A DNA stretch of 64,000 bases from an uncultured Flavobacterium sp. (lineage in GTDB: Bacteria; Bacteroidota; Bacteroidia; Flavobacteriales; Flavobacteriaceae). The stretch covers positions 26,220 through 90,219 of the forward strand of contig NZ_CAWURC010000027.1 in NCBI RefSeq assembly GCF_963925185.1, read 5' to 3'. The notes under the pieces are model-generated. The model was not told the origin of the DNA. It saw only the letters and a program-made list of their open reading frames with translations, and did not search any database. The position numbers were made by a program, and so were the translations under genes. This document shows positions 1 to 64,000 of the stretch, piece after piece (position 1 is the first letter of the stretch; each line of letters begins with the position of its first letter).

Positions 1-4
1 ATTT

Positions 5-652
5 TTATAATTTAAAATTAGGATCTACTGGACGATACATTAATATACTACCATATCCAGATTCAAGATCATTGATATAATTGTATAAAGGTCTAATCCA
101 TCGGAAACCAGATTTTCTTTGCGGAGTTATTGTAGGATCTGTAAACTTGTTTATTTCCAAAGCGTAACAATATTCCTCAATGGTCATTTTATCTTTAAAT
201 CTTCCGTAACCAATTGTCATTCCGGCTATAATCTGCCCTTTCAATTTCAATTGCTTACAAACTTCATTTCTTGCATTATACATTTCTGTAGAAAGCCCCA
301 GTCCTCTGTATTCTGGTAAAACACCCATGTCAATTCCGTACATCCAATCACCGCCATCTACTTGAGCATTGGTAATCCATAAATTGTCCGTTTCTTCTAA
401 AAAAGTACTATCGTGTTCTGGAAAGTTACATCTGAAAGTGCTAGCAGCAGCAACAATTTTTCCGTCTTCTTCCACAACTATTTGTCCTTCAAAAAAGACC
501 TTGATATGATTAGAAAAATGATCTCTAGTCATTATTTCAGACTCATCTAAAGTAGGATAACACCTAGATTGAACGTACTCCATCTGAATTGCATCAGCTG
601 GAGTAGCGGTTCTCACTATGAATCTATTTTCTAAAATACTTTTAAAAATCAT
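5..652 (-). CDS. GNAT family N-acetyltransferase (YkwB/YhcX-like)
   Basis: 215 aa ORF; acetyl-CoA binding motif VLPEYRGLGLS; N-terminal FPEG-like QIVVE segment seen in GNAT domains that partner nitrilases. Confidence 0.75.
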   Translation of the reverse strand: MIFKSILENRFIVRTATPADAIQMEYVQSRCYPTLDESEIMTRDHFSNHIKVFFEGQIVVEEDGKIVAAASTFRCNFPEHDSTFLEETDNLWITNAQVDGGDWMYGIDMGVLPEYRGLGLSTEMYNARNEVCKQLKLKGQIIAGMTIGYGRFKDKMTIEEYCYALEINKFTDPTITPQRKSGFRWIRPLYNYINDLESGYGSILMYRPVDPNFKL

Positions 653-660
653 TCCTTAAA

Positions 661-2196
661 TTATAATATAAACCCAGCTATAAGGTAAACTACAGATGAA
701 GCTACAAAAATTATTATTTGATAAGGGAATTGAGAAATTCCATGTTTCATCATATCTACTTTACAAGATTGGGCTGTAAGCACTCTATTATCAGAGAAGA
801 AGCAAGCAGCTGCTCCCCAAACTGTTCCAGAAGCCAAAGCTCCTTGTGTTAGCCAAAAGTCAGCATGAAATTGAGCTGATAAAATAGCCGTTGTAGGAAC
901 AAGAATTGCATAAATTCCCCAATTTGAACCCGTTGCCCAGCAAATCCAAGCCACCAATGCAAAAACCACAAATGGCAATGTAGAACCGTTTAACCAACCA
1001 ATTCCTTCTAGGTGTGATGCAACAAACTCATTGAATCCTAACCCATTTTGAACATCTTTTAATAAATAAGTAAAGCCTAAAACCGCTAATACAAAAGTTA
1101 TAGTTTCAAGACCTTTTACAAAATTGTCTGAGATTTTATGGAAATCAACGATTTTAAATATCAAGAAATACAAATAAACAAATACACATGCTGTTGCGAT
1201 ACCTCTTAATGCATCAATATTTCCAAAAATATAATTTATATCGAACTCAAAAGAAGGTCCCCAATAATCAAAATCAAAAGGATAAGGAAAAACAGTACAC
1301 CAAATAAGTACTATTAAAGGAAGTAAAAAATAGATAACTTTACCTTCTTTTTTATCCTTTTTATTAGTTTTTACTTTTTTCTCTTCGATAACAACAGCAG
1401 CTTCTGCGTCTTTTATTCCTTTAAAATCTGGAAGAAGCTCATAAACTACCAAAGCTCCAAGAATCAAGGAAATCCAAGCCGAAAAGTTATACGGAATAGT
1501 ATGTAAAAATGCTTCAATAGGACTTGATATTACTTGTCCAGCACTATCAAGAACTCCTCCTTCAATTGAAGTCAATTGAGTTCCGTAAAAAATTGTCCAA
1601 GTTGAAATTGGGAAAATAATTGTTAACGGCACACAAACAAAACTTAATACCAAAGCAAGTTTATCTCTAGAAACTCCGAATTTATCAGTTATAGGTCTCA
1701 TCGTATTTCCTACAGATAAAGCACTAAAATAATCATCCAAGAAAAAGAAAAAACTTAACCAATAGGTCATCAATAAAGATTGTTTTTTAGTTTTTACATG
1801 TTTTTCAGAATATTTACCCACTGCTTTAATTCCGCCAGAAGCAACAACCATTTGAACAAAAGCGCCATACAATATACATACTAATATTACCCATATTAAT
1901 CCTCCATCATGAGCATCTCTTGCTATTGACGAAAATAATCCGTCAAACATATTTAAAGGAAAAATCATTCCTTCTCCTTCTGGAAACCATTCTGCGGATC
2001 CACCTTGTTGTGCTAAAAGCACAAATCCAATTGCGCAACCTATAATAAGAGGTTCCAATGCCTTTCTGGTAATGATTGCTATTCCTAAAACAGTAAATGC
2101 AGGAACTAGCGCATGCCAATTGATAAAATAACAAAGAACTGCCAATAATAGTAGGGCAACTCCAATAATCGTCGAAACTGATTTCATTGATTTCAT
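661..2196 (-). CDS. NhaC-family Na+/H+ antiporter-like transporter (probable amino acid/amine permease)
   Basis: 511 aa, about 12 hydrophobic segments, FFLDDYF..L.VG..MRP.TDK motif and GTVWG...SD motif typical of the NhaC family. Confidence 0.8.
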   Translation of the reverse strand: MKSMKSVSTIIGVALLLLAVLCYFINWHALVPAFTVLGIAIITRKALEPLIIGCAIGFVLLAQQGGSAEWFPEGEGMIFPLNMFDGLFSSIARDAHDGGLIWVILVCILYGAFVQMVVASGGIKAVGKYSEKHVKTKKQSLLMTYWLSFFFFLDDYFSALSVGNTMRPITDKFGVSRDKLALVLSFVCVPLTIIFPISTWTIFYGTQLTSIEGGVLDSAGQVISSPIEAFLHTIPYNFSAWISLILGALVVYELLPDFKGIKDAEAAVVIEEKKVKTNKKDKKEGKVIYFLLPLIVLIWCTVFPYPFDFDYWGPSFEFDINYIFGNIDALRGIATACVFVYLYFLIFKIVDFHKISDNFVKGLETITFVLAVLGFTYLLKDVQNGLGFNEFVASHLEGIGWLNGSTLPFVVFALVAWICWATGSNWGIYAILVPTTAILSAQFHADFWLTQGALASGTVWGAAACFFSDNRVLTAQSCKVDMMKHGISQFPYQIIIFVASSVVYLIAGFIL

Positions 2197-2376
2197 TCTA
2201 ATTTTGTTTTTGGTTAATAAATAATTAATAGATATTGGTTAATTTTTAAAACCATATTGACATTAAATTACGCAATCGTTATAATTGTAAATAAGTTAAT
2301 TTATATATGATTTTGTTGTAAATCTAACAATATTTTTGATACTGACAAAAATTATTGTTTTTTTTATTAAAAATTG

Positions 2377-2384
2377 TATATTTG
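2377..2384 (+). promoter_or_regulatory. Bacteroidota sigma-A -7 element (TATATTTG) for mmsA operon
   Basis: Exact TAnnTTTG match 23 nt upstream of ATG 2408, TTG-containing -33 region upstream. Confidence 0.6.
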
Positions 2385-2407
2385 AAAAATATATAAATAA
2401 CTTAATT

Positions 2408-3865
2408 ATGATATTCAACGAAGTAAAAAACTTTATAAATGGGGACTTTAAATCCGGAAGTTCAAACAAAATTCATTCTGTTATATCACCTTTAGACGGA
2501 AGTGAACTAACCACATTCAAAGAATCTACAATGGAAGATTTGAATGAAATTGTTGATTTTGCAAAAAAAGCACAAAAAGCATGGCAAAAAGTTACCTTAA
2601 AAGAAAGGGTACAGGTTTTATATAAATACAAACAGTTATTGGAGAATAATAGCCCCGAACTCACTGAAATAATATATCAGGAAAACGGAAAAATTCACTC
2701 TGAAGCAAAAGCCGAAATCGACAAAGCAATCGAACTTACAGAATTTGCTTGTGCCATTCCTCAATTTGTAAATGGTGAAAATATGGAAGTAAGCAAAGGG
2801 GTCTATTGCTCATCGACTCGAAATCCTTTAGGCGTTGTAGCTTCGATAGTCCCTTTTAATTTTCCAAGTATGGTTCCGCATTGGACAGTAGTAAATGCAA
2901 TTGCTCTTGGAAATGCAATGATTTTAAAACCTTCAGAAGCTGTGCCAATTAGCAGTCAATATATTGCAAAATTATTGAAAGAAGCTGGACTTCCTGATGG
3001 CTTATTCAACATTATTAACGGAACACAATCTACAGTTGAGAATCTTTGCGATCATCCAGAAATCAAAGCAATCACTTTTGTAGGTTCTACCAAAGTGGCG
3101 AAAATCGTTTATCAAAGAGCTAGCAACAATTTAAAACAAGTATTGGCTCTTGGCGGAGCAAAAAATCATATTCTTTTATTACCAGATGCACATCCAGATA
3201 TGGCTTCGTCCAATATTGTTGCCTCAATGAGCGGTTGTGCCGGTCAAAGATGTATGGCTGCTGCAACCTTAATTGTCGTTGGGGATTGTGATGCCATTCT
3301 TGATAAATTAATTGGTGATGCCAATAAAATTAAATGTGGAACCACTTTAGGTGCGGTTATTTCGAAAGCTGCCAAAGATAGAATTGAAGGATATATTACC
3401 GAAGCGGAACAGCAAGGTGCCAAAATTATATTGGACGGAAGAAACACCGTTGTTCCCGGAAAAGAAAACGGATTTTATGTTGGACCAACTATTATAGACT
3501 ATGCAACTGCAGATATGAAAATTGCAAGGGAAGAAGTTTTCGGACCTGTTCTAGCGATTGTTCGTGTGAAAACTGTAGACGAAGCTTTAGCTATTGAAAA
3601 TGCAAACCCTTATGGAAATGCCTGTTCGGTATTTACACAAAGTGGCGGTATGGCGAATTATGTTACTGAAAATGCTTCGGCAGGAATGTGTGGAGTAAAC
3701 ATAGGGGTTCCAGTTCCAAGAGAACCTTTTGGTTTTGGAGGATGGAATGAGTCCCGTTTTGGTTCTGGTGATATTACTGGAAAAAGTTCTATTGGATTTT
3801 TTACCAAAGAAAAGAAAACAACTACCAAATGGAATCCTGAAGCAGGAACGAATTGGATGAGCTAA
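2408..3865 (+). CDS. mmsA: CoA-acylating (methyl)malonate-semialdehyde dehydrogenase
   Basis: ALDH fold; PFNFP, GGAKNH, GCAGQRCMA catalytic Cys, EEVFGPV, GVNIGVPVP, FGGWNESRFG; start moved from 2336 to ATG 2408 behind the promoter. Confidence 0.9.
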   Translation: MIFNEVKNFINGDFKSGSSNKIHSVISPLDGSELTTFKESTMEDLNEIVDFAKKAQKAWQKVTLKERVQVLYKYKQLLENNSPELTEIIYQENGKIHSEAKAEIDKAIELTEFACAIPQFVNGENMEVSKGVYCSSTRNPLGVVASIVPFNFPSMVPHWTVVNAIALGNAMILKPSEAVPISSQYIAKLLKEAGLPDGLFNIINGTQSTVENLCDHPEIKAITFVGSTKVAKIVYQRASNNLKQVLALGGAKNHILLLPDAHPDMASSNIVASMSGCAGQRCMAAATLIVVGDCDAILDKLIGDANKIKCGTTLGAVISKAAKDRIEGYITEAEQQGAKIILDGRNTVVPGKENGFYVGPTIIDYATADMKIAREEVFGPVLAIVRVKTVDEALAIENANPYGNACSVFTQSGGMANYVTENASAGMCGVNIGVPVPREPFGFGGWNESRFGSGDITGKSSIGFFTKEKKTTTKWNPEAGTNWMS

Positions 3866-3873
3866 AAGAAAAG

Positions 3874-3894
3874 TTTTCAGTTATCAGTTATCGG
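3874..3894 (+). repeat. Heptamer tandem repeat (TTATCAG-like x3), intergenic
   Basis: ttttcag ttatcag ttatcgg. Confidence 0.6.
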
Positions 3895-3925
3895 TTGGCA
3901 AACCTTAAATAATTAGTAATATATT

Positions 3926-4405
3926 ATGTTAGAAAAAGTTTCCAAAGTTGATTTTTCATATATTTATCAATTGTATATGAATCCCGAAGTAAATCCGTTT
4001 TTGTTATATGAAATGATGGATCAGGAAACATTCCAACCCATATTTGAAGATTTACTTAAAGAAGAAGTTTTATACCTATATAAAGAAAACACAAAAACAG
4101 TAGGGATGTGCAAACTCATTAGACTAAAACACAGAAACGAGCATATCTTTTATTTAGGAGGCGTAGCAATTCATCCAAATAATTTTGGAAAAGGATTTGG
4201 AAGAAAAATGATGCTTGAAATTATCGCTTTTTGCAAAAATAATTCAGTATTGAGAATTGAATTGAGTGTTGCCACTTCAAATGAAAAAGCCATTCGATTA
4301 TATGAAAGTGTAGGTTTTGAAAAAGAAGGGGTTTTGAAAAAATTTACCTATTTAAAAAGTAAAAATGAATTTATTGACGAACAAATGATGGCAATAGTAT
4401 TATAA
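3926..4405 (+). CDS. GNAT family N-acetyltransferase
   Basis: 159 aa; VAIHPNNFGKGFG and N..AIRLYESVGFEKEG motifs. Confidence 0.85.
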   Translation: MLEKVSKVDFSYIYQLYMNPEVNPFLLYEMMDQETFQPIFEDLLKEEVLYLYKENTKTVGMCKLIRLKHRNEHIFYLGGVAIHPNNFGKGFGRKMMLEIIAFCKNNSVLRIELSVATSNEKAIRLYESVGFEKEGVLKKFTYLKSKNEFIDEQMMAIVL

Positions 4406-4524
4406 AATTTAAGACATAAATAAAACAGAATCTAAGCAAAAGCTGATAATCACAGATTTTTAATAGTATAAAAATAAAACCAGCTTAAAATGGTTTTTAT
4501 TGATGCCCGAAAAAAAAACAAATT

Positions 4525-5856
4525 ATGACAAAAGAACAAATAATTTCCGACAGTAAAGAATTCAGTTTATTTTCCTGGTCAGCACAAGCAAGTGTAAATC
4601 CAATTGCTATCGAAAGAGCCGAAGGCGTGTATTTATACGAAATTGGGGGGAAACGAATCATCGATTTTTCGAGCGGATTAATGTCGGTAAATATCGGTCA
4701 CGGTGACCAGCGTGTGACTGCGGCTGTTGTCGAGCAAATGCAAAAAGTAAGTTTCGTGACACCAACTTGCACTACAGAAATTCGTGCTAAATTATCCAGA
4801 AAACTAGCCGAAATCTGTCCGGGTGATTTGAACAAAGCTTTTTATACTTTGTGCGGAACTTCTTCTGTCGATAATGCCATTAAATTAGCCCGACTTTATT
4901 CTGGAAGACACAAAATCATTGGAAGATACAGAGCCTTTCACGGTGGTTCTATTGGCGGAATGTCCGTAGGTGGTGATCCAAGAAAACTGGCCAACGATTC
5001 ACAACAAATGCCAAATGCAGTTCTTCTGGATGATCCCTATTATTACTTTGGAATGAATCATTTAGACGATGCAACAAAATTAAATTTAAGTTTAGAATAT
5101 GTTGAAAGAGTCATTCACTTTGAAGGTAAAGCCAATATTGCTGCCTTTATTTTTGAAGGCGAAAGCGGTTCTTCAGGTTGTTTACATTATCCAAGCGGCT
5201 ATTTAAAAGGCATCAAAGCCCTTTGCGAAAAATACGGAATCCTGTTTATTGCTGATGAAGTTATGAGCGGTTTTGGTAGAACTGGAAAATGGTTCGGATT
5301 TGAAAACCACGATATCATTCCGGATATGGTTTGTATGGCTAAAGGATTGACTTCTTCATACTTGCCACTTGGATGTTTAATGGTTTCCGATAAAATTGCA
5401 GCTAAATTTGAAAACTCACCAATGATGATTGGATTGACTTACAATGGCCATCCGGTCTCTTTGGCGGCAGCATTAGCTGTAATAAACATATACGAAAGTG
5501 ACAAATTAATAGAAAACACTCGAAAAATGAGTGCGTATCTAGAAACTAAAATTGAGGAAATGAGAAGTAAGCACCCAAGTATGGGAGCTTTCAGAAATAC
5601 AGGACTTCTGGGCTGTTTAGATATCTTGAAAAATAAAACCACAGGAGAACTTATTGCTCCTTATAATGCCAGCGGTGATGATTTGAAAGTAACGAATCTA
5701 ATTGCTGCGAAAGTTAGAGAATTAGGATTGTATACTTTTGTGCGTTGGGGTTATATTTTTATCGCTCCTCCTTTGTGCATCAACGAAAAGCAAATAGACG
5801 AAGGCTTAGCAATTATCTCGCAAGCATTAAGCATTGCTGATGAATATGTGGTATAA
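4525..5856 (+). CDS. Class III PLP-dependent aminotransferase (beta-alanine/taurine:pyruvate type)
   Basis: IDFSSGLMSVNIGHG, FIADEVMSGFGRTG, DMVCMAKGLTSSYLPLG (PLP lysine), TYNGHP. Confidence 0.9.
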   Translation: MTKEQIISDSKEFSLFSWSAQASVNPIAIERAEGVYLYEIGGKRIIDFSSGLMSVNIGHGDQRVTAAVVEQMQKVSFVTPTCTTEIRAKLSRKLAEICPGDLNKAFYTLCGTSSVDNAIKLARLYSGRHKIIGRYRAFHGGSIGGMSVGGDPRKLANDSQQMPNAVLLDDPYYYFGMNHLDDATKLNLSLEYVERVIHFEGKANIAAFIFEGESGSSGCLHYPSGYLKGIKALCEKYGILFIADEVMSGFGRTGKWFGFENHDIIPDMVCMAKGLTSSYLPLGCLMVSDKIAAKFENSPMMIGLTYNGHPVSLAAALAVINIYESDKLIENTRKMSAYLETKIEEMRSKHPSMGAFRNTGLLGCLDILKNKTTGELIAPYNASGDDLKVTNLIAAKVRELGLYTFVRWGYIFIAPPLCINEKQIDEGLAIISQALSIADEYVV

Positions 5857-5871
5857 TGAAATTTAATTCCA

Positions 5872-5913
5872 TAAAAATACCTCAAATAGTGTCACACTTT
5901 TTGGGGTAGTTTA
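5872..5913. repeat. Imperfect palindrome between convergent genes; probable bidirectional terminator, resembles fused IS3-type ends
   Basis: aaatacctcaaatagtgt / acactttttggggtagttt inverted arms. Confidence 0.45.
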
Positions 5914-5978
5914 AACTAGATTTGGAGTTTTTTTTAAAACTTATAAAAAACAATCTTTGTAAACGTTTTAACCTAAAA

Positions 5979-6524
5979 TTATTTAGCTTCAAAAATAAAA
6001 TTAATTGAGATCTTAGCATTATCGGCAATTTTACTTTTTACTAAACTAGGGATTTCAATAGCGTAATCTTGTAGTTTTACTAGAATAACGCTCACTACAT
6101 TAATTTTTCCAGCATTTTGAGCAAGACTAATTTTAGTTTTAATTCTTTTCGTTACTCCATGCATAGTTAATTCTCCCTCTAAATCAAAGACCGTTTTAAT
6201 TGATGATAACTTTGAGACCTCAAAATCTATAATTTCCCCTTTGAAAGTTGCTTTTGGAAATTGATCACTTTCGACATAGTTTTCATTAAAATGCTCTTCC
6301 ATCAAAGGAATTTTAAACCTAAAACCTTTCACTAATACTAAAACAGCAATTTCGCCTGTTGCAGCATCAAAAAGACAAGAAGCAGTATTATGCTTAGCTG
6401 CAATTTCTTCAAAGGAAGGCATTGAAGCTTCAAATTTAATTTCTCCAGAACGAGTTATCATCTTTTGAGAAAACGAAACAGTCGATAAAATCAAACATAA
6501 AAGTAAAGTTTTATTCTTTATCAT
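5979..6524 (-). CDS. YceI family lipid/polyisoprenoid-binding protein
   Basis: Signal peptide; LMEEHFNENYVESDQFPKATFKG and GELTMHGVTK motifs. Confidence 0.9.
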   Translation of the reverse strand: MIKNKTLLLCLILSTVSFSQKMITRSGEIKFEASMPSFEEIAAKHNTASCLFDAATGEIAVLVLVKGFRFKIPLMEEHFNENYVESDQFPKATFKGEIIDFEVSKLSSIKTVFDLEGELTMHGVTKRIKTKISLAQNAGKINVVSVILVKLQDYAIEIPSLVKSKIADNAKISINFIFEAK

Positions 6525-6536
6525 AGCTATTGAATT

Positions 6537-6884
6537 TTAATTAGGATATCCGTTTGCTGCCCATTTCTTGATGATATTTATATTGGTCTGAGGCATTCTT
6601 CCGCTTTGTGGCATAACTGCACCACAGGATTGATCATCAATTCTGCAAATTACAGCGCCATTTTCAGTAGCATCCCTTAGTTGGACATAAGTTTCCATTA
6701 TAGGATATTGCTTTCCTGCTGCACTATGACAGGAAAGACAGTTATTCCCAATAATAGGTTTAACATTCGAAGTGTATGTCGGATTAGCAACTTCTCCTGA
6801 AATTTCATCATAAGTTGATGAATCACATGAAAACCCAACATAAAAAGTAATCATCAGAATAAAAATAATTTTTAAAGTTTTCAT
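6537..6884 (-). CDS. Monoheme cytochrome c lipoprotein
   Basis: Lipobox GFSC, heme motif CLSCH, distal MP motif (AVMPQSGRM). Confidence 0.8.
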   Translation of the reverse strand: MKTLKIIFILMITFYVGFSCDSSTYDEISGEVANPTYTSNVKPIIGNNCLSCHSAAGKQYPIMETYVQLRDATENGAVICRIDDQSCGAVMPQSGRMPQTNINIIKKWAANGYPN

Positions 6885-6886
6885 AT

Positions 6887-7750
6887 TTAAAATACTCTAT
6901 ATAAGTTAAACCCAAAATAAATTCCTTTACCATCCGTAATTCCGGTGGCGTTTGTAAAATAAGTAATGTCGTTCATCGCTTGGCTATTCGAAAAAACCAA
7001 TTGAAATACATGACCTCCAGTTTCTATGTCTAAACCAATTGTAGCTGGATTGTGATACAAACTTGTTTCCCTCGCGTTCAGCCTAAAAGTGTATTCCATA
7101 TTAAGACTAATCCTTTTTGATAATTTATATCTTCCACCAAGTGCTAAAAGAAAGTCATCCGATTCTTCAAACATGGGTTCATACAAATTTTTATGAATAT
7201 AAATTGGATTCAATTCCATAGACAAAGAATTCGAAAATTTTCTAGAAATTGGCAATTGCGTACTAAAAGCAAACCGATTAGATGTTTTCAATAGCGGAAA
7301 TTCATCCTCACTTAACTGGGAATTAATATCCATCGTATTATAACCCACAATAGTTACCGGAAAACCATTCACTTCTTGATTCGCAAATTTATATTTTGCA
7401 GTGAACTCGTAATTTTTATTTAAGGTGTGGCGAGAAAACCCAACGGTTAACCATTCTGTCGCACCGTAAAGACCGCCAATTTTACTATTAGCATTATCGA
7501 ACCCAAAGAAGTTATCAAAACCTTCTGTTAAATCTCCAAAACGATGTGCTACTATAAAATACCATTCTCCTTTCGAAGCCAGTTTCGTTGATTGCATTGT
7601 ACAAACTTGCAATCCTTTGAAAGCAGCTGTTTCAATTTCTTTTTTAGAAATTGTATCTGTATCCAACTCTTTGAACAAATCATCTTGTGCATTAACAATA
7701 CTAAAATAAAAAATAAAAAATAATGAGAACGCAATTTTAGATAAATTCAT
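6887..7750 (-). CDS. DUF5777 family outer-membrane beta-barrel protein
   Basis: Signal peptide; HRFG, GLDIETGGHVFQLVFSNS, terminal FGFNLYRVF; likely start ATG 7750. Confidence 0.85.
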   Translation of the reverse strand: MNLSKIAFSLFFIFYFSIVNAQDDLFKELDTDTISKKEIETAAFKGLQVCTMQSTKLASKGEWYFIVAHRFGDLTEGFDNFFGFDNANSKIGGLYGATEWLTVGFSRHTLNKNYEFTAKYKFANQEVNGFPVTIVGYNTMDINSQLSEDEFPLLKTSNRFAFSTQLPISRKFSNSLSMELNPIYIHKNLYEPMFEESDDFLLALGGRYKLSKRISLNMEYTFRLNARETSLYHNPATIGLDIETGGHVFQLVFSNSQAMNDITYFTNATGITDGKGIYFGFNLYRVF

Positions 7751-7752
7751 TT

Positions 7753-8145
7753 TTAATTCAATTTTACTATTAAACATTGATCTAATTTTAACTCTTCTAA
7801 TAGGTCATCATAACCCGTAACTCTTCCTTTTATTTTTACTTGACTATTAAGTACTATCTGTTCCGATACTTGCAATTGACAAGAAACTTTGCCGTCTAAT
7901 GTAATGACATTATCAGTCACACTGGTAACTTTTCCAGTAACCTCAACCGCTTTGTTCAAATATTTTTTTGTTGCCATTTCAGTATTGGCAGAAAACTCTG
8001 CAAAAACATCGCTTGCCGATACACTAAACTCAGATGTTTCTTTTTCTAAATCTCTTGCACCGCCAGTCATTATATAACTATAAGAAAGAAATCCCACAAT
8101 AAGTATAACTGCAAATAACAAGATAATTTTAAGTTTTTTATCCAT
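7753..8145 (-). CDS. Membrane-anchored OB-fold protein (tRNA_anti-like)
   Basis: N-terminal TM helix; KKYLNKAVEVTGKV and VKIKGRVTGYDDLL..LKLDQC; likely start ATG 8145. Confidence 0.75.
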   Translation of the reverse strand: MDKKLKIILLFAVILIVGFLSYSYIMTGGARDLEKETSEFSVSASDVFAEFSANTEMATKKYLNKAVEVTGKVTSVTDNVITLDGKVSCQLQVSEQIVLNSQVKIKGRVTGYDDLLEELKLDQCLIVKLN

Positions 8146-8207
8146 AATTTTAAAAAAAATAGAGTTTACAATAAAATAAACTCTATAAATTATTGATTTA
8201 TATTTTT

Positions 8208-8969
8208 CTAATTCACAATAACTTTTTTCCAAGATTTTTCAGAATCGTTTTGCAATTCTAAGAGATACACCCCTGACTGCATACCATTCACATCAACTGT
8301 AACTTCTCTGGCATCATCCATCACGTCAATTGTTTTAACCAAAGAACCTGTTTGATTGTAGAGTTTTACTTTTGATAAATTAGTTCTGGTTTTAATATAA
8401 AATGCTCCCGACGCAGGATTTGGATAAATTGATGTTGCGTTTAAAGAAAAATCTTCAACTCCAAGAGTGCTAAAGGTTCCTGATGCAAACCCTCTATTAC
8501 CACCGTGATTAGCTAGCGATGTACTTATCGAACCGGAGCGCGCCCAAGCTAAATCAATAGAATTGGTAGAAGCGTAGGGCAATTGAAAATCATTAGAATC
8601 AGAATTTGTTAAATCTCTTTCTAGAGTTAAGGTTCTAACACCGGTTGCAACAGTATTGCTTACTGTTGACCAATTTTGACTAGAATCAGTGGCTGGAGCC
8701 GCATACCCAACATAATTTCTATCAGACAATGCAGTAGTATAAACAAGAACATCGCCGTCTTGCATTCCAAAACCCGATTGAACACCTAAGCCCAATCCAA
8801 ACCATCTATCCGAAGGACCACTTAAAACCAAAGTTACTTTGGAAGTATCATTATTCAAAGTAAAATTAGCCGTAAAATTAGAACCAAGACTGATATCTCC
8901 CGTCGACTTTGATTGCGAAAATGCAGATAAAACCAAAAAACAAAATAATAGGCTAGTAATTTTTTTCAT
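8208..8969 (-). CDS. DOMON-domain protein with T9SS type A C-terminal sorting domain
   Basis: Signal peptide; WFGLG..GM.DGD and LAWA...HG DOMON motifs; C-terminal IYPNP...SGVYLL...KKVIVN. Confidence 0.85.
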   Translation of the reverse strand: MKKITSLLFCFLVLSAFSQSKSTGDISLGSNFTANFTLNNDTSKVTLVLSGPSDRWFGLGLGVQSGFGMQDGDVLVYTTALSDRNYVGYAAPATDSSQNWSTVSNTVATGVRTLTLERDLTNSDSNDFQLPYASTNSIDLAWARSGSISTSLANHGGNRGFASGTFSTLGVEDFSLNATSIYPNPASGAFYIKTRTNLSKVKLYNQTGSLVKTIDVMDDAREVTVDVNGMQSGVYLLELQNDSEKSWKKVIVN

Positions 8970-8975
8970 AGTAAT

Positions 8976-9494
8976 TTATTTTAATAGGTTTATAATTTCT
9001 TCATTATTAGAAAAAACAGCATATTCAAAAGCTGTTTTGTTCTGTTTGCATTTAATTTCTTTGCTGGCTCCCGTTTTTACTAATTTTTTGACCATTTCAA
9101 CATTTTTAAATTGAACGGCAAGCATTAAAGCTGTTATTCCATTGGCATCTGTTAAATCGAGATTTACACTTTTATTAAATAGTTCGTCAACCAGTTGAAA
9201 TTGATTTTTCATTACACAAGCCATTAAAGCCGTTCCATTTTTAGAAACATAATTCAAATCTGCTTGATTGTTGATCAAAAATGTAGCAACTTCTTGATTT
9301 CCTCTATAACAAGCCAAAATGAGCATACTTGATCCATTATCATCAACTGCATTGACTATGCTTTTATCTTTATCAAAAAGCAACTTTATTTCAGATAAAC
9401 TTCCTTTTCTAGCTACATCAAAACAACTATTGTTTTGGGAAAAAACTACATTAATAGCTAGTAGCAAAACTAGTAGACACTTTTTTTTAGACAT
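8976..9494 (-). CDS. Exported ankyrin-repeat protein
   Basis: Signal peptide; repeats SSMLILACYRGN, GTALMACV, GITALMLAV, KTAFEYAV. Confidence 0.9.
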   Translation of the reverse strand: MSKKKCLLVLLLAINVVFSQNNSCFDVARKGSLSEIKLLFDKDKSIVNAVDDNGSSMLILACYRGNQEVATFLINNQADLNYVSKNGTALMACVMKNQFQLVDELFNKSVNLDLTDANGITALMLAVQFKNVEMVKKLVKTGASKEIKCKQNKTAFEYAVFSNNEEIINLLK

Positions 9495-9633
9495 ATTTAC
9501 TATTTAATTAGCCAAATTAGTTAATATTGAAATTTATTTATGATAAACATTTGTTAATTTAATGTTAGTAATTTTCAAGCACTCAAATACAAAATTAGAA
9601 TAAGAATTTGTACTATAATACTGCTTATTCCTT

Positions 9634-10631
9634 ACCCGTTGGGTGTAATTAAATTATTTGATTTTTAATATTGTTTATTGGTCTATCAAAAATGAATTTA
9701 TTTACATATTGAACCAATGTTAATGCTGTTATTTTTGCTAATATTCTTGTTTTAAATCCTTCAAAAGATTTAGCGTAATTGTTTCTAATTTTGAACTGGT
9801 CACATAATTGAGAAAATAATGTTTCAATTCTTTTTCTTGATTTTCTAAAGATATAAGCCTGTGGTTTATAATCTATTTGATTTTTTCTTTTTGGTGGTTC
9901 TAATTTGATATTTACCGTTTGAAACAAATCCAATTGAATAGTTTTTGATAAATAACCTCTATCTCCAAGTAGCACACAATCAGACATTTGTTGTTTTATA
10001 TTCTTCAAAAAATGTACATCATGAACTTCTGCTTTTGTAATATCTAATGAATGAAAAATACCTGATACAGAACAAACTCCGTGAAGTTTATAACCATAAA
10101 ACCAAGTGTTTTGTGAAGCACAAAATCCTTTTGATGGAGCTGCCTCAAACTCTTTTTTACAGATTTTAATTCTTCGATGAAGAGCAAATTTGCAAATCTC
10201 TAAGGGCATACTATCAACAATAAAGTAATCTTCAAACTCCAAAAAACGAGATGCTAATTTTAACCTAACTTCTTCTGAAAATAAAAATAATTTTCTTCTT
10301 CTTTTATTGAACTGACTTCGCTCAATTAAATTTGGAATTTGACTAATGTCTACCAATTTAAACAATGAGTTTTCACTGTCAATCGACATAAATTCAGCTG
10401 TCAAACTCAATGCAATAATCTCTAAATCAGACATTTTGTTCTTTCGACCAACTCCAGATTTATATTCTAATTCACAATTCAAAGAACTTATAACTTCTAA
10501 AACTCTTAAATAATTTTTAACTATATTTGTCATAAATATTGGTTGTTTAGCGACTTCAAGATACTGAATTTCAGTGTCTTGACCAACATTTAATCAATTT
10601 ATTTTACTTTAAATAATTGCACCCAACGGGT
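9634..10631 (-). mobile_element. IS982-family insertion sequence, 998 bp
   Basis: IR ACCCGTTGGGTGTAATTA (9634-9651) vs TAATTGCACCCAACGGGT (10614-10631), 17/18 match; 9-bp direct repeat TTATTCCTT at 9625-9633 and 10632-10640. Confidence 0.95.
9649..10533 (-). CDS. IS982-family DDE transposase
   Basis: 294 aa intact; IVDSMP, GYKLH, LGDRGY, RKRIETLFSQL carry the D-D-E triad. Confidence 0.92.
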   Translation of the reverse strand: MTNIVKNYLRVLEVISSLNCELEYKSGVGRKNKMSDLEIIALSLTAEFMSIDSENSLFKLVDISQIPNLIERSQFNKRRRKLFLFSEEVRLKLASRFLEFEDYFIVDSMPLEICKFALHRRIKICKKEFEAAPSKGFCASQNTWFYGYKLHGVCSVSGIFHSLDITKAEVHDVHFLKNIKQQMSDCVLLGDRGYLSKTIQLDLFQTVNIKLEPPKRKNQIDYKPQAYIFRKSRKRIETLFSQLCDQFKIRNNYAKSFEGFKTRILAKITALTLVQYVNKFIFDRPINNIKNQII

Positions 10632-10703
10632 TTATTCCTTATAAAATTTTAAAAAAAACTAAAATAGCAGTGCTTAAAATAATTCAAATTCAAATTATCG
10701 ATT

Positions 10704-10834
10704 TCAAAAAACCAATAACCCAAACTCCATTAAAGTATTCACGGGTTTCGAATACCAAAACAATTCAAAATCTTTAAATCACTTTCGAAATGAGTTTTAA
10801 ACTCCTGAAAAAGAGAAGTTTTAGTATTTGAAAT
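10704..10834 (-). pseudogene. Orphan 3' end (about 43 codons) of the B12 radical SAM gene
   Basis: Reads ISNTKTSLFQEFKTHFESDL-(frameshift)-DFELFWYSKPVNTLMEFGLLVF*, versus VSNAKTYSFQEIKSDFETHLEDFELFWYSKPVNTLMEFGLLVF* at 14588-14720. Confidence 0.9.
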
Positions 10835-10843
10835 CTATAAATT

Positions 10844-11359
10844 TTAAAATTTAAACTCCAATTGAGTATTAGGGTTGTTTAATCTTCCACTTTTGCGTTT
10901 GCCAAAAAGTTCAACATGAACGATATTCATTTGATCTTCGAAGATGTCACAAAGAATACTGTCCTCTATTTTTATTTTTTCAAAAGGTTTTGCAGGTTCT
11001 ATTTCTAAATATACATTGACAACCTCTCGATCAATTTCGAAACCTATATACTTTTGGGATTGTTTTTTATCGTTTATTGCGATTTGCAAATGATTTTGCA
11101 TGTATTGCTTTATAATAAAATCCATTTGGTTGTGCAAATCAGGAGCAGTAAAATCAATTTTGGTTTTGTTTTGTTTGCGCAGTGCATTTTCAAAATCATC
11201 GGCATATAATTTACATAAAATCTCAATACTTTTTTGTTTGCTATTAAATGATATTTCTGCAGTACTTACGTGTAATGGATGAATATCAAAAGTGTTAAAA
11301 GAATGGAAACCAAATAATAAAATGAAGAATAATACTGTTTTTGAGTATAAAAAATACAT
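10844..11359 (-). CDS. DUF6702 family exported protein
   Basis: Signal peptide followed by HPLHVS; ADDFENALR, FEDQMNIVHV. Confidence 0.8.
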   Translation of the reverse strand: MYFLYSKTVLFFILLFGFHSFNTFDIHPLHVSTAEISFNSKQKSIEILCKLYADDFENALRKQNKTKIDFTAPDLHNQMDFIIKQYMQNHLQIAINDKKQSQKYIGFEIDREVVNVYLEIEPAKPFEKIKIEDSILCDIFEDQMNIVHVELFGKRKSGRLNNPNTQLEFKF

Positions 11360-11447
11360 GATAAATAATATTTTTGCTAAATGAATAAAAATACAATACT
11401 TTTATCGTCCAAAAGTAATAAATGCTAGCCAATAAAACAGAACTTAA

Positions 11448-12035
11448 ATGCCATTAGAAGATTTTTTATTTTATTTTCAAATAGGCTGGTCACACATGGT
11501 GAGCTTTGATGCACTCGATCATCAATTGTTTATTCTGAGTTTAATAGCCATATACACTCTTTCCGATATTAAAAAAATTATTATACTAGTTACCGCCTTC
11601 ACCATCGGTCATTCGATAACTTTAGTTTTAAGCGTAATAGATGTTTTTCGCTTGCAAAGCAACTGGGTTGAATTTTTAATCCCGTGTACTATTGTTATTA
11701 CAGCGTTGAGTAATATTACAAAAATAAAATATAGAACCAATTTAACTACTATTAAATACTTTTTAGCAATGGGTTTTGGATTAATCCACGGTATGGGTTT
11801 TGCAAATACCATACGCATGATTTTGGCTAAAGATCAAATTATTGGATGGGGTTTATTGGGTTTTAATATAGGTTTGGAAATTGGGCAATTATTTTTTGTA
11901 GCCTTTCTTCTATTTTTTACAACATTAGCTCTGAAATACTTTAAAGTAAAAAAATCCAATTGGGTATTATTTATTTCCGTTGCCATATTTAGTCTGTCAT
12001 TACAAATGGCTATAAAACGAATTCCTTTAAATTAA
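11448..12035 (+). CDS. HupE/UreJ family membrane protein
   Basis: DHQLFILSL, TAFTIGHSITL, FGLIHGMGFA, FNIGLEIGQ motifs. Confidence 0.9.
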   Translation: MPLEDFLFYFQIGWSHMVSFDALDHQLFILSLIAIYTLSDIKKIIILVTAFTIGHSITLVLSVIDVFRLQSNWVEFLIPCTIVITALSNITKIKYRTNLTTIKYFLAMGFGLIHGMGFANTIRMILAKDQIIGWGLLGFNIGLEIGQLFFVAFLLFFTTLALKYFKVKKSNWVLFISVAIFSLSLQMAIKRIPLN

Positions 12036-12056
12036 TAATAATAATAATAATAATAA
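12033..12056 (+). repeat. (TAA)8 microsatellite linking the hupE/ureJ stop to the M1 peptidase start
   Basis: taa x8; first unit is the stop codon, last A is the A of ATG 12056. Confidence 0.9.
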
Positions 12057-14443
12057 TGAACAAATTTACAAAAACAGTGTTGCTGATGACTTTTATAAGT
12101 CAGGTAACAATGGGACAAAATATTTTAAATAATCCGGGAAGTAATCACGGAAATAAGTTTGAACAGTTGGGAAGTATTTTAACAACTCCCAATGAACAGC
12201 GCACTGCAAGCGGGGCTCCTGGTGCTAAATACTGGCAACAACGCGCGGATTATAACATTAACTGCGAACTAGACGAAAAAAACTTGACTTTAATCGGAAG
12301 TGAAACTATTACTTACTTTAATAATTCACCTGATGTATTGACCTACGTTTGGTTACAACTTGATGAGAATGAGCACAACAATTTAAAAAATGCCAACTAT
12401 CAAAGCGCAAGTATTATGCCTACAAAAAGCAACAACACTTTGGTAGACAATAATTTAGAAAGTAAAAATCCAAACGACAACGGTGCGGGAATTAACATAG
12501 TAAATTTAACCGATGCTACAGGGAAAAAATTAAAATATACTATTAACAAAACAATGATGCGCATAGAAATTCCTGAATTAAAATCAGGACAGCAATTTGT
12601 TTTTAATGTTGATTGGAATTACAAAATTACAAATCGTATTGCAGATGGAGGCCGAGGAGGCTATGAGTTTTTTCCAAACGAAAAAAATTATATTTTTACA
12701 ATGTCACAATGGTATCCTCGCTTGTGTGTATACAGCGATTTTCAAGGATGGCAAAACCATCAATTTACTGGAAGAGGTGAATTTGCATTAACTTTTGGTA
12801 ATTTTAATGTAAAAATGACCGTTCCAGCCAATCATATCATTACTTCAACTGGGGAATGTACCAATTATAATACTGTATTAACACCCTTACAATTAGCTCG
12901 TTACCAAAAAGCACAAACAGCAACTACACCTTTAGAAGTAGTTACATTGGAAGAAGCCCTACTATCGGAACAAAACAATACAAATGCTAAAAAAACATGG
13001 ATATATAAAGCCAACAATGTGCGAGATTTTGCTTGGGGTTCTTCTCCAAAATTTGTCTGGGATGCTATGTCACTAAGCATAAAAGACAAAAAAGTAATGT
13101 GCATGAGTTTTTACGGCAAAGAAGCTTATGGCTTGTATCGGAAATTTTCGACTCATGCTGTTGCACATTCTATAAAAACATATTCCGATTTTACAATCCC
13201 ATATCCATATCCTGTAGCTCAAAGTGTAGAAGCAGCCAACGGCATGGAATATCCAATGATTTGTTTCAACTATGGCCGTACAAGTGCCGATGGCTCTTAT
13301 AGTGAAAGTACTAAAAACGGAATGCTTGGAGTAATAATACACGAAGTAGGCCACAACTTTTTTCCCATGATAATAAACAGTGACGAACGCCAATGGAGTT
13401 GGATGGATGAAGGATTGAACTCATTTGTAGAATATTTAACAGAAGAACTTTGGGACAATAAATTCCCAAGTAAAAAAGGTCCCGCTTATACAATTGTAAA
13501 TTACATGAAATTGCCTAAAGATCAATTAGAGCCAATTATGTCGAACTCTGAAAATATTATAAACTTCGGCCCTAATGCCTATTCTAAACCAGCTACTGGA
13601 TTGAATATATTGCGTGAAACAATTATGGGAAGAGAATTATTTGATTATGCTTTTAAAGAATACGCAAAACGTTGGGCGTTTAAACATCCTACACCTGCTG
13701 ATTTTTTTCGAACTATGGAAGACGCTAGCGCAGAAGATTTAGATTGGTTTTGGAGAGGATGGTTTTATGGTACAGATCCTTGTGACATTGCTCTAGAAAG
13801 TGTGAAATTTGCAAAAGCAGACTACACTCCCGTTGCTGTTGAAGATAAAAGAGATAGAAAGAACCGTAACGATAAACCAATGATTAATACTTTTGAAGAT
13901 ATTTCAAAAATTAGAAATCGCACTTCAAATGATTTGAAATTCTATACTGATATTGATTTAGATGCTAGAGATTTCTATTGGAAGTATGCACGTGGTTTGG
14001 TTGAAATAGATTCTACTTTGATACTGAAAAAAATGCCAGATCCTGAAATTTTACCCGCCGAAGAATTTACTGCCGAAGAAAAAGAAAAATATAGCAATAT
14101 GTTCTTTTATGAACTTAACTTTGCCAACAAAGGAGGATTAGTTATGCCAATTATCGTTGAATTCACATTTAAAGATGGAACACAATTAATTGATAAAATT
14201 CCTGCGCAAATTTGGAGGCTTAATGAATTAAAAACATCAAAATTTTATGTGCATGACAAAGAGGTGGCTTCTATAAAATTAGATCCAATGCTCGAAACCG
14301 CTGATATAGATGTAAATAATAATGTTTGGGGAGCAGATACAGTTGAGCCATCGAAATTACAAATGTTTAAAGCACGTAATGGAGCTAAACCGGCTAGAGG
14401 ACAATCAGCTGGACAAAACCCTATGCAGTTGGAAAAGAAATAG
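12056..14443 (+). CDS. Secreted M1 family zinc metallopeptidase
   Basis: Signal peptide; GMEYP, HEVGH-X18-E (WMDEG), AYSKP. Confidence 0.92.
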   Translation: MNKFTKTVLLMTFISQVTMGQNILNNPGSNHGNKFEQLGSILTTPNEQRTASGAPGAKYWQQRADYNINCELDEKNLTLIGSETITYFNNSPDVLTYVWLQLDENEHNNLKNANYQSASIMPTKSNNTLVDNNLESKNPNDNGAGINIVNLTDATGKKLKYTINKTMMRIEIPELKSGQQFVFNVDWNYKITNRIADGGRGGYEFFPNEKNYIFTMSQWYPRLCVYSDFQGWQNHQFTGRGEFALTFGNFNVKMTVPANHIITSTGECTNYNTVLTPLQLARYQKAQTATTPLEVVTLEEALLSEQNNTNAKKTWIYKANNVRDFAWGSSPKFVWDAMSLSIKDKKVMCMSFYGKEAYGLYRKFSTHAVAHSIKTYSDFTIPYPYPVAQSVEAANGMEYPMICFNYGRTSADGSYSESTKNGMLGVIIHEVGHNFFPMIINSDERQWSWMDEGLNSFVEYLTEELWDNKFPSKKGPAYTIVNYMKLPKDQLEPIMSNSENIINFGPNAYSKPATGLNILRETIMGRELFDYAFKEYAKRWAFKHPTPADFFRTMEDASAEDLDWFWRGWFYGTDPCDIALESVKFAKADYTPVAVEDKRDRKNRNDKPMINTFEDISKIRNRTSNDLKFYTDIDLDARDFYWKYARGLVEIDSTLILKKMPDPEILPAEEFTAEEKEKYSNMFFYELNFANKGGLVMPIIVEFTFKDGTQLIDKIPAQIWRLNELKTSKFYVHDKEVASIKLDPMLETADIDVNNNVWGADTVEPSKLQMFKARNGAKPARGQSAGQNPMQLEKK

Positions 14444-14466
14444 AAACACTATTTTTCTCATAAAAT

Positions 14467-14507
14467 AAAAAAGCTGTACAACATTTATTTATTGTACAGC
14501 TTTTTTT
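14467..14507. terminator. Bidirectional intrinsic terminator
   Basis: aaaaaagctgtacaa / ttgtacagcttttttt between convergent genes. Confidence 0.85.
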
Positions 14508-14587
14508 ATTTTCCTTTATTTATAACTTGAATCTAGCCTTCAATACTTATTCCATTTAAAAAAAGAGCAATGAATGATGCTTTTTTT

Positions 14588-16792
14588 TTAGAATACCAAT
14601 AACCCAAATTCCATTAAAGTATTCACGGGTTTCGAATACCAAAACAATTCGAAATCTTCTAAATGAGTTTCAAAGTCGGATTTAATTTCTTGAAAACTAT
14701 AGGTTTTAGCATTGGAAACCGAAATATTTTCGAGCATTTTTGCCAGCCATTCCCCTTCATTTTTGCCAGTTTGAATGGTAAAACTTTCTTTCTTGTCGTG
14801 AAAAGTCAAAGTCATCATTTCCCAAGAATTTCCTTTTTTGGATTTTGTGAAATATTCTACAATTGGCTTCCCTCCTAGCCAAATAATTTTTGCAGTTAGT
14901 TTTGTGTTAAATTCTTGATCTTCTTCCAAAGCATTGGCAATAAAATCGGGACGGACTTTTGTTTTCGGGATTTTAAAGTCGAACCATTCCTGCAATTCGT
15001 AGTCAAAGCAAATCCTGTGCATAAAATTGAATAAGGATTTCTTTAATCCAAAACTGAATTTGTCGTGATCAATTCCTGTTTTATCAACATAATTAATATC
15101 ATTATTTGCGAAAGTTCCAATAATTTCTGTTTCTTTCACAACACCAAATTTCTCCGGATGCATTCCCACAGGACTGTGCGCCGTCATCGCAAATTGATGC
15201 CAAAAACCCGATTGCAAAACGCCAATTTCAAACAATTGTCGCACAATTTCTAGACTGTCTATCGTTTCCTGAACCGTTTGCGTTGGATAACCATACATCA
15301 AATAAGCGTGAACCATAATTCCGGCATCGGTAAAATTTCTAGTGACTTTTGCTACTTGTTCCACCGTCACGCCTTTGTCAATTAGTTCCAATAATCGGTC
15401 CGAAGCGACTTCTAGCCCACCAGAAACGGCGATACATCCCGAAGCTTTAAGTAGTAAGCATAAATCTCTTGTGAAACTTTTCTCAAATCGAATGTTCGTC
15501 CACCAAGTGACTGATAATTTCCTGCGAAGAATTTCGAGTGCCAGAGCGCGCATCAAAGCTGGAGGAGCTGCTTCATCTACAAAATGAAACCCATTTTGTC
15601 CTGTTTGCGCTATCATTTCTTCCATTCGATCACACAGTAAATTGGCTGCAATAGGTTCGTAAATTTTAATATAATCTAATGAAATATCGCAAAATGTGCA
15701 TTTCCCCCAATAACAACCGTGAGCCATCGTGAGTTTGTTCCATCGACCGTCACTCCACATTCGGTGCATTGGATTCACAATTTCAATTACCGAAATGTAT
15801 TTATCCAAAAGCAAATCCGAATAATCGGGTGTACCAACTTCTGATTGTTTATAGTCACTTCTTGTGGAATTGTTTTTATAAACTACTTTGTCGTTTTCAA
15901 GAAGGAAAGTTCTCTTGAATTCCCCTTCGACAAGCTTAGGTTGACAAACGGCTTCGAATAATAGTTCTACTGGTAATTCGCCATCATCCAAAGTGATATA
16001 ATCGAAGAACTCGAAAACGCGAGCATCCGAAAGCGAACGCAATTCGGTATTAGGAAATCCGCCACCCATAGCAATTTTGATGTTTGCATGGTGTTTTTTT
16101 ACATATTGAGCAGAACGAAAAGCTGCATATAAATTCCCCGGGAAAGGAACCGAAATCAAGAATAATTCGGGTTGGATGGTTTCTATTTTTGCTGCCAGAA
16201 TCGAAATTAAAATATTGTCAATATAAGTAGGTTCTTCTTGTAAAGCCAAATATATTTCGTCGAAAGAATTAGCGCTTCTGCCCAAACGTTCCGCATACCG
16301 GCTGAACCCAAAATTAGCATCGACACAATCCACAATGAAATCCGAAATATCTTCGAGATATAGAGTGGCCAAATGTTTGGCTTTATCCTGCGTTCCCATT
16401 GTTCCGAAAGCCCAATCAGTATCTTCGAGTTGCGCAAACCGAGATGCTTCCGGCAAGAAATCTTCCTGACAAATTTGCAATGCCAATGTTGGATTTTTAC
16501 CTTGTAAAAAAGAAATAACACCATCAATCGTTTTAATATATTCGTCTTGTAAAGCTAAAATACGGGAGGAATTATCCGAAATTTCGGAAACTTCAAACTT
16601 TAAACTTTTAACTTTAAACAAATTTTGAAGTCCTTCCTTCGAAAATAATTTTAAAATCACTTCTATACCCAAATCTGCTTGTGTTGCTGGAATATTTTTG
16701 GTGTTCAGAAAACCTTTGATATAAGCCGTTGCCGGATACGGTGTATTCAGTTGGGTAAACGGTGGCGTGATTATAAATACGTTGGTTTTCAA
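14588..16792 (-). CDS. B12-binding domain radical SAM protein
   Basis: CYWGKCTFC (CX3CX2C), SVPFPGNL / GGGFPNT cobalamin-binding segment, FHFVDEA, GGLE. Confidence 0.9.
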   Translation of the reverse strand: MKTNVFIITPPFTQLNTPYPATAYIKGFLNTKNIPATQADLGIEVILKLFSKEGLQNLFKVKSLKFEVSEISDNSSRILALQDEYIKTIDGVISFLQGKNPTLALQICQEDFLPEASRFAQLEDTDWAFGTMGTQDKAKHLATLYLEDISDFIVDCVDANFGFSRYAERLGRSANSFDEIYLALQEEPTYIDNILISILAAKIETIQPELFLISVPFPGNLYAAFRSAQYVKKHHANIKIAMGGGFPNTELRSLSDARVFEFFDYITLDDGELPVELLFEAVCQPKLVEGEFKRTFLLENDKVVYKNNSTRSDYKQSEVGTPDYSDLLLDKYISVIEIVNPMHRMWSDGRWNKLTMAHGCYWGKCTFCDISLDYIKIYEPIAANLLCDRMEEMIAQTGQNGFHFVDEAAPPALMRALALEILRRKLSVTWWTNIRFEKSFTRDLCLLLKASGCIAVSGGLEVASDRLLELIDKGVTVEQVAKVTRNFTDAGIMVHAYLMYGYPTQTVQETIDSLEIVRQLFEIGVLQSGFWHQFAMTAHSPVGMHPEKFGVVKETEIIGTFANNDINYVDKTGIDHDKFSFGLKKSLFNFMHRICFDYELQEWFDFKIPKTKVRPDFIANALEEDQEFNTKLTAKIIWLGGKPIVEYFTKSKKGNSWEMMTLTFHDKKESFTIQTGKNEGEWLAKMLENISVSNAKTYSFQEIKSDFETHLEDFELFWYSKPVNTLMEFGLLVF
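16588..16619. repeat. Heptamer tandem repeat (AAACTTT-like x4.5) inside radical SAM CDS
   Basis: aaacttc aaacttt aaacttt taacttt aaac; encodes FKVKSLKFEVS. Confidence 0.75.
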
Positions 16793-16892
16793 AGGAAATT
16801 GATTTGTGCAAAAATAACTGCAAAAAATAACTTTATTGCTTTTATCATTAAAAACTATTCACTTGAACATTTTTAATTAATAAAGTATCGCA

Positions 16893-18176
16893 TCAAAACC
16901 GATGCTCCCTTTTTCTAATTGCCAAAAGTGCCAAGAAAGAAATCAACGCAGCAACCGATAAATAATACCCAACATATCCAATTCCGTACTTTGTCGCCAA
17001 CCAAATAGCAATCAATGGCGCAAAAGAAGCGCCCAATATTCCGGCCAAATTAAAGGTTAAGGACGCTCCAGAATACCGAACTTCAGTTGGAAACAACTCC
17101 GATAAAAAAGTTCCTAGTGGCCCATAAGTAAACCCCATTAATCCCATTCCTAAACAGATGAAAGTGGTAATTAAAAAAGTACTTCCGGAATCCATAAAAT
17201 AAGAGAAACTGAGACCAAACAGTCCAATTGCCAATGAAACGATCAACAAGACCAATCGTCTTCCGAAACGATCCGCAAATACTGCCGAAAGTGGAATTCC
17301 TATTACAAAAAACAAGATGGCAAATAGTTCAATAATCAAAAAATCACGACGGCTGAACCCTAAATGGGTTGTCGCCCAGCTCAAACTAAAAACGGTCATT
17401 AAATAAAAAGTGGCAAAGGTTGCGACTGCTGTAAAAGTTCCAAAAATCAATTCCCATTTATAGGATTTTAAAATAGTAAGCAAGGGAATTTGAACTTGCT
17501 TTTTAGCTTCTAAAGATTGCACAAAAGAAGGTGTCTCTGTAATTTTCATACGTATGTAAAAACCAACACCAACCAATAACGAACTAGCAATAAAAGGAAT
17601 TCTCCATCCAAAATCAAAAAACTGTTCGTTGGTCAATGTATCGCTCAACAAAAGGAAAGTTCCTCCAGAAAGCAACAAACCTATTGGCGCTCCAAGCTGA
17701 GGAAACATTCCGTACCAAGCTCGTTTTCCGGGAGGTGCGTTTTCAATTGCCAATAAAACGGCTCCACCCCATTCGCCACCCAAACCAAGACCTTGGCCAA
17801 AACGGCAAAGCATCAATAATAATGGTGCCGCTATTCCGATACTATGATAAGTAGGCAATAATCCAATACAAACTGTAGAAATCCCCATCGTCAATAACGC
17901 CGCAACAAGCGTAGCTTTTCTACCTATTTTGTCTCCAAAATGCCCAAAAACAGCCGAACCAATTGGTCTAGCGAAAAAGGCAATAGAAAAAGTGGCCAAG
18001 GATTCAATGGTGGAAGTGGTAGGATCAGATCCTGGAAAAAATAATTGCGGAAATACCAAAACCGCTGCATTTGCATAAATATAAAAATCAAAAAACTCGA
18101 TGGTAGTACCAATTAAACTGCCAAAAAGAACGTGTTTTAATGAGTTATTTTTTTTTGGATTGAGATTCTCTTTCAT
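16893..18176 (-). CDS. MFS transporter, metabolite:H+ symporter (ShiA-like) family
   Basis: GTTIEFFDFYIY, FGHFGDKIGRK, QGLGLGGEWGGA, ELFPTEVRYSG; likely start ATG 18176. Confidence 0.9.
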   Translation of the reverse strand: MKENLNPKKNNSLKHVLFGSLIGTTIEFFDFYIYANAAVLVFPQLFFPGSDPTTSTIESLATFSIAFFARPIGSAVFGHFGDKIGRKATLVAALLTMGISTVCIGLLPTYHSIGIAAPLLLMLCRFGQGLGLGGEWGGAVLLAIENAPPGKRAWYGMFPQLGAPIGLLLSGGTFLLLSDTLTNEQFFDFGWRIPFIASSLLVGVGFYIRMKITETPSFVQSLEAKKQVQIPLLTILKSYKWELIFGTFTAVATFATFYLMTVFSLSWATTHLGFSRRDFLIIELFAILFFVIGIPLSAVFADRFGRRLVLLIVSLAIGLFGLSFSYFMDSGSTFLITTFICLGMGLMGFTYGPLGTFLSELFPTEVRYSGASLTFNLAGILGASFAPLIAIWLATKYGIGYVGYYLSVAALISFLALLAIRKREHRF

Positions 18177-18278
18177 AGAATTATTATAATATTTGGATAA
18201 AAATGATATTAATATTCGAAAGTAACAAATATTTAGTTCCAATAATTTTTGGTATTTTTACTCAAAATAAAATTCATT

Positions 18279-19883
18279 ATGCCAAACGACTGTATAAGCT
18301 ATCAAAATTCAGGTTATTTCTCTACTTTGATGGATGATTATTTAGATCAAAAATCTAATTTAAAATCACTTTACAATAGGTTTCCAAGTCTTGAAAATTT
18401 TGAAGGACAAATCATTGAAAAAAAAATAAATTTCAATGGCAATGACAATGGCAATGAAAAAAGAAAAATTTTAGTTAAGGTACTAGAAAAACAATATGAT
18501 AAAATAAATACTTATACCACAACCTTAAACAACATTAAACTTTTAAACGATTCAAACACCTTTACAATTACAACCGGTCATCAGCTGAATTTACTTTCGG
18601 GTCCTTTGTATTTTTTGTACAAAATAATTTCGACCATTAATTTAGCCAAGGAATTAAAAGCGAAATATTCTGTTTATAACTTCGTTCCTGTTTATTGGAT
18701 GGCAACCGAAGACCACGATTTTGAAGAAATCAATTATTTCAATTTCAAGGGTCGAAAGTTTCGTTGGAACAAAGAAAGTACGGGGCCAGTTGGAAGATTA
18801 TCAACCGAAGGTTTGTCCGATTTTTTTGAAGTTTACGCCCGTGAACTGAGTACCGGAACGAATGCCGAGGCAATCAAGAAACTTTTTCAGGAATCGTATC
18901 TAAACCATTCCACTTTGGCCGAAGCGACTCTCCATTTGGCTAATGCACTTTTTGGGGAATACGGATTGGTCATTCTCGATGCCGACAATCAAGAATTAAA
19001 ACGGACTTTTATTCCTTATATGAAGGAAGAATTGGTTCAGCAAACTTCCTGTAAAAAAGTCCTTGAAACCACCGAAAAACTAAAAAACTACACCATTCAA
19101 GTCAATCCCCGTGAAATCAATTTATTTTACTTGGATAATAATTTACGGGAACGTATTATTCGTGAAAAAGAAAAATACACGGTAAACAATACAAAAATGG
19201 AGTTCTCGGAGAGTGAAATTTTAGAATTGCTTGAAAATCATCCCGAAAAATTCAGCCCCAACGTGATTATGCGTCCCTTGTATCAAGAAATCATTTTACC
19301 CAATTTGTGCTACATTGGCGGAGGAGGAGAAATTGCCTATTGGTTGGAACTGAAATCTTTTTTCGATGCCGTGAAGGTAACTTTCCCAATACTATTACTT
19401 CGGAATTCGGCGCTTTTAACAACCGAAAAACAAACCAAAAAAGCAGACAAACTGGGATTAAATTGGAGCGATTTATTTTCGAAACAAAGTAAATTGACAA
19501 ACAAAAAAACAGCACAATTATCGAAATTTCCCATCGATTTTTCAACTCAAAAAGAATTTCTAGGAAAGCAATTTGAGGTTCTTTTAGAATTGGCAAAAAA
19601 AACCGACAAATCCTTTGAAGGTGCTGTGAAAGCTCAGGAAGCCAAACAAATAAAAGGCTTAAAAAACCTTGAAAAACGTTTGCTAAAAGCACAAAAGCGA
19701 AAGTATTCCGAGGAGCTGAAACAAATTATTGACTTACAAAACGAATTGTTCCCTAATAAAAGTTTGCAAGAACGACAAGCTAATTTTTCGGAATTTTATT
19801 TAGAAAACGGAGAGGATTTAATCCCTCTTTTAATAAAGCAACTTAAGCCGTTAAATACGAATTTCGATATTATACACATATAA
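18279..19883 (+). CDS. bshC: Bacillithiol biosynthesis cysteine-adding enzyme
   Basis: TGHQLNL..GPLY, WMATEDHDFEEIN, FSPNVIMRPLYQE..LPNLCYIGGGGEIAYW, LQER..NF; likely start ATG 18279. Confidence 0.92.
   Translation: MPNDCISYQNSGYFSTLMDDYLDQKSNLKSLYNRFPSLENFEGQIIEKKINFNGNDNGNEKRKILVKVLEKQYDKINTYTTTLNNIKLLNDSNTFTITTGHQLNLLSGPLYFLYKIISTINLAKELKAKYSVYNFVPVYWMATEDHDFEEINYFNFKGRKFRWNKESTGPVGRLSTEGLSDFFEVYARELSTGTNAEAIKKLFQESYLNHSTLAEATLHLANALFGEYGLVILDADNQELKRTFIPYMKEELVQQTSCKKVLETTEKLKNYTIQVNPREINLFYLDNNLRERIIREKEKYTVNNTKMEFSESEILELLENHPEKFSPNVIMRPLYQEIILPNLCYIGGGGEIAYWLELKSFFDAVKVTFPILLLRNSALLTTEKQTKKADKLGLNWSDLFSKQSKLTNKKTAQLSKFPIDFSTQKEFLGKQFEVLLELAKKTDKSFEGAVKAQEAKQIKGLKNLEKRLLKAQKRKYSEELKQIIDLQNELFPNKSLQERQANFSEFYLENGEDLIPLLIKQLKPLNTNFDIIHI
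18434..18457. repeat. Hexamer tandem repeat (CAATGR x4) inside bshC
   Basis: caatgg caatga caatgg caatga; encodes NGNDNGNE. Confidence 0.7.
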
Positions 19884-19983
19884 ACTTATTTTAAAGTCTA
19901 AAATTTAAAAATAACCGTATTATAAACAAAACAAAAAAAACAATACTATTGTTGATTTATTAAAAAATATCCGTAAAAAAGTC

Positions 19984-19991
19984 TATTTTTG
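19984..19991 (+). promoter_or_regulatory. Sigma-A -7 element (TATTTTTG) for ndk
   Basis: Exact TAnnTTTG followed by CA, 22 nt upstream of ATG. Confidence 0.65.
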
Positions 19992-20013
19992 CACCCAATT
20001 TAAAAAATAAAAA

Positions 20014-20433
20014 ATGGCTACAAATAGAACTTTTACAATGATTAAACCTGATGGTGTCGAAAATGGACATGTCGGAAATATACTGGCAATGATAACAAAT
20101 GCTGGTTTCAAAATCGTTTCATTAAAATTAACCCAATTGACATTAGCAGATGCACGCGCCTTTTACGCCGTTCACTCAGCAAGACCTTTCTACGGGGAAT
20201 TGGTGGAATTTATGACACGTGGCCCTATAGTTGCCGCGATTCTAGAAAAAGAAAACGCTGTAGAAGATTTCAGAACATTGATTGGCACGACAAATCCAGC
20301 TGACGCCGCAGAAGGAACTATACGAAAAGCGTATGCCACCTCAATGGGAGAAAACGCAGTTCATGGTTCTGACAGTGATGAAAATGCAGCTATCGAAGGC
20401 GCATTTCATTTTGCTGGAAGAGAGCAATTTTAA
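20014..20433 (+). CDS. ndk: Nucleoside diphosphate kinase
   Basis: [26 protein letters not shown] (phospho-His). Confidence 0.98.
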
Positions 20434-20459
20434 TTTATGATTTTAGATTTTAGATTTGA
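20434..20459 (+). repeat. Heptamer tandem repeat (TTTTAGA-like x3.5), intergenic
   Basis: tttatga ttttaga ttttaga tttga. Confidence 0.6.
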
Positions 20460-20475
20460 AAATCGCACAAAATAG

Positions 20476-20514
20476 AAAATCCCGTTCCGATAAAAATCAG
20501 GACGGGATTTTTTT
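20476..20514. terminator. Bidirectional intrinsic terminator
   Basis: aaaatcccgt / acgggatttttt between convergent genes. Confidence 0.8.
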
Positions 20515-20541
20515 ATTTATAATCCCATAAGTCTACGATTT

Positions 20542-20838
20542 TTATCTCAAAACAACATCCTTTACAACATCACGTCTTAATTCCTCATTTATCATCGTGA
20601 CAATTTTAGTTTTGCCGTGGTTTAATTCCTCCCGCAAAACTGCCGAAGAAAGTTCGACATATAAAGTACTGCCTTTCAACACAACGTTTTTAGTATAATG
20701 ATTCACTCCGTTTCCCATTAGATTTTTCCATGCTTCTTTAACATCTATTTGATCCATCCCAGGTTGCAGTCTGTTTACTTGGATGATTTGTTTCAAAACA
20801 TCCCCAACAGTGCTTTGATTATTGAGTCTTTTTGCCAT
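20542..20838 (-). CDS. DUF721 (DciA-like) protein
   Basis: 98 aa; W..LMG, LYVELSSAVLREEL. Confidence 0.85.
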   Translation of the reverse strand: MAKRLNNQSTVGDVLKQIIQVNRLQPGMDQIDVKEAWKNLMGNGVNHYTKNVVLKGSTLYVELSSAVLREELNHGKTKIVTMINEELRRDVVKDVVLR

Positions 20839-21262
20839 CGTTTAGAATATTTATTGATGCTACTTTCTTATAATGATATTCCTTTTTATCGGCATTTTTA
20901 AAGACTAATTGATCCTTATAAATTGCAATTAATTCCTCACTCCATTTTGCATAAGGAGTTATATAATAAAAAAACACTTTGTCATTTTCGAAACGTATAT
21001 TTACATTTTCATAGGTGTCATTTACGACAAAAGTGCCGTCCAGTTGTGGCATTACTTTCTTCCTGAAACCCGTGTTATTTTTGTCAACTTGGAAATAATC
21101 ATAACTCTGATTTATGGTGTAGTCTTTGTCATTTCCTTGGTCAAAAACCACTTTTTCAATTTCCCAATAGCCATTGATTTTTGATAAATCCGAAGGTTTT
21201 ATCTTTTGCTGGCAAGAGATAAAAAGAAAAAAAAGAAAAAAAAGCCCAATTATATTTTTCAT
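20819..21262 (-). CDS. Lipoprotein, lipocalin-like beta-barrel
   Basis: Lipobox FISC; INGYWEIEKV lipocalin-type GxW motif. Confidence 0.6.
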   Translation of the reverse strand: MKNIIGLFFLFFLFISCQQKIKPSDLSKINGYWEIEKVVFDQGNDKDYTINQSYDYFQVDKNNTGFRKKVMPQLDGTFVVNDTYENVNIRFENDKVFFYYITPYAKWSEELIAIYKDQLVFKNADKKEYHYKKVASINILNDGKKTQ

Positions 21263-21266
21263 TCTA

Positions 21267-21443
21267 CTATCTATTTTTTATTCTAATAATAAAACCCCAA
21301 ATAAAGAAAGAAACACCAATTGTCAGCAAAAAAATATATAGAGAATTATTGTTATCTCGAAAAATATTCGCTAAAACAAACGAAATAATACTCACTAAAT
21401 AGAGGTAAATTGGATTAATTTTTTTAAAATAAAAAAAATTCAT
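21267..21443 (-). CDS. Small two-helix membrane protein (58 aa), absent from ORF track
   Basis: MNFFYFKKINPIYLYLVSIISFVLANIFRDNNNSLYIFLLTIGVSFFIWGFIIRIKNR*; fills the ftsY-lipoprotein gap with 6- and 4-nt spacers. Confidence 0.65.
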   Translation of the reverse strand: MNFFYFKKINPIYLYLVSIISFVLANIFRDNNNSLYIFLLTIGVSFFIWGFIIRIKNR

Positions 21444-21449
21444 TGGCTA

Positions 21450-22403
21450 TTATTTAAAAAAACTATCTACAAATTCATATTTATTAAAAACCTGTAAATC
21501 TTCTATTCCTTCTCCTACTCCAATGTATTTCACAGGGATTTTAAATTGGTCCGAAATCCCGATAACAACTCCACCTTTGGCAGTTCCGTCAAGTTTTGTA
21601 ACCGCAAGCGAAGTTACTTCGGTGGCAACGGTAAATTGTTTGGCCTGCTCGAAAGCATTTTGCCCGGTTGATCCGTCAAGAACTAATAACACATCATGAG
21701 GCGCATCGATAACTACTTTTTGCATCACGCGTTTTACTTTTGTCAATTCGTTCATCAAGTTGATTTTATTGTGCAAACGACCGGCAGTATCAATGATGAC
21801 GATATCGGCATTTTGTGCAACAGCAGATTGCAAGGTATCAAAAGCCACGGAGGCCGGATCACTTCCCATATTTTGTCTTACCAATGGAACGCCTACTCTA
21901 TCGGCCCAAACTTGCAATTGGTCAATCGCCGCAGCTCGAAAAGTATCGGCTGCACCAAGTACCACTTTGTATCCTTGATTTTTAAATTGGTGTGCCAGTT
22001 TGCCAATGGTGGTGGTTTTTCCAACACCGTTTACACCAACAACCATCAAAACATAGGGTTTCGTGCTAATAGGAATTATAAATTCGGTGGCCTCGCCAGA
22101 ATTAGTTTCCGAAAGCAAACCGGCAATTTCCTCCCGAAGAATTTGATTGAGTTCTTCCGTTCCAAGGAATTTATCTTCGGAAACTCGTTTTTCAATTCGA
22201 GTAATTATTTTAAGTGTGGTGTTTACGCCAACATCCGAGGAAACAAGAATTTCTTCCAAGTTGTCCAATACTTCATCGTCAACCTTTGATTTTCCAGCAA
22301 CGGCCTTGGTCAGCTTTGAAAAGAAAGTTGTTTTTGATTTCTCTAAACCTTTGTCTAAAGTCTCCTTTTTTTCTAAAGAAAATATTTTTTTTAAAAAACT
22401 CAT
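21450..22403 (-). CDS. ftsY: Signal recognition particle receptor FtsY
   Basis: GVNGVGKTT, DTFRAAA, DTAGR, TKLDGTAKGG. Confidence 0.98.
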   Translation of the reverse strand: MSFLKKIFSLEKKETLDKGLEKSKTTFFSKLTKAVAGKSKVDDEVLDNLEEILVSSDVGVNTTLKIITRIEKRVSEDKFLGTEELNQILREEIAGLLSETNSGEATEFIIPISTKPYVLMVVGVNGVGKTTTIGKLAHQFKNQGYKVVLGAADTFRAAAIDQLQVWADRVGVPLVRQNMGSDPASVAFDTLQSAVAQNADIVIIDTAGRLHNKINLMNELTKVKRVMQKVVIDAPHDVLLVLDGSTGQNAFEQAKQFTVATEVTSLAVTKLDGTAKGGVVIGISDQFKIPVKYIGVGEGIEDLQVFNKYEFVDSFFK

Positions 22404-22479
22404 TTTATAAATAGTATTAAGAAAAAAAAATTAGCTCAAAAAACTAATGTGTTTTTCTAACGGTAAATATAGAAAATAA

Positions 22480-22509
22480 AAAAGCTACTTCCGAATGAAA
22501 GTAGCTTTT
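22480..22509 (-). terminator. Intrinsic terminator after the ribosomal protein genes
   Basis: aaaagctactt / aagtagctttt hairpin with A-tract on + strand. Confidence 0.7.
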
Positions 22510-22529
22510 CTATAAAATGCCATTGTGAA

Positions 22530-22682
22530 TTATTTCTTTTTCAAAAATTCATCAACTGCTTCAGGAGCCATGATAGATTCTACGAATGTATATGCGCCCG
22601 TTTTTGGAGATTTCACCATTTTAATGGCTTTTGATAATCTCTTAGAAGCTGTTTGTAAGGATGCTACGGTTTTCTTTGCCAT
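22530..22682 (-). CDS. DUF4295 protein (Bacteroidota ribosomal protein bL38), 50 aa, absent from ORF track
   Basis: MAKKTVASLQTASKRLSKAIKMVKSPKTGAYTFVESIMAPEAVDEFLKKK*; directly downstream of rpmB-rpmG. Confidence 0.9.
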   Translation of the reverse strand: MAKKTVASLQTASKRLSKAIKMVKSPKTGAYTFVESIMAPEAVDEFLKKK

Positions 22683-22691
22683 GACTAATAA

Positions 22692-22880
22692 TTATTTAAT
22701 TTCTTTATGAACAGTTACACGTTTCAAGATTGGATTAAATTTTTTAATCTCTAACCTGTCTGGAGTGTTTTTTTTGTTCTTTGTTGTTATGTATCTTGAA
22801 GTTCCTGCAACACCTGTTGTTTTGTGTTCAGTACATTCTAAAATTACTTGTATTCTATTACCTTTTGCTTTCTTTGCCAT
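22692..22880 (-). CDS. rpmG: 50S ribosomal protein L33
   Basis: [34 protein letters not shown]. Confidence 0.97.
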
Positions 22881-22903
22881 CTTGATGTATATTTAGGAAG
22901 GGA

Positions 22904-23140
22904 TTATTTAATAAATCCGCCTGCTTGTGCTTTTTTCAAAACTGCAGCGATTCCATTTTTGTTAATTGTTTTTACCGTAGATGCAGCTACTCTTAGAGTA
23001 ATCCATCTGTCTTCTTCTGGAAGATAAAAACGCTTTTTAACTAAGTTTACAGAAAATTTTCTCTTAGTTTTATTCATAGCGTGAGAAACGTTATTTCCTA
23101 CCATCGCTCTTTTACCTGTAAGTTCACAAACTCTTGACAT
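22904..23140 (-). CDS. rpmB: 50S ribosomal protein L28
   Basis: MSRVCELTGK, GNNVSHAMNKTKRKF..NL. Confidence 0.98.
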   Translation of the reverse strand: MSRVCELTGKRAMVGNNVSHAMNKTKRKFSVNLVKKRFYLPEEDRWITLRVAASTVKTINKNGIAAVLKKAQAGGFIK

Positions 23141-23211
23141 TATTCTTATCTTTTATCGTTATTCAAAATCAGGGTGCAAAGAAAAGAAAAATAAACGGAT
23201 GAAGCAAAAAA

Positions 23212-24465
23212 TTAAAGCACATTTTTTAAAATTTCTTTCCGCAACATTTCCATACTCTTAATCACGGTTCTATCTATCACTTTTTCACGTGGTTGGCCAA
23301 AATTGAACTCCTCGACAATCACATTATTTGGCGTTGCCAATGCTATAAAAACGGCTCCGAGCTCCATATTTAAATCTCCTTTCGTTGGGCCGGCATTTCC
23401 CGTGGTGGCAATTGCATAATCCGTTTTCATTAGGTTTTTGACATTGATTGCCATTTGTTTTGCAACTTCGGCACTCACGATAGAATGTTCTTTTATCAAA
23501 TTTTCAGAAACCCCTAAAACATTTATTTTAGTTTCAGTTGCATAGGAAACCACACTTCCTTTAAAATATTTTGAAGCGCCTGAAATCGAAGTAAAAACCT
23601 GAGCAATTTTTCCACCAGTGCAACTTTCAGCAGTCGAAATGGTTTTATTTTGTTGTTTTAAAAGGCGTCCCACAACAGTTTCAAGAGATTCGTCATCATC
23701 AAAACCCACAATAATGTCACCAATAATTTTTGTTAAGGAAACTATATTTTCTTCGATAGATTTTTCCAATAATTCCTTGTTGGTTCCTCTCGCCGAAAGG
23801 CGCAAACGAACTCGACCAGGATTTGGCAGATAAGCTAATTTGATGAATTCTGGTAAATTATTTTCCCACTTTTCAATGCGTTCTGCCACCAAGCTTTCGC
23901 CTTGACCATATGTCAAAATCGTTTTATGGATAATGTAGGGGCGTTGGTATTCTTGAACCACTTTAGGAATAATTTCGTTTTCAACTAAACATTTCATCTC
24001 GAAAGGAACTCCCGGAAGCGAAATAAATACGGTATTTTCTTTTTTCATCCACATTCCAGGCGCCGTCCCTACTTGATTGTGAAGAATGGTACATTTGGAA
24101 GGAACGAGCGATTGATCTTTGTTAATTTGAGTTATTGGACGTTTATAAAAACCCTCTATAAGTTGAGTTACGTGATGTAGAACTTTGACATCTACAACTA
24201 ATTCGTCTTCAAAATAATCACAAAAAGTTTTCTTGGTAATGTCGTCTTTTGTCGGACCAAGTCCGCCTGTAATAATCACCAAATCAACCTTGTTTTGAAG
24301 CTTGGAAAATGTGTCTAGAATGTGTAGCTTGTTATCACTTATCGAAATAATTTCGTGAACTTCAACTCCAATTTTATCTAGCGATTTGGCGATAAAAGCG
24401 GAGTTTGTATCGACAATTTGTCCGATTAAAATTTCATCTCCAATGGTTATTATGGTTGCTTTCAT
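23212..24465 (-). CDS. cinA: CinA family competence/damage-inducible protein (NMN deamidase)
   Basis: [40 protein letters not shown]. Confidence 0.93.
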
Positions 24466-24539
24466 TCTGATTTAAGATTTATTTAAACTTAAAAAAAGTA
24501 GTGACAACTTGGCTGTTGTCTCAAATTAAAAATGTGTTT

Positions 24540-24683
24540 TAGCCCTGATGGAAGCGGGAAGCTTTTTGCAGAAAATTGCTATTTTTTAAATAAAAAAGAG
24601 CGCCCAGCGGAAGCTCCTTTTTTATTTTTAGAAAAAAAAAGTGATTTTCAAAAAAACTTAAAACGTACAGCAGGATTAGCTTC
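24540..24683. repeat. Intergenic MITE/REP-like element (AGCCCTGATGGAAGCGG ... ACAGCAGGATTAGC)
   Basis: GC-rich termini in AT-rich intergenic DNA; 5' end resembles element at 42656 (agccccgattgcagtgg). Confidence 0.55.
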
Positions 24684-25028
24684 TTATAAATCGAAATCTT
24701 TTTTCAATTCCTTAACGGCATCATTTACTTGATTCTTAATACTCTTAAAAGTTTCTTTGATTTCTTTCTTTTCGCCTTGGTTTTTTGTCCAAGCTTCTAC
24801 TTGAAGAATTTCTTCGAAAGCCACGTTTAAACCAAGCAAATCGAGCGTTGGCTTTACTTTATGCGCAAAAGCATAAGCATGTTTATGATCTTTATTTTTG
24901 ATTCCTTCCTTAATTTGAGACAAATCATCTGGAATTTCGGTGACAAATAACGTTACGATTTGCATAACAAATTCTGGATCGTTGTCTGAAAGTGCGTACG
25001 CTTTTGCTAGGTTGTAATGTAGTGCCAT
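24684..25028 (-). CDS. Stand-alone Hpt (histidine phosphotransfer) domain protein
   Basis: 114 aa helical; AHKVKPTLDLLG phospho-His motif. Confidence 0.85.
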   Translation of the reverse strand: MALHYNLAKAYALSDNDPEFVMQIVTLFVTEIPDDLSQIKEGIKNKDHKHAYAFAHKVKPTLDLLGLNVAFEEILQVEAWTKNQGEKKEIKETFKSIKNQVNDAVKELKKDFDL

Positions 25029-25639
25029 TATTTTATCTGTATTCTAAATAGTTTATTTCCCTCTAAAAATCCTTCTAAAACATCATCCGGTTTCACAACT
25101 GCTACTCCTTCTGGAGTTCCGGTAAAAATTATATCCCCAATTTTTAATGTGAAATATCGAGAAATAAATGAAATTAGTTCATCTATTTTCCACAACATAT
25201 GACTGGCATTACTTTTTTGGACCGTTTTATTATTGTTGGTCAATTCAAAAGTAATATTTTCTAATGAATTAAATTGTTTTTTTGGCAAAAACTCACCTAT
25301 GACTGCTGATCCGTCAAAAGCCTTCGCTTTTTCCCATGGCAATCCCTTCGATTTTAATTGATCTTGTACGTCACGAGCTGTAAAGTCTATTCCCACGCTG
25401 ATTTCATCATAATACTTATGGGCAAACTTGGCTTCTATATGTTTTCCAACCTTGTTTATTCGTACTATAATTTCGATTTCGTGATGAATATCTTGCGAAA
25501 ATTCAGGAATCACAAAAGGATGTTGCTTCAATAAAACTGCCGAATCGGGTTTCATAAAAATAACAGGCTCCGTTGGTCGTTCGTTATTCAACTCCTCTAT
25601 ATGATTGACATAATTCCTACCGATACAGATGATTTTCAT
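25028..25639 (-). CDS. Fumarylacetoacetate hydrolase family protein
   Basis: KIICIGRNY, PVIFMKP, HHEIE, PWEKAKAFDGS, GDIIFTGTPEGV. Confidence 0.93.
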   Translation of the reverse strand: MKIICIGRNYVNHIEELNNERPTEPVIFMKPDSAVLLKQHPFVIPEFSQDIHHEIEIIVRINKVGKHIEAKFAHKYYDEISVGIDFTARDVQDQLKSKGLPWEKAKAFDGSAVIGEFLPKKQFNSLENITFELTNNNKTVQKSNASHMLWKIDELISFISRYFTLKIGDIIFTGTPEGVAVVKPDDVLEGFLEGNKLFRIQIK

Positions 25640-25656
25640 TTTCTTAGATTCAAAAG

Positions 25657-26433
25657 TTAGTTCAATTTATTATTTAATTTTCTAAGTTTAATTGCGGTCA
25701 AAACTTTCTTGGTATAAAGCGGGAAATCTGCATTTTGAATCCAACTGAAATAACCTGGTTCCGTTTCCAAAACTTTATCTACTTTCACTCCTTTATGCTT
25801 CCCGAAGGCAAAAATCTCATCATCATCATCATCAAAAGCAATCATTCCTGCAAAATCGGCGATTTTTTTCCGGGTTGTAAATTCTGAAAGTGATTTTATA
25901 TCGTTTACCAATTCAGGGTAACGATCTAATTGTGCTTTCATAATCTCGTAAGTCGCCATCGTATCCGCTTCCGCAGAATGGGCGTTTTCGATTTTTTTGT
26001 TGCAATAAAATTTTAAAGCAGCGCTCAATGTCCTTTCTTCCATTTTATGAAAAATGGTTTGCACATCGACTGAAACTCGGTTTTTCATGTCAAAATCTAC
26101 TCCAGCACGAAGCAATTCTTCGGCCAATAACGGAATGTCAAAACGATCTGAATTATATCCTGCCAAATCTGAATCTTTAATCATATTATAAACCTGCGAA
26201 GCCAGCTCGTTGAAAGTGGGTTCGCTAGCTACTTTTTCATCACTGATTCCGTGAATAGCGGTTGATTGTGGCGGAATTGGGATTGTCGGATTGACTAACC
26301 ACGTTTTACTTTCTTTGTTTCCGTTTGGAAAAACTTTAAATATTGATATTTCAACTATTCTATCTTTGGCAACATCAATTCCAGTGGTTTCGAGGTCGAA
26401 AAAACAAATTGGTTTATTAAGCTTGAGCTCCAT
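25657..26433 (-). CDS. DEDDh 3'-5' exonuclease (DnaQ/PolC-like)
   Basis: FFDLETTG, GYNSDRFD, AHSAEADT. Confidence 0.92.
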   Translation of the reverse strand: MELKLNKPICFFDLETTGIDVAKDRIVEISIFKVFPNGNKESKTWLVNPTIPIPPQSTAIHGISDEKVASEPTFNELASQVYNMIKDSDLAGYNSDRFDIPLLAEELLRAGVDFDMKNRVSVDVQTIFHKMEERTLSAALKFYCNKKIENAHSAEADTMATYEIMKAQLDRYPELVNDIKSLSEFTTRKKIADFAGMIAFDDDDDEIFAFGKHKGVKVDKVLETEPGYFSWIQNADFPLYTKKVLTAIKLRKLNNKLN

Positions 26434-26571
26434 CTATAAATTTTAGAATGACAAATATATCTTTTTGAACTTACCGTTCATCGATTATTTAAAAAAGTTT
26501 TGGACAAAAAAATTAAAATCCGAAAGTATATAAAAACATTGGGGTTTTATAATTTTAGAGTATATCAATAA

Positions 26572-27870
26572 CTAGAAATTTCTATCTACATCAAATACTT
26601 CGAGATATTCAGCAACACGTTTCACGAAGCTTCCACCCAATGCACCATCAACAACACGGTGATCATAACTATGCGAAAGGAACATTTTTTGACGAATTCC
26701 TATAAAATCACCTTCAGGAGTTTCGATAACAGCGGGTACTTTACGTATTGCCCCTAGGGCTAGAATCCCCACTTGTGGCTGGTTAATAATTGGAGTCCCG
26801 AAAACACTTCCAAAAGTCCCAACATTGGTAACAGTATACGTTCCACCTTGTGTATCGTCTGGTTTTAATTTTCCTTGTTTAGCACGGTTTCCAAGATCGT
26901 TAACCGCTTTTGCCATTCCAACAAGATTCAACTGGTCGGCATTTTTAATAACCGGAACAATTAGGTTTCCACTAGGTAGTGAAGCTGCCATTCCAAGGTT
27001 TATATTTTTCTTTTTGATAATAAAATCCCCATCGACAGCTATATTCATCATAGGAAAATCCTTCAAGGCTTTGGCAACAGCCTCCATAAAAATTGGAGTG
27101 TACGTTAGCTTCTCACCTTCTCTTTTTTCGAAAGCTGATTTAACTTTATCTCTCCATTTTACAATATTCGTCACATCGACTTCGATAAACGATTGTACAT
27201 GAGCCGAAGTTTGCACCGAAGACACCATATAACCCGCAATCAGCTTGCGCATTCTGTCCATTTCGATGATTTCGTCACCTCCGTTTACAGAAACTGGAGT
27301 TGCTTGTTGTATGATAGGAGCTAGTGTAGAAACAGCTGGCTCTTGACTCTTGGCTTTTGGTTCCGTTTTTCTGTCAGCGACAAATTTCAAAATATCCTCT
27401 TTCGTAACTCTTCCGTCTTTTCCGGAGCCAGAAATGTTTTCTAATTCCGCGACTAAAATCCCCTCTTCTTTGGCAATGTTTTTTACCAATGGAGAAAAGA
27501 ATTTTTCGGAATCCAAGAAATTAGTTGGAGTAGAAATGGTTTCTTTGGTGACTTCAATCTTTTTTTCAATTGCTGTCACTTCAGCCGGAATAACAACTTC
27601 TTGATTCGCATTTTCTGAAACTGAATCGCCCTCCGTTTCAATAATGGCAATGGTTTGACCTACTTTAACTAAATCGTCTTTACCAAACAATTGCTCCACT
27701 AAAATTCCCGAAACTTCGCTTGGCACTTCGCTATCGACTTTGTCGGTGGCGATTTCAAGCACCGCTTCATCGGCTTCAATTTTATCACCAACTTGTTTCA
27801 ACCAATTTGTGATGGTCGCTTCCGCAACGCTTTCCCCCATTTTTGGAAGTTTTAATTCAAATCTTGCCAT
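26572..27870 (-). CDS. 2-oxo acid dehydrogenase E2 (dihydrolipoamide acyltransferase; probably branched-chain complex)
   Basis: Lipoyl domain EIATDKVDSEVPS, E3-binding SPLV...GSGKDGRVTKED, catalytic YDHRVVDG. Confidence 0.9.
   Translation of the reverse strand: MARFELKLPKMGESVAEATITNWLKQVGDKIEADEAVLEIATDKVDSEVPSEVSGILVEQLFGKDDLVKVGQTIAIIETEGDSVSENANQEVVIPAEVTAIEKKIEVTKETISTPTNFLDSEKFFSPLVKNIAKEEGILVAELENISGSGKDGRVTKEDILKFVADRKTEPKAKSQEPAVSTLAPIIQQATPVSVNGGDEIIEMDRMRKLIAGYMVSSVQTSAHVQSFIEVDVTNIVKWRDKVKSAFEKREGEKLTYTPIFMEAVAKALKDFPMMNIAVDGDFIIKKKNINLGMAASLPSGNLIVPVIKNADQLNLVGMAKAVNDLGNRAKQGKLKPDDTQGGTYTVTNVGTFGSVFGTPIINQPQVGILALGAIRKVPAVIETPEGDFIGIRQKMFLSHSYDHRVVDGALGGSFVKRVAEYLEVFDVDRNF
27337..27360. 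repeat. Heptamer tandem repeat (TGGCTCT-like x3.4) in the E2 linker
   Basis: tggctct tgactct tggcttt tgg; encodes PKAKSQEP. Confidence 0.6.
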
Positions 27871-27971
27871 ATTGTTACCTATGAAGGTGGTTTTAAGTTT
27901 CTGCTTGCAAAATTAGTGATTATTTTTAGTTTTAACCACGAATTACACAAATATACATCTATTCAAATATC

Positions 27972-29105
27972 TTAAATTTTAACAACCTCTCCCCTATCAA
28001 AACTACTGTTGCTGCCAATAAGAAAATTAGAAGATTTATGAAGAATTTTAAACGTAAAACCCTTGTTTTTATTTATCTCGAAAGCTTGAATTATCGTTTT
28101 GTAATCAAGATAATTTTGGTCAAAAATAATTTCTGAGACACTATTTTCTGAAAATGATTTAAATATGTCTTGGATTCTAACTGGTGTTTGGAATTTATTT
28201 TTTAATTTTTCTCTCCAAATTTCATCCTCAGAAATCAAAACATAATTATCCGGCGATGATTTTGGTTTTGGTTTTCCTTGAAATAGTTTTACCAATAAAA
28301 AAAACACAATTCCCATTTTCATAAAAATAGAAAAGAAAAAGGATACTCGGAAATGCTTTTTATAGAAAAAACTCATCGCTTCCTGAAAACGTTTCATATA
28401 CGTTCCGTCCTTAATTGTGCTTTCTCCTTTATAATGAATAACAGAAGTTTCGTGAAAATAATAGTTCGACTTTCCTTTTTTCAATGCCATATAACTCAAA
28501 TCGATATCGTCTGAATACATAAAACAATTCTCGTCAAAACCACCTATTTCATTGTACAAATCCCGTTTCATCAACATAAAAGCACCAACAAGAATCTCAA
28601 CTTTTCCAGTTTCATTTTCCGATAAATGACGGGCATAATATTTTCCGAATGCTTCCGGGAAAATTTTGTACACGCCCGTAATTTTTGTAAATGCAACCCA
28701 AGGGGATGGAATTCCTCGTTTGCTCTCTGGCAGGAAATTTCCAGTTCCGTCGATGAGTTTAACACCTACGATTCCTAAGTTATTTTGTTTTTTGGCGAAA
28801 GCCAACACTTTCAAAAAAGTATCTTCGGCAACCACCGTATCTGGATTTAGAATACAAATATATTCGCCTTTGGCAACCAAAACGCCAATATTGTTCCCTT
28901 TTGGAAAACCTGAATTTTCCTTGTTTTCGATTAGTTTGACGTTTGGAAAACGCTCTTTAATCATCGCGCAACTGTCATCAGAGGAATTATTATCGACGAC
29001 AATAATCTCACCATCAATAGTATTTAAAGCGCTTTCGACGCTTAAAACACATTGCTCCAGAAAATAGCGAACGTTATAATTGAGAATGATGACGGATAGT
29101 TGCAT
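27972..29105 (-). CDS. Glycosyltransferase family 2
   Basis: LSVIILNYN, VVDNNSSD, ILNPDT, YSDDIDLS; likely start ATG 29105. Confidence 0.92.
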   Translation of the reverse strand: MQLSVIILNYNVRYFLEQCVLSVESALNTIDGEIIVVDNNSSDDSCAMIKERFPNVKLIENKENSGFPKGNNIGVLVAKGEYICILNPDTVVAEDTFLKVLAFAKKQNNLGIVGVKLIDGTGNFLPESKRGIPSPWVAFTKITGVYKIFPEAFGKYYARHLSENETGKVEILVGAFMLMKRDLYNEIGGFDENCFMYSDDIDLSYMALKKGKSNYYFHETSVIHYKGESTIKDGTYMKRFQEAMSFFYKKHFRVSFFFSIFMKMGIVFFLLVKLFQGKPKPKSSPDNYVLISEDEIWREKLKNKFQTPVRIQDIFKSFSENSVSEIIFDQNYLDYKTIIQAFEINKNKGFTFKILHKSSNFLIGSNSSFDRGEVVKI

Positions 29106-29174
29106 TTTCCAAAGGTATATTTTAAGTTGCAAAGTTTAAAATCAAAAACCTTACTTTTGCAAAAAATTACACTT

Positions 29175-31037
29175 GTGAATTACTTATCAGTAGAAAATAT
29201 TTCGAAATCTTTTGGAGAACGCACCCTTTTCAAAAACATTTCGTTTGGGATTAATAAAGACCAAAAAATTGCCTTTATAGCCAAAAATGGTTCCGGAAAA
29301 ACCACCATAATGAATATTATTAATGGTTTTGACGAACCTGATACAGGACAAGTCGTACTTCGAAAAAGCATCCGAATGGCTTTCTTGTCCCAAGACAGTA
29401 AATTGCAAGACGAATTGACGATTGAAGAAAGCATTTTTGCATCGGATAACGAAACTTTGAAAGTGATTGAAGCTTACGAAAAAGCATTGGAAAATCCAGA
29501 AGATGAGGAAGCCTACCAAAAAGCTTTCGACGGAATGGACCAACATAATGCTTGGGATTTCGAAACGCAATACAAGCAAATTTTGTTCAAATTGAAGTTG
29601 GAAGACTTTAAGTTGAAGGTGAAAAACCTTTCCGGTGGACAGAAAAAACGTTTGTCATTGGCCATCATTTTAATTAATCGTCCCGACTTGTTGATTCTGG
29701 ATGAACCCACGAATCACTTGGACTTGGAGATGATCGAATGGTTGGAAAGTTATTTTGCCAAAGAAAACATCACCTTGTTTATGGTGACGCACGACCGTTT
29801 CTTTTTGGAACGTGTTTGCAATGAAATCATCGAACTCGACAACGGAAAAATATACCAATACAAAGGAAATTATTCGTATTATTTAGAGAAAAAAGAGGAA
29901 CGAATCGCCTCCGAAAATTCGAGTGTGGACAAAGCCCAAAACTTGTTCGTAAAAGAATTAGAATGGATGCGCCGTCAACCAAAAGCGAGAACTTGTAAGA
30001 GCAAATCGCGTCAGGATGATTTTTATGATATAAAGGAAAAAGCGCAAAGTCGCCGTCGCGAGAACGTGATCGAACTCGAAATTAATATGGAACGCATGGG
30101 AAGCAAGATTATAGAGCTTCACAAAATTTCTAAGAAATTTAAGGATCACGTGATTTTGGATAATTTCAATTTCGATTTTCAACGTGGCGAACGCATTGGA
30201 ATCATTGGGAAAAATGGAACTGGAAAATCTACTTTTTTGAATTTGTTAACAGGGACTTTGCCTTTAGATTCTGGAAAAATAGTCGTTGGCGACACCATCA
30301 AAATAGGATATTATACCCAAAGCGGAATTAACCCAAAACCGGGACAGCGCGTGATTGATGTCATTAAGGAATACGGGGAATTTATTCCGTTGATGAAAGG
30401 CCGATTGATTTCGGCTTCACAATTGCTGGAACGTTTTCTTTTTGACTCGAAAAAACAATACGATTTTGTCGAAAAACTGAGCGGTGGCGAGTTAAAACGT
30501 TTGTATTTGTGTACCGTTTTAATCCAAAATCCGAACTTTTTGATTCTGGATGAACCCACGAATGATTTGGATATTGTGACCCTAAATGTCTTGGAAAGTT
30601 TTCTTTTGGATTTTCCGGGTTGCTTGCTGGTAGTTTCGCATGACCGTTACTTTATGGATAAAATTGTTGATAATTTATTTGTTTTTAGAGGACAGGGAGA
30701 AATAGAAAATTTTCCAGGAAATTACTCTGATTTCAGGGCTTATGAAGACAGTGCCGATGTTGCTCAAAAAGAAGACAACAAGTCCGAAAAGAAAGACTGG
30801 AAACAGAACAATCCAACAGGAAACCTGACGTTCAATGAGCAAAAGGAATTTCAGAAGATAGAAAGAGAAATCAAAGATTTAGAAATCGAAAAAGCCAAAA
30901 TCGAACAACTTTTTTCTGACGGAAAAGTAGCCGATGCGGATATTTCGGCCAAAGCGAAAGAACTGGAAAAAATCAACATTAAAATTGAAAATCGAGAAGA
31001 ACGATGGTTTGAACTTTCTGCCAAGATTGAGGGATAA
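29175..31037 (+). CDS. ABC-F family ATP-binding protein (Uup-like)
   Basis: Two ABC domains (AKNGSGKT, LSGGQ, LDEPTNHLD; GKNGTGKS, LSGGE, LDEPTNDLD), no TM segments, C-terminal coiled coil; likely GTG start 29175. Confidence 0.93.
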   Translation: MNYLSVENISKSFGERTLFKNISFGINKDQKIAFIAKNGSGKTTIMNIINGFDEPDTGQVVLRKSIRMAFLSQDSKLQDELTIEESIFASDNETLKVIEAYEKALENPEDEEAYQKAFDGMDQHNAWDFETQYKQILFKLKLEDFKLKVKNLSGGQKKRLSLAIILINRPDLLILDEPTNHLDLEMIEWLESYFAKENITLFMVTHDRFFLERVCNEIIELDNGKIYQYKGNYSYYLEKKEERIASENSSVDKAQNLFVKELEWMRRQPKARTCKSKSRQDDFYDIKEKAQSRRRENVIELEINMERMGSKIIELHKISKKFKDHVILDNFNFDFQRGERIGIIGKNGTGKSTFLNLLTGTLPLDSGKIVVGDTIKIGYYTQSGINPKPGQRVIDVIKEYGEFIPLMKGRLISASQLLERFLFDSKKQYDFVEKLSGGELKRLYLCTVLIQNPNFLILDEPTNDLDIVTLNVLESFLLDFPGCLLVVSHDRYFMDKIVDNLFVFRGQGEIENFPGNYSDFRAYEDSADVAQKEDNKSEKKDWKQNNPTGNLTFNEQKEFQKIEREIKDLEIEKAKIEQLFSDGKVADADISAKAKELEKINIKIENREERWFELSAKIEG

Positions 31038-31107
31038 ATAACTATTTCGAAAAGACTGATTTCAACGTTGCTAATTATCACAATATCTAACCCTAAATAA
31101 ATTGTAC

Positions 31108-31115
31108 TATATTTG
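31108..31115 (+). promoter_or_regulatory. Sigma-A -7 element (TATATTTG) for FKBP gene
   Basis: Exact TAnnTTTG 25 nt upstream of ATG 31141. Confidence 0.6.
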
Positions 31116-31140
31116 CCATTCAAAAAAAATTCCATTCCCT

Positions 31141-31599
31141 ATGAAACACCTCTTATCTTCACTATTAGTCTTAACTCTTTTTATTTCTTGTTCGAAAGAT
31201 AAAGGAACAAATATTGATTACGTTGCTAAAAACGAGCAAGAAATTATAGCCTATATAGCCAAAAACAATTTAACGGCACAACGAAGCAATTCTGGTTTGT
31301 ATTATGTGATTACCAATACTGGAACCGGGACACAACCCAACGCAACATCTAATGTAACCGTAGCTTATAAAGGCTATTATACAAATGGAACCGTGTTCGA
31401 CCAAAGTAGTGCTGCAGGGATTTCATTTGGTTTGAACCGAGTCATAAAAGGATGGACAGAAGGCATTCCTCTTTTTAAAACTGGCGGAAACGGTATTCTT
31501 TTAGTGCCTGCTCATTTAGGTTATGGGAATAATGATTACAGCTCAATTCCTGGCGGCTCGGTCCTTATTTTTGAGGTAAAATTAATTTCAGTAAATTAG
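31141..31599 (+). CDS. FKBP-type peptidyl-prolyl isomerase lipoprotein
   Basis: Lipobox FISC; VAYKGY..GTVFDQS, VIKGWTEG, P.HLGYG, IPGGSVLIFEVKL. Confidence 0.93.
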   Translation: MKHLLSSLLVLTLFISCSKDKGTNIDYVAKNEQEIIAYIAKNNLTAQRSNSGLYYVITNTGTGTQPNATSNVTVAYKGYYTNGTVFDQSSAAGISFGLNRVIKGWTEGIPLFKTGGNGILLVPAHLGYGNNDYSSIPGGSVLIFEVKLISVN

Positions 31600-31622
31600 C
31601 AATTACCAAACTCTAGCTTAAC

Positions 31623-31665
31623 AAAAAAAAACTACAACATAATTTAATCCTGTTGTGGTTTTTTT
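31623..31665. terminator. Bidirectional intrinsic terminator
   Basis: aaaaaactacaac / gttgtggttttttt between convergent genes. Confidence 0.7.
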
Positions 31666-31704
31666 ATTTGTTGCTAATTCCTCTTTTGGGGGTTAAGTGG
31701 TTTT

Positions 31705-33258
31705 TTACCAAGGAATTGGATTGTAGTCTTTCAAAAACTTCCCACTCCAATGTTTTCCCGTATTGATTCCGTCAAACAAAGGATCCATTACCCGCGCTGC
31801 GCCATCTACAATATCCAATGGCGGTTGAAAATCTTGCTCTTCCTGTTTTCTTTTGGCTAATTCGGCAGGATCTTCGTCGGTTACCCAGCCCGTGTCAACG
31901 GCATTCATAAAAATTCCAGCTTTTGCCAAAGTTCCAGAGGAAGTGTGTGTCAGCATATTTAAGGCGGCTTTTGCCATATTTGTATGCGGATGGCGATCTT
32001 CCTTGAAAAAACGGTGAAATTTTCCTTCCATTGCCGATACGTTGATAATATGCTTTTTGCCTGTATTGTCTTTCTTCATTACTTCCGAAAGTCGGTTGCA
32101 CAAAACAAATGGCGCTACCGAATTGACCAATTGCACTTCGATCATTTCTGTGGTTTCAATTTGTCCCAAACGCAATCGCCAGCTGTTTGTTTTTCGCAAA
32201 TCGACTTGTTGTAAATCGGCATCTAATTCTCCTTTAGGGAAAACTTCGGTTGCCACCAATGCCTTATCGAATGAATATGGAATTTGAGATAATTTGGCGG
32301 AAGCCCGCAAACCAATTCCTGGTTCTGGTCCGTGCCAAGTTACCGGCATATTTTCATTGGATGAAAACCCAGTTGTCAAAACTTTTAATTCATCGAGACA
32401 ATTGGTATGATCCAATAATAAATTTTGAGCGTTTATTGGCAAAGCAGCTATTGGTTTTTCTTCGTTTTCCATTAAATGGGAATAAAATCCTGCTGGTCGT
32501 CGCACAGTTTGAGCCGCATTATTGATAAGAATATCCAAACGGTCGTATTTTTGTTCGATAAAATTGCAGAAAATTTCAACACTCGGAATATGTCTTAAAT
32601 CTAATCCGTGAATTTTAAGGCGGTGTCCCCAATCCATAAAATCGTCTTCTTTGGCAAATCGCAAAGCTGAATCTACTGGAAAACGAGTCGTTGCAATAAC
32701 GGTTGCACCGCCACGTAAAAGCATTAAAGAAATGTGGTGTCCAATTTTTAATCGAGAACCTGTTATTATTGCAATTTGCCCCTTTACATCGGCGGTTTGA
32801 AAACGTTTGACGTAATTAAAATCGCCACAATCGGAACACATGGTGTCATAAAAATGATGCATTTTAGTAAACTCCGTTTTGCATACATAACACTTTCTAG
32901 GAGATTCAAATTCTAATTGTTCTTTGTGTTCTATATCATTCGAACCTAATAATTTTGGAGCAACAAAAACGCTTGCTTCTCGGGCATAACGAATTCCGGT
33001 TTCTTTGCGAGCCGTTCTGTCTTTCTTTTCCTGTTTGCGTTTGGCGACCGCTTTTCCGCCCTTTTTTCTTTTAGCTAATTCATCACGATTAGGGCGCGAA
33101 AATTGTCCAGCCGCTTTGAGTAATTCGGTTCTTTGTTCTTTTGGGATGTCAAAAATTTGGTCTGTATCTGCGTTTAATTGTGCTAAAATAGCAATACATT
33201 GGTCAATATCTTCCGAGGTTATGGCGCTTTTATTCTCTATTCCTTCTGTCATCATCAT
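31705..33258 (-). CDS. Extended SDR family oxidoreductase with N-terminal CxxC...CxxC segment
   Basis: [10 protein letters not shown] Rossmann motif, [26 protein letters not shown]; CYVC/CSDC upstream. Confidence 0.85.
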
Positions 33259-33375
33259 GAAAATAAATATTGTTTTTGGTTAAAAATACCAAGGTCGCAA
33301 AGATAGTCTTTAAAGTCTTAATTTTGTCTTTTGTATCTTCGCAACTACATTATCAAACAACCTGTAATAATCTTT

Positions 33376-34155
33376 ATGCTATTCCAAATAAAAGCCTATC
33401 TCAAATTCCTTTGGAACTCCAAGAACGAACACGCAGTGCATTCGCCGTTTGTATTTAATTTGATTACCAAATGTTTTTATGACCGCAAACCAAAACCCGA
33501 ATATCAGGTATTAGAAAAATATAGAAATTCGCTTTTAGAAAACAAAAACACGATTAACGTAACCGATTTTGATGCTGGTTCAAAAGTTCTTAAATCGAAT
33601 ACTAGACAAATAAGCAAGATTGCCAAAACCGCTGGAATTACCCAAAAACGTGCCGAACTTTTATTTCGAATTACAACATATTATCAGCCGGAAACCGTTT
33701 TAGAAATAGGAACTTCATTAGGATTAGCGACTTCTGCCCTAGCCTTGGGAAATCCGAAAGCAAAAATTATAACATTAGAAGGTTGTCAGGAAACGGCGAG
33801 TCAATGTCAATTGCAATTGCAAAAATTCAATTTTAACACTGTAGAATTAGTGGTCACTAAATTTTCTACATACTTCAAAATCATCAACCATCAACCATCA
33901 ACCATCAACCTAATTTACTTTGACGGCAATCATTCTAAACAAGCTACATTAGATTATTTTGAACTTTTATTGCCAACTATTTCCAATGAAACTGTTTGGA
34001 TTTTTGACGATGTTCATTGGTCTGCAGAAATGGAAGACGCTTGGGAAATTATTAAAACCCATCCAAAAGTAACCGTTACAATCGACACCTTTCAATGGGG
34101 AATTGTATTTTTTAGAAAAGAACAACCAAAGGAGCATTTTGTGATTCGGGTTTGA
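33376..34155 (+). CDS. Class I SAM-dependent O-methyltransferase
   Basis: VLEIGTSLGLAT, YFDGNH, IFDDVHWS; likely start ATG 33376. Confidence 0.88.
   Translation: MLFQIKAYLKFLWNSKNEHAVHSPFVFNLITKCFYDRKPKPEYQVLEKYRNSLLENKNTINVTDFDAGSKVLKSNTRQISKIAKTAGITQKRAELLFRITTYYQPETVLEIGTSLGLATSALALGNPKAKIITLEGCQETASQCQLQLQKFNFNTVELVVTKFSTYFKIINHQPSTINLIYFDGNHSKQATLDYFELLLPTISNETVWIFDDVHWSAEMEDAWEIIKTHPKVTVTIDTFQWGIVFFRKEQPKEHFVIRV
33882..33909. repeat. Perfect heptamer tandem repeat (CATCAAC)x4 inside methyltransferase CDS
   Basis: catcaac x4; encodes INHQPSTIN. Confidence 0.9.
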
Positions 34156-34156
34156 T

Positions 34157-34203
34157 TTAACCGAAAAGAGCGCAAAGATTTTCGCAAGGTTCACAAAGAT
34201 TTC
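34157..34203. repeat. Degenerate CGCAAAG-type intergenic repeat
   Basis: gcgcaaag..ttcgcaagg ttcacaaag; similar unit at 57891-57930. Confidence 0.45.
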
Positions 34204-34319
34204 AAATTAATATCCCTTGTTTTTTTTATTGATACTAAAATTGTAACAATTTATAAAAACCAAACACTTATATTTGAAATTACATTTCGTACTTTTAAAA
34301 TCGTAAATAGTATATCTAA

Positions 34320-35003
34320 ATGAAGCCACTAATAAAAATAACAAATATCAAGCGAGATTTTGTTCTTGGAGACGAAATCGTTTATGTTCTAAAAGGCATT
34401 GATTTAGAAATAAACAAAGGCGAATATGTAGCATTAATGGGGCCTTCGGGTTCCGGAAAATCAACCTTGATGAATCTTTTGGGTTGTTTGGACACAGCAA
34501 CATCTGGCACTTATATCCTCAACGGAAAAGATGTGAGTCAAATGCACGATGATGAATTAGCTGAAATTCGCAATAAAGAAATAGGTTTTGTTTTTCAAAC
34601 ATTTAACCTTTTGCCACGAACAACAGCACTTGATAATGTGGCTTTACCAATGATTTACGCAGGATATTCCAAGTCAGAAAGAAGGGCTCGAGCTTCAAAA
34701 GTGCTGACTCAAGTTGGACTAGATGACCGAATGGATCACCAACCCAACCAACTTTCTGGCGGACAACGACAAAGAGTAGCTATTGCAAGAGCTTTGGTCA
34801 ATAATCCTTCGATAATTCTTGCTGATGAACCTACAGGAAATTTGGACAGTAAAACATCTGAGGAAATCATGAAACTTCTGGAGGAAATTCACAAAAACGG
34901 AAACACTATAATTGTGGTAACGCACGAGGAAGAAATTGCGGCTCACGCCAAGAGAATCATTCGTTTGAGAGATGGAATGGTCGAAAGCGACATTACGAAA
35001 TAA
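34320..35003 (+). CDS. ABC transporter ATP-binding protein (LolD/MacB-like)
   Basis: [39 protein letters not shown]. Confidence 0.93.
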
Positions 35004-35065
35004 TTTATTTGGTCAATCGGCTAAACATTTAACCGATTAAAAATATAACCGATTAAACAATAAAA

Positions 35066-35635
35066 ATGAAAATCTACACAAAAACCGGCGATAAAGGAAC
35101 AACGGCACTTTTTGGCGGAACACGTGTTCCAAAAGACCACATTCGCATAGAAAGTTATGGAACGGTTGACGAATTGAATTCGCATATTGGGTTAATTCGA
35201 GATCAGGAAATAAATCCTCATTATAAAAAAATCCTGGTAGAAATTCAAGATCGATTATTTACTGTTGGAGCCATTCTTGCCACTCCGCCTGAAAAAGAAG
35301 TGAAGAAAAATGGAGAATTGCGTTTGGAAAAACTTGGCGTTTTAGAAAGCGATATTGAATTATTGGAAAATGAAATTGATATTATGGAAGAAGCGCTTCC
35401 GCCAATGACTCATTTTGTTCTACCAGGAGGACACACTACCGTGTCATATTGTCATATTGCCCGATGTGTTTGCCGTCGTGCAGAAAGGATGGCGGTACAT
35501 TTAGACCATAATGAACCCGTTGCCGAAATCGTAATTATGTACCTAAACCGACTTTCTGACTACCTTTTTGTATTGGCACGAAAGTTGTCATTTGACCTAA
35601 AAGCGGAAGAAATAAAATGGATTCCGAGAAAATAG
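35066..35635 (+). CDS. PduO-type cob(I)alamin adenosyltransferase
   Basis: KIYTKTGDKGTT, YGTVDELNS, FVLPGG, RCVCRRAER, YLNRLSDYLF. Confidence 0.95.
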   Translation: MKIYTKTGDKGTTALFGGTRVPKDHIRIESYGTVDELNSHIGLIRDQEINPHYKKILVEIQDRLFTVGAILATPPEKEVKKNGELRLEKLGVLESDIELLENEIDIMEEALPPMTHFVLPGGHTTVSYCHIARCVCRRAERMAVHLDHNEPVAEIVIMYLNRLSDYLFVLARKLSFDLKAEEIKWIPRK

Positions 35636-35778
35636 TGCTCCATTTTAGATGCTTATTCATAGTCAACAGATAAGAGATTTAGAGTGCTATTTAGCATTAA
35701 AAAACCCTAAATAAAAAAACGTTCTTAACTTTAATAAAAAATAATTGCTTTTTTACTTGTCTTTTTCAGTAAAAAATT

Positions 35779-35786
35779 TATTTTTG
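35779..35786 (+). promoter_or_regulatory. Sigma-A -7 element (TATTTTTG) for DUF2795 gene
   Basis: Exact TAnnTTTG followed by CA, TTG about 20 nt upstream. Confidence 0.65.
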
Positions 35787-35808
35787 CACCAAACTAAACA
35801 GACAAAAG

Positions 35809-36030
35809 ATGTATTGGACATTAGAACTAGCATCCTATTTAAGTGATGCACCATGGCCTGCGAACAAAGATGAACTTATCGACTATGCTATTAGAGCTGG
35901 TGCTCCATTAGAAGTGGTGGAAAACCTACAGTCAATAGAAGATGAAGGAGAGATCTATGAATCGATGGAAGAAATATGGCCAGATTATCCTACTGACGAA
36001 GATTATCTTTGGAATGAGGATGAATATTAA
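35809..36030 (+). CDS. DUF2795 protein
   Basis: MYWTLELASYLSDAPWPANKDELIDYAIRAGAP, highly conserved in Bacteroidota. Confidence 0.9.
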   Translation: MYWTLELASYLSDAPWPANKDELIDYAIRAGAPLEVVENLQSIEDEGEIYESMEEIWPDYPTDEDYLWNEDEY

Positions 36031-36044
36031 ATAAAAATCTCAAG

Positions 36045-36073
36045 AAAAAAGTCTCAAAAGAGGCTTTTTTTTT
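36045..36073 (+). terminator. Intrinsic terminator
   Basis: aaaaaagtctc-aaaa-gaggctttttttt. Confidence 0.8.
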
Positions 36074-36163
36074 GTTTAAATTTGCATACTCTAAAATCGA
36101 GGATTTTATATAAAATCAATTAAAAATAATAATTACAATTAATTATTTGAAATAGTTTCAATT

Positions 36164-36191
36164 TGTAAATCGTAATTCGTAATTCGTAAAT
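36164..36191 (+). repeat. Heptamer tandem repeat (CGTAATT-like x4) just upstream of secA
   Basis: tgtaaat cgtaatt cgtaatt cgtaaat. Confidence 0.7.
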
Positions 36192-36195
36192 AAAA

Positions 36196-39100
36196 ATGAC
36201 TTTCATAAATAGTATACTTAAAGTCTTCGTTGGAGATAAATCACAAAAAGACGTCAAGGCATTACAACCTTATTTAACCAAAATTAAAACTTTCGAAAGT
36301 GGTTTGGCTTCATTATCTCACGATGAACTTCGAGCCAGAACAACTTTTTTCAAAGATAAAATAAAACAGGCTCGAGAAGAAAAAGACACAAAAATTGCTT
36401 CACTTAAACTAGAAGCGGAGAGCATCGAAGATATTGACCAACGCGAAGATATTTACTTGGCTATTGATGCCTTGGAAAAAGAAGCCTACGACATTTCTGA
36501 GAAAACCTTAATGGAGATTCTTCCAGAAGCTTTTGCTGTAGTAAAAGAAACTGCTAGACGATTTAAAGAAAACAACCAGATACAAGTAACTGCAACTGCT
36601 AAAGATCGCGAACTTTCGGCTACAAAAAGCTATATTACACTTGATGGCGAAAATAGCATTTGGTCAAATTCATGGAATGCTGCTGGAAAGCAAATTACTT
36701 GGGACATGATTCATTATGATGTACAGTTAATAGGCGGAATGGTTTTGCATGAAGGTAAAATTGCAGAAATGCAAACTGGTGAAGGAAAAACATTGGTAGC
36801 AACTTTGCCACTTTATTTAAATGCTTTGACTGGAAACGGAGTGCATTTGGTAACCGTAAATGATTATTTAGCAAAACGTGATAGTACTTGGAAAGCTCCT
36901 TTATTCGAATTTCACGGTATGACCGTAGATTGTATTGACAATCATCAACCCAATTCTGACGAAAGAAGAAAAGCTTATAACGCTGACATTACTTATGGAA
37001 CAAACAATGAGTTTGGCTTCGATTATTTGAGGGATAATATGGCACATTCGCCAAACGATTTAGTGCAACGGAAACACAATTATGCCATTGTCGATGAGGT
37101 CGATTCGGTCTTGATTGATGATGCAAGAACTCCGTTGATTGTTTCTGGTCCAGTACCAGAAGGTGATCGTCACGAATTCACTGAGTTGAAACCAAAAATT
37201 GAAAACTTAGTGAGTTTACAAAGACAATTAGCCAATGGTTTTTTATCGGAAGCAAAAAAATTAATCAAAGAAGGCAACACAAAAGATGGCGGTTTTATCT
37301 TATTGAGAGCGCATAGATCTTTACCAAAAAATAAGGCCTTAATTAAGTTTTTGAGTGAAGAAGGAATTAAACAATTGCTTCAAAAAACCGAAAACTCCTA
37401 TATGGAAAACAACAATAAAGAAATGCCAAAAGTGGATGAAGCTTTGTATTTTGTTATTGAAGAAAAAAACAATCAGGTGGAATTGACTGATAATGGTGTT
37501 AAATTTCTTTCGGGAGACACCGATACTCAGTTTTTTGTACTTCCAGATATTGGAACCGAAATTGCTCGTATCGAAAAGAAAAATTTAAGCAAAGACTCCG
37601 AGGCTGAAGAAAAAGAAAAACTATTTCAGGATTTCGGAATTAAAAGCGAGCGTATTCATACTTTGACACAATTACTGAAAGCCTATACGCTTTTCGAAAA
37701 AGATGTAGAATATGTGATTATGGACAACAAGATTATGATTGTTGACGAGCAAACAGGGCGTATTATGGATGGTCGTCGTTATTCTGATGGTTTACACCAA
37801 GCAATTGAAGCCAAAGAAAACGTAAAAATTGAAGACGCAACCCAAACTTTCGCAACGGTTACCTTACAGAATTATTTCAGAATGTACAGCAAATTAGCCG
37901 GTATGACTGGAACTGCCGTTACTGAAGCTGGTGAGTTATGGCAAATATATAAATTGGATGTTGTAGAAATTCCTACTAACAGACCAATGGTGCGTGAGGA
38001 CAAAGAAGATTTTATTTATAAAACCACTCGCGAAAAATTCAATGCCGTAATCGAAGATGTAACTCAATTATCAAATGCAGGAAGACCTGTTTTGATTGGA
38101 ACAACATCAGTAGAAATTTCGGAATTATTAAGTCGAATGTTAAAAATGCGTGGTGTTGCCCATAACGTTTTGAATGCAAAAATGCACAAACAAGAGGCAC
38201 AAATTGTTGAAGAAGCAGGGAAGTCAGGAGTTGTAACCATTGCTACTAATATGGCTGGTCGTGGAACGGATATTAAATTATCTGCCGAAGTGAAAGCCGC
38301 TGGAGGTCTAGCAATTGTTGGCACGGAACGTCATGATTCACGTCGTGTTGACCGTCAATTACGTGGTCGTGCAGGTCGTCAAGGAGATCCTGGGAGTTCC
38401 CAGTTTTATGTTTCTTTAGAAGACAACCTAATGCGTTTATTTGGTTCTGAAAGAGTGGCAAAAGTAATGGACCGAATGGGATTGCAGGAAGGTGAAGTGA
38501 TCCAACATTCGATGATGACCAAATCAATCGAAAGAGCACAGAAAAAAGTCGAAGAAAATAATTATGGCGTTCGTAAACGTTTATTGGAATATGATGACGT
38601 TATGAATGCACAACGCGAGGTGGTATACAAACGCCGTCGTCACGCTTTGCACGGAGAACGATTGAAACTGGATATTGCCAATATGCTGTATGACACTTGC
38701 GATTTAATTGCAACTGACAATAAATTATCGAATGATTTCAAGAATTTCGAATTCGAATTGATTCGCTATTTCTCTATCACTTCACCAATTACCGAAAGCG
38801 ATTTCAATAAATTGACCGAAATCGAATTGACCGGGAAGTTATATAAAGCCGCCTCAGCATTTTATTATGAAAAAACCGAACGTAGCGCAAGAGAAGCATT
38901 CCCTATTATAAAAAATGTTTATGAAGATAAAAATAACCAATTCGAACGTATCATTGTTCCGTTTACCGATGGAATAAAATCCTTGAATGTGGTTACTGAT
39001 TTGAAACGTGCCTACGAATCAAACGGAAATCAATTGGTTGCCGATTTCGAGAAAAACATCACTTTAGCTATTGTTGATGAAGCATGGAAAAAGCATTTGC

Positions 39101-39537
39101 GCAAAATGGACGAGTTGAAACAATCAGTTCAATTAGCGGTTCACGAGCAAAAAGATCCTTTGCTTATCTATAAATTCGAAGCTTACAATTTGTTTAGCTC
39201 AATGTTAAATGGGGTCAATAAAGAGGTGATTTCATTCTTGTTTAAAGGTGATTTACCTCAACATGCCGCTGCTCCTATTCAAGAAGCTAAACAAGTTAAA
39301 ATAAAAGAAAATTACAAAACATCTAAAGACGAAATTGTATCTAGCGAAAGCGCCAATCGCGAAGCAGGTCAAACACAACAACGTCAAGTTACAGAAACTA
39401 TCGTTCGCGATCAACCAAAAATTAATCGTAACGATACCGTAACAATTCAAAACGTGGCCAATGGACAAACGCAAGAAATGAAGTACAAGAAAGCCGAAAG
39501 TTTAATAGCCAACGGAACTTGGGTTTTGGTTCACTAG
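36196..39537 (+). CDS. secA: Preprotein translocase subunit SecA
   Basis: [44 protein letters not shown]. Confidence 0.98.
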
Positions 39538-39557
39538 TAAAACATAGTTTTAATTTC

Positions 39558-39594
39558 AATCCTCGATTACGAAAGTAGTTGGGGATTTTTTTTT
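39558..39594 (+). terminator. Intrinsic terminator after secA
   Basis: aatcctcgattac-gaaa-gtagttggggatt followed by T-tract. Confidence 0.8.
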
Positions 39595-39763
39595 ACATTT
39601 TAGAAGAATAAAAAACAATAAGTTAAATCCAGGTTTCATAGATTGACACAGATTGATTGGTATTCATCTGAAGTGAAAATACCTGAAACATTTTTCTTAT
39701 AAAAAATATTCTCTATATTTACTCCATTAAAAACAGAAAAACTAACCTTTAAAAACACATACG

Positions 39764-39874
39764 ATGGCAAAAAGTCAAGACGCAAAGAAAACACTAAAAA
39801 AAGAACCTCTTAAAACCGCCAAGGAAAAGAAAGAGGAAAAAAGAGAAAAGAAAAACAGTCCTAAAAGAGATTAA
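39764..39874 (+). CDS. Small Lys/Glu-rich protein (36 aa), absent from ORF track
   Basis: MAKSQDAKKTLKKEPLKTAKEKKEEKREKKNSPKRD*; A-rich start context and own terminator 11 nt downstream. Confidence 0.7.
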   Translation: MAKSQDAKKTLKKEPLKTAKEKKEEKREKKNSPKRD

Positions 39875-39885
39875 TTCTCTTAACC

Positions 39886-39924
39886 AAGAAACCCTCGTTA
39901 AGCAATAAACGAGGGTTTCTTTTT
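39886..39924. terminator. Bidirectional intrinsic terminator
   Basis: Perfect 14-bp stem aagaaaccctcgtt / aacgagggtttctt. Confidence 0.85.
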
Positions 39925-39938
39925 ATATCAAATAGAAA

Positions 39939-41399
39939 TTATTTTACTGGAATATTTTCTAAAATTTCCAATACAAATTTCCAGAATTTTTGAGAGGATT
40001 TTATTGAAGCCCTTTCATCTGGTGAATGTGCTCCATGAATTGTAGGTCCAAAAGAAATCATATCCATATCAGGATAATTAGTTCCTAGAATTCCACATTC
40101 TAAACCAGCATGACAAGCCACCACGCTAGCTTTTTCACCGTTTTGTTTCTCATAAATTTTAACTAACAAATCTAAGATTTCGGATTTCACGTTTGGTGTC
40201 CAACCTGGATAAGAACCCCCCAAATTTACTTCGCAACCGCATAATTCAAAAGCAGAACGCAAAGCGTTGGCCAAATCAAATTTGGAAGTTTCCACCGAAG
40301 AACGCGTTAAACACCCAATAGAAATTTCACCCTCTTTGATGATCACTCGCGCAACATTATTCGAAGTTTCCACTAAATCCTCCATATCGGCCGACATTCG
40401 GTAAACGCCATTATGTGCTGCATAAATCGAACGGATAATTCCTTCTTGCACGCCCAAATCCATTACTATTTTAGGCAAATCGCATTTCACGATTTCGATA
40501 GTCAAATTGGGTTCGGTAGTTTTGAATTCGGTTTTGATGTCGTTGATGACTTCCTGCATATCAAAAATATAGGCTTCGTCATACATTCCTGCAACAATTA
40601 CTTTGGCAATGCTTTCTCTAGGAATGGCATTGCGCAAACTTCCACCATTGATTTCTGAAACTTGAAGTCCAAAATTTTCAAAAGCATCAAACAACAAACG
40701 GTTCATTATTTTGTTAGCATTTCCCAAACCTTTATGAATATCCATTCCGGAATGTCCTCCATTTAAGCCTTTTACAGTAATGGAATAACCCACTGAATCT
40801 TTTGGAGTTTCTTCTTCTTGGTAACTTCTGGTCGCCGTAACATCGATTCCTCCAGCGCAACCAATGTCGATTTCGTCATCTTCTTCGGTATCCATATTCA
40901 AAAGGATTTCCCCTTTTAGTATTCCGCCTTTTAGGTTCAAAGCTCCTGTCATTCCAGTTTCTTCGTCGATGGTAAACAAAGCTTCAATTGCAGGATGTTT
41001 GATTTCTTTGGATTCTAAAATTGCCATAATCATCGCCACTCCAAGTCCATTATCAGCACCAAGAGTAGTTCCACGAGCACGAACCCAATCTCCATCGACG
41101 TACATATCAATTCCTTGGGTATCAAAATCAAAAATGGTATCCGAATTTTTTTGATGCACCATATCGAGATGCCCTTGAAGGACAACCGTTTTCCTATTTT
41201 CCATTCCGGCAGTGGCAGGTTTGCGAATAATTACATTTCGGATTTCATCTTCGAAAGTTTCCAATCCCAATGAATTTCCAAATTTTTTCATAAATTCAAT
41301 CACACGATCTTCTTTTTTGGATGGACGAGGAACGGCATTCAAATCGGCAAATTTGTTCCAAAGTGCTTTGGGTTCCAGGTTTCTAATTTCTTGACTCAT
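39939..41399 (-). CDS. pepD: Aminoacyl-histidine dipeptidase (M20)
   Basis: LQGHLDMV, TTLGADNGLG, FTIDEETGM, GGHSG, HAGLECG, IHGAHSPDE. Confidence 0.95.
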   Translation of the reverse strand: MSQEIRNLEPKALWNKFADLNAVPRPSKKEDRVIEFMKKFGNSLGLETFEDEIRNVIIRKPATAGMENRKTVVLQGHLDMVHQKNSDTIFDFDTQGIDMYVDGDWVRARGTTLGADNGLGVAMIMAILESKEIKHPAIEALFTIDEETGMTGALNLKGGILKGEILLNMDTEEDDEIDIGCAGGIDVTATRSYQEEETPKDSVGYSITVKGLNGGHSGMDIHKGLGNANKIMNRLLFDAFENFGLQVSEINGGSLRNAIPRESIAKVIVAGMYDEAYIFDMQEVINDIKTEFKTTEPNLTIEIVKCDLPKIVMDLGVQEGIIRSIYAAHNGVYRMSADMEDLVETSNNVARVIIKEGEISIGCLTRSSVETSKFDLANALRSAFELCGCEVNLGGSYPGWTPNVKSEILDLLVKIYEKQNGEKASVVACHAGLECGILGTNYPDMDMISFGPTIHGAHSPDERASIKSSQKFWKFVLEILENIPVK

Positions 41400-41506
41400 T
41401 ATATAGGGTATTATTATTTATTGTTTAAAATTTGAAAGTTCAAAGTTAGAATAATGTATTTTAAAAGTCTTTAATTTTATACTAATTTTACCGAAATTCA
41501 TTTCAA

Positions 41507-42568
41507 ATGCAACGCAAATACATTCTTCCCTTATTCCTCCTAATTCAAATTCTGATTTTGCAAATCATGCCGTATTTTCCAGAATTTATAGAACGGTTTT
41601 ACAGCAATGGATTGTATGGTTTTATTTCGAAATTTTCTCGCAAAATATTAGGGAAAATTCCATTATCTGTTGGAGATATTATCTACGGAATTGTGATTTT
41701 TTATATTCTTAAATCCATATGGAAAAGCAGAAAATTATTAAAAACCGAATGGAAAGAATTAGTTTTAAAAGCGTTAAGTATTCTTTCGGTTGCGTATTTT
41801 TTGTTTCATTTTTTATGGGCAATGAATTATTACCGTGAACCACTTTTCGAGAAAATGAAAATCGAAAGAGATTATTCTGATGCCGATTTGCTGTCTTTTA
41901 CCAAAAAATTGATTGAAAAAACCAACGAAATTCAAGCCCAAATCACCAAAAACGATAGTTTAAAAGTAGTGTTTCCCTATTCGCAGAGACAAGTTTTTGA
42001 GATGAATTTAAATGGTTATAAAACGCTTTCAAATCAACATCCCTTCTTTCAATATACGAATCTCAGCATCAAGAAATCGCTATTTAGTTTGCCGTTGACG
42101 TATATGGGTTTTGGTGGTTATTTGAATCCGTTTACGAATGAGGCGCAAGTTAATTACTTGATGCCAATGTACAATTCCCCAACAACCTCATGCCACGAAA
42201 TGGCTCACCAAATGGGCTTTGCCAGCGAAAGTGAATGCAATTTTATTGGTTTTATGGCTTCCGTAAAAAACGATAATTTGTATTTTCAATATTCGGGATA
42301 TAGTTTTGCATTGCGCTATTGTTTGGGTAATTGGCAAATTCGTGACGAGAAAGTTTTTGACGAATTACTAAAAACGGTACATCCTGGAATCTTAAAAAAC
42401 TACAAGGAAAGTGAAGATTTTTGGAAACAATATGACACTTTTATAGACAAAGGGTTTCATGTGTTTTATGATAACTTTCTTAAAATGAATAAGCAAAAAG
42501 ACGGAATGGAAAGTTATAGTAAGTTTGTGAACTTGATGGTTAATTATTATAAAGGAAAGGAATTTTAG
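41507..42568 (+). CDS. DUF3810 family membrane protein (HEXXH putative peptidase)
   Basis: N-terminal TM helices; GYLNPFTNEAQVN, CHEMAHQMGFASESECNF. Confidence 0.85.
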   Translation: MQRKYILPLFLLIQILILQIMPYFPEFIERFYSNGLYGFISKFSRKILGKIPLSVGDIIYGIVIFYILKSIWKSRKLLKTEWKELVLKALSILSVAYFLFHFLWAMNYYREPLFEKMKIERDYSDADLLSFTKKLIEKTNEIQAQITKNDSLKVVFPYSQRQVFEMNLNGYKTLSNQHPFFQYTNLSIKKSLFSLPLTYMGFGGYLNPFTNEAQVNYLMPMYNSPTTSCHEMAHQMGFASESECNFIGFMASVKNDNLYFQYSGYSFALRYCLGNWQIRDEKVFDELLKTVHPGILKNYKESEDFWKQYDTFIDKGFHVFYDNFLKMNKQKDGMESYSKFVNLMVNYYKGKEF

Positions 42569-42656
42569 TTAAAAGTAAAAAGTCAGATTTTTAATGATTT
42601 AAAAAAATAAATTCTTTTTAGGGGTGCGTTTATTAGAAAATAAACGAAGTAAAACA

Positions 42657-42754
42657 GCCCCGATTGCAGTGGAAATCCTGTTGTTGCGATGCATCGATTA
42701 TTTCGTTCCTAGCAATGACCTGATCGCAATAACAGATTGTAACGAAAAGCGGGA
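42657..42754. repeat. Composite palindromic MITE/REP-like element
   Basis: gccccgattgcagtggaaatc-ctgttgttgcgat ... atcgcaataacagattgtaacgaaaagcggga; inner ttcgttcctagcaatgac matches 51843-51860 at 17/18. Confidence 0.7.
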
Positions 42755-42844
42755 CAACTGCTGATTAAAATGTAGAATACTTGTGCTACCAATTAAAAAC
42801 ACTTTATTTGTAACGAAATGTACTTTTTGCCCACCAATAGAATT

Positions 42845-43339
42845 ATGAACAACGATTTAGAACAGTCATTTGTACAGCAATTGAAGACCAATCAGAATAT
42901 AATCCATAAAATTTGTAGGTTGTATACTAATGGTGAGGATGCACACAAAGATTTATTTCAGGAGATTACGATTCAGTTGTGGAAAGCATTTCCGAAATTT
43001 CGTGGTGATAGCAAATTTTCGACTTGGGCGTATCGCGTGGCATTGAATACGGCGATAACTTTGTACCGAAAAAGCACGCGCACAGTTAAAACGGTTGATT
43101 ATGAAAACCATCAGTTTTTTATTAGCCAAGAGGACTATAATTATGAGGAGGAAGAACGGCTGAAGTTGATGTATAAAGCGGTTTATCAGCTCAACGATAT
43201 TGAAAAAGCCTTGATTTTTATGTATCTTGAAGACAAGGATTATAAAGAAATTTCGGAGACATTGGGGATTAGTGAAGTAAATGCAAGAGTAAAAATGAAT
43301 AGAATAAAAGGAAAATTAAAAAAAATTTTAAATCCTTAA
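42845..43339 (+). CDS. ECF RNA polymerase sigma-70 factor
   Basis: DLFQEITIQLWKAF, FSTWAYRVALNTAI, EISETLGIS...VKMNRIK; likely start ATG 42845. Confidence 0.93.
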   Translation: MNNDLEQSFVQQLKTNQNIIHKICRLYTNGEDAHKDLFQEITIQLWKAFPKFRGDSKFSTWAYRVALNTAITLYRKSTRTVKTVDYENHQFFISQEDYNYEEEERLKLMYKAVYQLNDIEKALIFMYLEDKDYKEISETLGISEVNARVKMNRIKGKLKKILNP

Positions 43340-43345
43340 ATGATT

Positions 43346-43963
43346 ATGAAAGAGCTGGATTTATTAAAAAAAGATTGGCAAAAGAGCGGAGATTCTTTTG
43401 AACAAGTTTCGGAAGTAGAGATTTACAAGATGTTGCATAAAAAATCGTTATCGGTTGTAAAGTGGATTTTGATTGTGAGTATTTTGGAATTTGTTGTTTT
43501 AAATGGTATTGGATATCTTATTGGTGATAATGGTTATGCTGAATTTTTGGCTATACACCCATTTATAAACTTTTTAGAAAAGTTTAATTATATAGCTGTC
43601 ATTGTATTTATTTATTTGTTTTATAGAAATTACAAAGACATATCAGTGTTACAATCTTCAAAAACGCTTATAGAACATATTTTAAAAACAAGAAAAATTG
43701 TCACCTATTACATTTATTGGAATATTTTTATAGGAGGTGTTTCGGGAGCAATAGGAGGGATTGAAGGTTTTAATAGAGGCTATAATGAAGGTAGCGTTAA
43801 TCCAGAAAATACTAAAGGAATTATCGAGGTAAATTACATTACAATTATTGTTACGGCATTATTAATAATGGGGGTAATCTGGTTGTTTTACAAAATATTA
43901 TATGGTAGTTTCCTTAAAAAATTAAAACAAAATAATGAAGAATTAAAGAAAATAGATTTATAA
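43346..43963 (+). CDS. Membrane protein co-transcribed with ECF sigma (putative anti-sigma)
   Basis: MKELDLLKKDW N-terminus, four hydrophobic helices, 6 nt after the sigma stop. Confidence 0.6.
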   Translation: MKELDLLKKDWQKSGDSFEQVSEVEIYKMLHKKSLSVVKWILIVSILEFVVLNGIGYLIGDNGYAEFLAIHPFINFLEKFNYIAVIVFIYLFYRNYKDISVLQSSKTLIEHILKTRKIVTYYIYWNIFIGGVSGAIGGIEGFNRGYNEGSVNPENTKGIIEVNYITIIVTALLIMGVIWLFYKILYGSFLKKLKQNNEELKKIDL

Positions 43964-43999
43964 AAAAAGAGGCTTTATAAAGCCTCTTTTTTTATAAAT
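43956..43999. terminator. Perfect 44-bp palindrome, bidirectional terminator
   Basis: atttataaaaaaagaggcttta|taaagcctctttttttataaat. Confidence 0.85.
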
Positions 44000-44808
44000 T
44001 AGTATTCCCATTTTCTTAGTTTATTAAGTTCTTCTTCAACTTTTATTTCTTCGGCTGGGATTACTTTTAAAAAGGAGGGATGCTGCTCGATGGCATATTC
44101 AATTTTTTCAACAATTTCATCAATGGTATCCTTGTCATAGTCGATTGCTAATGGCGGTTTAATGATGAAGGACTGCAGAATATCTTTCTTTTTCAAGCGC
44201 AGCCCTTTTTTATCAAACGAACGACGGAAGCCGTCAATTACTATTGGAACTACAATTGGCCTATGTTGTTTGATAATATGTGCAGTTCCTTTTCTAACGG
44301 GTTTGAATGATTTAGTTGTTCCTTGCGGAAATGTGATTACCCAACCATCATCCAAAGCAATCTTGATGTTTTCAGTATCACTGGGATTTACTTCACGTTT
44401 TTCGGATACATCTTTACCACAAGAACGCCAAGTTCTTTCGACTGAAATGGCTCCAACATAAGATAAAATTCTTGGTAATAACCCTGCTTGCATCGTTTCT
44501 TTGGCAGCAACATAATAAAGATTCATCTTGGGTTGCCAGATATATCCCAAGTTTTTTATAGAATCCTCTCTTCCGCTCAAACTAGCATTAAAAACGTGAA
44601 ACATAGCAACAACATCAGCAAAATAGGTTTGATGATTGGATATAAATAATACATTTGTATCCGGTAAATTTTTGATGATTTCGGAACCTTCGATCTGCAG
44701 ATCATTAAATCCCCTAAACCGTTTATGAGTTAAAACTGCAAAAATTCGGATTAACCATTTCTTGATAAAAAGGATGTGACCAAAAGGATTTCTTTTAAAT
44801 AATCCCAT
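43999..44808 (-). CDS. Lysophospholipid acyltransferase (PlsC family)
   Basis: SNHQTYFAD (HX4D), FPQGTT, IVPIVIDG. Confidence 0.88.
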   Translation of the reverse strand: MGLFKRNPFGHILFIKKWLIRIFAVLTHKRFRGFNDLQIEGSEIIKNLPDTNVLFISNHQTYFADVVAMFHVFNASLSGREDSIKNLGYIWQPKMNLYYVAAKETMQAGLLPRILSYVGAISVERTWRSCGKDVSEKREVNPSDTENIKIALDDGWVITFPQGTTKSFKPVRKGTAHIIKQHRPIVVPIVIDGFRRSFDKKGLRLKKKDILQSFIIKPPLAIDYDKDTIDEIVEKIEYAIEQHPSFLKVIPAEEIKVEEELNKLRKWEY

Positions 44809-44862
44809 AAAAGTTTGTTTGTTTTTTTAAATTTGGATTGCAAACATACGAAAACTTATAGT

Positions 44863-45501
44863 TTAAAGCACATTCTTCAATACTTCTTTCAACTCACTCA
44901 ACATCATTGCTGTAGCTCCCCAAACGATATGTTCATTAATTTTGAAGGCTGGAATAATAATATTTTTAGCATAAGAAGTAGACATTGTGGTATTTACAAT
45001 TATTTCGTCGCTTAAAAATTCGGATAATGGCAATTCAATTATATTAGCCACTTCGTTAGAATCCGGAATAAAAATAATTTCTTCCCTACAAATTCCTAAA
45101 AATGGATACACCATAAAATTACTAGGCGGAATATATAAATGCGTTAAAGGCATAATGATTTCAACACTCTTGGGATGAATTCCAATTTCTTCATGGGTTT
45201 CACGTAAAGCCGTGTTTTCAAAGTTTGTATCGCTGGATTCGTATTTCCCTCCTGGAAATGCTATTTGGGCAGAATGGACCCCTTTATATGAATTTCGAAC
45301 AATAAGAACCAAATGTGTCATTCCATTTTTTGGGTAAAACAACATCATTACTGCGGCCGTTTTCGTGTTTTTGCTTTCAATTCCCGTAATATCAAAATTG
45401 CGAATTCGCTCCAATGGTGCCATCTTATAATGCGCATCACTGGCAGGAAGTGCTACCTCTGTAAATTTTGGAACATATTTTAAAAAATCTTCAAAATTCA
45501 T
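44863..45501 (-). CDS. Nudix hydrolase, CoA pyrophosphatase type
   Basis: HSAQIAFPGGK...TALRETHEEIG, VWGATAMML. Confidence 0.92.
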   Translation of the reverse strand: MNFEDFLKYVPKFTEVALPASDAHYKMAPLERIRNFDITGIESKNTKTAAVMMLFYPKNGMTHLVLIVRNSYKGVHSAQIAFPGGKYESSDTNFENTALRETHEEIGIHPKSVEIIMPLTHLYIPPSNFMVYPFLGICREEIIFIPDSNEVANIIELPLSEFLSDEIIVNTTMSTSYAKNIIIPAFKINEHIVWGATAMMLSELKEVLKNVL

Positions 45502-45581
45502 AATCAAAGTCTATTTTTGTAAATCAAAAGCCAATATAAAGGTTTACACAAATTTACCATAATTAAATTCAAATCAATACA

Positions 45582-46013
45582 ATGTATAGTAAAGAGGAAA
45601 CTCAACGATTAAAACGGGAATTTTGGGTTGCTTTCGCAGAAAAATACCCTAGAAAATGGGTACTATACGACACTAAAATAAAAGATTTCTCTTTTAAATT
45701 TTATGTTGACAATAAAAAAGCGCAGGTTTTAATAGACATTGAGCATCGGAGTGATGAAAAACGAAATGATTTTTTCGAAAAAATGGAGTCTCTGAAAAAC
45801 ATATTAGAAGAAGAATTCGTAAAAAATTTAGTTTTCGAAAAAAACTTCACTCTCGAAAACGGCAAAACAATTAGTCGGATTTGGGTAGAAAAACTAGGTG
45901 GAGGCGTCAGCAATAGAAAATATTGGGATGAAATATTCGATTTTTTTAACGATAAAATGCAATCCTTAGAAATGTTCTTTTTAGAATATGATGACTTTAT
46001 TAAGGATATTTAA
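45582..46013 (+). CDS. DUF4268 domain protein
   Basis: MYSKEE..LKREFW, KWVLYDTKIKDFSFKF. Confidence 0.8.
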   Translation: MYSKEETQRLKREFWVAFAEKYPRKWVLYDTKIKDFSFKFYVDNKKAQVLIDIEHRSDEKRNDFFEKMESLKNILEEEFVKNLVFEKNFTLENGKTISRIWVEKLGGGVSNRKYWDEIFDFFNDKMQSLEMFFLEYDDFIKDI

Positions 46014-46054
46014 ACTAATTTTTATAGCCTTTAAAAAGAGGGAAGGTTTGGTAT

Positions 46055-46291
46055 TTACCGGATTGGTTTTGGATATTTTTTTCGTATATTTCTAATTAAC
46101 TCTTCGAGACCGTTGAGTTTTAGTTCATAAATAAGCTGTAATTGAGTCCCTAATTCTCCTTTCGGAAAGCCTTTATTGGAGTACCAAACCACATAATATT
46201 CGGGCAAATCTATAAGGTATTTGCCTTCGTATTTGCCAAAAGGCATTTTGGCATGAGCGAGTTTGATAAGTTGTTTTTGATTTTGGTCCAA
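46055..46291 (-). CDS. DUF3820 family protein
   Basis: MPFGKYEGKYLIDLPEYYVVWY..KGFPKGELG. Confidence 0.88.
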   Translation of the reverse strand: MDQNQKQLIKLAHAKMPFGKYEGKYLIDLPEYYVVWYSNKGFPKGELGTQLQLIYELKLNGLEELIRNIRKKYPKPIR

Positions 46292-46333
46292 GTTTAAAAA
46301 GGTTAAGGTTGAATCGGCAAGCTGAATACTTTT

Positions 46334-46735
46334 TTACTTCCAATTAAATGTAATTTCCTTCTCAATATCGGCATTCAAACTCAATAAAACAGGACAATTT
46401 TTAGCTACCCTTTCCAGAATGGTTTTGTTTTTGTCGGTTGTAGCAACTGACATATTCAAAACAATTATGATTTTGTCTATTTTTCTGGGTTCAGCTTGCA
46501 TAATCTTGGTAACAAAAACTGTTGAACCTACTAAATCAAGATCCAAATCCTTAGATTTTATTGCCATAATCGACACCATACAACTTCCAAGTGCATTGGC
46601 AACCAAATCAGTTGGAGAAAATGCCTCTCCTTTTCCTTGGTTATCCGTTGGAGCATCCGAAAGGATTTGCGTCCCTGATTGTAAGTGAATAGACGAAGTT
46701 CTTAAATCGCCTAAGTAAGTTACTTTTGAAGTCAT
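46334..46735 (-). CDS. OsmC family protein
   Basis: DAPTDNQGKGEAFSPTDL..ALGSCM, A.NCPV; likely start ATG 46735. Confidence 0.92.
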   Translation of the reverse strand: MTSKVTYLGDLRTSSIHLQSGTQILSDAPTDNQGKGEAFSPTDLVANALGSCMVSIMAIKSKDLDLDLVGSTVFVTKIMQAEPRKIDKIIIVLNMSVATTDKNKTILERVAKNCPVLLSLNADIEKEITFNWK

Positions 46736-46796
46736 ATTTTTTTTTTTAAAAGTGAATACTAAAATTATCCCAAAAACTTCTGGGCTGAACACTTCC

Positions 46797-48716
46797 TTAA
46801 TTCGCTTCTTTTATTGTTAAATCGGCATCATAATATAAAATAAACACCCCTCTATTGGCATAACCGCCGTCTTCTTTTTTGTAAAACTCGAACTTGTTAT
46901 CCACCTGTATGGTTGCAATAGTCTCAGCCGCTTCTTGATAATTTTTGTCTTGCGACAAACGCATCATTGTGTCAAATGTAACATCAAAACCACGGGTGGC
47001 GTATGTCGACGGGTAAATATCATTTATCTTTCTATATTCATTTTCGAAAATCAATGCTTCTGGAGATTCATTTTCTCTGGTTGTAGAAGGATACATTAAT
47101 TTTAATTTCACCAAATTTTCAAAATTAATTTCGTCAGTTTCCAATGTGTCATTAGAATCCAAAATAACTAATTGCACCTTAAAACCAGATTCCAATGCAT
47201 CTACCATTGTTTTTATCGTCAGTTTAATCATCATGGTGTTGGCAGTTTCCATAACTACATAGTTCGTTCTATCTTTCACTAATAAGCTATTCAAACTTTC
47301 TGCAGATAAACTTCCGTTGTCATTCATTCCAGCAAATTTAACATCCTTTTGATTTTCATTTATATACTGAATTATGGATTCCTTTTTCTTGTCGACAACT
47401 GCAATAATATTCCCTTCTTTTGTTCGCATATAATCAAACATTGTGTTTTTTGCTATTTCATTAGTGGGAATGGTTTGATATAAGTTTGAATACGGATTTC
47501 CAATATCTTTTGACAAAGGTGAAATCACGGGAATATGATTCTTTCCTCCAATCGCTGCAGCAGTTTCTGCATTATTTTGATAAAAAGGACCAATTATTGC
47601 ATCGGCATATTCAAAATTATTTTCTTTGAAAAGTATTGCAACATTCGAAGTGTTTTTGGTTTCTTGAGAGTCAAAAATTTTCACATCAATAGGAATTCCA
47701 AGACTCCTAGCCGAATCTATTGCCATCAAGACTCCTGAATAAAAATCCAAAGTCATATTCAAAAACTTGTCTTTTTTTAATCGCATCGATGTCGAATTTA
47801 TAGTGTCGTCTTCGATTTTAGAAAGATTAAAAGGCAACAACAATACTATCTTTTTTCTAGTCGTATTACTACTTATTTTAGACAGGGAAATATATTCTTT
47901 TTTCTTCTCTTGAGGAATCGAATTGATTGAGGGAACTTTTAAAATCATACCTATTTCAACACCATTTGACAAAGTCGGATTCAATCTTATTAATTCCCCT
48001 TGCTCTAAACAAGTCATTTTAGACAAACTATATAAGGTTTCTTTTGGTTTCACCTCATAATCTACATAAGTTATTGATGGGTTAATTTTTAAAGGAATTA
48101 ATTTTGTGATATCTTTTTGGGTTTCGGCTCCTGCAATTTTATCAGTTTTTGGCGTAGTTCCCTTAATTATCAATTTGTATCCAATGGGCAAATTAGAAAT
48201 GATTTCCGGGTTTTGTTTTTCCAATTCAGCAATAGTAATGCCATATTTTTTTACGATGGAATATTTTGTTTCCTTTGGAAGTACTTCGTGATAAATGACT
48301 TTTCCTGACGTTTGCACTACCGTTTTCAAACCTGAATTCGAAGGAATGGTTAGCGTTTGCCCCATTTGCAAACCATCTTTTTCAAGAAATGGATTGGCTT
48401 TTTTCAAGTCTTCATCCGAAACGTTGTATTTTTTTTCAATACCAAACAAAGTCTCTTTGGGTTCTACTTCATGCGTTATGGTTTTTGAAGAGGGTTTTTG
48501 AATCTGACCTTTTTTTGGAATAAGTAAAATGCTGTTTGGCTCCAAACCACTCTGAGCATCAGGATTTAGCTGATAGATATCGAATGGTGTGACACTGTAT
48601 TTTTGTGCAATCTGGGTTATGGTTTCCCCTTTTTCTACTTTATGTTTGTCATAATTTTGCCCAAAAACAGAACAACTAATTATAAAAACAAAAATGTAAA
48701 TAACTCTATTTATCAT
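46797..48716 (-). CDS. Multi-LysM peptidoglycan-binding protein with periplasmic binding protein-like C-terminal domain
   Basis: Signal peptide; four LysM repeats (HKVEKGET, HEVEPKET, HEVLPKET, YEVKPKET); VLLLPF / AIIGPF. Confidence 0.85.
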   Translation of the reverse strand: MINRVIYIFVFIISCSVFGQNYDKHKVEKGETITQIAQKYSVTPFDIYQLNPDAQSGLEPNSILLIPKKGQIQKPSSKTITHEVEPKETLFGIEKKYNVSDEDLKKANPFLEKDGLQMGQTLTIPSNSGLKTVVQTSGKVIYHEVLPKETKYSIVKKYGITIAELEKQNPEIISNLPIGYKLIIKGTTPKTDKIAGAETQKDITKLIPLKINPSITYVDYEVKPKETLYSLSKMTCLEQGELIRLNPTLSNGVEIGMILKVPSINSIPQEKKKEYISLSKISSNTTRKKIVLLLPFNLSKIEDDTINSTSMRLKKDKFLNMTLDFYSGVLMAIDSARSLGIPIDVKIFDSQETKNTSNVAILFKENNFEYADAIIGPFYQNNAETAAAIGGKNHIPVISPLSKDIGNPYSNLYQTIPTNEIAKNTMFDYMRTKEGNIIAVVDKKKESIIQYINENQKDVKFAGMNDNGSLSAESLNSLLVKDRTNYVVMETANTMMIKLTIKTMVDALESGFKVQLVILDSNDTLETDEINFENLVKLKLMYPSTTRENESPEALIFENEYRKINDIYPSTYATRGFDVTFDTMMRLSQDKNYQEAAETIATIQVDNKFEFYKKEDGGYANRGVFILYYDADLTIKEAN

Positions 48717-48800
48717 AATTCAAATACTTTAAAAATTCAGTTTCAATGGCAATGGCTATAGTGAAAAATCAATTTCTTAATTACTATTGAAATTGAAAAT

Positions 48801-50330
48801 CTATTCCCATTCAATCGTTGCAGGTGGTTTTGAACTGATGTCATACACTACTCTATTAACGCCTTTTACTTTATTTATTATATCGTTAGACACTTTCATC
48901 AAGAATTCATAAGGCAAATGAACCCAGTCAGCAGTCATCCCATCAGTAGATTCTACTGCGCGAAGTGCAACTACTTTTTCGTAAGTACGCTCATCGCCCA
49001 TTACTCCAACGCTATTTACGGGAAGCAAAATGGCTCCGGCTTGCCATACTTTATCGTACAATCCCCAAGATTTTAATCCGTCGATAAAAACTTTATCCAC
49101 ATCTTGTAAAATTTGAACTTTCTCTTCTGTAATTGCTCCAAGAATTCGAATCGATAATCCTGGTCCGGGAAAAGGATGTCTTCCTAGTAATTCTGGATCT
49201 ATTCCTAATGTTGCTCCTACTCGACGCACTTCATCTTTGAAAAGCATTCGCAAAGGCTCCACAATTTTTAATTTCATATAATCCGGTAAACCTCCCACAT
49301 TGTGGTGCGATTTTATGGTTGCCGATGGTCCTTTTACCGAAACGGATTCGATAACATCTGGATAAATTGTTCCTTGTGCCAACCATTTTACATCTTCAAT
49401 TCGGTGTGATTCAACATCGAAAACTTCGATAAAAGCGTTACCAATGGCTTTTCTTTTTAACTCTGGATCTTCAACTCCGGCCAAGGCAGCATAAAAACGT
49501 TGAGAAGCATCGACTCCTTTCACGTTCAAACCCATTCCTTCGTATTGGTCTAAAACACTTTGAAATTCATTTTTTCGAAGCAAACCGTTATTCACGAAAA
49601 TGCAATACAAATTTTTTCCAATGGCTTGATGCAATAAAACAGCTGCAACGGTAGAATCTACTCCGCCAGAAAGCCCAAGAACTACTTTATCGTCTTGCAA
49701 TTTCTCTTTTAATTCGGAGACCATTTCTTCGACAAAAGCATTTGGCGTGAAGTTTTGAGAAACTTCGGCAATTTTTACCAAAAAGTTTTCTAACATTTTG
49801 GATCCATCCGTGGAGTGAAAAACTTCGGGATGATATTGAATCGCATAGGTTGTTTCCCCTTCAATTTTGTAAGCGGCAAACTCCACATCGTGAGTGCTTG
49901 CTAGTTTAATTCCTCCGGCTGGTAATGCTTTGATACTATCACTATGACTCATCCAAACTTGGCTGTTTTCAGAAACACCTTCAAAGAAAACTTCATTTTC
50001 TTTTATATAGGATAAGTTGGCTCTACCATATTCTCTGGTATTAGAAGCGGCAACTTCTCCTCCGCTAAAATGGGCTAAATATTGGGCTCCGTAACATACG
50101 GCGAGTATTGGTAATTTTCCTCTAATTTGAGACAAATTAGGGTGTGGAGGGTCTTCTCCGCGAACAGAAAATGGACTTCCGCCAAGAATTACGGCTTTGT
50201 AACTTGACAAATCATCAGGAAAATGATTGTAAGGAAAAATTTCGCAGAAAATGTTTAATTCGCGAACTCTACGGGCAATAAGTTGTGTATATTGCGATCC
50301 GAAATCTAAAATAAGTACGTTGTGTTGCAT
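48801..50330 (-). CDS. guaA: GMP synthase (glutamine-hydrolysing)
   Basis: [56 protein letters not shown]. Confidence 0.98.
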
Positions 50331-50333
50331 GTG

Positions 50334-50341
50334 CAAAAATA
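50334..50341 (-). promoter_or_regulatory. Sigma-A -7 element (TATTTTTG) 3 nt upstream of the guaA ATG
   Basis: Minus strand reads TATTTTTG-CAC-ATG. Confidence 0.55.
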
Positions 50342-50389
50342 CTTTTTATAATCGGGATTGAAAAATCGAATTTTGAAAAATATTCGTTT

Positions 50390-51067
50390 CTATTCTTTGG
50401 TAATAATAATAGTAGCCTTAAATCCAGTGGCGAGGTTCCATTGACTTGCCGAAATAACAACTCCTTTATCATCAAACACCCTAAATTCAGCAGTATTTGG
50501 ACCAACACTCCCTTGATTGAGAGCTTCAAAATCTATTTTGTTAAAACCCTTTTCTAGATTAATATCAAGGACTTGAAAATTCCCAGTCATATAGATTCTA
50601 GTAACAATCATTCTATCATTTTGAAACACTCGAATGGCATCGCCATCTACTTCCCCATAATCGCGATACATCACTTTTGCAGTTAACGAATTCGTTTTGA
50701 AATTGCCCAAATTTTGATTTTTTCTAAAGACAATTCCTTCTTCATTACTTGGTTTTTTATTCAACTTCTCGACAATTAAATCTCCAGGATTAACAAAATC
50801 ATTTTTTGGCGTCATTGAAAAATTATTATCAGGCACACCTATTTGAAACGAATTATCTACTTTAGGTTTTGTATTTAAAATATTAATGTTAGTAAATACA
50901 CTAGGAGTTTTAATGTCTTTATTTTCTGGCGTTTGAGGACTAATTTTTTTAGGTTTAAAATCAGTATTAAGTGGTGGAATTGCTTTAAATTTAGTACTAA
51001 ATTCACTTTGTCCAAAGCTATTTGAAGCCATACAAATTAAAAAAATAATAAATAGAATCTGTCTCAT
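50390..51067 (-). CDS. Exported hypothetical protein
   Basis: Signal peptide ending SFG-Q; C-terminal beta-rich DGD.IRV...GFNKIDFEALNQG..GPNTA domain. Confidence 0.7.
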   Translation of the reverse strand: MRQILFIIFLICMASNSFGQSEFSTKFKAIPPLNTDFKPKKISPQTPENKDIKTPSVFTNINILNTKPKVDNSFQIGVPDNNFSMTPKNDFVNPGDLIVEKLNKKPSNEEGIVFRKNQNLGNFKTNSLTAKVMYRDYGEVDGDAIRVFQNDRMIVTRIYMTGNFQVLDINLEKGFNKIDFEALNQGSVGPNTAEFRVFDDKGVVISASQWNLATGFKATIIITKE

Positions 51068-51378
51068 ATATAATTGGATATTGATAAATCAATATGTGTT
51101 GAAAAATTTAAAAATAAAAAAAACAATAGATTAAAATCACAAAAATAGCACAATTTAATTTTCTTTAACTTATTTGTTCAATTGGAAAAACATTAAGAAC
51201 CTTATTTAAGTTCAATATTTAACTGCGATTACTCAAAATTTATGCCATAAACATCTAATCCTTTCAATGAAATTTTTATTCAATTTCTTATCATATTTTT
51301 TATAAATTGCAAGCATAATATTAATTCTGGAGCTGGATTTCAACTTATTAGAAATCAACAAAATAAAAAACAATTAAA

Positions 51379-51765
51379 ATGAAAAGAGAAAACATCTTGA
51401 CTGGATCACCATGGGAAGACAAAATGGGCTATTGTCGTGCAGTTCGAATTGGCAATATCATTGAGGTTTCTGGAACAGTAGCCATTGTTGATGGAGAAAA
51501 AGTTAAGGCTAACGACGCTTATGCACAAACCTTAAATGTTCTTGAAAGAATCGAAAAAGTACTCGAAGATCTAAATGCAGAAATGAAAGATGTAATTCGC
51601 ACCCGAATATTCACCACAGATATTACAAGTTTCGAAGAAGTAGCTAGAGCACATTCTGCTTTTTTTAAGGACATAAAACCGGCAACTGGTTTTTATGAGG
51701 TTAGCAAATTAGTAGCGCCAGAATATTTGGTAGAAATCGAATTTACAGCTATCGTTTCGGAATAA
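51379..51765 (+). CDS. RidA/YjgF family protein
   Basis: GYCRAVRIG..IEVSGT, DVIRTRIF, LVEIEFTA. Confidence 0.92.
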   Translation: MKRENILTGSPWEDKMGYCRAVRIGNIIEVSGTVAIVDGEKVKANDAYAQTLNVLERIEKVLEDLNAEMKDVIRTRIFTTDITSFEEVARAHSAFFKDIKPATGFYEVSKLVAPEYLVEIEFTAIVSE

Positions 51766-51787
51766 TTTTTAAACGCAACTCTATTAA

Positions 51788-51863
51788 TTTGTCATTGCGA
51801 GGAACGAAGCTATCCTATTTTTTGCTATCGTTATGTGATAGCTTCGTTCCTCGCAATGACAAA
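51788..51863. repeat. Palindromic element, perfect 27-bp arms and 22-nt loop
   Basis: tttgtcattgcgaggaacgaagctatc / gatagcttcgttcctcgcaatgacaaa. Confidence 0.92.
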
Positions 51864-51874
51864 AATAAAAACAA

Positions 51875-53122
51875 ATGAACCTAAAAAAAACAAGCCTTCT
51901 TACTCTCAAATGGATTTTCATTTGTGCTTTAGTAGGCATTTTGTCGGGTTCAGCTTCAGCACTTTTTCTAGTTTCTCTAGAATGGGTTGCTCAAATTAGA
52001 GAACACAACATTTGGATTGTTTGGCTTTTGCCAATAGGCGGACTCCTTATAGGCTTAAGTTATTATTATTGGGGAAATGAAGTGGTAAAAGGCAATAATT
52101 TATTGCTCGAAGAATATGAAAATCCTCAGAAAACTATCCCCTTAAAAATGGTGCCTTTGGTGTTTTTGGGAACCATAATAACACATCTTTTTGGTGGTTC
52201 TGCCGGACGAGAAGGAACGGCAGTACAAATGGGCGGTGCCATTGCCGACCAATTTACAGGTTTTTTAAAACTCAATAATTCCGACAGAAGGACGCTAATA
52301 ATTCTGGGAATCAGTGCCGGATTTGCATCTGTTTTTGGAACGCCTTTGGCTGGAGCCTTGTTTGCATTGGAGGTTTTATATTTCAGTAAAATCAATTTTA
52401 AAAGTATTGCGTTGTCTTTTTTAGTAGCGTATGTTGCTTATTTCACCGTTGAATTTTGGCACGTAAAACACACACATTACCACATTCCTATTGTACCTGA
52501 AATAACTTCGAAAATTTTAATTTGGGTAATTTTAGTCAGTATTATATTTGGAATAGCATCAATGTTGTTTTCGAGAACGACTCATTTTTGGGGAAACTTA
52601 TTTTCAAAAATGATAAAACATCCACCACTACGACCGTTTGTTGGAGGAATTATTTTGGCAATTGTTTTTTATTTTATTGGCACCACAAAATATATGGGAT
52701 TGGGAATTCCTATAATTTTAGATTCCTTTTCAACACCAAATGCTAGTTATGATTTTCTACTTAAAATACTTTTTACCGGATTCACGCTTGGAGCGGGATT
52801 CAAAGGTGGCGAAGTAACTCCACTCTTCTTCGTTGGAGCGACTTTAGGAAGTGCATTATCTGTTTATGTTCCTTTACCCATTGCGCTTTTGGCAGGAATG
52901 GGCTTTGTAGCCGTTTTTTCAGGAGCAACCCACACCCCTATTGCCTGCACCATTATGGGAATAGAACTTTTCGGGTTAGAAAGTGGCTTATTCATTGGGA
53001 TTGCTTGTGCAATAGCTTACTTTTCTTCAGGTTCTGCGGGGATTTACCATTCTCAAATTGTAAAAGGGGCGAAACACAAGTTGTACCAGCGATTTAAACT
53101 AAAACATCCTATGGATTTCTAA
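51875..53122 (+). CDS. CLC-F type fluoride/proton antiporter (CLC family)
   Basis: GNNLL, GREGT and GEVTP motifs diagnostic of fluoride-selective CLCs. Confidence 0.85.
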   Translation: MNLKKTSLLTLKWIFICALVGILSGSASALFLVSLEWVAQIREHNIWIVWLLPIGGLLIGLSYYYWGNEVVKGNNLLLEEYENPQKTIPLKMVPLVFLGTIITHLFGGSAGREGTAVQMGGAIADQFTGFLKLNNSDRRTLIILGISAGFASVFGTPLAGALFALEVLYFSKINFKSIALSFLVAYVAYFTVEFWHVKHTHYHIPIVPEITSKILIWVILVSIIFGIASMLFSRTTHFWGNLFSKMIKHPPLRPFVGGIILAIVFYFIGTTKYMGLGIPIILDSFSTPNASYDFLLKILFTGFTLGAGFKGGEVTPLFFVGATLGSALSVYVPLPIALLAGMGFVAVFSGATHTPIACTIMGIELFGLESGLFIGIACAIAYFSSGSAGIYHSQIVKGAKHKLYQRFKLKHPMDF

Positions 53123-53191
53123 TATTGTAAAAGTTTGTTAAATCTTTAAATGATTTCAACATTAGACTAAAAAAATGTAAATTCGCAATCT

Positions 53192-54196
53192 ATGAAAGAA
53201 CAAGACATAAAAGCGATACAGCAGTTGTTATCAACTCCAAAAAAAATTGCCATTATCCCACATCGAAATCCTGATGGAGATGCTATGGGTTCTACCCTTG
53301 GGTTGTATCACTTTTTATTAAAAAATGGACATCAAGCTGTTGTGGTTTCTCCTAATGAATTTCCCGATTTTTTAGCTTGGATGCCTAGCTCGAACACCGT
53401 TAAAATATTTGAAAAAGATAAAATAAACTGCACCAAAATCCTCGAAGAAGCCGAACTCGTTTTTACCTTAGATTATAATGCTTTGCACCGTGTGGGCGAA
53501 ATGGAGAATATATTAAGCGAGCTAAAAGCTCCGTTTATTATGATTGACCACCATCAATCGCCGGATGATTATGCTGCATATACTTATTCGGATATTGCCT
53601 TTGGCTCTACTTGTGAAATGTTGTATAATTTTATTTGCTTTCTTGGAAAAAAATCCGACATTGACAAAACAATAGCAACCTGTATTTATACTGGAATTCT
53701 AACCGATTCAGGTTCATTTCGTTTTCCAAAAACAACAGGAACAACGCACAGAATTATAGCCGATTTGATTGATTTGGGTGTTGAAAATACCGAAATTCCA
53801 ACCTTAGTGTATGACAATAGTTCCTACGGAAGATTACAATTACTGGGAAGAGCGCTTCAAAATATGAAGGTTTTGGCAGCTCATAAAACAGCTTATACTA
53901 AGCTTACACAAGAAGAACTGAACACTTTTGACCATATTAAAGGGGACACTGAAGGAATTGTGAATTATGGATTAAGTATAAAAGGCATTGTTTTTACAGC
54001 CATTTTTATAGAAAATGCAGAAGAAAAAATTATCAAGATTTCGTTTCGTTCCCAAGGCAATTTTGATGTCAATCAATTTGCAAGAAATAATTTTAGTGGA
54101 GGTGGCCATCGCAATGCTGCCGGAGGAAAATCGGAATTATCGATGGAAGAAACTGTAAATAAATTCGAAGATCTGGTAAGCAAAATAGAAATATAA
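53192..54196 (+). CDS. nrnA: DHH family oligoribonuclease / pAp phosphatase
   Basis: HRNPDGDAMGS, IDHH, TDSGSF, ISFRS, GGGHRNAAG. Confidence 0.9.
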   Translation: MKEQDIKAIQQLLSTPKKIAIIPHRNPDGDAMGSTLGLYHFLLKNGHQAVVVSPNEFPDFLAWMPSSNTVKIFEKDKINCTKILEEAELVFTLDYNALHRVGEMENILSELKAPFIMIDHHQSPDDYAAYTYSDIAFGSTCEMLYNFICFLGKKSDIDKTIATCIYTGILTDSGSFRFPKTTGTTHRIIADLIDLGVENTEIPTLVYDNSSYGRLQLLGRALQNMKVLAAHKTAYTKLTQEELNTFDHIKGDTEGIVNYGLSIKGIVFTAIFIENAEEKIIKISFRSQGNFDVNQFARNNFSGGGHRNAAGGKSELSMEETVNKFEDLVSKIEI

Positions 54197-54202
54197 AATA
54201 GT

Positions 54203-54844
54203 ATGAAAAATAATAAATTATTGATAGTCGTACTTTCTTTCCTTTTTTTGATTTCAAGTTGCAAACAACATCAAGAAGCCAGAAGACCCATTTCACAGAC
54301 CTCGGGGAATTTTATGAAAAAATCTGCCGAAAGAAACAAGAAATTAATTGCTGGGGAGGAAGGGCAAATCGATTCGGTTATAAAAAGCAATCCTAAAGTA
54401 AAATATATTGCATCGACAAAAGGATATTGGTACACTTATATAATTCAAAATACATTAGACAGCCTGACTCCAAAAAAAGGAGACGTTGCCTTTTTTGACT
54501 ATGAAATAAAAGACATTAAAGGAAATGTAATCTATTCCGAATTCGAATTAAGGCCACAAACCTATTTAGTCGAGAAACAAAACATCATGACAGGGTTGCG
54601 AGAAGGTATAAAACTGATGCATAAAAATGAGAAAGTAATTTTCCTTTTTCCGTCGCATATTGCCTATGGCTATCATGGAGATGAAAAAAAAATAGGAACC
54701 AATCAACCCTTAATCTGTACAGTTAGACTTCATAATTTCATATCCGAAGAAGCATTTAAAAAAGAAATACAACTCAAAACTGGAACATCCCAAAAACAAC
54801 AATCAAATCTAGAAATCAAATCAATCGATTCTACAAAACAATAA
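54203..54844 (+). CDS. gldI: Gliding motility FKBP-type PPIase lipoprotein GldI
   Basis: Lipobox ISSC; EARRPIS, GLREGIKLMHKNE, FPSHIAYGYHGD. Confidence 0.92.
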   Translation: MKNNKLLIVVLSFLFLISSCKQHQEARRPISQTSGNFMKKSAERNKKLIAGEEGQIDSVIKSNPKVKYIASTKGYWYTYIIQNTLDSLTPKKGDVAFFDYEIKDIKGNVIYSEFELRPQTYLVEKQNIMTGLREGIKLMHKNEKVIFLFPSHIAYGYHGDEKKIGTNQPLICTVRLHNFISEEAFKKEIQLKTGTSQKQQSNLEIKSIDSTKQ

Positions 54845-54857
54845 AAAAAAATTAGAA

Positions 54858-55970
54858 ATGAAAAAAAGCATCTTATTTGCATTCCTCCTTTTCGCCTCAC
54901 TATATTCTTGTAAAGAGGAAAAAAACAATCTACCTGACGGATTATATGCTCAAATTGAAACTAACAAAGGAAACATAATCGTACAATTGGATTATGAAAA
55001 AGCACCTATTACTGTGGCAAACTTTGTCACTTTGGCCGAAGGAAAAAATGAATTTATCACCAATAAAAACCTTAAAAACAAACCTTTTTACGATGGATTG
55101 AAATTTCACAGAGTAATCAAAGATTTCATGATACAAACTGGCGACCCACTAGGAACAGGTTCAGGTGATACCGGTTGTAAATTTAAGGATGAGTTTACAA
55201 ATTTAAAATTTGACAAAGGTGGCGTTTTGGCTATGGCCAATAACGGTCCTGGAACCAATAGCAGCCAGTTTTTTATAACTCACGTTCAAACACAATGGCT
55301 CGAAGGCAAACACACCATTTTTGGCAATGTCGTTGAAAAAGGGATGGAAGTAGTCAACATTATTGAGCAAGGCGATTCTATGCTTAAAGTAACTATTATC
55401 AGGAACGGAAAGGCTGCAAAAAGGTTTAATGCTGTAAAAGTATTTCATGATTATTTTATTGTAGAATCGGATAATCAAAAGAAAAAACTGGAGGAAGAAG
55501 CCCTTTTAAATTTAAAATACAAAGATATATGCAATCAAAATGCGGACTATTTAACTTCTTTAAAATCAAAAGCAATAAAAACCCCAACTGGATTACAGTA
55601 CGTGATAACCAAAAAAAGTGGTGGTAAAAAACCCGCTAACAGAGCTAACATCTATATTCATTATGCCGGTTTTCTAGAAAACGGAACCCTATTTGATTCA
55701 AGTATTGAAGAAGTTTCAAAGACTTTTGGAAAATTCGACCCTAACAGGGCGGCACAAAAAGGATACCAACCCATTTCTTTTAAAGGAGGTCAAAAAGTGG
55801 GATTGATTCCTGGTTTTATCGAGGGAATCGAGAAATTATGTTTTGGCGACAAAGCCATTATCTTCATCCCTTCGAATCTTGGCTACGGCGAAGCGGGTGC
55901 TGGAAATGTAATTCCGCCTAATGCCGACATTATTTTTGAAATTGAATTATTGGAAAAAATGCCTCAATAA
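54858..55970 (+). CDS. Cyclophilin-FKBP dual-domain PPIase, lipoprotein
   Basis: Lipobox LYSC; FHRVIKDFMIQTGDP, SQFFITH, WLEGKHT; C-terminal HYAG..FDSS...IPSNLGYG. Confidence 0.92.
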   Translation: MKKSILFAFLLFASLYSCKEEKNNLPDGLYAQIETNKGNIIVQLDYEKAPITVANFVTLAEGKNEFITNKNLKNKPFYDGLKFHRVIKDFMIQTGDPLGTGSGDTGCKFKDEFTNLKFDKGGVLAMANNGPGTNSSQFFITHVQTQWLEGKHTIFGNVVEKGMEVVNIIEQGDSMLKVTIIRNGKAAKRFNAVKVFHDYFIVESDNQKKKLEEEALLNLKYKDICNQNADYLTSLKSKAIKTPTGLQYVITKKSGGKKPANRANIYIHYAGFLENGTLFDSSIEEVSKTFGKFDPNRAAQKGYQPISFKGGQKVGLIPGFIEGIEKLCFGDKAIIFIPSNLGYGEAGAGNVIPPNADIIFEIELLEKMPQ

Positions 55971-55983
55971 TTTATTAAACAGT

Positions 55984-56112
55984 AAACTACCTCGGGTCAG
56001 AGCCCAAGAGGCATTAACAAAATAACAGCCACAGATTCACAGATTTTAAAGAATCTTTTTTAATCTGTGAATCTGTGGCAAAAAAATCGAAGCAAAACTT
56101 CGAGGAATTAAA
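55984..56112. repeat. Composite REP-like cluster with central 18-bp perfect inverted repeat
   Basis: gccacagattcacagatt (56028-56045) / aatctgtgaatctgtggc (56062-56079), flanked by hairpins cctcgggtc..gcccaagagg and tcgaag-caaaa-cttcga. Confidence 0.75.
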
Positions 56113-56154
56113 CATAAAGAGATTAAAAAAAGTCATACCTTAAAATTACTCAAA

Positions 56155-57381
56155 ATGAAATCTAAAATCCTATTATTATTATTCTTGGGAATGTTGAACA
56201 TTCAGGCTCAAACAATCAAAAAACCAGTTGCAACAACAAAGAAACCTGTAACGACATCAAAAGCTACTTCTAAAGCTCCAGCTGTTGTCGAAGGAATTTT
56301 TGCAACTATTTTAACTAACAAAGGGACTATCGTTGTTCAATTAGAATATCAGAAAACGCCAATAACTGTTGCTAACTTTATCGCATTAGCAGAAGGAAAA
56401 AACACTTATGTAACTAATGAAAAATTAAAAGGAAAACCATTCTACGATGGACTCAAATTTCATAGAGTAATTGCTGATTTCATGATACAGGGTGGTGATC
56501 CATCAGGAAACGGTTCTGGCGGACCAGGTTATGCTTTTAAAGATGAATTTACAGATTTAAAATGTGACAAAGCCGGAATTTTGGCAATGGCAAATTCTGG
56601 CCCTGCTACGAATGGAAGTCAATTTTTTATCACCCATAAAGAAACCGCTTGGTTAAACGACAAACACACCGTTTTTGGTCACGTAACTCAAGGAATGGAT
56701 ATCGTAAACTTAATTGCACAAGATGATCTCATATTAAAAGTTACCATTACCCGAAAAGGGACTTTGGCTAAAGCCTTTGATGCTCCAAAAGTATTCTCAG
56801 ATTACTTTGTAAACAAAGCAGATGACGCCATAAAACAAAAATTAATTGCTGAAGAAAACCAGAAAAAACAAGATGAAATTGCCGCGGAAGCAAAAAGAGT
56901 ATATCAAGAAAAATATGCCAGTGTTATCGCTGAAAAGGCCGCTTATTTAGCCACTGCAAAATCGGAAGCCACTATAACTCCATCTGGATTAGCCTACAAA
57001 ATCACTGAAAAAGGAACAGGTATAAAACCTGCTGACGGCACAACTTTCAATTTTAACTATGCCGGTTATTTTGAAGATGGAAACTTATTTGATAGCAGTT
57101 ATGAAGGCGTTTGTAAAACTTACGGGAAACACGATGCTAATAGAGCTGCCCAAAACGGATACCGTGCTTTTCCTTTTCAAGCTGGAAAAAAAGACGGAAT
57201 GATTCCAGGTTTTCTTGAAGGATTAAGCTTATTATCGTTTGGAGACAAAGCCGTAATTTTCATCCCTTCTAATCTAGCTTATGGCGAAAGTGGTGCCGGT
57301 GGAGTGATTCCGCCAAACACAAACTTGGTTTTCGAACTAGAGATGATTGAAATACCACCTACAACCACGCAGGAAAAATAA
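56155..57381 (+). CDS. Cyclophilin-FKBP dual-domain PPIase (second paralog, cleavable signal peptide)
   Basis: NIQA-Q signal; FHRVIADFMIQGGDP, WLNDKHT; NYAGYF..FDSS...IPSNLAYG. Confidence 0.92.
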   Translation: MKSKILLLLFLGMLNIQAQTIKKPVATTKKPVTTSKATSKAPAVVEGIFATILTNKGTIVVQLEYQKTPITVANFIALAEGKNTYVTNEKLKGKPFYDGLKFHRVIADFMIQGGDPSGNGSGGPGYAFKDEFTDLKCDKAGILAMANSGPATNGSQFFITHKETAWLNDKHTVFGHVTQGMDIVNLIAQDDLILKVTITRKGTLAKAFDAPKVFSDYFVNKADDAIKQKLIAEENQKKQDEIAAEAKRVYQEKYASVIAEKAAYLATAKSEATITPSGLAYKITEKGTGIKPADGTTFNFNYAGYFEDGNLFDSSYEGVCKTYGKHDANRAAQNGYRAFPFQAGKKDGMIPGFLEGLSLLSFGDKAVIFIPSNLAYGESGAGGVIPPNTNLVFELEMIEIPPTTTQEK

Positions 57382-57394
57382 AACATACCAAGCT

Positions 57395-57433
57395 AAAAAA
57401 AGGGATTTACAAACAAAGTAAATCCCTTTTTTT
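57395..57433. terminator. Bidirectional intrinsic terminator
   Basis: Perfect 16-bp stem aaaaaaagggatttac / gtaaatcccttttttt. Confidence 0.88.
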
Positions 57434-57436
57434 ATA

Positions 57437-57877
57437 CTATTTATTTCCAAATTTCCAGTCAAATTCATCCTTAGCATTTATGATCGCGCCAATTTCGAAT
57501 TTAACAACCTCATCATATTCCGTTTGAAGGATGAACCAATTGTCCTCGTTGAAATAGTTTTCGAAAGTATCAAAATCTTCCCGAGTAAACTTAGTAATTC
57601 CTTTTGTAACCAATTCGTTTTTGACATCATTGATTTTTTTGCCAATGACCTTATGACCAAATAATTCTAAATCTGGACTCGAAGCTACGATGTAACCCAG
57701 TTTAAACTCTTCTTCCTGATAGAACGTCAAACGCATTTTTAGAGCATTGTAGGCAAAAATAATGTTGTCGTCTTCGTCCTTGTAATTCCGGTCTGGTTTA
57801 CCATAAATAGCGGCAACATCGTTCTGTTTCATTCCAAAAAGGAGTTTTTCGATCCCGTTTTTTAAGTTTATTTTCAT
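57437..57877 (-). CDS. Hypothetical protein
   Basis: 146 aa ORF with normal composition; LLFGMKQ.DV..IYGKPD motif; no function recognised. Confidence 0.75.
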   Translation of the reverse strand: MKINLKNGIEKLLFGMKQNDVAAIYGKPDRNYKDEDDNIIFAYNALKMRLTFYQEEEFKLGYIVASSPDLELFGHKVIGKKINDVKNELVTKGITKFTREDFDTFENYFNEDNWFILQTEYDEVVKFEIGAIINAKDEFDWKFGNK

Positions 57878-57890
57878 AAGTGTTTTGTTT

Positions 57891-57930
57891 CCCGCAAAGT
57901 TCGCAAAGTTTTTCGCAAAGTGGGTAAAGT
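57891..57930. repeat. CGCAAAG tandem repeat overlapping a promoter region
   Basis: cccgcaaagt tcgcaaagt ttttcgcaaagt gggtaaagt. Confidence 0.6.
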
Positions 57931-57968
57931 TTTTAATTTAAAAACAATTTGCTACTTTAGTACATTAA

Positions 57969-58166
57969 AATACTGATTATTGTGACATTTCAAAGAATCT
58001 AGTTGGATTACTTGTTTATTCTTCCAATGGAGTAGCAAATATAAATCTCCCACTTTTTTTACCAAAAAATACCTCATTTGAATTAATTGTAAATAAAAGA
58101 TTACAAGTAACACGAACCCTATATGATAATAAAGCATATCTAAATTATATTGAAATTGATAATTAA
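57969..58166 (+). pseudogene. Start-less 3' gene remnant ending just before an attC-like inverse core
   Basis: 65 open codons NTDYCDISK...YLNYIEIDN* with no ATG; followed by GCCCATAACAGCAGCT. Confidence 0.45.
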
Positions 58167-58169
58167 CCA

Positions 58170-58185
58170 GCCCATAACAGCAGCT
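58170..58185 (+). repeat. Truncated attC-like site (5' part only)
   Basis: gcccataac-agcagct 3 nt after a stop codon; same TAAC-AGC start as sites at 58495 and 59784. Confidence 0.5.
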
Positions 58186-58494
58186 ATTGTTTTAGAAGTG
58201 CCAAAAGCCAAAAAATCCTCCGTGAAGAATAGCGAACCCCTCTTGGCTTTTTTTATTTTAGCAATTACTTTATCATCAGTGCTTTGCATGGTTATATTGT
58301 TTAGTATTTGTCGCAAAAATAGTAAAAATTTGCGACAAAAAATAGCATTGAAAAGTTTTTCTGTTGGATGTTTTAATAGTTGTCTTTAAATCGTGCCAAT
58401 TATATTAAATATTTATTTTAGATATAGTACAATTTTATAAAGTCAATGAATACAATACTTTAAGTGCAAAATGGAACTGGCAGTAACAAAATGA

Positions 58495-58647
58495 GGATAA
58501 CAGCTGTTTGGCAAGATTCCGACTTTTGTAGTAAATTCACGTTTACATTTCGCAATAAATTTTATCCTTAGCAGAAAATATAAGGTTACGAAGTTCGCAA
58601 CCTCGCCAAGCGGCCAAACGCCCAACGCCGACCGTCAGCAACAATTA
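58495..58647 (+). repeat. attC-like site (hybrid) upstream of the propeller gene
   Basis: GGATAAC; arm 58502-58525 pairs with 58591-58614 (18/24); then caaacg, a foreign tail cccaacgccgacc and core GTCAGCA (58634-58640). Confidence 0.75.
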
Positions 58648-58660
58648 TAAAACCAACAAT

Positions 58661-59773
58661 ATGACAACCATTGAAAGTAAGAAAGTATTCATAGCAAGAA
58701 ATCTAATTTTGGTTCTTCTGACACTTCAATTCTCATCTTGCACGGGACAAGTGAAAGAAAAATCTGTTAATGATACAATAGAAAATGAAGTCAACACCCA
58801 ACCACTCATTTTAAATCAAAGCACGACCTTTCCGCAAATTCACACCAACTTAAATGGTATGGTAAGAGCGTTTGTAAGGACAATGTATCAAGACAAAAAA
58901 AGGAACTATTGGTTTGGAACAAATGGAGATGGAATTATACGCTATAATGGACAAATACTTGAAAGAATCACCATTGCTGGAATCAGTCCACATTTTAGGG
59001 TTTTAGAGATTGTAGAAGATAAAGTAGGTAATATTTGGTTTGGAACATCCGAAGGACTCATAAAATACGATGGTGTAAAATTTAAAACATTTTCATTCAA
59101 AGAAGGACTGCCAGGTGTGAATGCGGAAATTTGGGGTTTAACAATTGACAATAACGGACTTATTTGGATTGGGGCGACAGGAGGAGTTAGTCAATTTAAT
59201 GGTGAGACGTTTATACCTTTTTCTTTGCCAGCTTCAAAAGTCGAAAATGCAAAACCAATGCTATCTGACAAATTGGTTTTTAAAATCATAGAAGACAAGA
59301 ATGGAAATATGTGGTTTGCTACTGATGGGAATGGGATTTTTAAATATAAAAATGGAGAATTTATTCATTTAACAGCAAAAAGTGAACTTACCGATAATAA
59401 CGTTGCAGATATTTTAGAAGACAAACAAGGAAATATTTGGATTGGAACTTTTAATGGCGGTGTGAGCAAATTTGATGGTAAAACATACACCAACTTCACA
59501 AAGGATGGAATTATTGCAGGTGTAGAAACTTATAATTTTTATGAAGACAGCCTAGGGAATATTTGGTTTACGGCTGAAGGTTACGGTGTTTACCGATATG
59601 ATGGCAATAATTTCAAACAATTCACAACTGAAGATGGCTTGACCTCCAATGTTACACAAAGTCTTTTCGAAGATAACAAAGGACAAGTTTGGTTTGGAAG
59701 CTGGCAAGGATTAAGTATTTATGATGGAAAAATAATTATGAATGCTAAAGACAAAGAAACTTGGACGAACTAA
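58661..59773 (+). CDS. Beta-propeller lipoprotein (two-component regulator propeller repeats), cassette-like gene
   Basis: Lipobox FSSC; repeats DKKRNYWFGT, DKVGNIWFGT, DNNGLIWIGA, DKNGNMWFAT, DKQGNIWIGT, DSLGNIWFTA, DNKGQVWFGS; no kinase domain. Confidence 0.88.
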   Translation: MTTIESKKVFIARNLILVLLTLQFSSCTGQVKEKSVNDTIENEVNTQPLILNQSTTFPQIHTNLNGMVRAFVRTMYQDKKRNYWFGTNGDGIIRYNGQILERITIAGISPHFRVLEIVEDKVGNIWFGTSEGLIKYDGVKFKTFSFKEGLPGVNAEIWGLTIDNNGLIWIGATGGVSQFNGETFIPFSLPASKVENAKPMLSDKLVFKIIEDKNGNMWFATDGNGIFKYKNGEFIHLTAKSELTDNNVADILEDKQGNIWIGTFNGGVSKFDGKTYTNFTKDGIIAGVETYNFYEDSLGNIWFTAEGYGVYRYDGNNFKQFTTEDGLTSNVTQSLFEDNKGQVWFGSWQGLSIYDGKIIMNAKDKETWTN

Positions 59774-59776
59774 AAA

Positions 59777-59902
59777 TAACTGTTGCTAACAGCCGTTTTG
59801 CAAAAGCAGGGGTTTCGTGCTTCTATGAAAGTGAAGTGCTAAATTCAAGCTTTGTGCATCTAATGAAGTTTAGTGCTGAAAATCCCCGCCTTCGCCGAAC
59901 GT
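59777..59902 (+). repeat. attC-like site downstream of the propeller gene, 3' end degenerate
   Basis: Inverse core TGCTAAC (59784-59790); arm 59800-59815 pairs with 59880-59895 (12/16). Confidence 0.75.
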
Positions 59903-59954
59903 AGAAAAAACAGAAATGTCTTGAATATGAAAAATAATTTTTAATATTAATTCG

Positions 59955-60893
59955 ATGAAAAAAATAATAAGAATCTCATTATACAGTTTCCTAGGATTAG
60001 TGCTACTTGTATGCCTTTTGTTTGGATATAGTGACAAATCTGTAGCTGGTTTAAAATCAAAGTACGCACAAGCTCCTTCCGAATTTGTTAAAATAGACGG
60101 TATGAATGTTCATTTCCGTGACGAAGGGAATACACTTGATTCCTTGCCTATTGTGTTGCTCCACGGCACAGGATCGAGCTTGCACACATTTGATGAATGG
60201 ACAGTTATTTTAAAAAAAAATAGACGGATAGTCCGTATGGATTTGCCTGCGTTCGGATTAACAGGTCCATTCCCAGACAAAAATTATTCCATAGATCATT
60301 ATGTAAGTTTTATAGAAGATTTTTTAGCTTCGCAAGGAATTAATCGTTGCATACTTGGCGGAAATTCTTTAGGAGGACAAATTGCATGGAGGCTTACACT
60401 CAAAAGACCGGAAATAGTTGCTAAATTAATTTTGATTGACGCAGCAGGTTATCCTAAAGAATCTACAAGTGAACCCATTGCCTTTACTATTGCTAAAATT
60501 CCCGTATTGAATAAAATACTAACATTTATTACCCCCCGATTCGTAGCGAAAGCCAGCGTTAAAAATGTGTATGCAGAAGATGCTAAAATAACCGAAGAGC
60601 TTGTTGACCGATACTTTGATTTAGCATTGCGTTCAGGAAATCGGCAGGCATTGGTAGATAGAATGAAGGTGGAATATGGCTCAAACTACCTGGACCAAAT
60701 AAACCAAATACAACAACCAACATTGTTGTTATGGGGAGAAAAAGATTCACTAATTACAATTGCAAGCGCTTATCATTTCCATCGTGATTTACCGAATGAC
60801 ACCTTAGTAATTATAAAAAATTCCGGGCATGTACCTATGGAGGAAAGCCCAAAAGAAAGTTTGACCCCCGTTTTAAGTTTTATTCAGAAATAA
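59955..60893 (+). CDS. Alpha/beta fold hydrolase (membrane-anchored esterase/lipase-like)
   Basis: LLHGTGSS, DLPAFG, GNSLGG nucleophile elbow, WGEKD, SGHVPMEE. Confidence 0.92.
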   Translation: MKKIIRISLYSFLGLVLLVCLLFGYSDKSVAGLKSKYAQAPSEFVKIDGMNVHFRDEGNTLDSLPIVLLHGTGSSLHTFDEWTVILKKNRRIVRMDLPAFGLTGPFPDKNYSIDHYVSFIEDFLASQGINRCILGGNSLGGQIAWRLTLKRPEIVAKLILIDAAGYPKESTSEPIAFTIAKIPVLNKILTFITPRFVAKASVKNVYAEDAKITEELVDRYFDLALRSGNRQALVDRMKVEYGSNYLDQINQIQQPTLLLWGEKDSLITIASAYHFHRDLPNDTLVIIKNSGHVPMEESPKESLTPVLSFIQK

Positions 60894-60903
60894 GTATAAT
60901 GTA

Positions 60904-61094
60904 TATTTTTCAAATTATGCAGGATCAAAGGCAAACGTACTAAATTTTTCGCTTCTCTTTATGGTGAATTAAAACCAAAGAGAGTAGATGTATGTGTTTT
61001 ATCTCCAGGTATAACAAACACACCAATGGTAGTAGACAACGGAATGGATTGGAGTAAGACGCCAATGACAAGGCTTGAAAGTATAATGCTTTTG
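60904..61094 (+). pseudogene. Internal fragment of an SDR oxidoreductase with a 1-nt frameshift
   Basis: YFSNYAGSKANVLNFSL (YxxxK) then, after a frameshift near 60955, LYGELKPKRVDVCVLSPGITNTPMV. Confidence 0.8.
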
Positions 61095-61187
61095 AGCCAC
61101 TACTTTTTTATACAAAAATATGGGTAAAAATATTAATTAATATTCCCGTTTTTGTGTGCTTTTTTTTAAGTATGATTTTTACAGAGT

Positions 61188-61535
61188 CTAATCTGGGAAA
61201 ACAAATTCATTTTCGGAAAAATCCAAAACGTCTGATTTCGTAGCGGTACGAATGATTTCGTCGATACCTTTTTGAAGCAACAAGGACGTGGTGTATTTTC
61301 GGCTTGTAGCCACAAGAGTGTCATCAATCATCATTTTAAAAAAATATTTCCCGTTAGCAGCCCTTGATTTTACGTAAGTATAATTGTCTATGGTAGATTT
61401 CATCTCTTCGATGACGGTTGCGCAATCCATCTTTAGTTCAAAAGTCGTGCTTGTAAAAATAGTTTTTCCTTTTCTGGACGTGAATACAAATTTGTAGCGA
61501 TCTTCAAATCGTTTACTGATAACAAATGCTCCCAT
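61188..61535 (-). CDS. YegP / DUF1508 family protein
   Basis: Two DUF1508 half-repeats (YKFVF..RKGKTIFTS; YFFKM....LVATSRKY); likely start ATG 61535. Confidence 0.82.
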   Translation of the reverse strand: MGAFVISKRFEDRYKFVFTSRKGKTIFTSTTFELKMDCATVIEEMKSTIDNYTYVKSRAANGKYFFKMMIDDTLVATSRKYTTSLLLQKGIDEIIRTATKSDVLDFSENEFVFPD

Positions 61536-61621
61536 AAAATAGTGAATGTGCAATTAAAATAGCCTACTTATGGCAAGAATAATATTGTTTTGGTGTATTT
61601 TTAGTCTCTGATATAAAAACC

Positions 61622-61978
61622 CTATTCGTTCATTTCGTCGTAACGTTCGGGAATTTGCGGGTCATACAACGGACATTTGAATTCTTCTAAAGTATCTGCG
61701 AGCAAATTCATCGTTTTTCCTTCGGTTCCGTAGCAATCAATTTTGATACTTTGTGCAGTGGTTTTTACATGAAAAGCGCCTTTTCCTTTTGGGTTTTTCC
61801 AACTATTTTCATCTACTTTTTCCCAGTTCGAAAAAACGGAAGAAATACGATTCAGGATGACTGGAACCGGAAGCGTTTCGAGACCTTCGACCTCTTGTTG
61901 TTCAGCCAAAGCTTCATATACCAAATGATGATTTAAATAAATTCCGTCTTGATATTGCCAAAAAAGTAGTTCGTACAT
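61622..61978 (-). CDS. Hypothetical protein
   Basis: 118 aa from ATG 61978 (MYELLFWQY...CPLYDPQ..RYD); no function recognised. Confidence 0.7.
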   Translation of the reverse strand: MYELLFWQYQDGIYLNHHLVYEALAEQQEVEGLETLPVPVILNRISSVFSNWEKVDENSWKNPKGKGAFHVKTTAQSIKIDCYGTEGKTMNLLADTLEEFKCPLYDPQIPERYDEMNE

Positions 61979-61987
61979 GGATAAAAA

Positions 61988-62014
61988 TTTAAGGTTTAAG
62001 GGTTTAAGGTTTAA
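61988..62014. repeat. Heptamer tandem repeat (TTTAAGG x3.7), intergenic
   Basis: tttaagg tttaagg g tttaagg tttaa. Confidence 0.7.
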
Positions 62015-62061
62015 AAAAAATAACCAATCAACGATTAAACTTTTAAACAATTAAACCATTT

Positions 62062-63240
62062 TTAATATTCGAAAGTTCCGTATTCGCTGCTAATAGTCAA
62101 TTTTTTAACATCGGCTGCTTCCACTCTACCCACAATTTGTGCATCGACATCGAATGATTTTGAAATAGCAATAATTTCCTGAGCAATGGCTTCGGGAACA
62201 TAAATTTCCATGCGGTGACCGCAATTAAAAACTTGGTACATTTCCTTCCAATCCGTTTTTGATTGCTCTTGAATTAATTGAAACAAAGGTGGAACTGGAA
62301 ATAAATTGTCTTTTATTATATGCAGGTTTTGTATAAAATGCAAGATTTTAGTTTGCGCTCCACCGCTACAATGCACCATTCCGTGGATTTCGCTAGACGA
62401 ATATTGGTCTAAAATTTTCTTGATAATAGGCGCATACGTTCGCGTTGGCGAAAGCACTAATTGTCCGGCATCGATTGGTGAATTGTCGACAGCATCGGTC
62501 AATTTTACCTGACCCGAATAAATCAAAGCTGATGGAACAGCAGCATCGAAACTTTCTGGGTATTTGGTTGCCAAATACTTCCCAAAAACATCGTGTCGCG
62601 CAGATGTCAATCCGTTGCTTCCCATTCCGCCATTATAGCTTTTTTCGTAGCTGGCTTGACCAAAAGAAGCCAATCCAACAATTACGTCGCCCGCTTTAAT
62701 ATTGGCATTGTCAATTACTTTAGAACGCTTCATTCGGGCTGTAACAGTCGAATCTACGATGATGGTGCGAACAATATCGCCCACATCGGCAGTTTCGCCA
62801 CCGGTGGAATGAATAGTTACGCCAAAGGAATCTAATTCTTTGATCAATTCTTCGGTTCCGTTGATGATGGCCGAAATCACGTCGGCAGTTATTAAGTTTT
62901 TGTTTCTTCCAATAGTGGAGGAAAGTAGAATATTATCGGTAGCACCCACACACAATAAATCGTCGATATTCATGATTAAAGCGTCTTGCGCAATGCCTTT
63001 CCAAACCGAAATGTCACCCGTTTCTTTCCAATACATATACGCCAAAGACGATTTTGTTCCTGCACCATCAGCGTGCATAATGAGGCAATAATCGGCATCA
63101 TTGGTTAAGTAATCAGGGATAATTTTGCAAAAAGCTTGGGGGAACAATCCTTTGTCTATGTTTTTTATGGCGTTATGCACATCTTCTTTGGATGCCGAAA
63201 CACCGCGAAGTGCATACCGTTTGCTGGAATCTGAACTCAT
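62062..63240 (-). CDS. purM: Phosphoribosylformylglycinamidine cyclo-ligase (AIR synthase, Bacteroidota type)
   Basis: RGVSASKEDV, HADGAGTKS, GGETADV, SNGLTSARH, VFNCGHRM. Confidence 0.92.
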   Translation of the reverse strand: MSSDSSKRYALRGVSASKEDVHNAIKNIDKGLFPQAFCKIIPDYLTNDADYCLIMHADGAGTKSSLAYMYWKETGDISVWKGIAQDALIMNIDDLLCVGATDNILLSSTIGRNKNLITADVISAIINGTEELIKELDSFGVTIHSTGGETADVGDIVRTIIVDSTVTARMKRSKVIDNANIKAGDVIVGLASFGQASYEKSYNGGMGSNGLTSARHDVFGKYLATKYPESFDAAVPSALIYSGQVKLTDAVDNSPIDAGQLVLSPTRTYAPIIKKILDQYSSSEIHGMVHCSGGAQTKILHFIQNLHIIKDNLFPVPPLFQLIQEQSKTDWKEMYQVFNCGHRMEIYVPEAIAQEIIAISKSFDVDAQIVGRVEAADVKKLTISSEYGTFEY

Positions 63241-63355
63241 TTTATTTTGTGTAGTGTTGTTGGTTGTCCATCAAAGGAGGATGCCGCAAATATAAATATT
63301 TTTTTCGGGTATGCCTATTCCGTTTTGATAAGTGTTTTGAAAAATTATCAGACTA

Positions 63356-63387
63356 AAAATGCCTATCCAAAACCGGATAGGCATTTT
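63356..63387 (-). terminator. Intrinsic terminator after glutamine synthetase
   Basis: aaaatgcctatcc / ggataggcatttt 13-bp stem. Confidence 0.82.
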
Positions 63388-63408
63388 CAATAAACTCCTG
63401 CTTAAAAA

Positions 63409-64000
63409 TTATTTGGTAAGCAACAATTCTCTGTATTTAGCTAATGTCCAAGTTTCGTCATCAACTAATAACTCTAATTTGTCACAGTGATTCCTGATTT
63501 CTTCAAAATACGGTTTCACGTTGTTGCAATACGCTTCGGCCATAGCTTGAGCGTCTGTTAAATGGTTTGCTTTCTTTCTTTCGTTAGTCATCGCCTCTAC
63601 TTTAGAATTAATTCCTTCGATATGTCCAGAAATTTCTCGGATTAAGAGAATTTGTTCTTTGGCAAGAACTTTATATTCTTCTCCGAAAATTTCTTTCAAG
63701 CCTTTCACGTTTTCAATCAAAGTGTTTTGGTACCGAATCGCTGTTGGAATAACGTGATTTTGAGAAAGATCGCCTAGAACCCTACCTTCTATCTGAATTT
63801 TTTTGGTGTATTCTTCTAATTCAATTTCATAACGTGCTTCCACTTCTATGTGGTTCATAATTCCCATTTCTGAAAATAAATTCAACGCTAGTCTTGAAGC
63901 TCTAGCTTTCAAAGCTTCGGGAGTTGTTTTGAAATTGCTCAACCCTCTTTTGGCGGCTTCAATTTCCCAAGCTTCACTGTAACCGTCGCCTTCGAAAAGG
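63409..64000 (-). CDS. glnA: Glutamine synthetase type III, 3' part (runs off window end)
   Basis: FEGDGYSEAWEIEAAKRGL, EARYEIELEEY, CDKLELLVDD..W.L.KYRELL. Confidence 0.92.
   Translation of the reverse strand, partial: LFEGDGYSEAWEIEAAKRGLSNFKTTPEALKARASRLALNLFSEMGIMNHIEVEARYEIELEEYTKKIQIEGRVLGDLSQNHVIPTAIRYQNTLIENVKGLKEIFGEEYKVLAKEQILLIREISGHIEGINSKVEAMTNERKKANHLTDAQAMAEAYCNNVKPYFEEIRNHCDKLELLVDDETWTLAKYRELLLTK

Follow-up and report, generated by a model that had tools for sequence, protein, structure and literature searches.

A conserved DUF5777-cytochrome-YceI gene set in Flavobacterium that may form a modular redox system of the cell envelope

The locus and its gene products

The window analysed here is a 64,000-nucleotide stretch of DNA from a freshwater Flavobacterium, in which six genes and one putative RNA signal lie between positions 5979 and 9494:

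5979-6524, minus strand: exported YceI-family lipid-binding protein, 181 aa (PF04264)
6537-6884, minus strand: monohaem c-type cytochrome lipoprotein, 115 aa (lipobox Cys20, CLSCH, distal MP)
6887-7750, minus strand: DUF5777 outer-membrane beta-barrel, 287 aa from the ATG at 7750 (PF19089; alternative ATG at 7777)
7753-8142, minus strand: OB-fold (tRNA_anti-like) protein, 129 aa, with an N-terminal membrane anchor (PF12869, 38 bits)
8151-8186, minus strand: 11-bp hairpin followed by U8 in the 65-nt DOMON-OB spacer; possible intrinsic terminator or attenuator
8208-8969, minus strand: DOMON protein with a T9SS type A CTD, 253 aa (Pfam/NCBIfam; candidate haem b ligands M69 and H155)
8976-9494, minus strand: exported ankyrin-repeat protein, 172 aa (Ank_2, 91.7 bits)

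The original prediction had described a tightly packed, same-strand set whose products all carry export or anchor signals. Indeed, all six ORFs were confirmed on the minus strand, with intergenic gaps of 6, 65, 2, 2 and 12 nt in the order ankyrin, DOMON, OB, barrel, cytochrome and YceI. Export signals, called by eye on the protein sequences, agree for all six: the ankyrin, DOMON, barrel and YceI proteins have hydrophobic N-termini with ..SQ/AQ ends, the cytochrome has a lipobox, and the N-terminal anchor of the OB protein looks uncleaved. The hairpin in the DOMON-OB spacer has a folding energy of -13.8 kcal/mol (z = -2.64 against shuffles); it is present in F. chungnamense and absent in F. nackdongense and L054. 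As a hairpin followed by U8 at this point suggests two transcription units, the six genes may be read from two adjacent units. None of the six encodes an inner-membrane quinol- or NADH-oxidising component that could supply electrons, and a cytochrome b561 gene was found neither among them nor in the listed flanks of the window.

The cytochrome is Class I-like and monohaem, having one CxxCH and a distal Met. Among 84 homologues, Cys20 of the lipobox, CxxCH and MP are each at least 90% conserved, and 81 have a single CxxCH. Its match to PccH is weak (22.2 against a threshold of 24.4); no curated family reaches threshold, and public records hold no Pfam family assignment for the protein. The YceI protein matches its family well above the cut-off (51.9 bits against 23.7 for PF04264), gives a weak match to the solved YceI structure 5ixg and carries the conserved motif LMEEHFNENY. 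Homologues of the OB protein, which share the motif KGR..GYDDLL..KLDQC, are 125-135 aa long, and this supports the ATG at 8142 as its start.

For the barrel, the DUF5777 match covers the full profile length at 256 bits (PF19089 cut-off 23.1). The AF2 model has 12 strands (pLDDT 87.4) and its Foldseek matches are NanC, KdgM, FapF and OmpG, at E values of 1e-6 to 1e-5; the fold also resembles the small substrate channels Tsx, COG4313 and FadL. The protein ends in FGFNLYRVF, contains the invariant motifs HRFG and DIETGGHVFQ, and has no cofactor motif. It is thus predicted to be a cofactor-less, 12-strand pore of the NanC/KdgM kind, unable to house a cytochrome. We found no mention of DUF5777 in the literature.

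The DOMON protein has a well-supported T9SS CTD (Por_Secre_tail, PF18962, 58.6 bits against a cut-off of 27; TIGR04183, 44.2 against 23), which matches the substrate CTD of 8glk_D with a TM of 0.82 in Foldseek. Type A cargo of the T9SS does not necessarily stay on the surface and may be released. The DOMON domain itself scores slightly below the Pfam cut-off (32.3 against 32.7 bits), and this near-cut-off score, the AF2 model (pLDDT 92.6) and Foldseek matches to 4zel (dopamine beta-hydroxylase) and 6jt6 (the haem b cytochrome domain of pyranose dehydrogenase) together place it in the DOMON fold. The best structural match, dopamine beta-hydroxylase, has a DOMON of the non-haem kind. The Met and His proposed as haem ligands are both present in the sequence (FGMQDGD, M69; ANHGG, H155), are invariant in 39 of 39 cassette-linked DOMONs and show conservation of 90% or more across 76 diverse members of the DOMON family. 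Alignment with hhalign places M69 on Met65 of a cellobiose dehydrogenase sequence, weakly and at an E value of 0.12 that is not significant. The pair is of the kind that ligates haem b, and haem binding is a candidate property of the protein. The neighbouring ankyrin protein keeps its hydrophobic N-terminus in 40 homologues.

Conservation across genomes

DUF5777 has more than 7,500 homologues and was present in 57 of the 101 genera sampled of the family and in 0 of 14 control genomes. We surveyed 81 barrel-anchored loci from species-representative genomes of Flavobacterium, Chryseobacterium and marine genera. The barrel was linked to the cytochrome in 80 loci, to YceI in 79, to the OB gene in 61 and to the ankyrin and DOMON genes in 38, in 28 distinct gene orders. 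YceI immediately followed the cytochrome in 82 of 83 cases, and the OB gene was directly upstream of the barrel in 46 of the 61 loci that have it. The fixed core of the cassette is thus two gene pairs, cytochrome-YceI and OB-barrel. The co-occurrence proposed as a check on the original prediction is far beyond chance and persists in shuffled orders; linkage that survives such shuffling points to function rather than to inherited synteny. The ankyrin and DOMON genes were adjacent and on the same strand in 38 of 38 loci, neither occurring without the other in this sample of loci, all of which were chosen through the barrel gene.

Two further arrangements were seen. In other genomes, pairs of DUF5777 and a monohaem cytochrome lie within clusters of NrfC/NrfD-type quinol dehydrogenase subunits, which also hold a six-CxxCH lipoprotein, and a paralogous cassette type consists of OB-YceI-DUF5777 triads without a detected cytochrome.

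An interchangeable T9SS partner

The slot held here by the DOMON protein is filled in other loci by a T9SS cupredoxin, a DUF2271-like protein beside ApbE, or a Reeler-CxxCH protein. The plastocyanin-type cupredoxins carry His...Cys-x2-His-x2-4-Met in six of six cases, and the DUF2271-like proteins carry the [ST]GA[ST] flavinylation motif in six of eight, with ApbE adjacent in six of eight. DUF2271 is described as an ApbE-flavinylated, extracytosolic electron carrier (PMC8238504). Mapped on the barrel tree, the identity of the partner changes at least 27 times, in some cases between sister barrels. No redox cofactor is known for some of the T9SS partners (LTD, CBM96-like), and in 25 of the 81 loci such a partner is missing within 400 bp. 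The original interpretation is partly supported: the exchange of one surface redox protein for another gives the strongest indication that electrons are transferred to the cell surface. The linear chain proposed with it, from quinone through YceI, cytochrome and barrel to DOMON, was unsupported or unproven, and a role in haem handling fits poorly with the replacement of the DOMON by copper and flavin proteins.

Comparison with known systems

Barrels of the Mtr and Pcc types have at least 20 strands and enclose a multihaem cytochrome, and in Cyc2 the cytochrome and a larger barrel share one polypeptide. In the present locus a barrel is likewise genetically coupled to a c-type cytochrome, as in MtrCAB, Pcc and Cyc2 (Mtr context, PMC8805035), and a surface redox protein is coupled as well. 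However, the barrel here is separately encoded, with 12 strands in the model, and its partner has one CxxCH, so that a haem wire through the pore is impossible. Since a 12-strand barrel would be too small to enclose the cytochrome, we rejected an Mtr- or Pcc-type conduit; a fused Cyc2-type cytochrome-porin was rejected as barrel and cytochrome are separate genes 2 nt apart.

A cytochrome gene directly upstream of a secreted YceI-family lipocalin is also found in yceJ-yceI of E. coli and LcoA-BcnA of Burkholderia cenocepacia (PMC9113575), which, like our pair, are placed in the envelope and are proposed to act on lipophilic molecules by redox chemistry. The locus is nevertheless not of that type: the cytochrome there is a four-helix membrane b561, whereas here it is a 115-aa monohaem c-type lipoprotein, and the pair comes together with a barrel of the outer membrane, an OB anchor and a T9SS protein, with no linked PsrA-type reductase. 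In Cbp2D, a YceI-like X158 domain that binds ubiquinone-8 is fused to c-type cytochrome domains in a secreted protein (PMC8981238). Cbp2D and Cbp2E of Cellvibrio japonicus and X158 of Saccharophagus degradans (PMC8981238, PMC12542752) are large, secreted, multidomain gammaproteobacterial proteins with CBM2, linked to cellulose and LPMOs; here the domains are on separate small proteins tied to a barrel and a T9SS protein, and Pfam finds no carbohydrate-binding module, so this type was rejected too. The original point that this combination is absent from described systems thus holds for the whole set and fails for YceI-cytochrome pairs, the nearest precedents, which are known from yceJ-yceI and LcoA-BcnA (PMC9113575) and from Cbp2D/E (PMC8981238).

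The DOMON has the beta-sandwich fold of the haem b domains of cellobiose and pyranose dehydrogenases (6jt6). It may also share with them the placing of its Met, in the loop that follows the W-x-G-x-G-x-G strand, and of its His, in a late loop, as well as their role as extracellular one-electron carriers; it differs in being bacterial, stand-alone and T9SS-exported, with no fused dehydrogenase, and sequence similarity is marginal. In Pseudomonas aeruginosa the exported ankyrin gene ankB lies beside that of a haem protein, KatB, and is needed for its full activity; the ankyrin's partner here is a DOMON domain and not a catalase. Finally, sister cassettes, though not the window, hold a T9SS-tailed, DUF2271-like [ST]GA[ST] protein and ApbE in the DOMON slot, together with DUF5777, cytochrome and YceI, whereas in described ApbE/DUF2271 systems the partners are PepSY-like membrane proteins and DUF4198 (PMC8238504).

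Proposed mechanism and alternatives

From gene content, domains, co-conservation, residue conservation and predicted folds we infer, giving the proposal about even weight, a modular cell-envelope redox system, common in Flavobacteriales, that would carry electrons singly and so link the periplasmic side of the outer membrane with the cell surface. On this basis we also infer cofactor binding, protein location, physical contacts, the direction of electron flow and the substrate. The fixed core would comprise the monohaem cytochrome lipoprotein with YceI as a lipid or quinone binder, and the inner-membrane-anchored OB protein with the 12-strand barrel. The redox partner in the periplasm would be the cytochrome, with menaquinone or another lipophilic carrier bound by YceI, and the barrel would be a docking site or lipid gate, not a sheath around the cytochrome. 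The variable part would be a T9SS-exported protein with a one-electron cofactor, in this genome the DOMON protein, and the 38/38 adjacency suggests that a periplasmic ankyrin may help to load or stabilise it before export. In the cell the system probably serves protection or assimilation, through reduction of surface oxidants or of Fe(III)/Cu(II), and not respiration.

One haem on each side cannot bridge the outer membrane by tunnelling alone. A more specific form of the redox proposal, which we hold tentatively and regard as somewhat unlikely, is a hitherto unrecognised kind of trans-outer-membrane electron transfer with no haem wire, in which quinone delivered by YceI would carry electrons across by way of the cofactor-less DUF5777 barrel. 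Electrons would then move between the monohaem lipoprotein and interchangeable T9SS surface proteins (haem b DOMON with its ankyrin helper, flavinylated DUF2271, cupredoxin or haem c Reeler). Such a system would be widespread in Flavobacteriales and possibly beyond.

Other functions were weighed against the same data. Defence against lipid peroxidation at the outer membrane, similar to LcoA-BcnA, would have YceI capture lipid peroxyl radicals or oxidised lipids for reduction by the adjacent cytochrome, while the barrel and OB protein reach outer-membrane lipids and the surface protein quenches oxidants. We consider this unlikely: the cytochrome is a c-type lipoprotein and not an inner-membrane four-helix b561, so that its electrons would come from a different source, a PsrA-like aldehyde reductase is missing from the linked genes, and cupredoxin and flavinylated partners are not known as radical scavengers. 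Nevertheless, the placing of the cytochrome gene directly before YceI (82/83) is the arrangement of lcoA-bcnA and yceJ-yceI (PMC9113575). A Crp/FNR-type regulator lies directly upstream in every sampled Chryseobacterium locus, and the host is an aerobic freshwater bacterium that meets photochemical oxidants. An exported ankyrin beside a putative haem protein also recalls the AnkB-KatB peroxide defence of Pseudomonas. It is decidedly doubtful that the cassette instead moves a hydrophobic molecule (menaquinone, a carotenoid or flexirubin pigment, or a hydrophobic nutrient) across the envelope, with the OB protein as inner-membrane anchor, YceI as carrier, DUF5777 as gate, and the cytochrome and T9SS protein as accessories. 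The cytochrome-less triads, the resemblance of the barrel to NanC, KdgM, Tsx, COG4313 and FadL, and the polyisoprenoid binding by YceI proteins that PMC8981238 mentions in citing Vincent et al. are in its favour, whereas in the window's own subfamily the cytochrome is present in 80 of 81 loci with CxxCH and MP conserved, redox proteins make up most of the linked T9SS proteins, and no energy-coupling part (ABC transporter or TonB box) was recognised.

Acquisition of haem or iron, with the DOMON as a T9SS-secreted hemophore or surface ferric reductase, the barrel as uptake channel, and YceI and cytochrome as periplasmic haem or iron handlers, seems very unlikely. The invariant Met/His pair would suit it, as would the ECF sigma/FecR/TonB-dependent receptor set found beside the cassette, in both orientations, in about 20 of the 81 loci; yet no such set or receptor accompanies the cassette in the window, and the linked genes include no haem oxygenase, no HmuY/HusA-type protein and no inner-membrane transporter for iron or haem. 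DUF2271/ApbE systems are tied to iron reduction and assimilation (PMC8238504), but a hemophore role does not explain why a cupredoxin or a flavoprotein can take the place of the DOMON. We regard as highly improbable that the six genes are not one system and that the ankyrin-DOMON pair is an independent surface-protein unit merely adjoining a four-gene envelope cassette. The spacer hairpin with its U8 speaks for that reading, and the pair is missing from 43 of the 81 cassettes and occupies many positions where present. However, 38 loci have it as a neighbour of the cassette, be it upstream, inside, downstream or on the opposite strand. These loci, all chosen through the barrel, come from MAGs and from three or more genera (Flavobacterium, Chryseobacterium, Winogradskyella), and such varied placement in several genera is hard to explain without selection for linkage.

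Significance

Much of the degradation in water, soil and guts is the work of Bacteroidota, and we know of no electron route across their outer membrane. The six-gene set is widely conserved and, although cytochrome-YceI pairs are already known, has never been studied as a whole, every part of the cassette being annotated as hypothetical. If the cassette moves electrons to the surface, it would be a new architecture for extracellular electron transfer that needs no multihaem cytochrome, would for the first time assign a function to DUF5777 and to the large family of DOMON proteins with T9SS tails, and would show that the T9SS delivers redox cofactor proteins. Were the lipid-peroxidation reading, the more conservative one, true, the LcoA-BcnA system would be extended to another phylum with different parts. 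The swappable partner protein is a direct experimental handle. The redox system could account for iron or copper reduction, or for oxidant defence at the outer membrane, in aerobic flavobacteria.

Gene content and transcription of the cassette

The cassette spans 5979-9494, with its six genes in tandem on the minus strand, and its G+C content is that of its flanks in a host genome of 2.25 Mb.

Genes of the cassette, listed from ank to YceI
8976-9494, minus strand: ankyrin-repeat protein (ank; Pfam/NCBIfam)
8208-8969, minus strand: DOMON domain followed by a type A sorting domain of the type IX secretion system, T9SS (Pfam/NCBIfam)
7753-8142, minus strand: tRNA_anti-like OB-fold protein (OB; Pfam/NCBIfam)
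6887-7750, minus strand: DUF5777 barrel (256 bits)
6537-6884, minus strand: 115-aa protein with CLSCH, here called the cytochrome (weak PccH match only)
5979-6524, minus strand: YceI protein (Pfam/NCBIfam)

The DOMON domain, at 32.3 bits, fell just short of its 32.7-bit cut-off, and the T9SS tail clearly exceeded its threshold. When the N-termini were read by eye, cleavable signal peptides were apparent on the ankyrin, DOMON, barrel and YceI proteins, the OB protein began with an uncleaved-looking anchor and the cytochrome with a lipobox. The original prediction treated the genes as a six-gene operon. They are tightly packed on one strand (spacers of 6, 65, 2, 2 and 12 nt, from ank to YceI), and the 65-nt spacer between the DOMON and OB genes can fold into a hairpin of 11 bp with a run of eight U behind it (-13.8 kcal/mol, z = -2.6). 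The six genes may therefore be transcribed as two units, ank-DOMON and OB-barrel-cytochrome-YceI, with some read-through possible between them. This hairpin is kept in F. chungnamense and absent from two other relatives. An Rfam scan of 5700-10900 gave no match, and a sigma-70 promoter scan, which does not cover Bacteroidota promoters, did no better than chance (30 found against 25 expected from shuffles).

The region upstream of ank appears to have been rearranged. An IS982-family element, complete at 998 bp (9634-10631; transposase of 294 aa, NF033520, 247.5 bits; terminal inverted repeats of 18 nt, 94% complementary), has inserted 139 bp ahead of the ankyrin start. Since the remaining 139 bp can still be aligned with the upstream region of ank in F. 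nackdongense, the native ank promoter may be intact despite the insertion. In relatives, a radical SAM gene lies directly before ank. The window has this gene intact at 14591-16399, and 37 codons of its 3' end remain at 10707-10817, with genes for DUF6702 (10844-11359), HupE/UreJ_2 (11448-12035) and an M1 peptidase (12056-14443) in between; 10707-16399 thus resembles an insertion flanked by a duplicated gene end.

Conservation of the cassette across genomes

DUF5777 homologues number more than 7,500 by a word-based search. Of 101 genera in the same family, 57 have the domain, and all 14 control genomes lack it. We collected 81 loci from species-representative genomes with the barrel as anchor, using a narrower barrel alignment because that of all DUF5777 paralogues was too diverse. 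The loci span Flavobacterium, Chryseobacterium (family Weeksellaceae), Aequorivita, Winogradskyella, Maribacter, Algibacter, Flavivirga and others. Clustering of all ORFs gave the per-locus counts, which, being barrel-anchored, cover cassette neighbourhoods and not DOMON or YceI genes elsewhere in those genomes: barrel 81/81, cytochrome 80/81, YceI 79/81, OB 61/81, ankyrin 38/81 and DOMON 38/81. The genes are thus co-conserved in these 81 barrel-anchored loci, in line with the original prediction. There are 28 distinct gene arrangements, through which two adjacencies persist: YceI directly follows the cytochrome in 82 of 83 cases, and the barrel directly follows OB in 46 of 61, the other 15 having a T9SS gene or ank-DOMON in between. 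The exact order found in the window, ank-DOMON-OB-barrel-cytochrome-YceI, recurs in seven loci, including those of F. nackdongense and F. chungnamense.

Beside the cassette, in both orientations, about 20 of the 81 loci carry genes for an ECF sigma factor, a FecR anti-sigma factor, a TonB-dependent receptor (~840 aa) and a lipoprotein of 340-390 aa with a lipocalin-like C-terminus. This set was noted across freshwater and marine genera (loci L056, L059, L063, L073, L082, L093, L095, L096, L110, L115, L116, L120, L123, L124, L127 and L131) and may be the signalling system of the cassette. A Crp/FNR-type regulator lies directly upstream in every sampled Chryseobacterium locus. Neither the ECF/FecR/TonB-dependent receptor/lipocalin-like set nor a Crp/FNR-type regulator was found when the window was checked.

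An interchangeable T9SS partner

The most informative result of the analysis is that the T9SS-tailed partner is swapped. In cassettes without a DOMON, the DOMON slot is often filled by another T9SS-tailed gene. Six of these encode a plastocyanin-type cupredoxin of ~190 aa, with His...Cys-x2-His-x2-4-Met in 6/6, and eight a DUF2271-like protein, with [ST]GA[ST] in 6/8 and an adjoining ApbE flavin transferase gene in 6/8; experiments have established DUF2271 as a substrate of ApbE that takes part in electron transfer outside the cytosol (PMC8238504). One locus has a Reeler-domain protein with CTSCH. The variants with no known cofactor are LTD proteins and one CBM96-like protein. Mapped onto the maximum-likelihood barrel tree, the partner label requires at least 27 changes, and well-supported branches force at least 12 for the DOMON label alone. 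Sister barrels can have unlike partners, such as Reeler-CxxCH versus DOMON or cupredoxin versus CBM96-like. Because four chemically different predicted one-electron cofactors share one genomic slot, we argue that the job of the slot is electron transfer at the cell surface. A pure hemophore role for the DOMON protein is unlikely, since copper and flavin proteins replace it.

The ankyrin-DOMON pair and candidate haem ligands

Wherever either gene is present (38/38 loci), ank and DOMON occur together as neighbours on one strand. The place of the pair varies: it can precede OB, separate OB from the barrel, follow YceI or the barrel, or lie on the other strand. All 39 cassette-linked DOMONs have both Met69 and His155, and each residue reaches at least 90% conservation among 76 diverse representatives (28-58% identity). 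Foldseek matches of the AF2 model (pLDDT 92.6) included dopamine beta-hydroxylase, which holds a DOMON domain, 6jt6, the haem b cytochrome domain of pyranose dehydrogenase, and T9SS substrate tails; a search of PDB sequences with the DOMON profile returned T9SS tails only. The model puts Met69 in the loop that follows the W-F-G-L-G-L-G strand, where its confidence is lowest within the domain. In an hhalign comparison with the cytochrome domain of cellobiose dehydrogenase, Met69 fell on the known ligand Met65 (E 0.12, not significant); the numbering of the sequence used fits the published Met65/His163. Haem b ligation by the DOMON is plausible and consistent with these residues and the predicted fold.

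The pairing brings to mind AnkB-KatB of Pseudomonas, in which an exported ankyrin accompanies a haem protein. The strict ank-DOMON coupling suggests that the ankyrin may be a periplasmic helper for cofactor loading or stability of the DOMON before T9SS export. The same DOMON subfamily also occurs in large proteins: P0241, a public metagenome protein of 4,632 aa, has 20 matched stretches, and several others of 1,300-3,000 aa hold 5-9 copies.

The barrel and its other genomic contexts

The AF2 model of the barrel (pLDDT 87.4) has 12 strands, and its closest folds by Foldseek are NanC, KdgM, FapF, OmpG, Tsx and a COG4313 channel. In the model, the helix after strand 1 holds an invariant HRFG...FFGxD motif, and an invariant DIETGGH sits at a tight turn, which the topology would put on the periplasmic side. 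A Mtr/Pcc-type conduit and a plug model are ruled out, because a 12-strand pore, here accompanied by a single haem, cannot enclose the cytochrome. For the species that crosses the membrane, our preferred guess is a lipophilic quinone, a speculation prompted by the ubiquinone-8 seen in the YceI-like X158 domain (PMC8981238): YceI would hand the quinone to the barrel, which would act as a dock or lateral gate.

In two other contexts, too, DUF5777 barrels are linked with redox proteins. One is a paralogous OB-YceI-DUF5777 cassette (L033-L035, L037-L039, L042, L043, L045, L047 and L048), with a barrel 25-28% identical and an adjoining divergent LytTR-type membrane regulator. It is often accompanied by an HMA-like protein, large LTD-repeat proteins and Lipoprotein_15 proteins with Cys-x2-His-x2-Met cupredoxin-like repeats. 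In the other (L036, L044, L049, L050 and L051), a pair of DUF5777 and monohaem cytochrome lies near a six-CxxCH lipoprotein with partial MtrC/MtrF-like and c552-like matches, a small Tat-signal protein, an NrfC-like 4Fe-4S protein, NrfD, a 290-aa membrane protein and a cbb3-type cytochrome c; this is a candidate quinol-linked outer-membrane redox cluster.

Comparison with known systems

In public records the cytochrome is a hypothetical protein with no Pfam domain. Across 84 homologues, its lipobox Cys, CxxCH and distal MP each show conservation of 90% or more. The lipobox Cys is followed by acidic and Ser-rich residues. Searches of PDB sequences gave marginal matches only, to PccH for the cytochrome (4rlr, E 1.3), to 5ixg for YceI (E 0.014) and likewise for the OB protein. 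In the literature searched there was no mention of DUF5777, nothing relevant on YceI, DOMON and cytochrome together and nothing useful on YceI in flavobacteria, and DOMON matches for Porphyromonas were an author's surname only. The original prediction that no described system has this combination held up, in that our literature search found none containing the whole set.

We infer the function of the cassette wholly from gene linkage, residue conservation and fold prediction. The main rival to surface electron transfer is protection of the envelope from lipid peroxyl radicals, as lcoA-bcnA provides in Burkholderia (PMC9113575). It draws on gene order, a cytochrome gene directly before a YceI gene being common to the cassette, yceJ-yceI and lcoA-bcnA, and we consider it unlikely. 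The bolder reading, a categorically new trans-outer-membrane conduit, we hold to be rather doubtful. The cassette lacks a defining feature of each of Mtr/Pcc, Cyc2, b561-YceI and Cbp2D/E. (The X132 domain of Cbp2D is not a DOMON but a cytochrome domain of c type.) Because its cytochrome-YceI pairing is shared with b561-YceI and Cbp2D/E, we place it among such pairs: the cassette would be an extracytoplasmic cytochrome-YceI redox pair to which much has been added, namely a barrel, an anchor and a redox partner delivered by T9SS.

Follow-up and report, generated by a model that had tools for sequence, protein, structure and literature searches.

The 3' ends of protein-coding genes form a well-known class of integration targets. 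Islands such as SCCmec in rlmH/orfX, ICESt1 and ICESt3 in fda and the Vibrio MGIs in yicC insert at such ends and supply a replacement end. Circular molecules can also integrate by a single crossover (Campbell-type integration), as used in laboratory insertion-duplication mutagenesis. Homology-facilitated illegitimate recombination in natural transformation, in which one end of the incoming DNA is homologous and the other is joined at a few bases of microhomology, was described for Acinetobacter and Streptococcus pneumoniae, and flexible genomic island loci are hypervariable and bordered by conserved genes.

A locus recalling each of these was found in a window of 64,000 nucleotides from the genome of an uncultured freshwater Flavobacterium sp. 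(G000). Like the 3'-end islands, it displays direct repeats of a gene end around an insert that restores the frame, the old end being orphaned beside its native downstream DNA. Unlike them, it lacks genes for integrase, excisionase or transfer in and around the insert, its cargo consists of three housekeeping-type genes, boundaries differ between events and excision was seen in none of the conspecific contigs. The first-pass annotation of the window had considered a protein-coding target of this type unusual, which the islands named above contradict. The repeated gene end belongs to a radical SAM (rSAM) gene, and with a probability of about 60 % it represents a homology-driven recombination joint between two architectures of one locus, formed without an integrase. 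The features concerned are the following.

14588 to 16792, minus strand: intact rSAM gene of the B12-binding type, 734 aa, function unassigned (open reading frame and PF04055)
14586 to 14730, minus strand: copy A (last ~48 codons of rSAM with stop TAA), which is the functional 3' end of the gene
14462 to 14511: bidirectional terminator formed by a 20-bp inverted repeat with runs of T and A, separating the M1 and rSAM genes, which are convergent
12056 to 14443, plus strand: exported M1 zinc peptidase (Peptidase_M1) with HEVGH-X18-E (motif from the translation)
11448 to 12035, plus strand: HupE/UreJ_2 (HupE_UreJ_2) membrane protein, a putative metal permease (open reading frame and domain match)
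10844 to 11359, minus strand: DUF6702 gene, left end of the cassette (open reading frame and domain match)
10775 to 10846, minus strand: proximal part of the orphan, frameshifted, adjoining the DUF6702 stop codon
10702 to 10774, minus strand: distal part of the orphan (conserved block and tail, stop TGA)
10641 to 10703, minus strand: native rSAM-ankyrin spacer, first part (alignment to contig L158)
9634 to 10631, minus strand: IS982-family insertion sequence with 18-bp inverted repeats (transposase at 9649 to 10533)
9495 to 9633, minus strand: native rSAM-ankyrin spacer, second part, up to the ankyrin start codon (alignment to L158)
6887 to 9494, minus strand: genes for ankyrin, DOMON/T9SS, tRNA_anti-like and DUF5777 proteins, which follow rSAM downstream in the ancestral order

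Orthologs of rSAM were present in most genomes of the genus, with 62-88 % aa identity; the B12-rSAM methyltransferase families of NCBIfam matched it weakly, far under their cut-offs. Its last ~145 nt occurred twice in direct orientation on the minus strand (orphan at 10702-10846, intact copy at 14586-14730), 3,884 bp apart from start to start, and these were the only two copies of the tail in the whole 2.25-Mb genome. Open reading frames and domain matches placed DUF6702, HupE_UreJ_2 and Peptidase_M1 between them. This arrangement had been recognized in the first-pass annotation, with a slightly shorter repeat, as had the contrast between a near-identical distal part and a diverged proximal part carrying a 1-nt deletion, and both observations were borne out. 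The distal 73 nt of the orphan were 93 % identical to copy A, with five differences that were all synonymous or stop-to-stop (P = 5e-4 for five random substitutions leaving peptide and stop unchanged). The proximal part displayed 20 mismatches in 71 nt and a frameshifting 1-nt gap (72 % identical), a significantly higher divergence (Fisher p = 8e-4), although its homology was genuine (global score of 26, with 5,000 shuffles reaching at most 4; z = 8.8). Both copies end at the stop codon, beyond which their contexts are unrelated. Cassette-side sequence forms the end of the intact 734-aa rSAM, and the target gene is restored.

The orphan is a mosaic broken at about -73 (counted from the rSAM stop), and its halves differ in ancestry. 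Identity of the proximal half was 0.68 to the intact copy and, over 108 orthologs, 0.66 in the median and at most 0.77; the donor of this half was not found, none of the 108 exceeding 77 %. Three of the five distal differences were concentrated in the final 9 nt (p = 0.015); over this stretch the orphan is L158-like and the intact copy is similar to genome G330. The final codons GTT...TGA are common to the orphan and L158, which alone displayed TGA among the 14 tails compared. Matching both ends to orthologs, as proposed in the first-pass annotation, succeeded for the final codons and spacer of the orphan (L158-like) and for the intact tail (G330-like), but the proximal half had no close match among the 108. 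The central ~60 nt are near-identical in both copies, including the codon of a unique M, and the arms diverge on both sides. This M and an F occur in the distal half of the orphan and in copy A and were seen in none of about 110 orthologs; the F codons differ between the copies (TTT versus TTC), in an otherwise allele-specific-looking part. A mosaic orphan sharing M and F with the intact copy in its distal half implies that the conserved block underwent one or more additional exchanges. Sliding-window identity within rSAM revealed a mosaic gene and no clear donor tract.

Draft status (51 contigs) carries a general risk of assembly artefacts or chimeric contigs, but such an origin of the repeat is hardly conceivable, as the first-pass annotation had already judged. 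The same layout was encountered in independent assemblies from at least eight samples at 99.4-100 % identity, among them contigs of 197 and 80 kb (99.9 %), and the repeat is short and diverged (73 nt, 93 %) and lies inside a 100-kb contig.

The situation without cassette was found in metagenome contig L158, where rSAM is directly followed by the ankyrin (90 % aa identity), DOMON (77 %), tRNA_anti-like (80 %) and DUF5777 (92 %) genes; the same order was displayed by L152, L212 and L214. Once the IS982 element was taken out, the orphan tail, a 202-nt spacer and the ankyrin start were colinear with L158 (204-nt spacer, 76 % identity). This colinearity with an empty site identifies the orphan as the old, displaced end of an rSAM gene formerly adjacent to the ankyrin operon and, judged from these alignments, the cassette was inserted into the ancestral order. 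The displacement proposed in the first-pass annotation was confirmed, and the alignment it had suggested as a check did reveal rSAM abutting the ankyrin operon. The downstream module exists as divergent alleles, with 42-62 % aa identity in G127 versus 81-92 % in L158.

The IS982 element, overlooked in the first-pass annotation, sits 70 nt downstream of the orphan. Its 9-bp target duplication (TTATTCCTT) is perfect and occupies 9625-9633 and 10632-10640. The element entered the rSAM-ankyrin spacer later, as a simple insertion, and is the only IS982 copy of the genome. Entry of the cassette by a composite transposon or by other IS-mediated means was rejected, since this lone element lies outside the cassette with its own intact duplication and has no second copy in the genome.

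The M1 peptidases of G000, G127 and G330 formed a single clade nested in Pedobacter/Sphingobacteriaceae (support 100/99), and homology to the Sphingobacteriaceae module stopped at the M1 stop codon. The usual M1 homolog of the genus was only about 50 % identical and lacked the gene trio. By this phylogeny, suggested as a check in the first-pass annotation, the cassette is foreign (xenologous) to the genus and stems originally from Pedobacter-like bacteria. Base composition was uninformative on this origin, because the G+C content of the cassette (0.27-0.36) was close to that of its surroundings (0.30-0.40).

Among other genomes of the genus, only G127 and G330 harbored the cassette. It occupies this junction in both, lacks an orphan and differs in its downstream context. 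Their M1 gene is likewise convergent on rSAM and the terminator is kept (85-90 % identity to L145/L146); copy A has a tail and a spacer toward M1 of the G127/G330 type. Colinearity of G000 with both extended from the DUF6702 stop into rSAM (84 % nt), the left edge of homology being exactly the DUF6702 stop codon. As both carry the cassette without orphan, the repeat cannot simply be a scar of the original acquisition, and vertical inheritance of such a scar was discarded as a complete account, the distal half of the orphan also displaying residues specific to this genome. The integration footprint postulated in the first-pass annotation hence holds for the displaced end, but not as a plain record of first entry, nor for an orphan that is mosaic.

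Orphan-free cassettes in G127 and G330 also agree with a local duplication of the rSAM tail in a genome where the cassette was ancestral, and so does the fact that the distal halves are mutually closest and have M and F in common. This explanation is nevertheless very improbable. The orphan stop and the next 202 nt are colinear with the rSAM-ankyrin junction found elsewhere, which a copied tail would not bring along, the spacer is not duplicated in the genome, the final codons are allele-specific and the proximal half has no particular affinity to the intact copy. The alignment to the native context contradicts this scenario, which the first-pass annotation had named as one that would overturn its reading.

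A homology-driven joint accounts best for these features. The first architecture is rSAM-[terminator]-M1-HupE-DUF6702, as in G127 and G330, and the second rSAM-[spacer]-ankyrin operon, as in L158. Each ends in an rSAM tail and both tails would have been retained when the two were joined, leaving the functional rSAM to run into the cassette-type tail and terminator and the ankyrin-type tail stranded behind DUF6702. A looped-out circle comprising the cassette and a piece of rSAM tail may have entered the resident rSAM tail by a single crossover (Campbell-type insertion); equivalently, the downstream block may have been swapped through a crossover inside an older orphan. The anchor would be the 70-nt conserved block encoding DFELFWYSKPVNTL..., within which a second exchange would have been added to the single-crossover joint. 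The circle, the order of these events and a role of RecA are conjectural.

As expected from Campbell-type integration, the homologous segment is duplicated directly around the insert, and the mosaic orphan and allele-specific tails fit this scheme. Each copy is chimeric, the orphan combining a foreign-like proximal half with an L158-like tail and spacer, and the intact copy consisting of the gene body continued by tail, terminator and M1 as in G330. The outer end of the duplicated segment coincides with the end of ortholog homology at the stop codon, which also fits. A simple crossover is opposed by the fact that the copies do not differ at every parental difference, the central ~60 nt being near-identical with the unique M. 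That M and F stand in both copies calls for a second exchange, with an allele of a conspecific, or else for a tract of about 60 nt altered by gene conversion or heteroduplex repair.

Joining in one step by homology-facilitated illegitimate recombination would dispense with the circle and rely on host enzymes. A linear fragment from a cassette-bearing relative would have been anchored in rSAM, and its far end, after DUF6702, joined to the recipient rSAM at -145; the mirror version with an ankyrin-type donor is equally possible. Much of the locus recalls such events: foreign DNA lies beside a conserved anchor gene, a short A/T microhomology is present at the joint, mobile-element genes are not needed, the block shared with G127/G330 has its left edge at the DUF6702 stop as for a fragment end, and rSAM itself is a mosaic of lineages. 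We regard this route as improbable, however, because it predicts a single-allele orphan whose halves are equally decayed and equally distant from the intact copy, as opposed to the mosaic observed (5/73 silent differences versus 20/71 and a frameshift, p = 8e-4). It would still need a later conversion for the M and F common to the distal half only, and it does not predict six orphans all shorter than 200 nt.

These six comprise the present one and rSAM-tail orphans around other cargo at five further loci. G173 displayed a tail duplication from -195 to -25 with the ankyrin-to-DUF5777 block as cargo, G213 a 2.8-kb tandem unit of tail and histidine-kinase-like gene, G280 an orphan spanning -72 to 0, L151 a 5.2-kb cluster resembling putrescine-utilisation genes and L220 tail units in tandem (n = 3). 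For G173 and G280, whose common context is known, the orphan was that tail copy which is followed by a downstream gene lying right after rSAM in other genomes. Such scars, with varied cargo, were present in 1-3 % of the genomes of the genus. Nucleotide conservation over 98 orthologs peaked at -75 to -46 (0.76-0.80) and fell to random (0.30) right after the stop. Synteny was kept up to the rSAM stop and then gave way to 21 families of first neighbours in 80 loci; this and the divergent alleles of the downstream module are reminiscent of flexible genomic islands, from which the locus differs in that the tail of the border gene is repeatedly duplicated, i.e. events are additive and do not replace. 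L163 included a second rSAM copy about 11 kb downstream, with the same N-terminal residues as the first and running off the end of the stretch; it was read as a tandem duplication or assembly repeat and left out of the analysis.

Varied cargo at one same gene would also be expected from a site-specific integrative cassette, moved by a tyrosine or serine recombinase encoded elsewhere or lost, with its att site in the conserved block and an attP in which P' is the replacement tail and P a proximal arm that is untranslated and has decayed. The repeat does have an attL/attR-like structure: its core of about 62 nt is near-identical, the arms diverge on either side and the target gene is restored. 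Divergence of the tail is silent only, as would suit a P' arm under coding selection, and decay of the proximal part fits an untranslated P arm. The core contains an 8-bp inverted repeat, TTTCGAAT-N9-ATTCGAAA, although the FEL...YSK codons impose this, and pairing is possible in only part of the orthologs. Three independent loci (inner break of G000, G280, L220) have a boundary at -72 +/- 2 in common, which speaks against the homology-driven joint inasmuch as a site-specific enzyme could also account for it. Likewise, the restriction of all orphans to at most 195 nt is explained under homology by survivorship only, long repeats being deleted fast.

We still hold a site-specific element to be unlikely. 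None of the six inserts harbored an integrase within or beside it. For G000, open reading frames and domain matches between and beside the repeats revealed DUF6702, HupE_UreJ_2, Peptidase_M1 and the IS982 transposase only, in agreement with the first-pass annotation; the inserts of G173, G213, G280 and L151 lacked integrases by inspection of open reading frames. PF00589 matched twice in the whole genome, to tyrosine recombinases of Xer size (307 and 309 aa). Outer boundaries of the repeats vary (-195, -145, -142, about -125, -96 and -72) and identity in G173 ends at -25; G127 and G330 carry the cassette without attR-like remnant, and G213 and L220 resemble tandem duplications more than integrations. 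Variable outer boundaries, varied cargo, the lack of an integrase and the position of the tail as the last conserved stretch before a hypervariable region together favour homology-driven recombination over a site-specific element. The first-pass annotation had left both options side by side, of which the homology-assisted one is retained here.

Integron-type gene cassettes were also discarded, the three genes lying on both strands between gene-tail repeats that are not attC sites; the only hairpin of the insert is the G+C-poor terminator between convergent genes, with nothing attC-like. Conspecific contigs from at least eight samples displayed no circular form, empty site or polymorphism and all included cassette, orphan and IS, an IS-free allele being found in none. 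As all were filled, they gave no evidence of present-day mobility. A search of the literature retrieved no paper on the rSAM 3' end as a target.

The conserved 70-nt tail could, with rather low probability, be a recombinase-free docking site across Flavobacterium, or else the palindromic FEL...YSK-coding site could be served by an unrecognised trans-acting recombinase. If a docking site exists, blocks formerly downstream of rSAM in one strain would be looped out together with a copy of the tail and then inserted behind rSAM in another through a homologous crossover. Cargo would accrue additively and stay excisable via the tail repeats, in a RecA-driven analogue of an integration hotspot. For the present cassette, direct repeats of 73 nt imply that homologous recombination could delete it and so recreate an intact rSAM-ankyrin junction.

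The rearrangement is ordinary in kind, and the recombination scar is real. It offers a clean, datable case of a small metabolic module which crossed from Sphingobacteriaceae to Flavobacterium and was then probably shuffled between architectures without mobile-element genes, the orphan tail telling which side is native. For annotation, it cautions that a short orphan gene end beside an island need not mean a lost integrase. Recurring scars at one gene end mark a natural recombination hotspot, usable for integrase-free gene gain in environmental Bacteroidota.

The end of a B12-binding-type radical SAM gene (rSAM) was found twice in the window, both copies on the same strand. The observation of the first-pass annotation that duplicated rSAM 3' ends bracket a gene cassette was confirmed as a direct repeat of positions 10702-10846 and the end of the intact gene.

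Features of the duplicated rSAM end
14588-16792, minus strand: intact rSAM gene (734 aa)
10702-10846, minus strand: orphan copy of the last ~48 rSAM codons
9634-10631: insertion sequence of the IS982 family, bounded by 18-bp inverted repeats; target duplication of 9 bp, perfect (TTATTCCTT)

The tails lay 3,884 bp apart and no third copy was present in the whole 2.25-Mb genome. Their distal 73 nt, nearest the stop, were 93% identical; the adjoining ~72 nt (proximal half) displayed 20 mismatches and one 1-nt gap, homology being clear there as well (score of 26 vs a maximum of 4 in 5,000 shuffles). Between the copies were encoded DUF6702 (minus strand), HupE_UreJ_2 (plus) and an M1 zinc peptidase (plus), together the cassette, and a hairpin terminator separated the convergent M1 and rSAM genes. 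The IS982 element, missing from the first-pass description of the locus, was the sole copy in the genome and was situated 70 nt past the orphan, within the rSAM-ankyrin spacer. It is a simple insertion and a later event, and was seen in every conspecific metagenome contig extending to its site. Cassette, orphan and IS were retrieved at 99.4-100% identity in contigs from at least eight independent samples, among which neither an empty site nor a circle was found. The same layout in all these samples makes it hardly conceivable that the repeat is an assembly artefact.

Relatives in which rSAM leads into the ankyrin operon without the cassette, as envisaged in the first-pass annotation, were found. 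In metagenome contig L158, rSAM was followed by a 204-nt spacer and by ankyrin, DOMON/T9SS, tRNA_anti-like and DUF5777 genes (90%, 77%, 80% and 92% amino acid identity to the window genes, respectively), and gene order was the same in loci L152, L212 and L214. None of 20 genomes of the genus harbored the cassette at a distance of up to 9 kb from rSAM, and upstream synteny (bshC-MFS-rSAM) was retained in about a dozen of them. With the IS deleted from the window sequence together with one of the two target copies, the orphan, the following 202 nt of spacer and the start of the ankyrin gene were colinear with the tail, spacer and ankyrin gene of L158. Among 14 tails compared, only these two ended with TGA. 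This shared stop and the colinearity indicate that the orphan was formerly the end of an rSAM gene leading into the ankyrin operon. The first-pass interpretation is thus borne out in part: the cassette was inserted at the rSAM 3' end, and the orphan is the displaced native end. Local duplication of the rSAM tail, by which the orphan would be a mere copy of the neighbouring gene end, is contradicted by this colinearity and is very improbable.

The cassette itself is foreign to the genus. The nearest M1 homologs beyond it belonged to Sphingobacteriaceae and Pedobacter (81, 77 and 72% amino acid identity), and none of the best 80 homolog loci carried a Flavobacterium label. Across 400 genomes of the genus, the usual M1 homolog was only about 50% identical, without an adjacent HupE gene in the nine examples checked, and a close copy was encountered only in G127 (88%) and G330 (87%). 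The M1 phylogeny, also raised in the first-pass annotation, placed the three Flavobacterium copies in one clade inside Pedobacter/Sphingobacteriaceae (maximum likelihood, support 100/99). Nucleotide homology with the Sphingobacteriaceae module started inside DUF6702 and stopped exactly at the M1 stop, while that with G127 and G330 (84%) ran exactly from the DUF6702 stop, across the terminator, into rSAM. The G+C content of the cassette was close to that of its surroundings, which suggests that the original transfer was old. The trio (window 10844-14443; loci L053-L132), a divergent DUF6702 gene followed by HupE_UreJ_2 and an exported M1 peptidase, kept its order across Bacteroidota, including Sphingobacteriales, Chitinophagales, Weeksellaceae and others; the M1 gene was present as a tandem pair in some of the genomes bearing it. 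Our guess at its role would be metal supply to the peptidase.

G127 and G330 displayed the cassette at the same rSAM junction without an orphan. The repeat, which the first-pass annotation had taken for an integration scar, is accordingly an insertion footprint but not simply the scar that the first acquisition left. In both genomes small haem-motif lipoprotein genes came after the cassette, followed in G127 by a divergent tRNA_anti-like/DUF5777 pair (the G330 contig stopped before that point), an arrangement that matched the empty site of the G004/L159 type. These lipoproteins (L145 5089-5680 in G127, L146 4370-5730 in G330, where two stood in tandem) carried CxxCH motifs and low-complexity Gly/Ser/Thr linkers, and replaced ankyrin-DOMON in this alternative downstream module. 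Upstream genes of the present genome were about equally similar to those of G127 and L158, whereas downstream genes were 42-62% identical to G127 vs 81-92% to L158. This contrast indicates that the genome joins the cassette junction of one architecture to the downstream block of another and has two copies of the rSAM tail, which both architectures share. The rSAM gene (14588-16792) was itself mosaic, with identities to various relatives from about 60% to 95%; against L158, codons 401-460 were 95% identical and codons 41-100 58-59%.

The orphan ended with GTT TTT TGA, resembling L158 (GTT TTG TGA), and the intact copy with GTA TTC TAA, resembling G330 (GTA TTA TAA). Each of the five distal differences was either silent or exchanged one stop codon for another (random substitution, P = 5e-4), and three fell within the final 9 nt (p = 0.015). 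Both copies encoded ...NTLMEFGLLVF where orthologs read ...TLREFGLLVL, the M and the final F being found in 0 of about 110 orthologs. Silent-only divergence implies that the distal halves diverged within working genes and that the distal half of the orphan has stood idle for only a short time. Its proximal half was frameshifted and matched the intact copy (identity 0.68) no better than it matched an ortholog taken at random (median 0.66, best 0.77); the intact proximal half reached 0.85 with its best ortholog. The two halves of the orphan thus differ in history, with a break at about -73 (counted back from the stop), the proximal one being either derived from another lineage or long idle. Homology-facilitated illegitimate recombination in one step is improbable, since a single illegitimate join cannot yield this mosaic, which can arise by crossover or conversion within the conserved block. 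We favour a homology-driven single crossover as the origin of the joint (probability of roughly 0.6). A block that had looped out together with a copy of the tail would have inserted, Campbell-type, at the resident rSAM tail or, equivalently, the downstream block would have been swapped through an older orphan; the shared M and F would be due to an additional exchange, or to conversion, within the conserved block.

A search with a 49-aa tail query against 400 genomes of the genus and a scan of all fetched loci uncovered further orphans, on the same strand and downstream of intact rSAM, at five other loci.

Other rSAM tail duplications (extent in nt counted from the stop, intervening cargo)
G173: -195 to -25, ankyrin-to-DUF5777 block
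G213: -142 to 0, histidine-kinase-like gene
G280: -72 to 0, kinase-like gene
L151: about -125 to 0, 5.2-kb cluster
L220: from -72 through the stop and 95 nt beyond, no cargo, three tandem units

In G173 the consensus tail sat in the orphan and the end of the working gene was aberrant. In G213 the tail, a 159-nt spacer and the kinase gene made up a tandem unit of 2.8 kb, and the G280 orphan adjoined the common acetyl-CoA carboxylase context. The L151 cluster (Ga0184629_10000067, 12220-17576) encoded aldehyde dehydrogenase, amidotransferase (class-I), alcohol dehydrogenase (iron) and glutamine-synthetase-like proteins, named by reading translations, and resembled putrescine-utilisation genes; its flanking tails, intact and orphan, differed by about 12%, mostly silently as tallied by eye. 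In L220 (Ga0182008_10001151, 12145-12871) the tail and about 95 nt were repeated in tandem at least three further times; one unit was lengthened by an insert of ~110 nt, and the array was cut off by the contig end. Outside the window, contig C12 of the genome to which the window belongs displayed a 59-nt direct repeat (27889-27947 and 31774-31832, 95% identical) spanning a promoter and the first 20 nt of a gene, with ATG changed to AGG in the orphan copy. It flanked a 3.9-kb island with a membrane protein, unknown genes and an ORF that we take to be a possible transposase remnant, and forms another footprint of this style.

The first-pass annotation allowed for site-specific or homology-assisted entry. 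A site-specific recombinase, acting in trans or since lost, would agree with the att-like core-and-arms structure of the repeat and with the recurrent boundary at -72. The enzyme is missing, though: no integrase-like ORF was seen at G173, G213, G280, L151 or L220, and the present genome encoded only two tyrosine recombinases, both Xer-sized. Outer repeat boundaries also varied and tandem cases occurred, so that this reading is rather unlikely and an integrase was probably not involved. Nucleotide identity among 98 orthologs had its minimum at -165 to -121 (0.53-0.57), peaked at -75 to -46 (0.76-0.80) and was random (0.30) from the first base past the stop, while the first downstream gene belonged to 21 families over 80 loci. 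Peak, drop and varied neighbours together mark the tail block as the final stretch of usable homology ahead of a hypervariable region, which by itself predicts joints clustered at about -72. Recombination would be expected to remove insertions with long repeats rapidly, a possible reason for the restriction of the observed orphans to lengths below 200 nt. The conserved block included an 8-bp inverted repeat, TTTCGAAT-N9-ATTCGAAA (14618-14642, minus strand, and 10734-10758), made up of FEL and YSK codons, of which the F/S codons paired in only some orthologs (TTC/TCG, TTT/TCA). Either a coincidence of protein coding or a site in DNA or RNA could lie behind it.

A protein-coding target had first been considered unusual, but gene 3' ends are ordinary targets. 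The locus is a further example of an already known type of event, with a recurrent hotspot at the rSAM tail.

Follow-up and report, generated by a model that had tools for sequence, protein, structure and literature searches.

Comparative evidence for an eroded integron-like cassette array in an aquatic Flavobacterium and for an insertion-less recombinase beside related arrays

Introduction

Integrons are a textbook bacterial gene-capture device, and their attC sites are themselves targeted by mobile elements, namely IS1111-attC elements and group IIC-attC introns. Xer-dependent elements include CTX-type phages, which integrate a folded single strand by means of XerCD, and the pdif modules of Acinetobacter plasmids. 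The arrays that we describe here share a series of features with the Vibrio cholerae superintegron (IntIA, attIA, VCR-type attC). In both, co-oriented arrays hold mostly single, short, promoter-less-looking genes, each with a structured imperfect palindrome that has YTAAC...GTTRRRY cores and a crossover at G|TT; a cassette begins with bases complementary to its own 5' core, and the bottom strand folds preferentially. Also common to both, the sites are homogeneous within a lineage, the cargo comprises unknown small proteins and toxin-like domains, and at the array head the recombinase gene lies next to the insertion site.

The IntI-specific domain has been treated as necessary for recombining folded attC sites (PMC8138268, PMC9668308), and in the data of Cury et al. 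(2016) no recombinase without this domain adjoined an array of at least three attC sites. Bacteroidota have been regarded as almost devoid of integrons: in the IntegronFinder 2.0 survey, Bacteroidetes had one complete integron, that of Salinibacter (PMC9024848), and a 2024 preprint placed Bacteroidota among clades 'previously found without any integrons'.

Here we analyzed a locus in a 64,000-nt stretch of DNA from an uncultured Flavobacterium sp. (the window). Our results indicate that positions 57,9xx-59,9xx of the window are very probably what erosion has left of a sedentary chromosomal array of integron-like cassettes in an aquatic Flavobacterium with a small genome, and that this array belongs to a system apparently run in relatives by a dedicated insertion-less recombinase.

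Results

A cassette bounded by attC-like sites

The features of the locus, in window coordinates, were as follows.

57437..57877, (-): conserved gene of the left flank, encoding 146 aa; aa identity of 81.5% to L032 6056-6493 and L035 5376-5813
57888..57933, no strand: conserved intergenic TTCGCAAAGT-repeat motif; window 57900-57944 corresponds to G006:C3:384629-384673 (blastn)
57969..58166, (+): start-less 65-codon ORF remnant ending in TAA (from translation, no start codon)
58167..58186, (+): clipped site attC0, of which CCAGCCCATAAC and the first 8 nt of the 5' arm are left
58187..58496, no strand: strain-specific filler, 310 nt (from metagenome contig depths)
58486..58640, (+): attC-like site 1 (covariance-model match and covarying stem)
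58635..59901, (+): cassette, 1267 nt, running from the T that follows the crossover G (58634) as far as the G of site 2
58661..59773, (+): cassette gene for a 370-aa beta-propeller protein with Reg_prop repeats (Pfam PF07494, 2.8e-33)
59775..59907, (+): attC-like site 2, terminal (covariance-model match and fold)
59955..60893, (+): accessory alpha/beta-hydrolase gene (Pfam PF00561) in the variable region 3' of the last site
61622..63240, (-): right flank with two conserved genes (142 aa; AIR-synthase-like); 78% and 94-95% aa identity to G006:C3 (L117) and G013:C6 (L118)

The initial annotation had proposed an integron-type cassette bounded by folding sites, and every coordinate and sequence that it gave was correct when the letters were read again. 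GTCAGCAACAATTA lies at 58634-58647, 13 nt 5' of the ATG (58661), and TAACTGTTGCTAAC at 59777-59790, 3 nt past the stop codon (59771-59773); one is the reverse complement of the other at 12/14 positions. Both TAAC cores start imperfect hairpins of ~135 nt each, and the 12-bp inner stem of site 2 has three G.T pairs on the bottom strand. In site 1, the 5' core and its extension end in GGATAAC (58495-58501) and are followed by the covarying stem, and the 3' core is damaged, with a 14-nt insert within 58619-34 and GTCAGCA (58634-40) in place of GTTAGCA. Site 2 has the 5' core TGCTAAC at 59784-90 and a 3' junction that reads ...GAACG|TAGAAA, i.e., GTA and not GTT. The propeller protein, which is 81% identical in aa sequence to that encoded at L006 1149-2249, has an N-terminus resembling a lipoprotein signal (…LQFSSC), and its gene contains 126-nt internal repeats.

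The sites form a structured family with a bottom-strand bias

Taken alone, the features of the window are near chance level, and it is the comparison with other genomes that is decisive. The bottom strands of the two window hairpins folded at -18.3 and -17.3 kcal/mol, versus -15.8 and -14.0 for the top strands; single-sequence folding z-scores were weak (-0.6 to -2.05), and the flanking inverted repeat (pair I6) was one of 74 inverted pairs in 2.6 kb, five of those listed being longer. A covariance model trained solely on sites from other genomes, with the window left out, matched 58492-58626(-) with 108.9 bits (E 7.5e-25) and 59781-59915(-) with 53.5 bits (E 4.8e-11), and the top-strand scores were 24 bits (site 1) and 6.9 bits (site 2, E about 2). 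Compensatory changes were present in 16 of the 19 stem pairs, and paired cells amounted to 94.5%, compared with 77% in shuffled alignments and 33-47% when the partners were slid; none of 500 shuffles reached any of the measures. One G.U pair of the bottom strand was conserved in 25/26 sites.

The family has the consensus nnYTAAC ... AACGTTRRnn, and its members resemble attC in being imperfect palindromes conserved in structure, with a predicted bottom-strand fold, core sites R'' (RYYYAAC) and R' (GTTRRRY) and a crossover at G|TT. The window's own 3' cores deviate from GTT, being GTC (after the 14-nt insert) and GTA. The predicted fold contains an internal loop of 5 nt versus 1 nt, a geometry unlike the extrahelical bases of classical sites. 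Arms that begin right after TAAC and an unpaired stretch (GGAAC/CAAAC) ahead of the crossover G proved to be true features of the family. The covariance model and the covariation support the earlier proposal of attC-like sites with predicted single-strand folding in which the bottom strand is preferred. The interiors of the two sites, previously described as unrelated, each fall into a sequence subfamily with 72-87% conservation in the genus.

No Rfam family covers the sites in a scan of the region, and exact or near-exact patterns gave just chance-level matches inside genes elsewhere in the same genome. The sites are 135-nt hairpins in which we found no dif-like motif, i.e., no module of the Xer/dif type with a 28-bp dif-like site, two 11-bp arms and a 6-bp spacer acted on by housekeeping XerC/D.

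Cassette boundaries and insertion site

In 33 cassettes from related genomes, the cassette start agreed with the reverse complement of the 5' core extension of its own site at 9.76/13 positions, versus 4.9/13 in control pairings (same-site and random; p about 1e-11), which fits a circular cassette joined at G|TT. The window cassette showed the same pattern. Its start, (G)TCAGCAACAATTATA, agreed with the reverse complement of 59775-59790, GTTAGCAACAGTTATT, at 13/16 positions over the full box, and the three mismatches fell at a family-wide A/G wobble position, at the GTT-to-GTC change of the window and at the outermost position. The cassette start is therefore complementary to R'' of its own attC-like site, such that a circle would rebuild the site. 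The same end pattern was seen in the homologue at L006 1128-2262. In the homologous propeller cassette of F. caseinilyticum, which has the same matching core pair and different neighbours, the counterpart of the site 1 junction is intact in the alignment (...AAACG|TTAGCAACAATTATA).

A 1.7-kb insertion sequence was located exactly at the G|TT junction of sites in several arrays. This position is reminiscent of IS1111-attC elements and group IIC-attC introns, but the Flavobacterium element encodes a DDE transposase (DDE_Tnp_1_6/DUF772), has no IS110/IS1111-type enzyme and is not an intron. The assignment of cassette boundaries to G|TT follows from the 33 cassettes together with the insertion sequences at that point.

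The complementarity test also fixes the start of the first cassette and thereby the position of attI. In G013, G011, Flavobacterium UBA7663, Aquiflexum and MAG39, the first cassette starts 101-105 nt past the recombinase stop codon, and attI in relatives reads ...TATATACAA|GTT. It adjoins the recombinase gene at the array head on its 3' side, as opposed to the classical arrangement, 5' of the gene and divergent. Alignment of the window with four attI regions revealed no attI-like sequence.

These results bear on the possibility that the hairpins are REP/MITE-like repeats or transcription terminators between genes, instead of recombination sites. Like such elements, the sites are palindromes that lie between genes and are present in many copies (up to 60 or more in a genome), and single-sequence folding energy barely beats that of shuffled sequence. 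Nevertheless, we consider this explanation extremely unlikely: complementarity between the 5' end of a gene and the site at its own 3' end is unexpected for MITEs or terminators, the strand favoured by the G.T bias is antisense to the genes, which speaks against an mRNA terminator, the copies share one orientation and cluster next to a single recombinase family with a defined insertion point, and an insertion sequence targets exactly the G|TT junction.

The array-linked recombinase lacks the integron-integrase insertion

A tyrosine recombinase consistently adjoins the arrays of relatives, and the IntI insertion, which we looked for in it, is missing. The protein has 345-365 aa, with an extra N-terminal domain and RKHRHY catalytic residues that are all invariant in array-linked recombinases. 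Residues 186-247 of VchIntIA have no counterpart and are replaced by 19 aa; in the integron-integrase model TIGR02249, the recombinases skip positions 178-238 and score 192-204 bits versus a cut-off of 265. An IntI with the additional domain near patch III, as in complete integrons, was found neither in the window genome nor in its relatives, and TIGR02249 was above cut-off in 0/121 genomes of the genus, 98 of which carry sites, in a search run without a positive-control genome.

A fold search assigned the core as XerA/IntI-like and gave no identity for the N-terminal domain, which comprises ~70 aa arranged as beta-beta-alpha-beta-beta-alpha. The recombinase of L042 (Flavobacterium UBA7663) is frameshifted and was left out of the folding. 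The recombinase is accessory, being missing from 48/121 genomes. In one subfamily, the G010 type, the recombinase is oriented divergently, and 3.7 kb separate it from its first site.

Distribution in Flavobacterium and other Bacteroidota

Among the 121 Flavobacterium genomes sampled, 98 carried sites and 73 the recombinase, and the two co-occurred (odds ratio 8.2, p 4e-5), with a median site count of 10 in genomes with the recombinase versus 1 in those without. Scanning of relatives showed that the sites recur in arrays bounding single variable genes, and in one genome 60 co-oriented sites lie beside the recombinase gene. The cargo consists mostly of unknown small proteins and toxin-like domains (RES, PIN). 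Many genomes have several sites and no recombinase (e.g., G023, with 16 sites), and such sites may be acted on in trans or by another enzyme. In other Bacteroidota families, the model matched just 3' of homologous recombinase genes. The recurring arrays, the matching core pair of the propeller homologue and the adjoining recombinase leave none of the three grounds on which the initial annotation would have been withdrawn.

We also considered whether the locus is an ordinary integron remnant (CALIN), with canonical attC sites and a classical IntI in other strains or replicons, to which the insertion-less recombinase would be a bystander. In its favor, the core motifs agree with the classical consensus (YTAAC ... 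GTTRRRY) and crossover (G|TT), published lists of phyla with integron elements include Bacteroidota (PMC8618304, PMC9668308), and the IntI search among the 121 genomes had no positive control. This explanation is very unlikely in light of the null result of that search, the fixed distance between first cassette and insertion-less recombinase in five genomes, and the tracking of site number with presence of this recombinase. The result of Cury et al. (2016) also argues against it; together with the IntegronFinder 2.0 survey, it implies that standard tools apparently do not report these arrays as complete integrons.

The wider proposal is that Bacteroidota own an unrecognised class of integron, with an insertion-less recombinase of the Xer/IntI clade that has a novel N-terminal domain, attI just past its own stop codon, folding 135-nt sites, arrays of at least 60 sites and decay to integrase-less remnants, present in Flavobacterium and at least Cyclobacteriaceae, Hymenobacteraceae-like, Marinilabiliales and Bacteroidales lineages. 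To this we give somewhat less than even credence. No published description of these arrays was found in the literature searched, the coverage of which excluded most subscription journals.

Loss of the recombinase at the window locus

The initial annotation supposed a recombinase encoded elsewhere. In the window genome, which is 99.8% complete, no member of the array-linked recombinase family and no pseudogene or remnant of one was found, and the only relatives are two Xer-like genes of roughly 300 aa at 29% identity. The reading of the initial annotation is supported for the cassette, the attC-like sites, the arrays and an adjoining recombinase, and unsupported for a recombinase elsewhere in this genome.

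On either side, the window locus shares synteny with the locus of G006 and G013 that holds the recombinase and the array, and is thereby identified as the platform itself, from which the recombinase gene and attI were deleted. On the left, the gene order from 53192-57381 to 57437..57877 is the same as in the L032 and L035 loci, and the homologue of the 57437..57877 gene lies directly 5' of the recombinase gene in G006 and G013. The TTCGCAAAGT-repeat motif is found ~250 nt 5' of the recombinase start codon in G006 and so marks the left edge of the deleted platform. On the right, the homologues in G006 and G013 sit beyond the arrays of those genomes. The locus was contiguous in an independent 80-kb metagenome scaffold.

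The ORF remnant at 57969..58166, for which no homologue was found among the loci compared, is probably the 3' end of a cassette gene severed by the deletion of the recombinase gene and insertion site. In most metagenome contigs of the species, the attC0 position runs on into a complete site (L120 5049-5183, 100.9 bits), and at the filler position other strains (L120) have the remainder of attC0 and a 131-aa membrane-protein cassette. The final 73 nt of the filler match a cassette 3' end in G009 (blastn to L029). Contig depth of the filler was 0.1-0.7 versus 6-58 for its flanks in runs X6, X8 and X10, and in run X1 a 370-nt contig of depth 53 supports the short form. Beyond site 2, a scan of 57300-64000 with the full model and filters off detected no third site; since no attC-like site lies 3' of the hydrolase gene, the hydrolase is not demonstrably a cassette. 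No homologue of it was found in six relatives at E<=1e-20.

Cassette content at the window locus varies between co-occurring strains of the species in metagenomes, which would agree with a cassette that is still mobile here, whether in trans via the two housekeeping Xer-like recombinases or via a recombinase on incoming DNA. Furthermore, many genomes retain multiple sites without the dedicated recombinase, and XerCD acts on the folded single-stranded site of CTX phage. We regard continued mobility as very unlikely. The sole within-species polymorphism has breakpoints near the 5' TAAC of sites and not at G|TT, site 1 carries 14 extra nt between stem and core in addition to GTC, site 2 ends in GTA, this damage is fixed in all metagenome copies, and the sites contain no dif-like motif. 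Recombination events were not seen: within one species there were neither circles nor occupied and unoccupied sites joined at G|TT. Because the genome has no cognate recombinase, the cassette can most probably no longer move, and the propeller gene would now be an ordinary fixed accessory gene. The interior of the propeller cassette's site differs between two species that have an identical 5' core, which means that a process besides classical attC x attC exchange also reshapes these arrays.

Two clustered model matches 1.15 kb apart plus one clipped site, with no integrase anywhere in the genome, agree with the definition of a CALIN (at least two attC sites; Cury et al. 2016). The window differs from the CALIN described there in that relatives with the recombinase still present at the syntenic locus demonstrate its origin by integrase loss, and in that its sites, both with defective 3' cores, belong to the Bacteroidota family and apparently not to classical attC.

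Discussion

The in silico analysis demonstrates a family of sites with a defined structure and strand bias, the boundaries of the cassettes, the linkage of array, recombinase and attI, the synteny and the loss; from these we infer the single-strand recombination chemistry, the identity of the catalysing protein and the present immobility. In the mechanism that we propose, the dedicated Xer/IntI-clade tyrosine recombinase of relatives would insert circular single-gene cassettes, which start with TTRRRY and end in a ~135-nt attC-like site, at attI 3' of its own gene. The bottom strand is predicted to fold into an outer box of roughly 16 bp (the YTAAC/GTTRR core plus an extension, with one conserved G.T pair), inside which would come an asymmetric internal loop (5 nt vs 1) and a 19-bp covarying stem, and strands would be exchanged at G|TT. 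The window genome has lost the recombinase gene, attI and the array head by deletion and retains the start-less ORF end, the clipped site, the 310-nt filler, site 1, the 1267-nt propeller cassette and the terminal site 2. The 14-nt insert and the change of GTT to GTC would have disabled the 3' core of site 1, and site 2 reads GTA.

In comparison to the V. cholerae superintegron, the Flavobacterium recombinase lacks the VchIntIA 186-247 insertion, falls below the IntI model cut-off and has the additional N-terminal domain, and in the main subfamily attI is 3' of the co-oriented recombinase gene. The sites differ as well, with an outer box of ~16 bp that includes one conserved G.T pair, an asymmetric spacer that leaves 5 nt unpaired at R' and 1 at R'', and a length of about 135 or about 196 nt. 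The integrase gene is likewise co-oriented with the cassettes, and attI immediately 3' of it, in the inverted-integrase integrons of Treponema and in archaeal integrons (Ghaly et al. 2022, PMC9668308); however, those integrases reportedly carry the IntI-specific additional domain (PMC9668308), which the Flavobacterium enzyme does not. Xer-dependent elements are similar in having an Xer-like enzyme without the IntI insertion, short sites (in CTX, a folded single strand) and modules bounded by recombination sites, but in the Flavobacterium system no dif-like 28-bp site is present, cassettes of one gene each form long arrays with a defined attI, and the recombinase is dedicated, accessory and extended by an extra N-terminal domain.

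If this is true, folded single-strand cassette capture needs no IntI-specific domain, which bears on the origin of integrons from Xer-like ancestors, and Bacteroidota that abound in water and soil have a large shuffled pool of accessory genes which the integron surveys cited here do not report. Biochemical work would have concrete handles in the outer box of 16 bp, the fixed wobble and the additional N-terminal domain. For the window itself, an odd gene context is accounted for as a decayed platform, and the locus provides a clean case of integrase loss by synteny.

Two Flavo-1 RNA matches are present elsewhere in the window, and their sequence and structure differ from those of the attC-like sites.

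The propeller cassette and its two flanking sites

The initial annotation read one gene in the window as an integron-like cassette, bounded by near-complementary cores that each open an imperfect hairpin. Rechecking the window showed that its coordinates and sequences are exact, with GTCAGCAACAATTA at 58634-58647 and TAACTGTTGCTAAC at 59777-59790 bounding the following ORF:

58661-59773, propeller gene; 370-aa ORF flanked by GTCAGCAACAATTA and TAACTGTTGCTAAC, encoding a Reg_prop beta-propeller (PF07494, 2.8e-33)

Both TAAC cores open imperfect hairpins, 125-140 nt in length, at the attC-like sites referred to here as site 1 (upstream) and site 2 (downstream). For both hairpins, folded as single-stranded DNA, the bottom strand gives the better structure of the two, and the three bottom-strand G.T pairs described for site 2 were recovered in its inner stem. 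The flanking inverted repeat is 1 of 74 inverted pairs within 2.6 kb, and the folding z-scores of the hairpins range from -0.6 to -2.05; by themselves, the repeat and the hairpins are weak evidence. The genome containing the window (2.25 Mb, 34% G+C, 51 contigs, 99.8% complete) holds only these two sites. The attC-like sites are not related to two Flavo-1 RNA motifs (Rfam RF01705) at 24537-24681 and 42652-42760, which score 47 and 65 bits against a gathering score of 42.

A structured, strand-biased site family

The sites make up a large, structured and strand-biased family. A blastn search of 40 relatives found numerous, often clustered copies of both site types in genomes of the same genus (72-87% identity). 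From an alignment of 26 copies, all taken from genomes other than the window's own, RNAalifold returned a 19-bp bottom-strand stem with compensatory changes in 16 pairs. Pairing cells (stem plus four outer-box pairs) reached 94.5%, compared with 77% for shuffled partners and 33-47% for slid partners, and none of 500 shuffles attained any pairing measure. G.U occupies one pair in 25 of the 26 sites and a second pair in 12, the top-strand equivalent being an A.C mismatch. A covariance model (R1) built from the 26-copy alignment was then run on the window, and matched both sites:

58492-58626, minus strand, site 1; R1 108.9 bits
59781-59915, minus strand, site 2; R1 53.5 bits

Top-strand R1 scores were just 24 bits for site 1 and ~7 bits for site 2.

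Read 5' to 3' on the top strand, the consensus begins with variable bases and YTAAC, followed at once by the 5' arm (AGCNGTTT...), and continues with a variable loop, the 3' arm, an unpaired GGAAC/CAAAC stretch and G|TTRRRY; the loop sets two length classes, ~135 and ~196 nt. The start of the window cassette and the site at its end show the complementarity typical of cassettes in relatives (GTCAGCAACAATTATA vs GTTAGCAACAGTTATT). Of the two mismatches originally noted between them, one is a family-wide wobble position and the other a T-to-C change in the GTT core. Site 1 has 14 extra bases (CCCAACGCCGACCG, within 58619-58634) and a GTC core, and the 3' core of site 2 is GTA. The 14-nt insert of site 1 (58619-58634) resembles an imperfect CCAAACG triplication (CCAAACG-CCCAACG-CCGACCG), and may have arisen by replication slippage or as the footprint of an excised element with an end starting TCAG.

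Cassette boundaries at G|TT

For 33 consecutive site pairs at seven loci, we compared the 13 bases after the GTT following one site (n-1) with the reverse complement of the sequence leading up to the AAC of the next (n). Cassette starts agreed with the reverse complement of their own site at 9.76 of 13 positions on average, vs 4.9 of 13 in controls using the same site's own downstream bases or random pairs (Mann-Whitney p ~1e-11 and 2e-19); the 5' end of each gene is thus complementary to the site that closes its cassette. At position 11, one side nearly always has A and the other G, a bottom-strand G.T pair. Such complementarity is the hallmark of an integron cassette that rebuilds its site in circular form, and the comparison places the cassette boundaries at G|TT. 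Independent support for this boundary comes from a 1.7-kb insertion sequence that, in one genome, interrupts two cassettes precisely at the junction of ...AAACG and TTATG...:

L031 16257-17972 and L033 15244-16959 (loci of G010, a 60-site genome), insertion sequence copies at the G|TT crossover
L006 (F. caseinilyticum) after 2397 and L035 after 14926, further places of the insertion sequence

The element encodes a 514-aa DDE transposase (DDE_Tnp_1_6, DUF772), has the ends TCAGGCTGTGAA...TTCACAGTCTGA and is present at G|TT in several arrays and species, as an analogue of the attC-targeting IS1111-attC elements. A loose end at window position 58614 in metagenome run X10 may be a further occurrence.

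An array-linked tyrosine recombinase

TIGR02249, the model of the classical integron integrase IntI, gave no match over its cut-off in the window's own genome or in 12 array-bearing relatives, and yielded split matches on ORFs of 345-365 aa, the recombinases linked to arrays in relatives. These proteins carry Phage_int_SAM_4 and Phage_integrase domains; their best curated model is the XerA-type NF040815 (216-221 bits, cut-off 220), and on TIGR02249 they score 192-204 bits, under the cut-off of 265. The IntI-specific insertion region is missing from them, residues 186-247 of VchIntIA (PDB 2a3v) aligning to just 19 recombinase residues. All of the 18 diverse members compared keep the catalytic R, K, H, R, H and Y. 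AlphaFold2 (mean pLDDT 84) predicted an Xer/IntI-like core, with XerA (5hxy) and IntI (2a3v) as best PDB matches, and an extra N-terminal beta-beta-alpha-beta-beta-alpha domain (residues 1-56, pLDDT 81-91). Public annotation calls these proteins merely 'tyrosine-type recombinase/integrase' or 'XerD'.

The insertion site at the array head, attI, was placed by the cassette-start rule derived from the 33 site pairs. The first cassette starts 101-105 nt past the recombinase stop codon in F. caseinilyticum (G013), a second relative (G011), Flavobacterium sp. UBA7663, Aquiflexum and a Bacteroidetes MAG, and the attI junction in the three Flavobacterium genomes among these reads ...TATATACAA|GTT. In drafts, the recombinase gene is often 100-260 nt from a contig end (G019:C15:110-1150, G130:C13:265-1299, G002:C166:14-1063), and most public contigs encoding it are just 1-5 kb, which points to assembly breaks at the repeated sites; such breaks would help hide arrays.

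Distribution in the genus and phylum

Arrays, attI and one recombinase family are linked both physically and statistically. Sites were present in 98 and the recombinase in 73 of 121 sampled genus genomes, with significant co-occurrence (odds ratio 8.2, p 4e-5), and 41 of the 50 genomes with at least 10 sites have the recombinase. Canonical IntI gave no hits in the 121 genomes, in a search run without a positive control. In G010 (C1:890001-1106779), 60 co-oriented sites of both length classes form three clusters (890-918, 953-1014 and 1067-1107 kb) separated by hit-free stretches of 35 and 53 kb, and adjoin a divergently oriented recombinase of a second subfamily. R1 matches lie just 3' of homologous recombinase genes across Bacteroidota, for example in Aquiflexum, Winogradskyella, Alkalitalea, Pontibacter and Bacteroidales MAGs. 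The cargo in F. caseinilyticum, mostly proteins with no Pfam match plus RES, PIN_8, DUF4145 and DUF4279, is typical of chromosomal integrons.

The window locus is a remnant

The finding is real and the integron-cassette reading largely right, but the working system with a distant recombinase that had been proposed did not hold: the locus in this genome is the fossil of a platform, with no recombinase gene. The genes to its left (53192-57877) and right (61622-63240) are syntenic with those of F. caseinilyticum and another relative, G006, where they bracket a recombinase gene, attI and an array. Between these conserved flanks the window has no recombinase gene, attI or pseudogene, and the interval is 3.7 kb vs ~15 kb in G006. 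It begins with:

57888-57933, conserved intergenic motif; its G006 counterpart lies ~250 nt ahead of the recombinase gene
57969-58166, ORF end without a start
58167-58186, clipped site, cut off after 20 nt
58187-58496, filler of 310 nt

Site 1, the propeller cassette, site 2 and two accessory genes follow in that order, with no site after the accessory genes. The recombinase platform has thus been lost in this genome, and the remnant qualifies as a CALIN, an attC cluster without integron integrase. The cassette would be immobile, because the genome lacks the enzyme, the core of site 1 is 14 nt off the stem and reads GTC, and that of site 2 reads GTA.

Strain variation and cassette movement

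Cassette content varies among strains of the window species. Same-species metagenome contigs from several studies have identical flanks, with zero differences, and no recombinase gene at the locus. In most of them, 58187-58496 is replaced (5067-5836 of metagenome contig L120) by the rest of the clipped site, which is complete in this longer form (100.9 bits), and a cassette for a 131-aa membrane protein. The short form seen in the window is backed by a 370-nt contig (depth 53) from one run. The breakpoints of this polymorphism fall close to the TAAC ends of sites rather than at G|TT.

Contig C11 of F. caseinilyticum carries a propeller gene 81% identical to that of the window. Its upstream junction is intact (...GGCTAAACG|TTAGCAACAATTATAAAACC...), and the site upstream of this junction differs from the one in the window, so that the propeller cassette has moved between contexts. 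Downstream of the gene, identity extends through TAACAGCCGTTT; the 5' core and first 12 nt of the propeller-cassette site are common to both copies (window 59787-59798, L006 2268-2279), and the site interiors beyond are unrelated. This points to an exchange of the site's interior, for which classical attC x attC recombination gives no explanation, and site interiors appear to be swapped separately from the gene. Together, the exchanged interiors and the strain breakpoints away from G|TT show that other processes besides G|TT exchange also act on arrays.

Relation to integrons

On the integron model (MacDonald et al. 2006; Cury et al. 2016), the enzyme would bind the folded bottom strand of a site, one strand would be exchanged at AA|C, and replication would resolve the product. 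The Flavobacterium system would work like a sedentary chromosomal integron, but it lacks the IntI-specific domain by which integrons are defined. Smyshlyaev et al. describe the IntI insertion as essential for integron function (PMC8138268), and Ghaly et al. treat the domain as the defining character, archaeal integrons included (PMC9668308). Cury et al. reported no array of at least three attC sites beside a recombinase without the IntI domain (PMC4889954). The single complete integron that IntegronFinder 2.0 recorded for Bacteroidetes is from Salinibacter (PMC9024848), and a 2024 preprint places Bacteroidota among the clades previously found without integrons. We found no description of the Flavobacterium arrays in the literature searched, and the window remnant is chiefly of interest for the family that it reveals. 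An attI downstream of a co-oriented integrase gene is already known from the Treponema group and Archaea (PMC4889954, PMC9668308).
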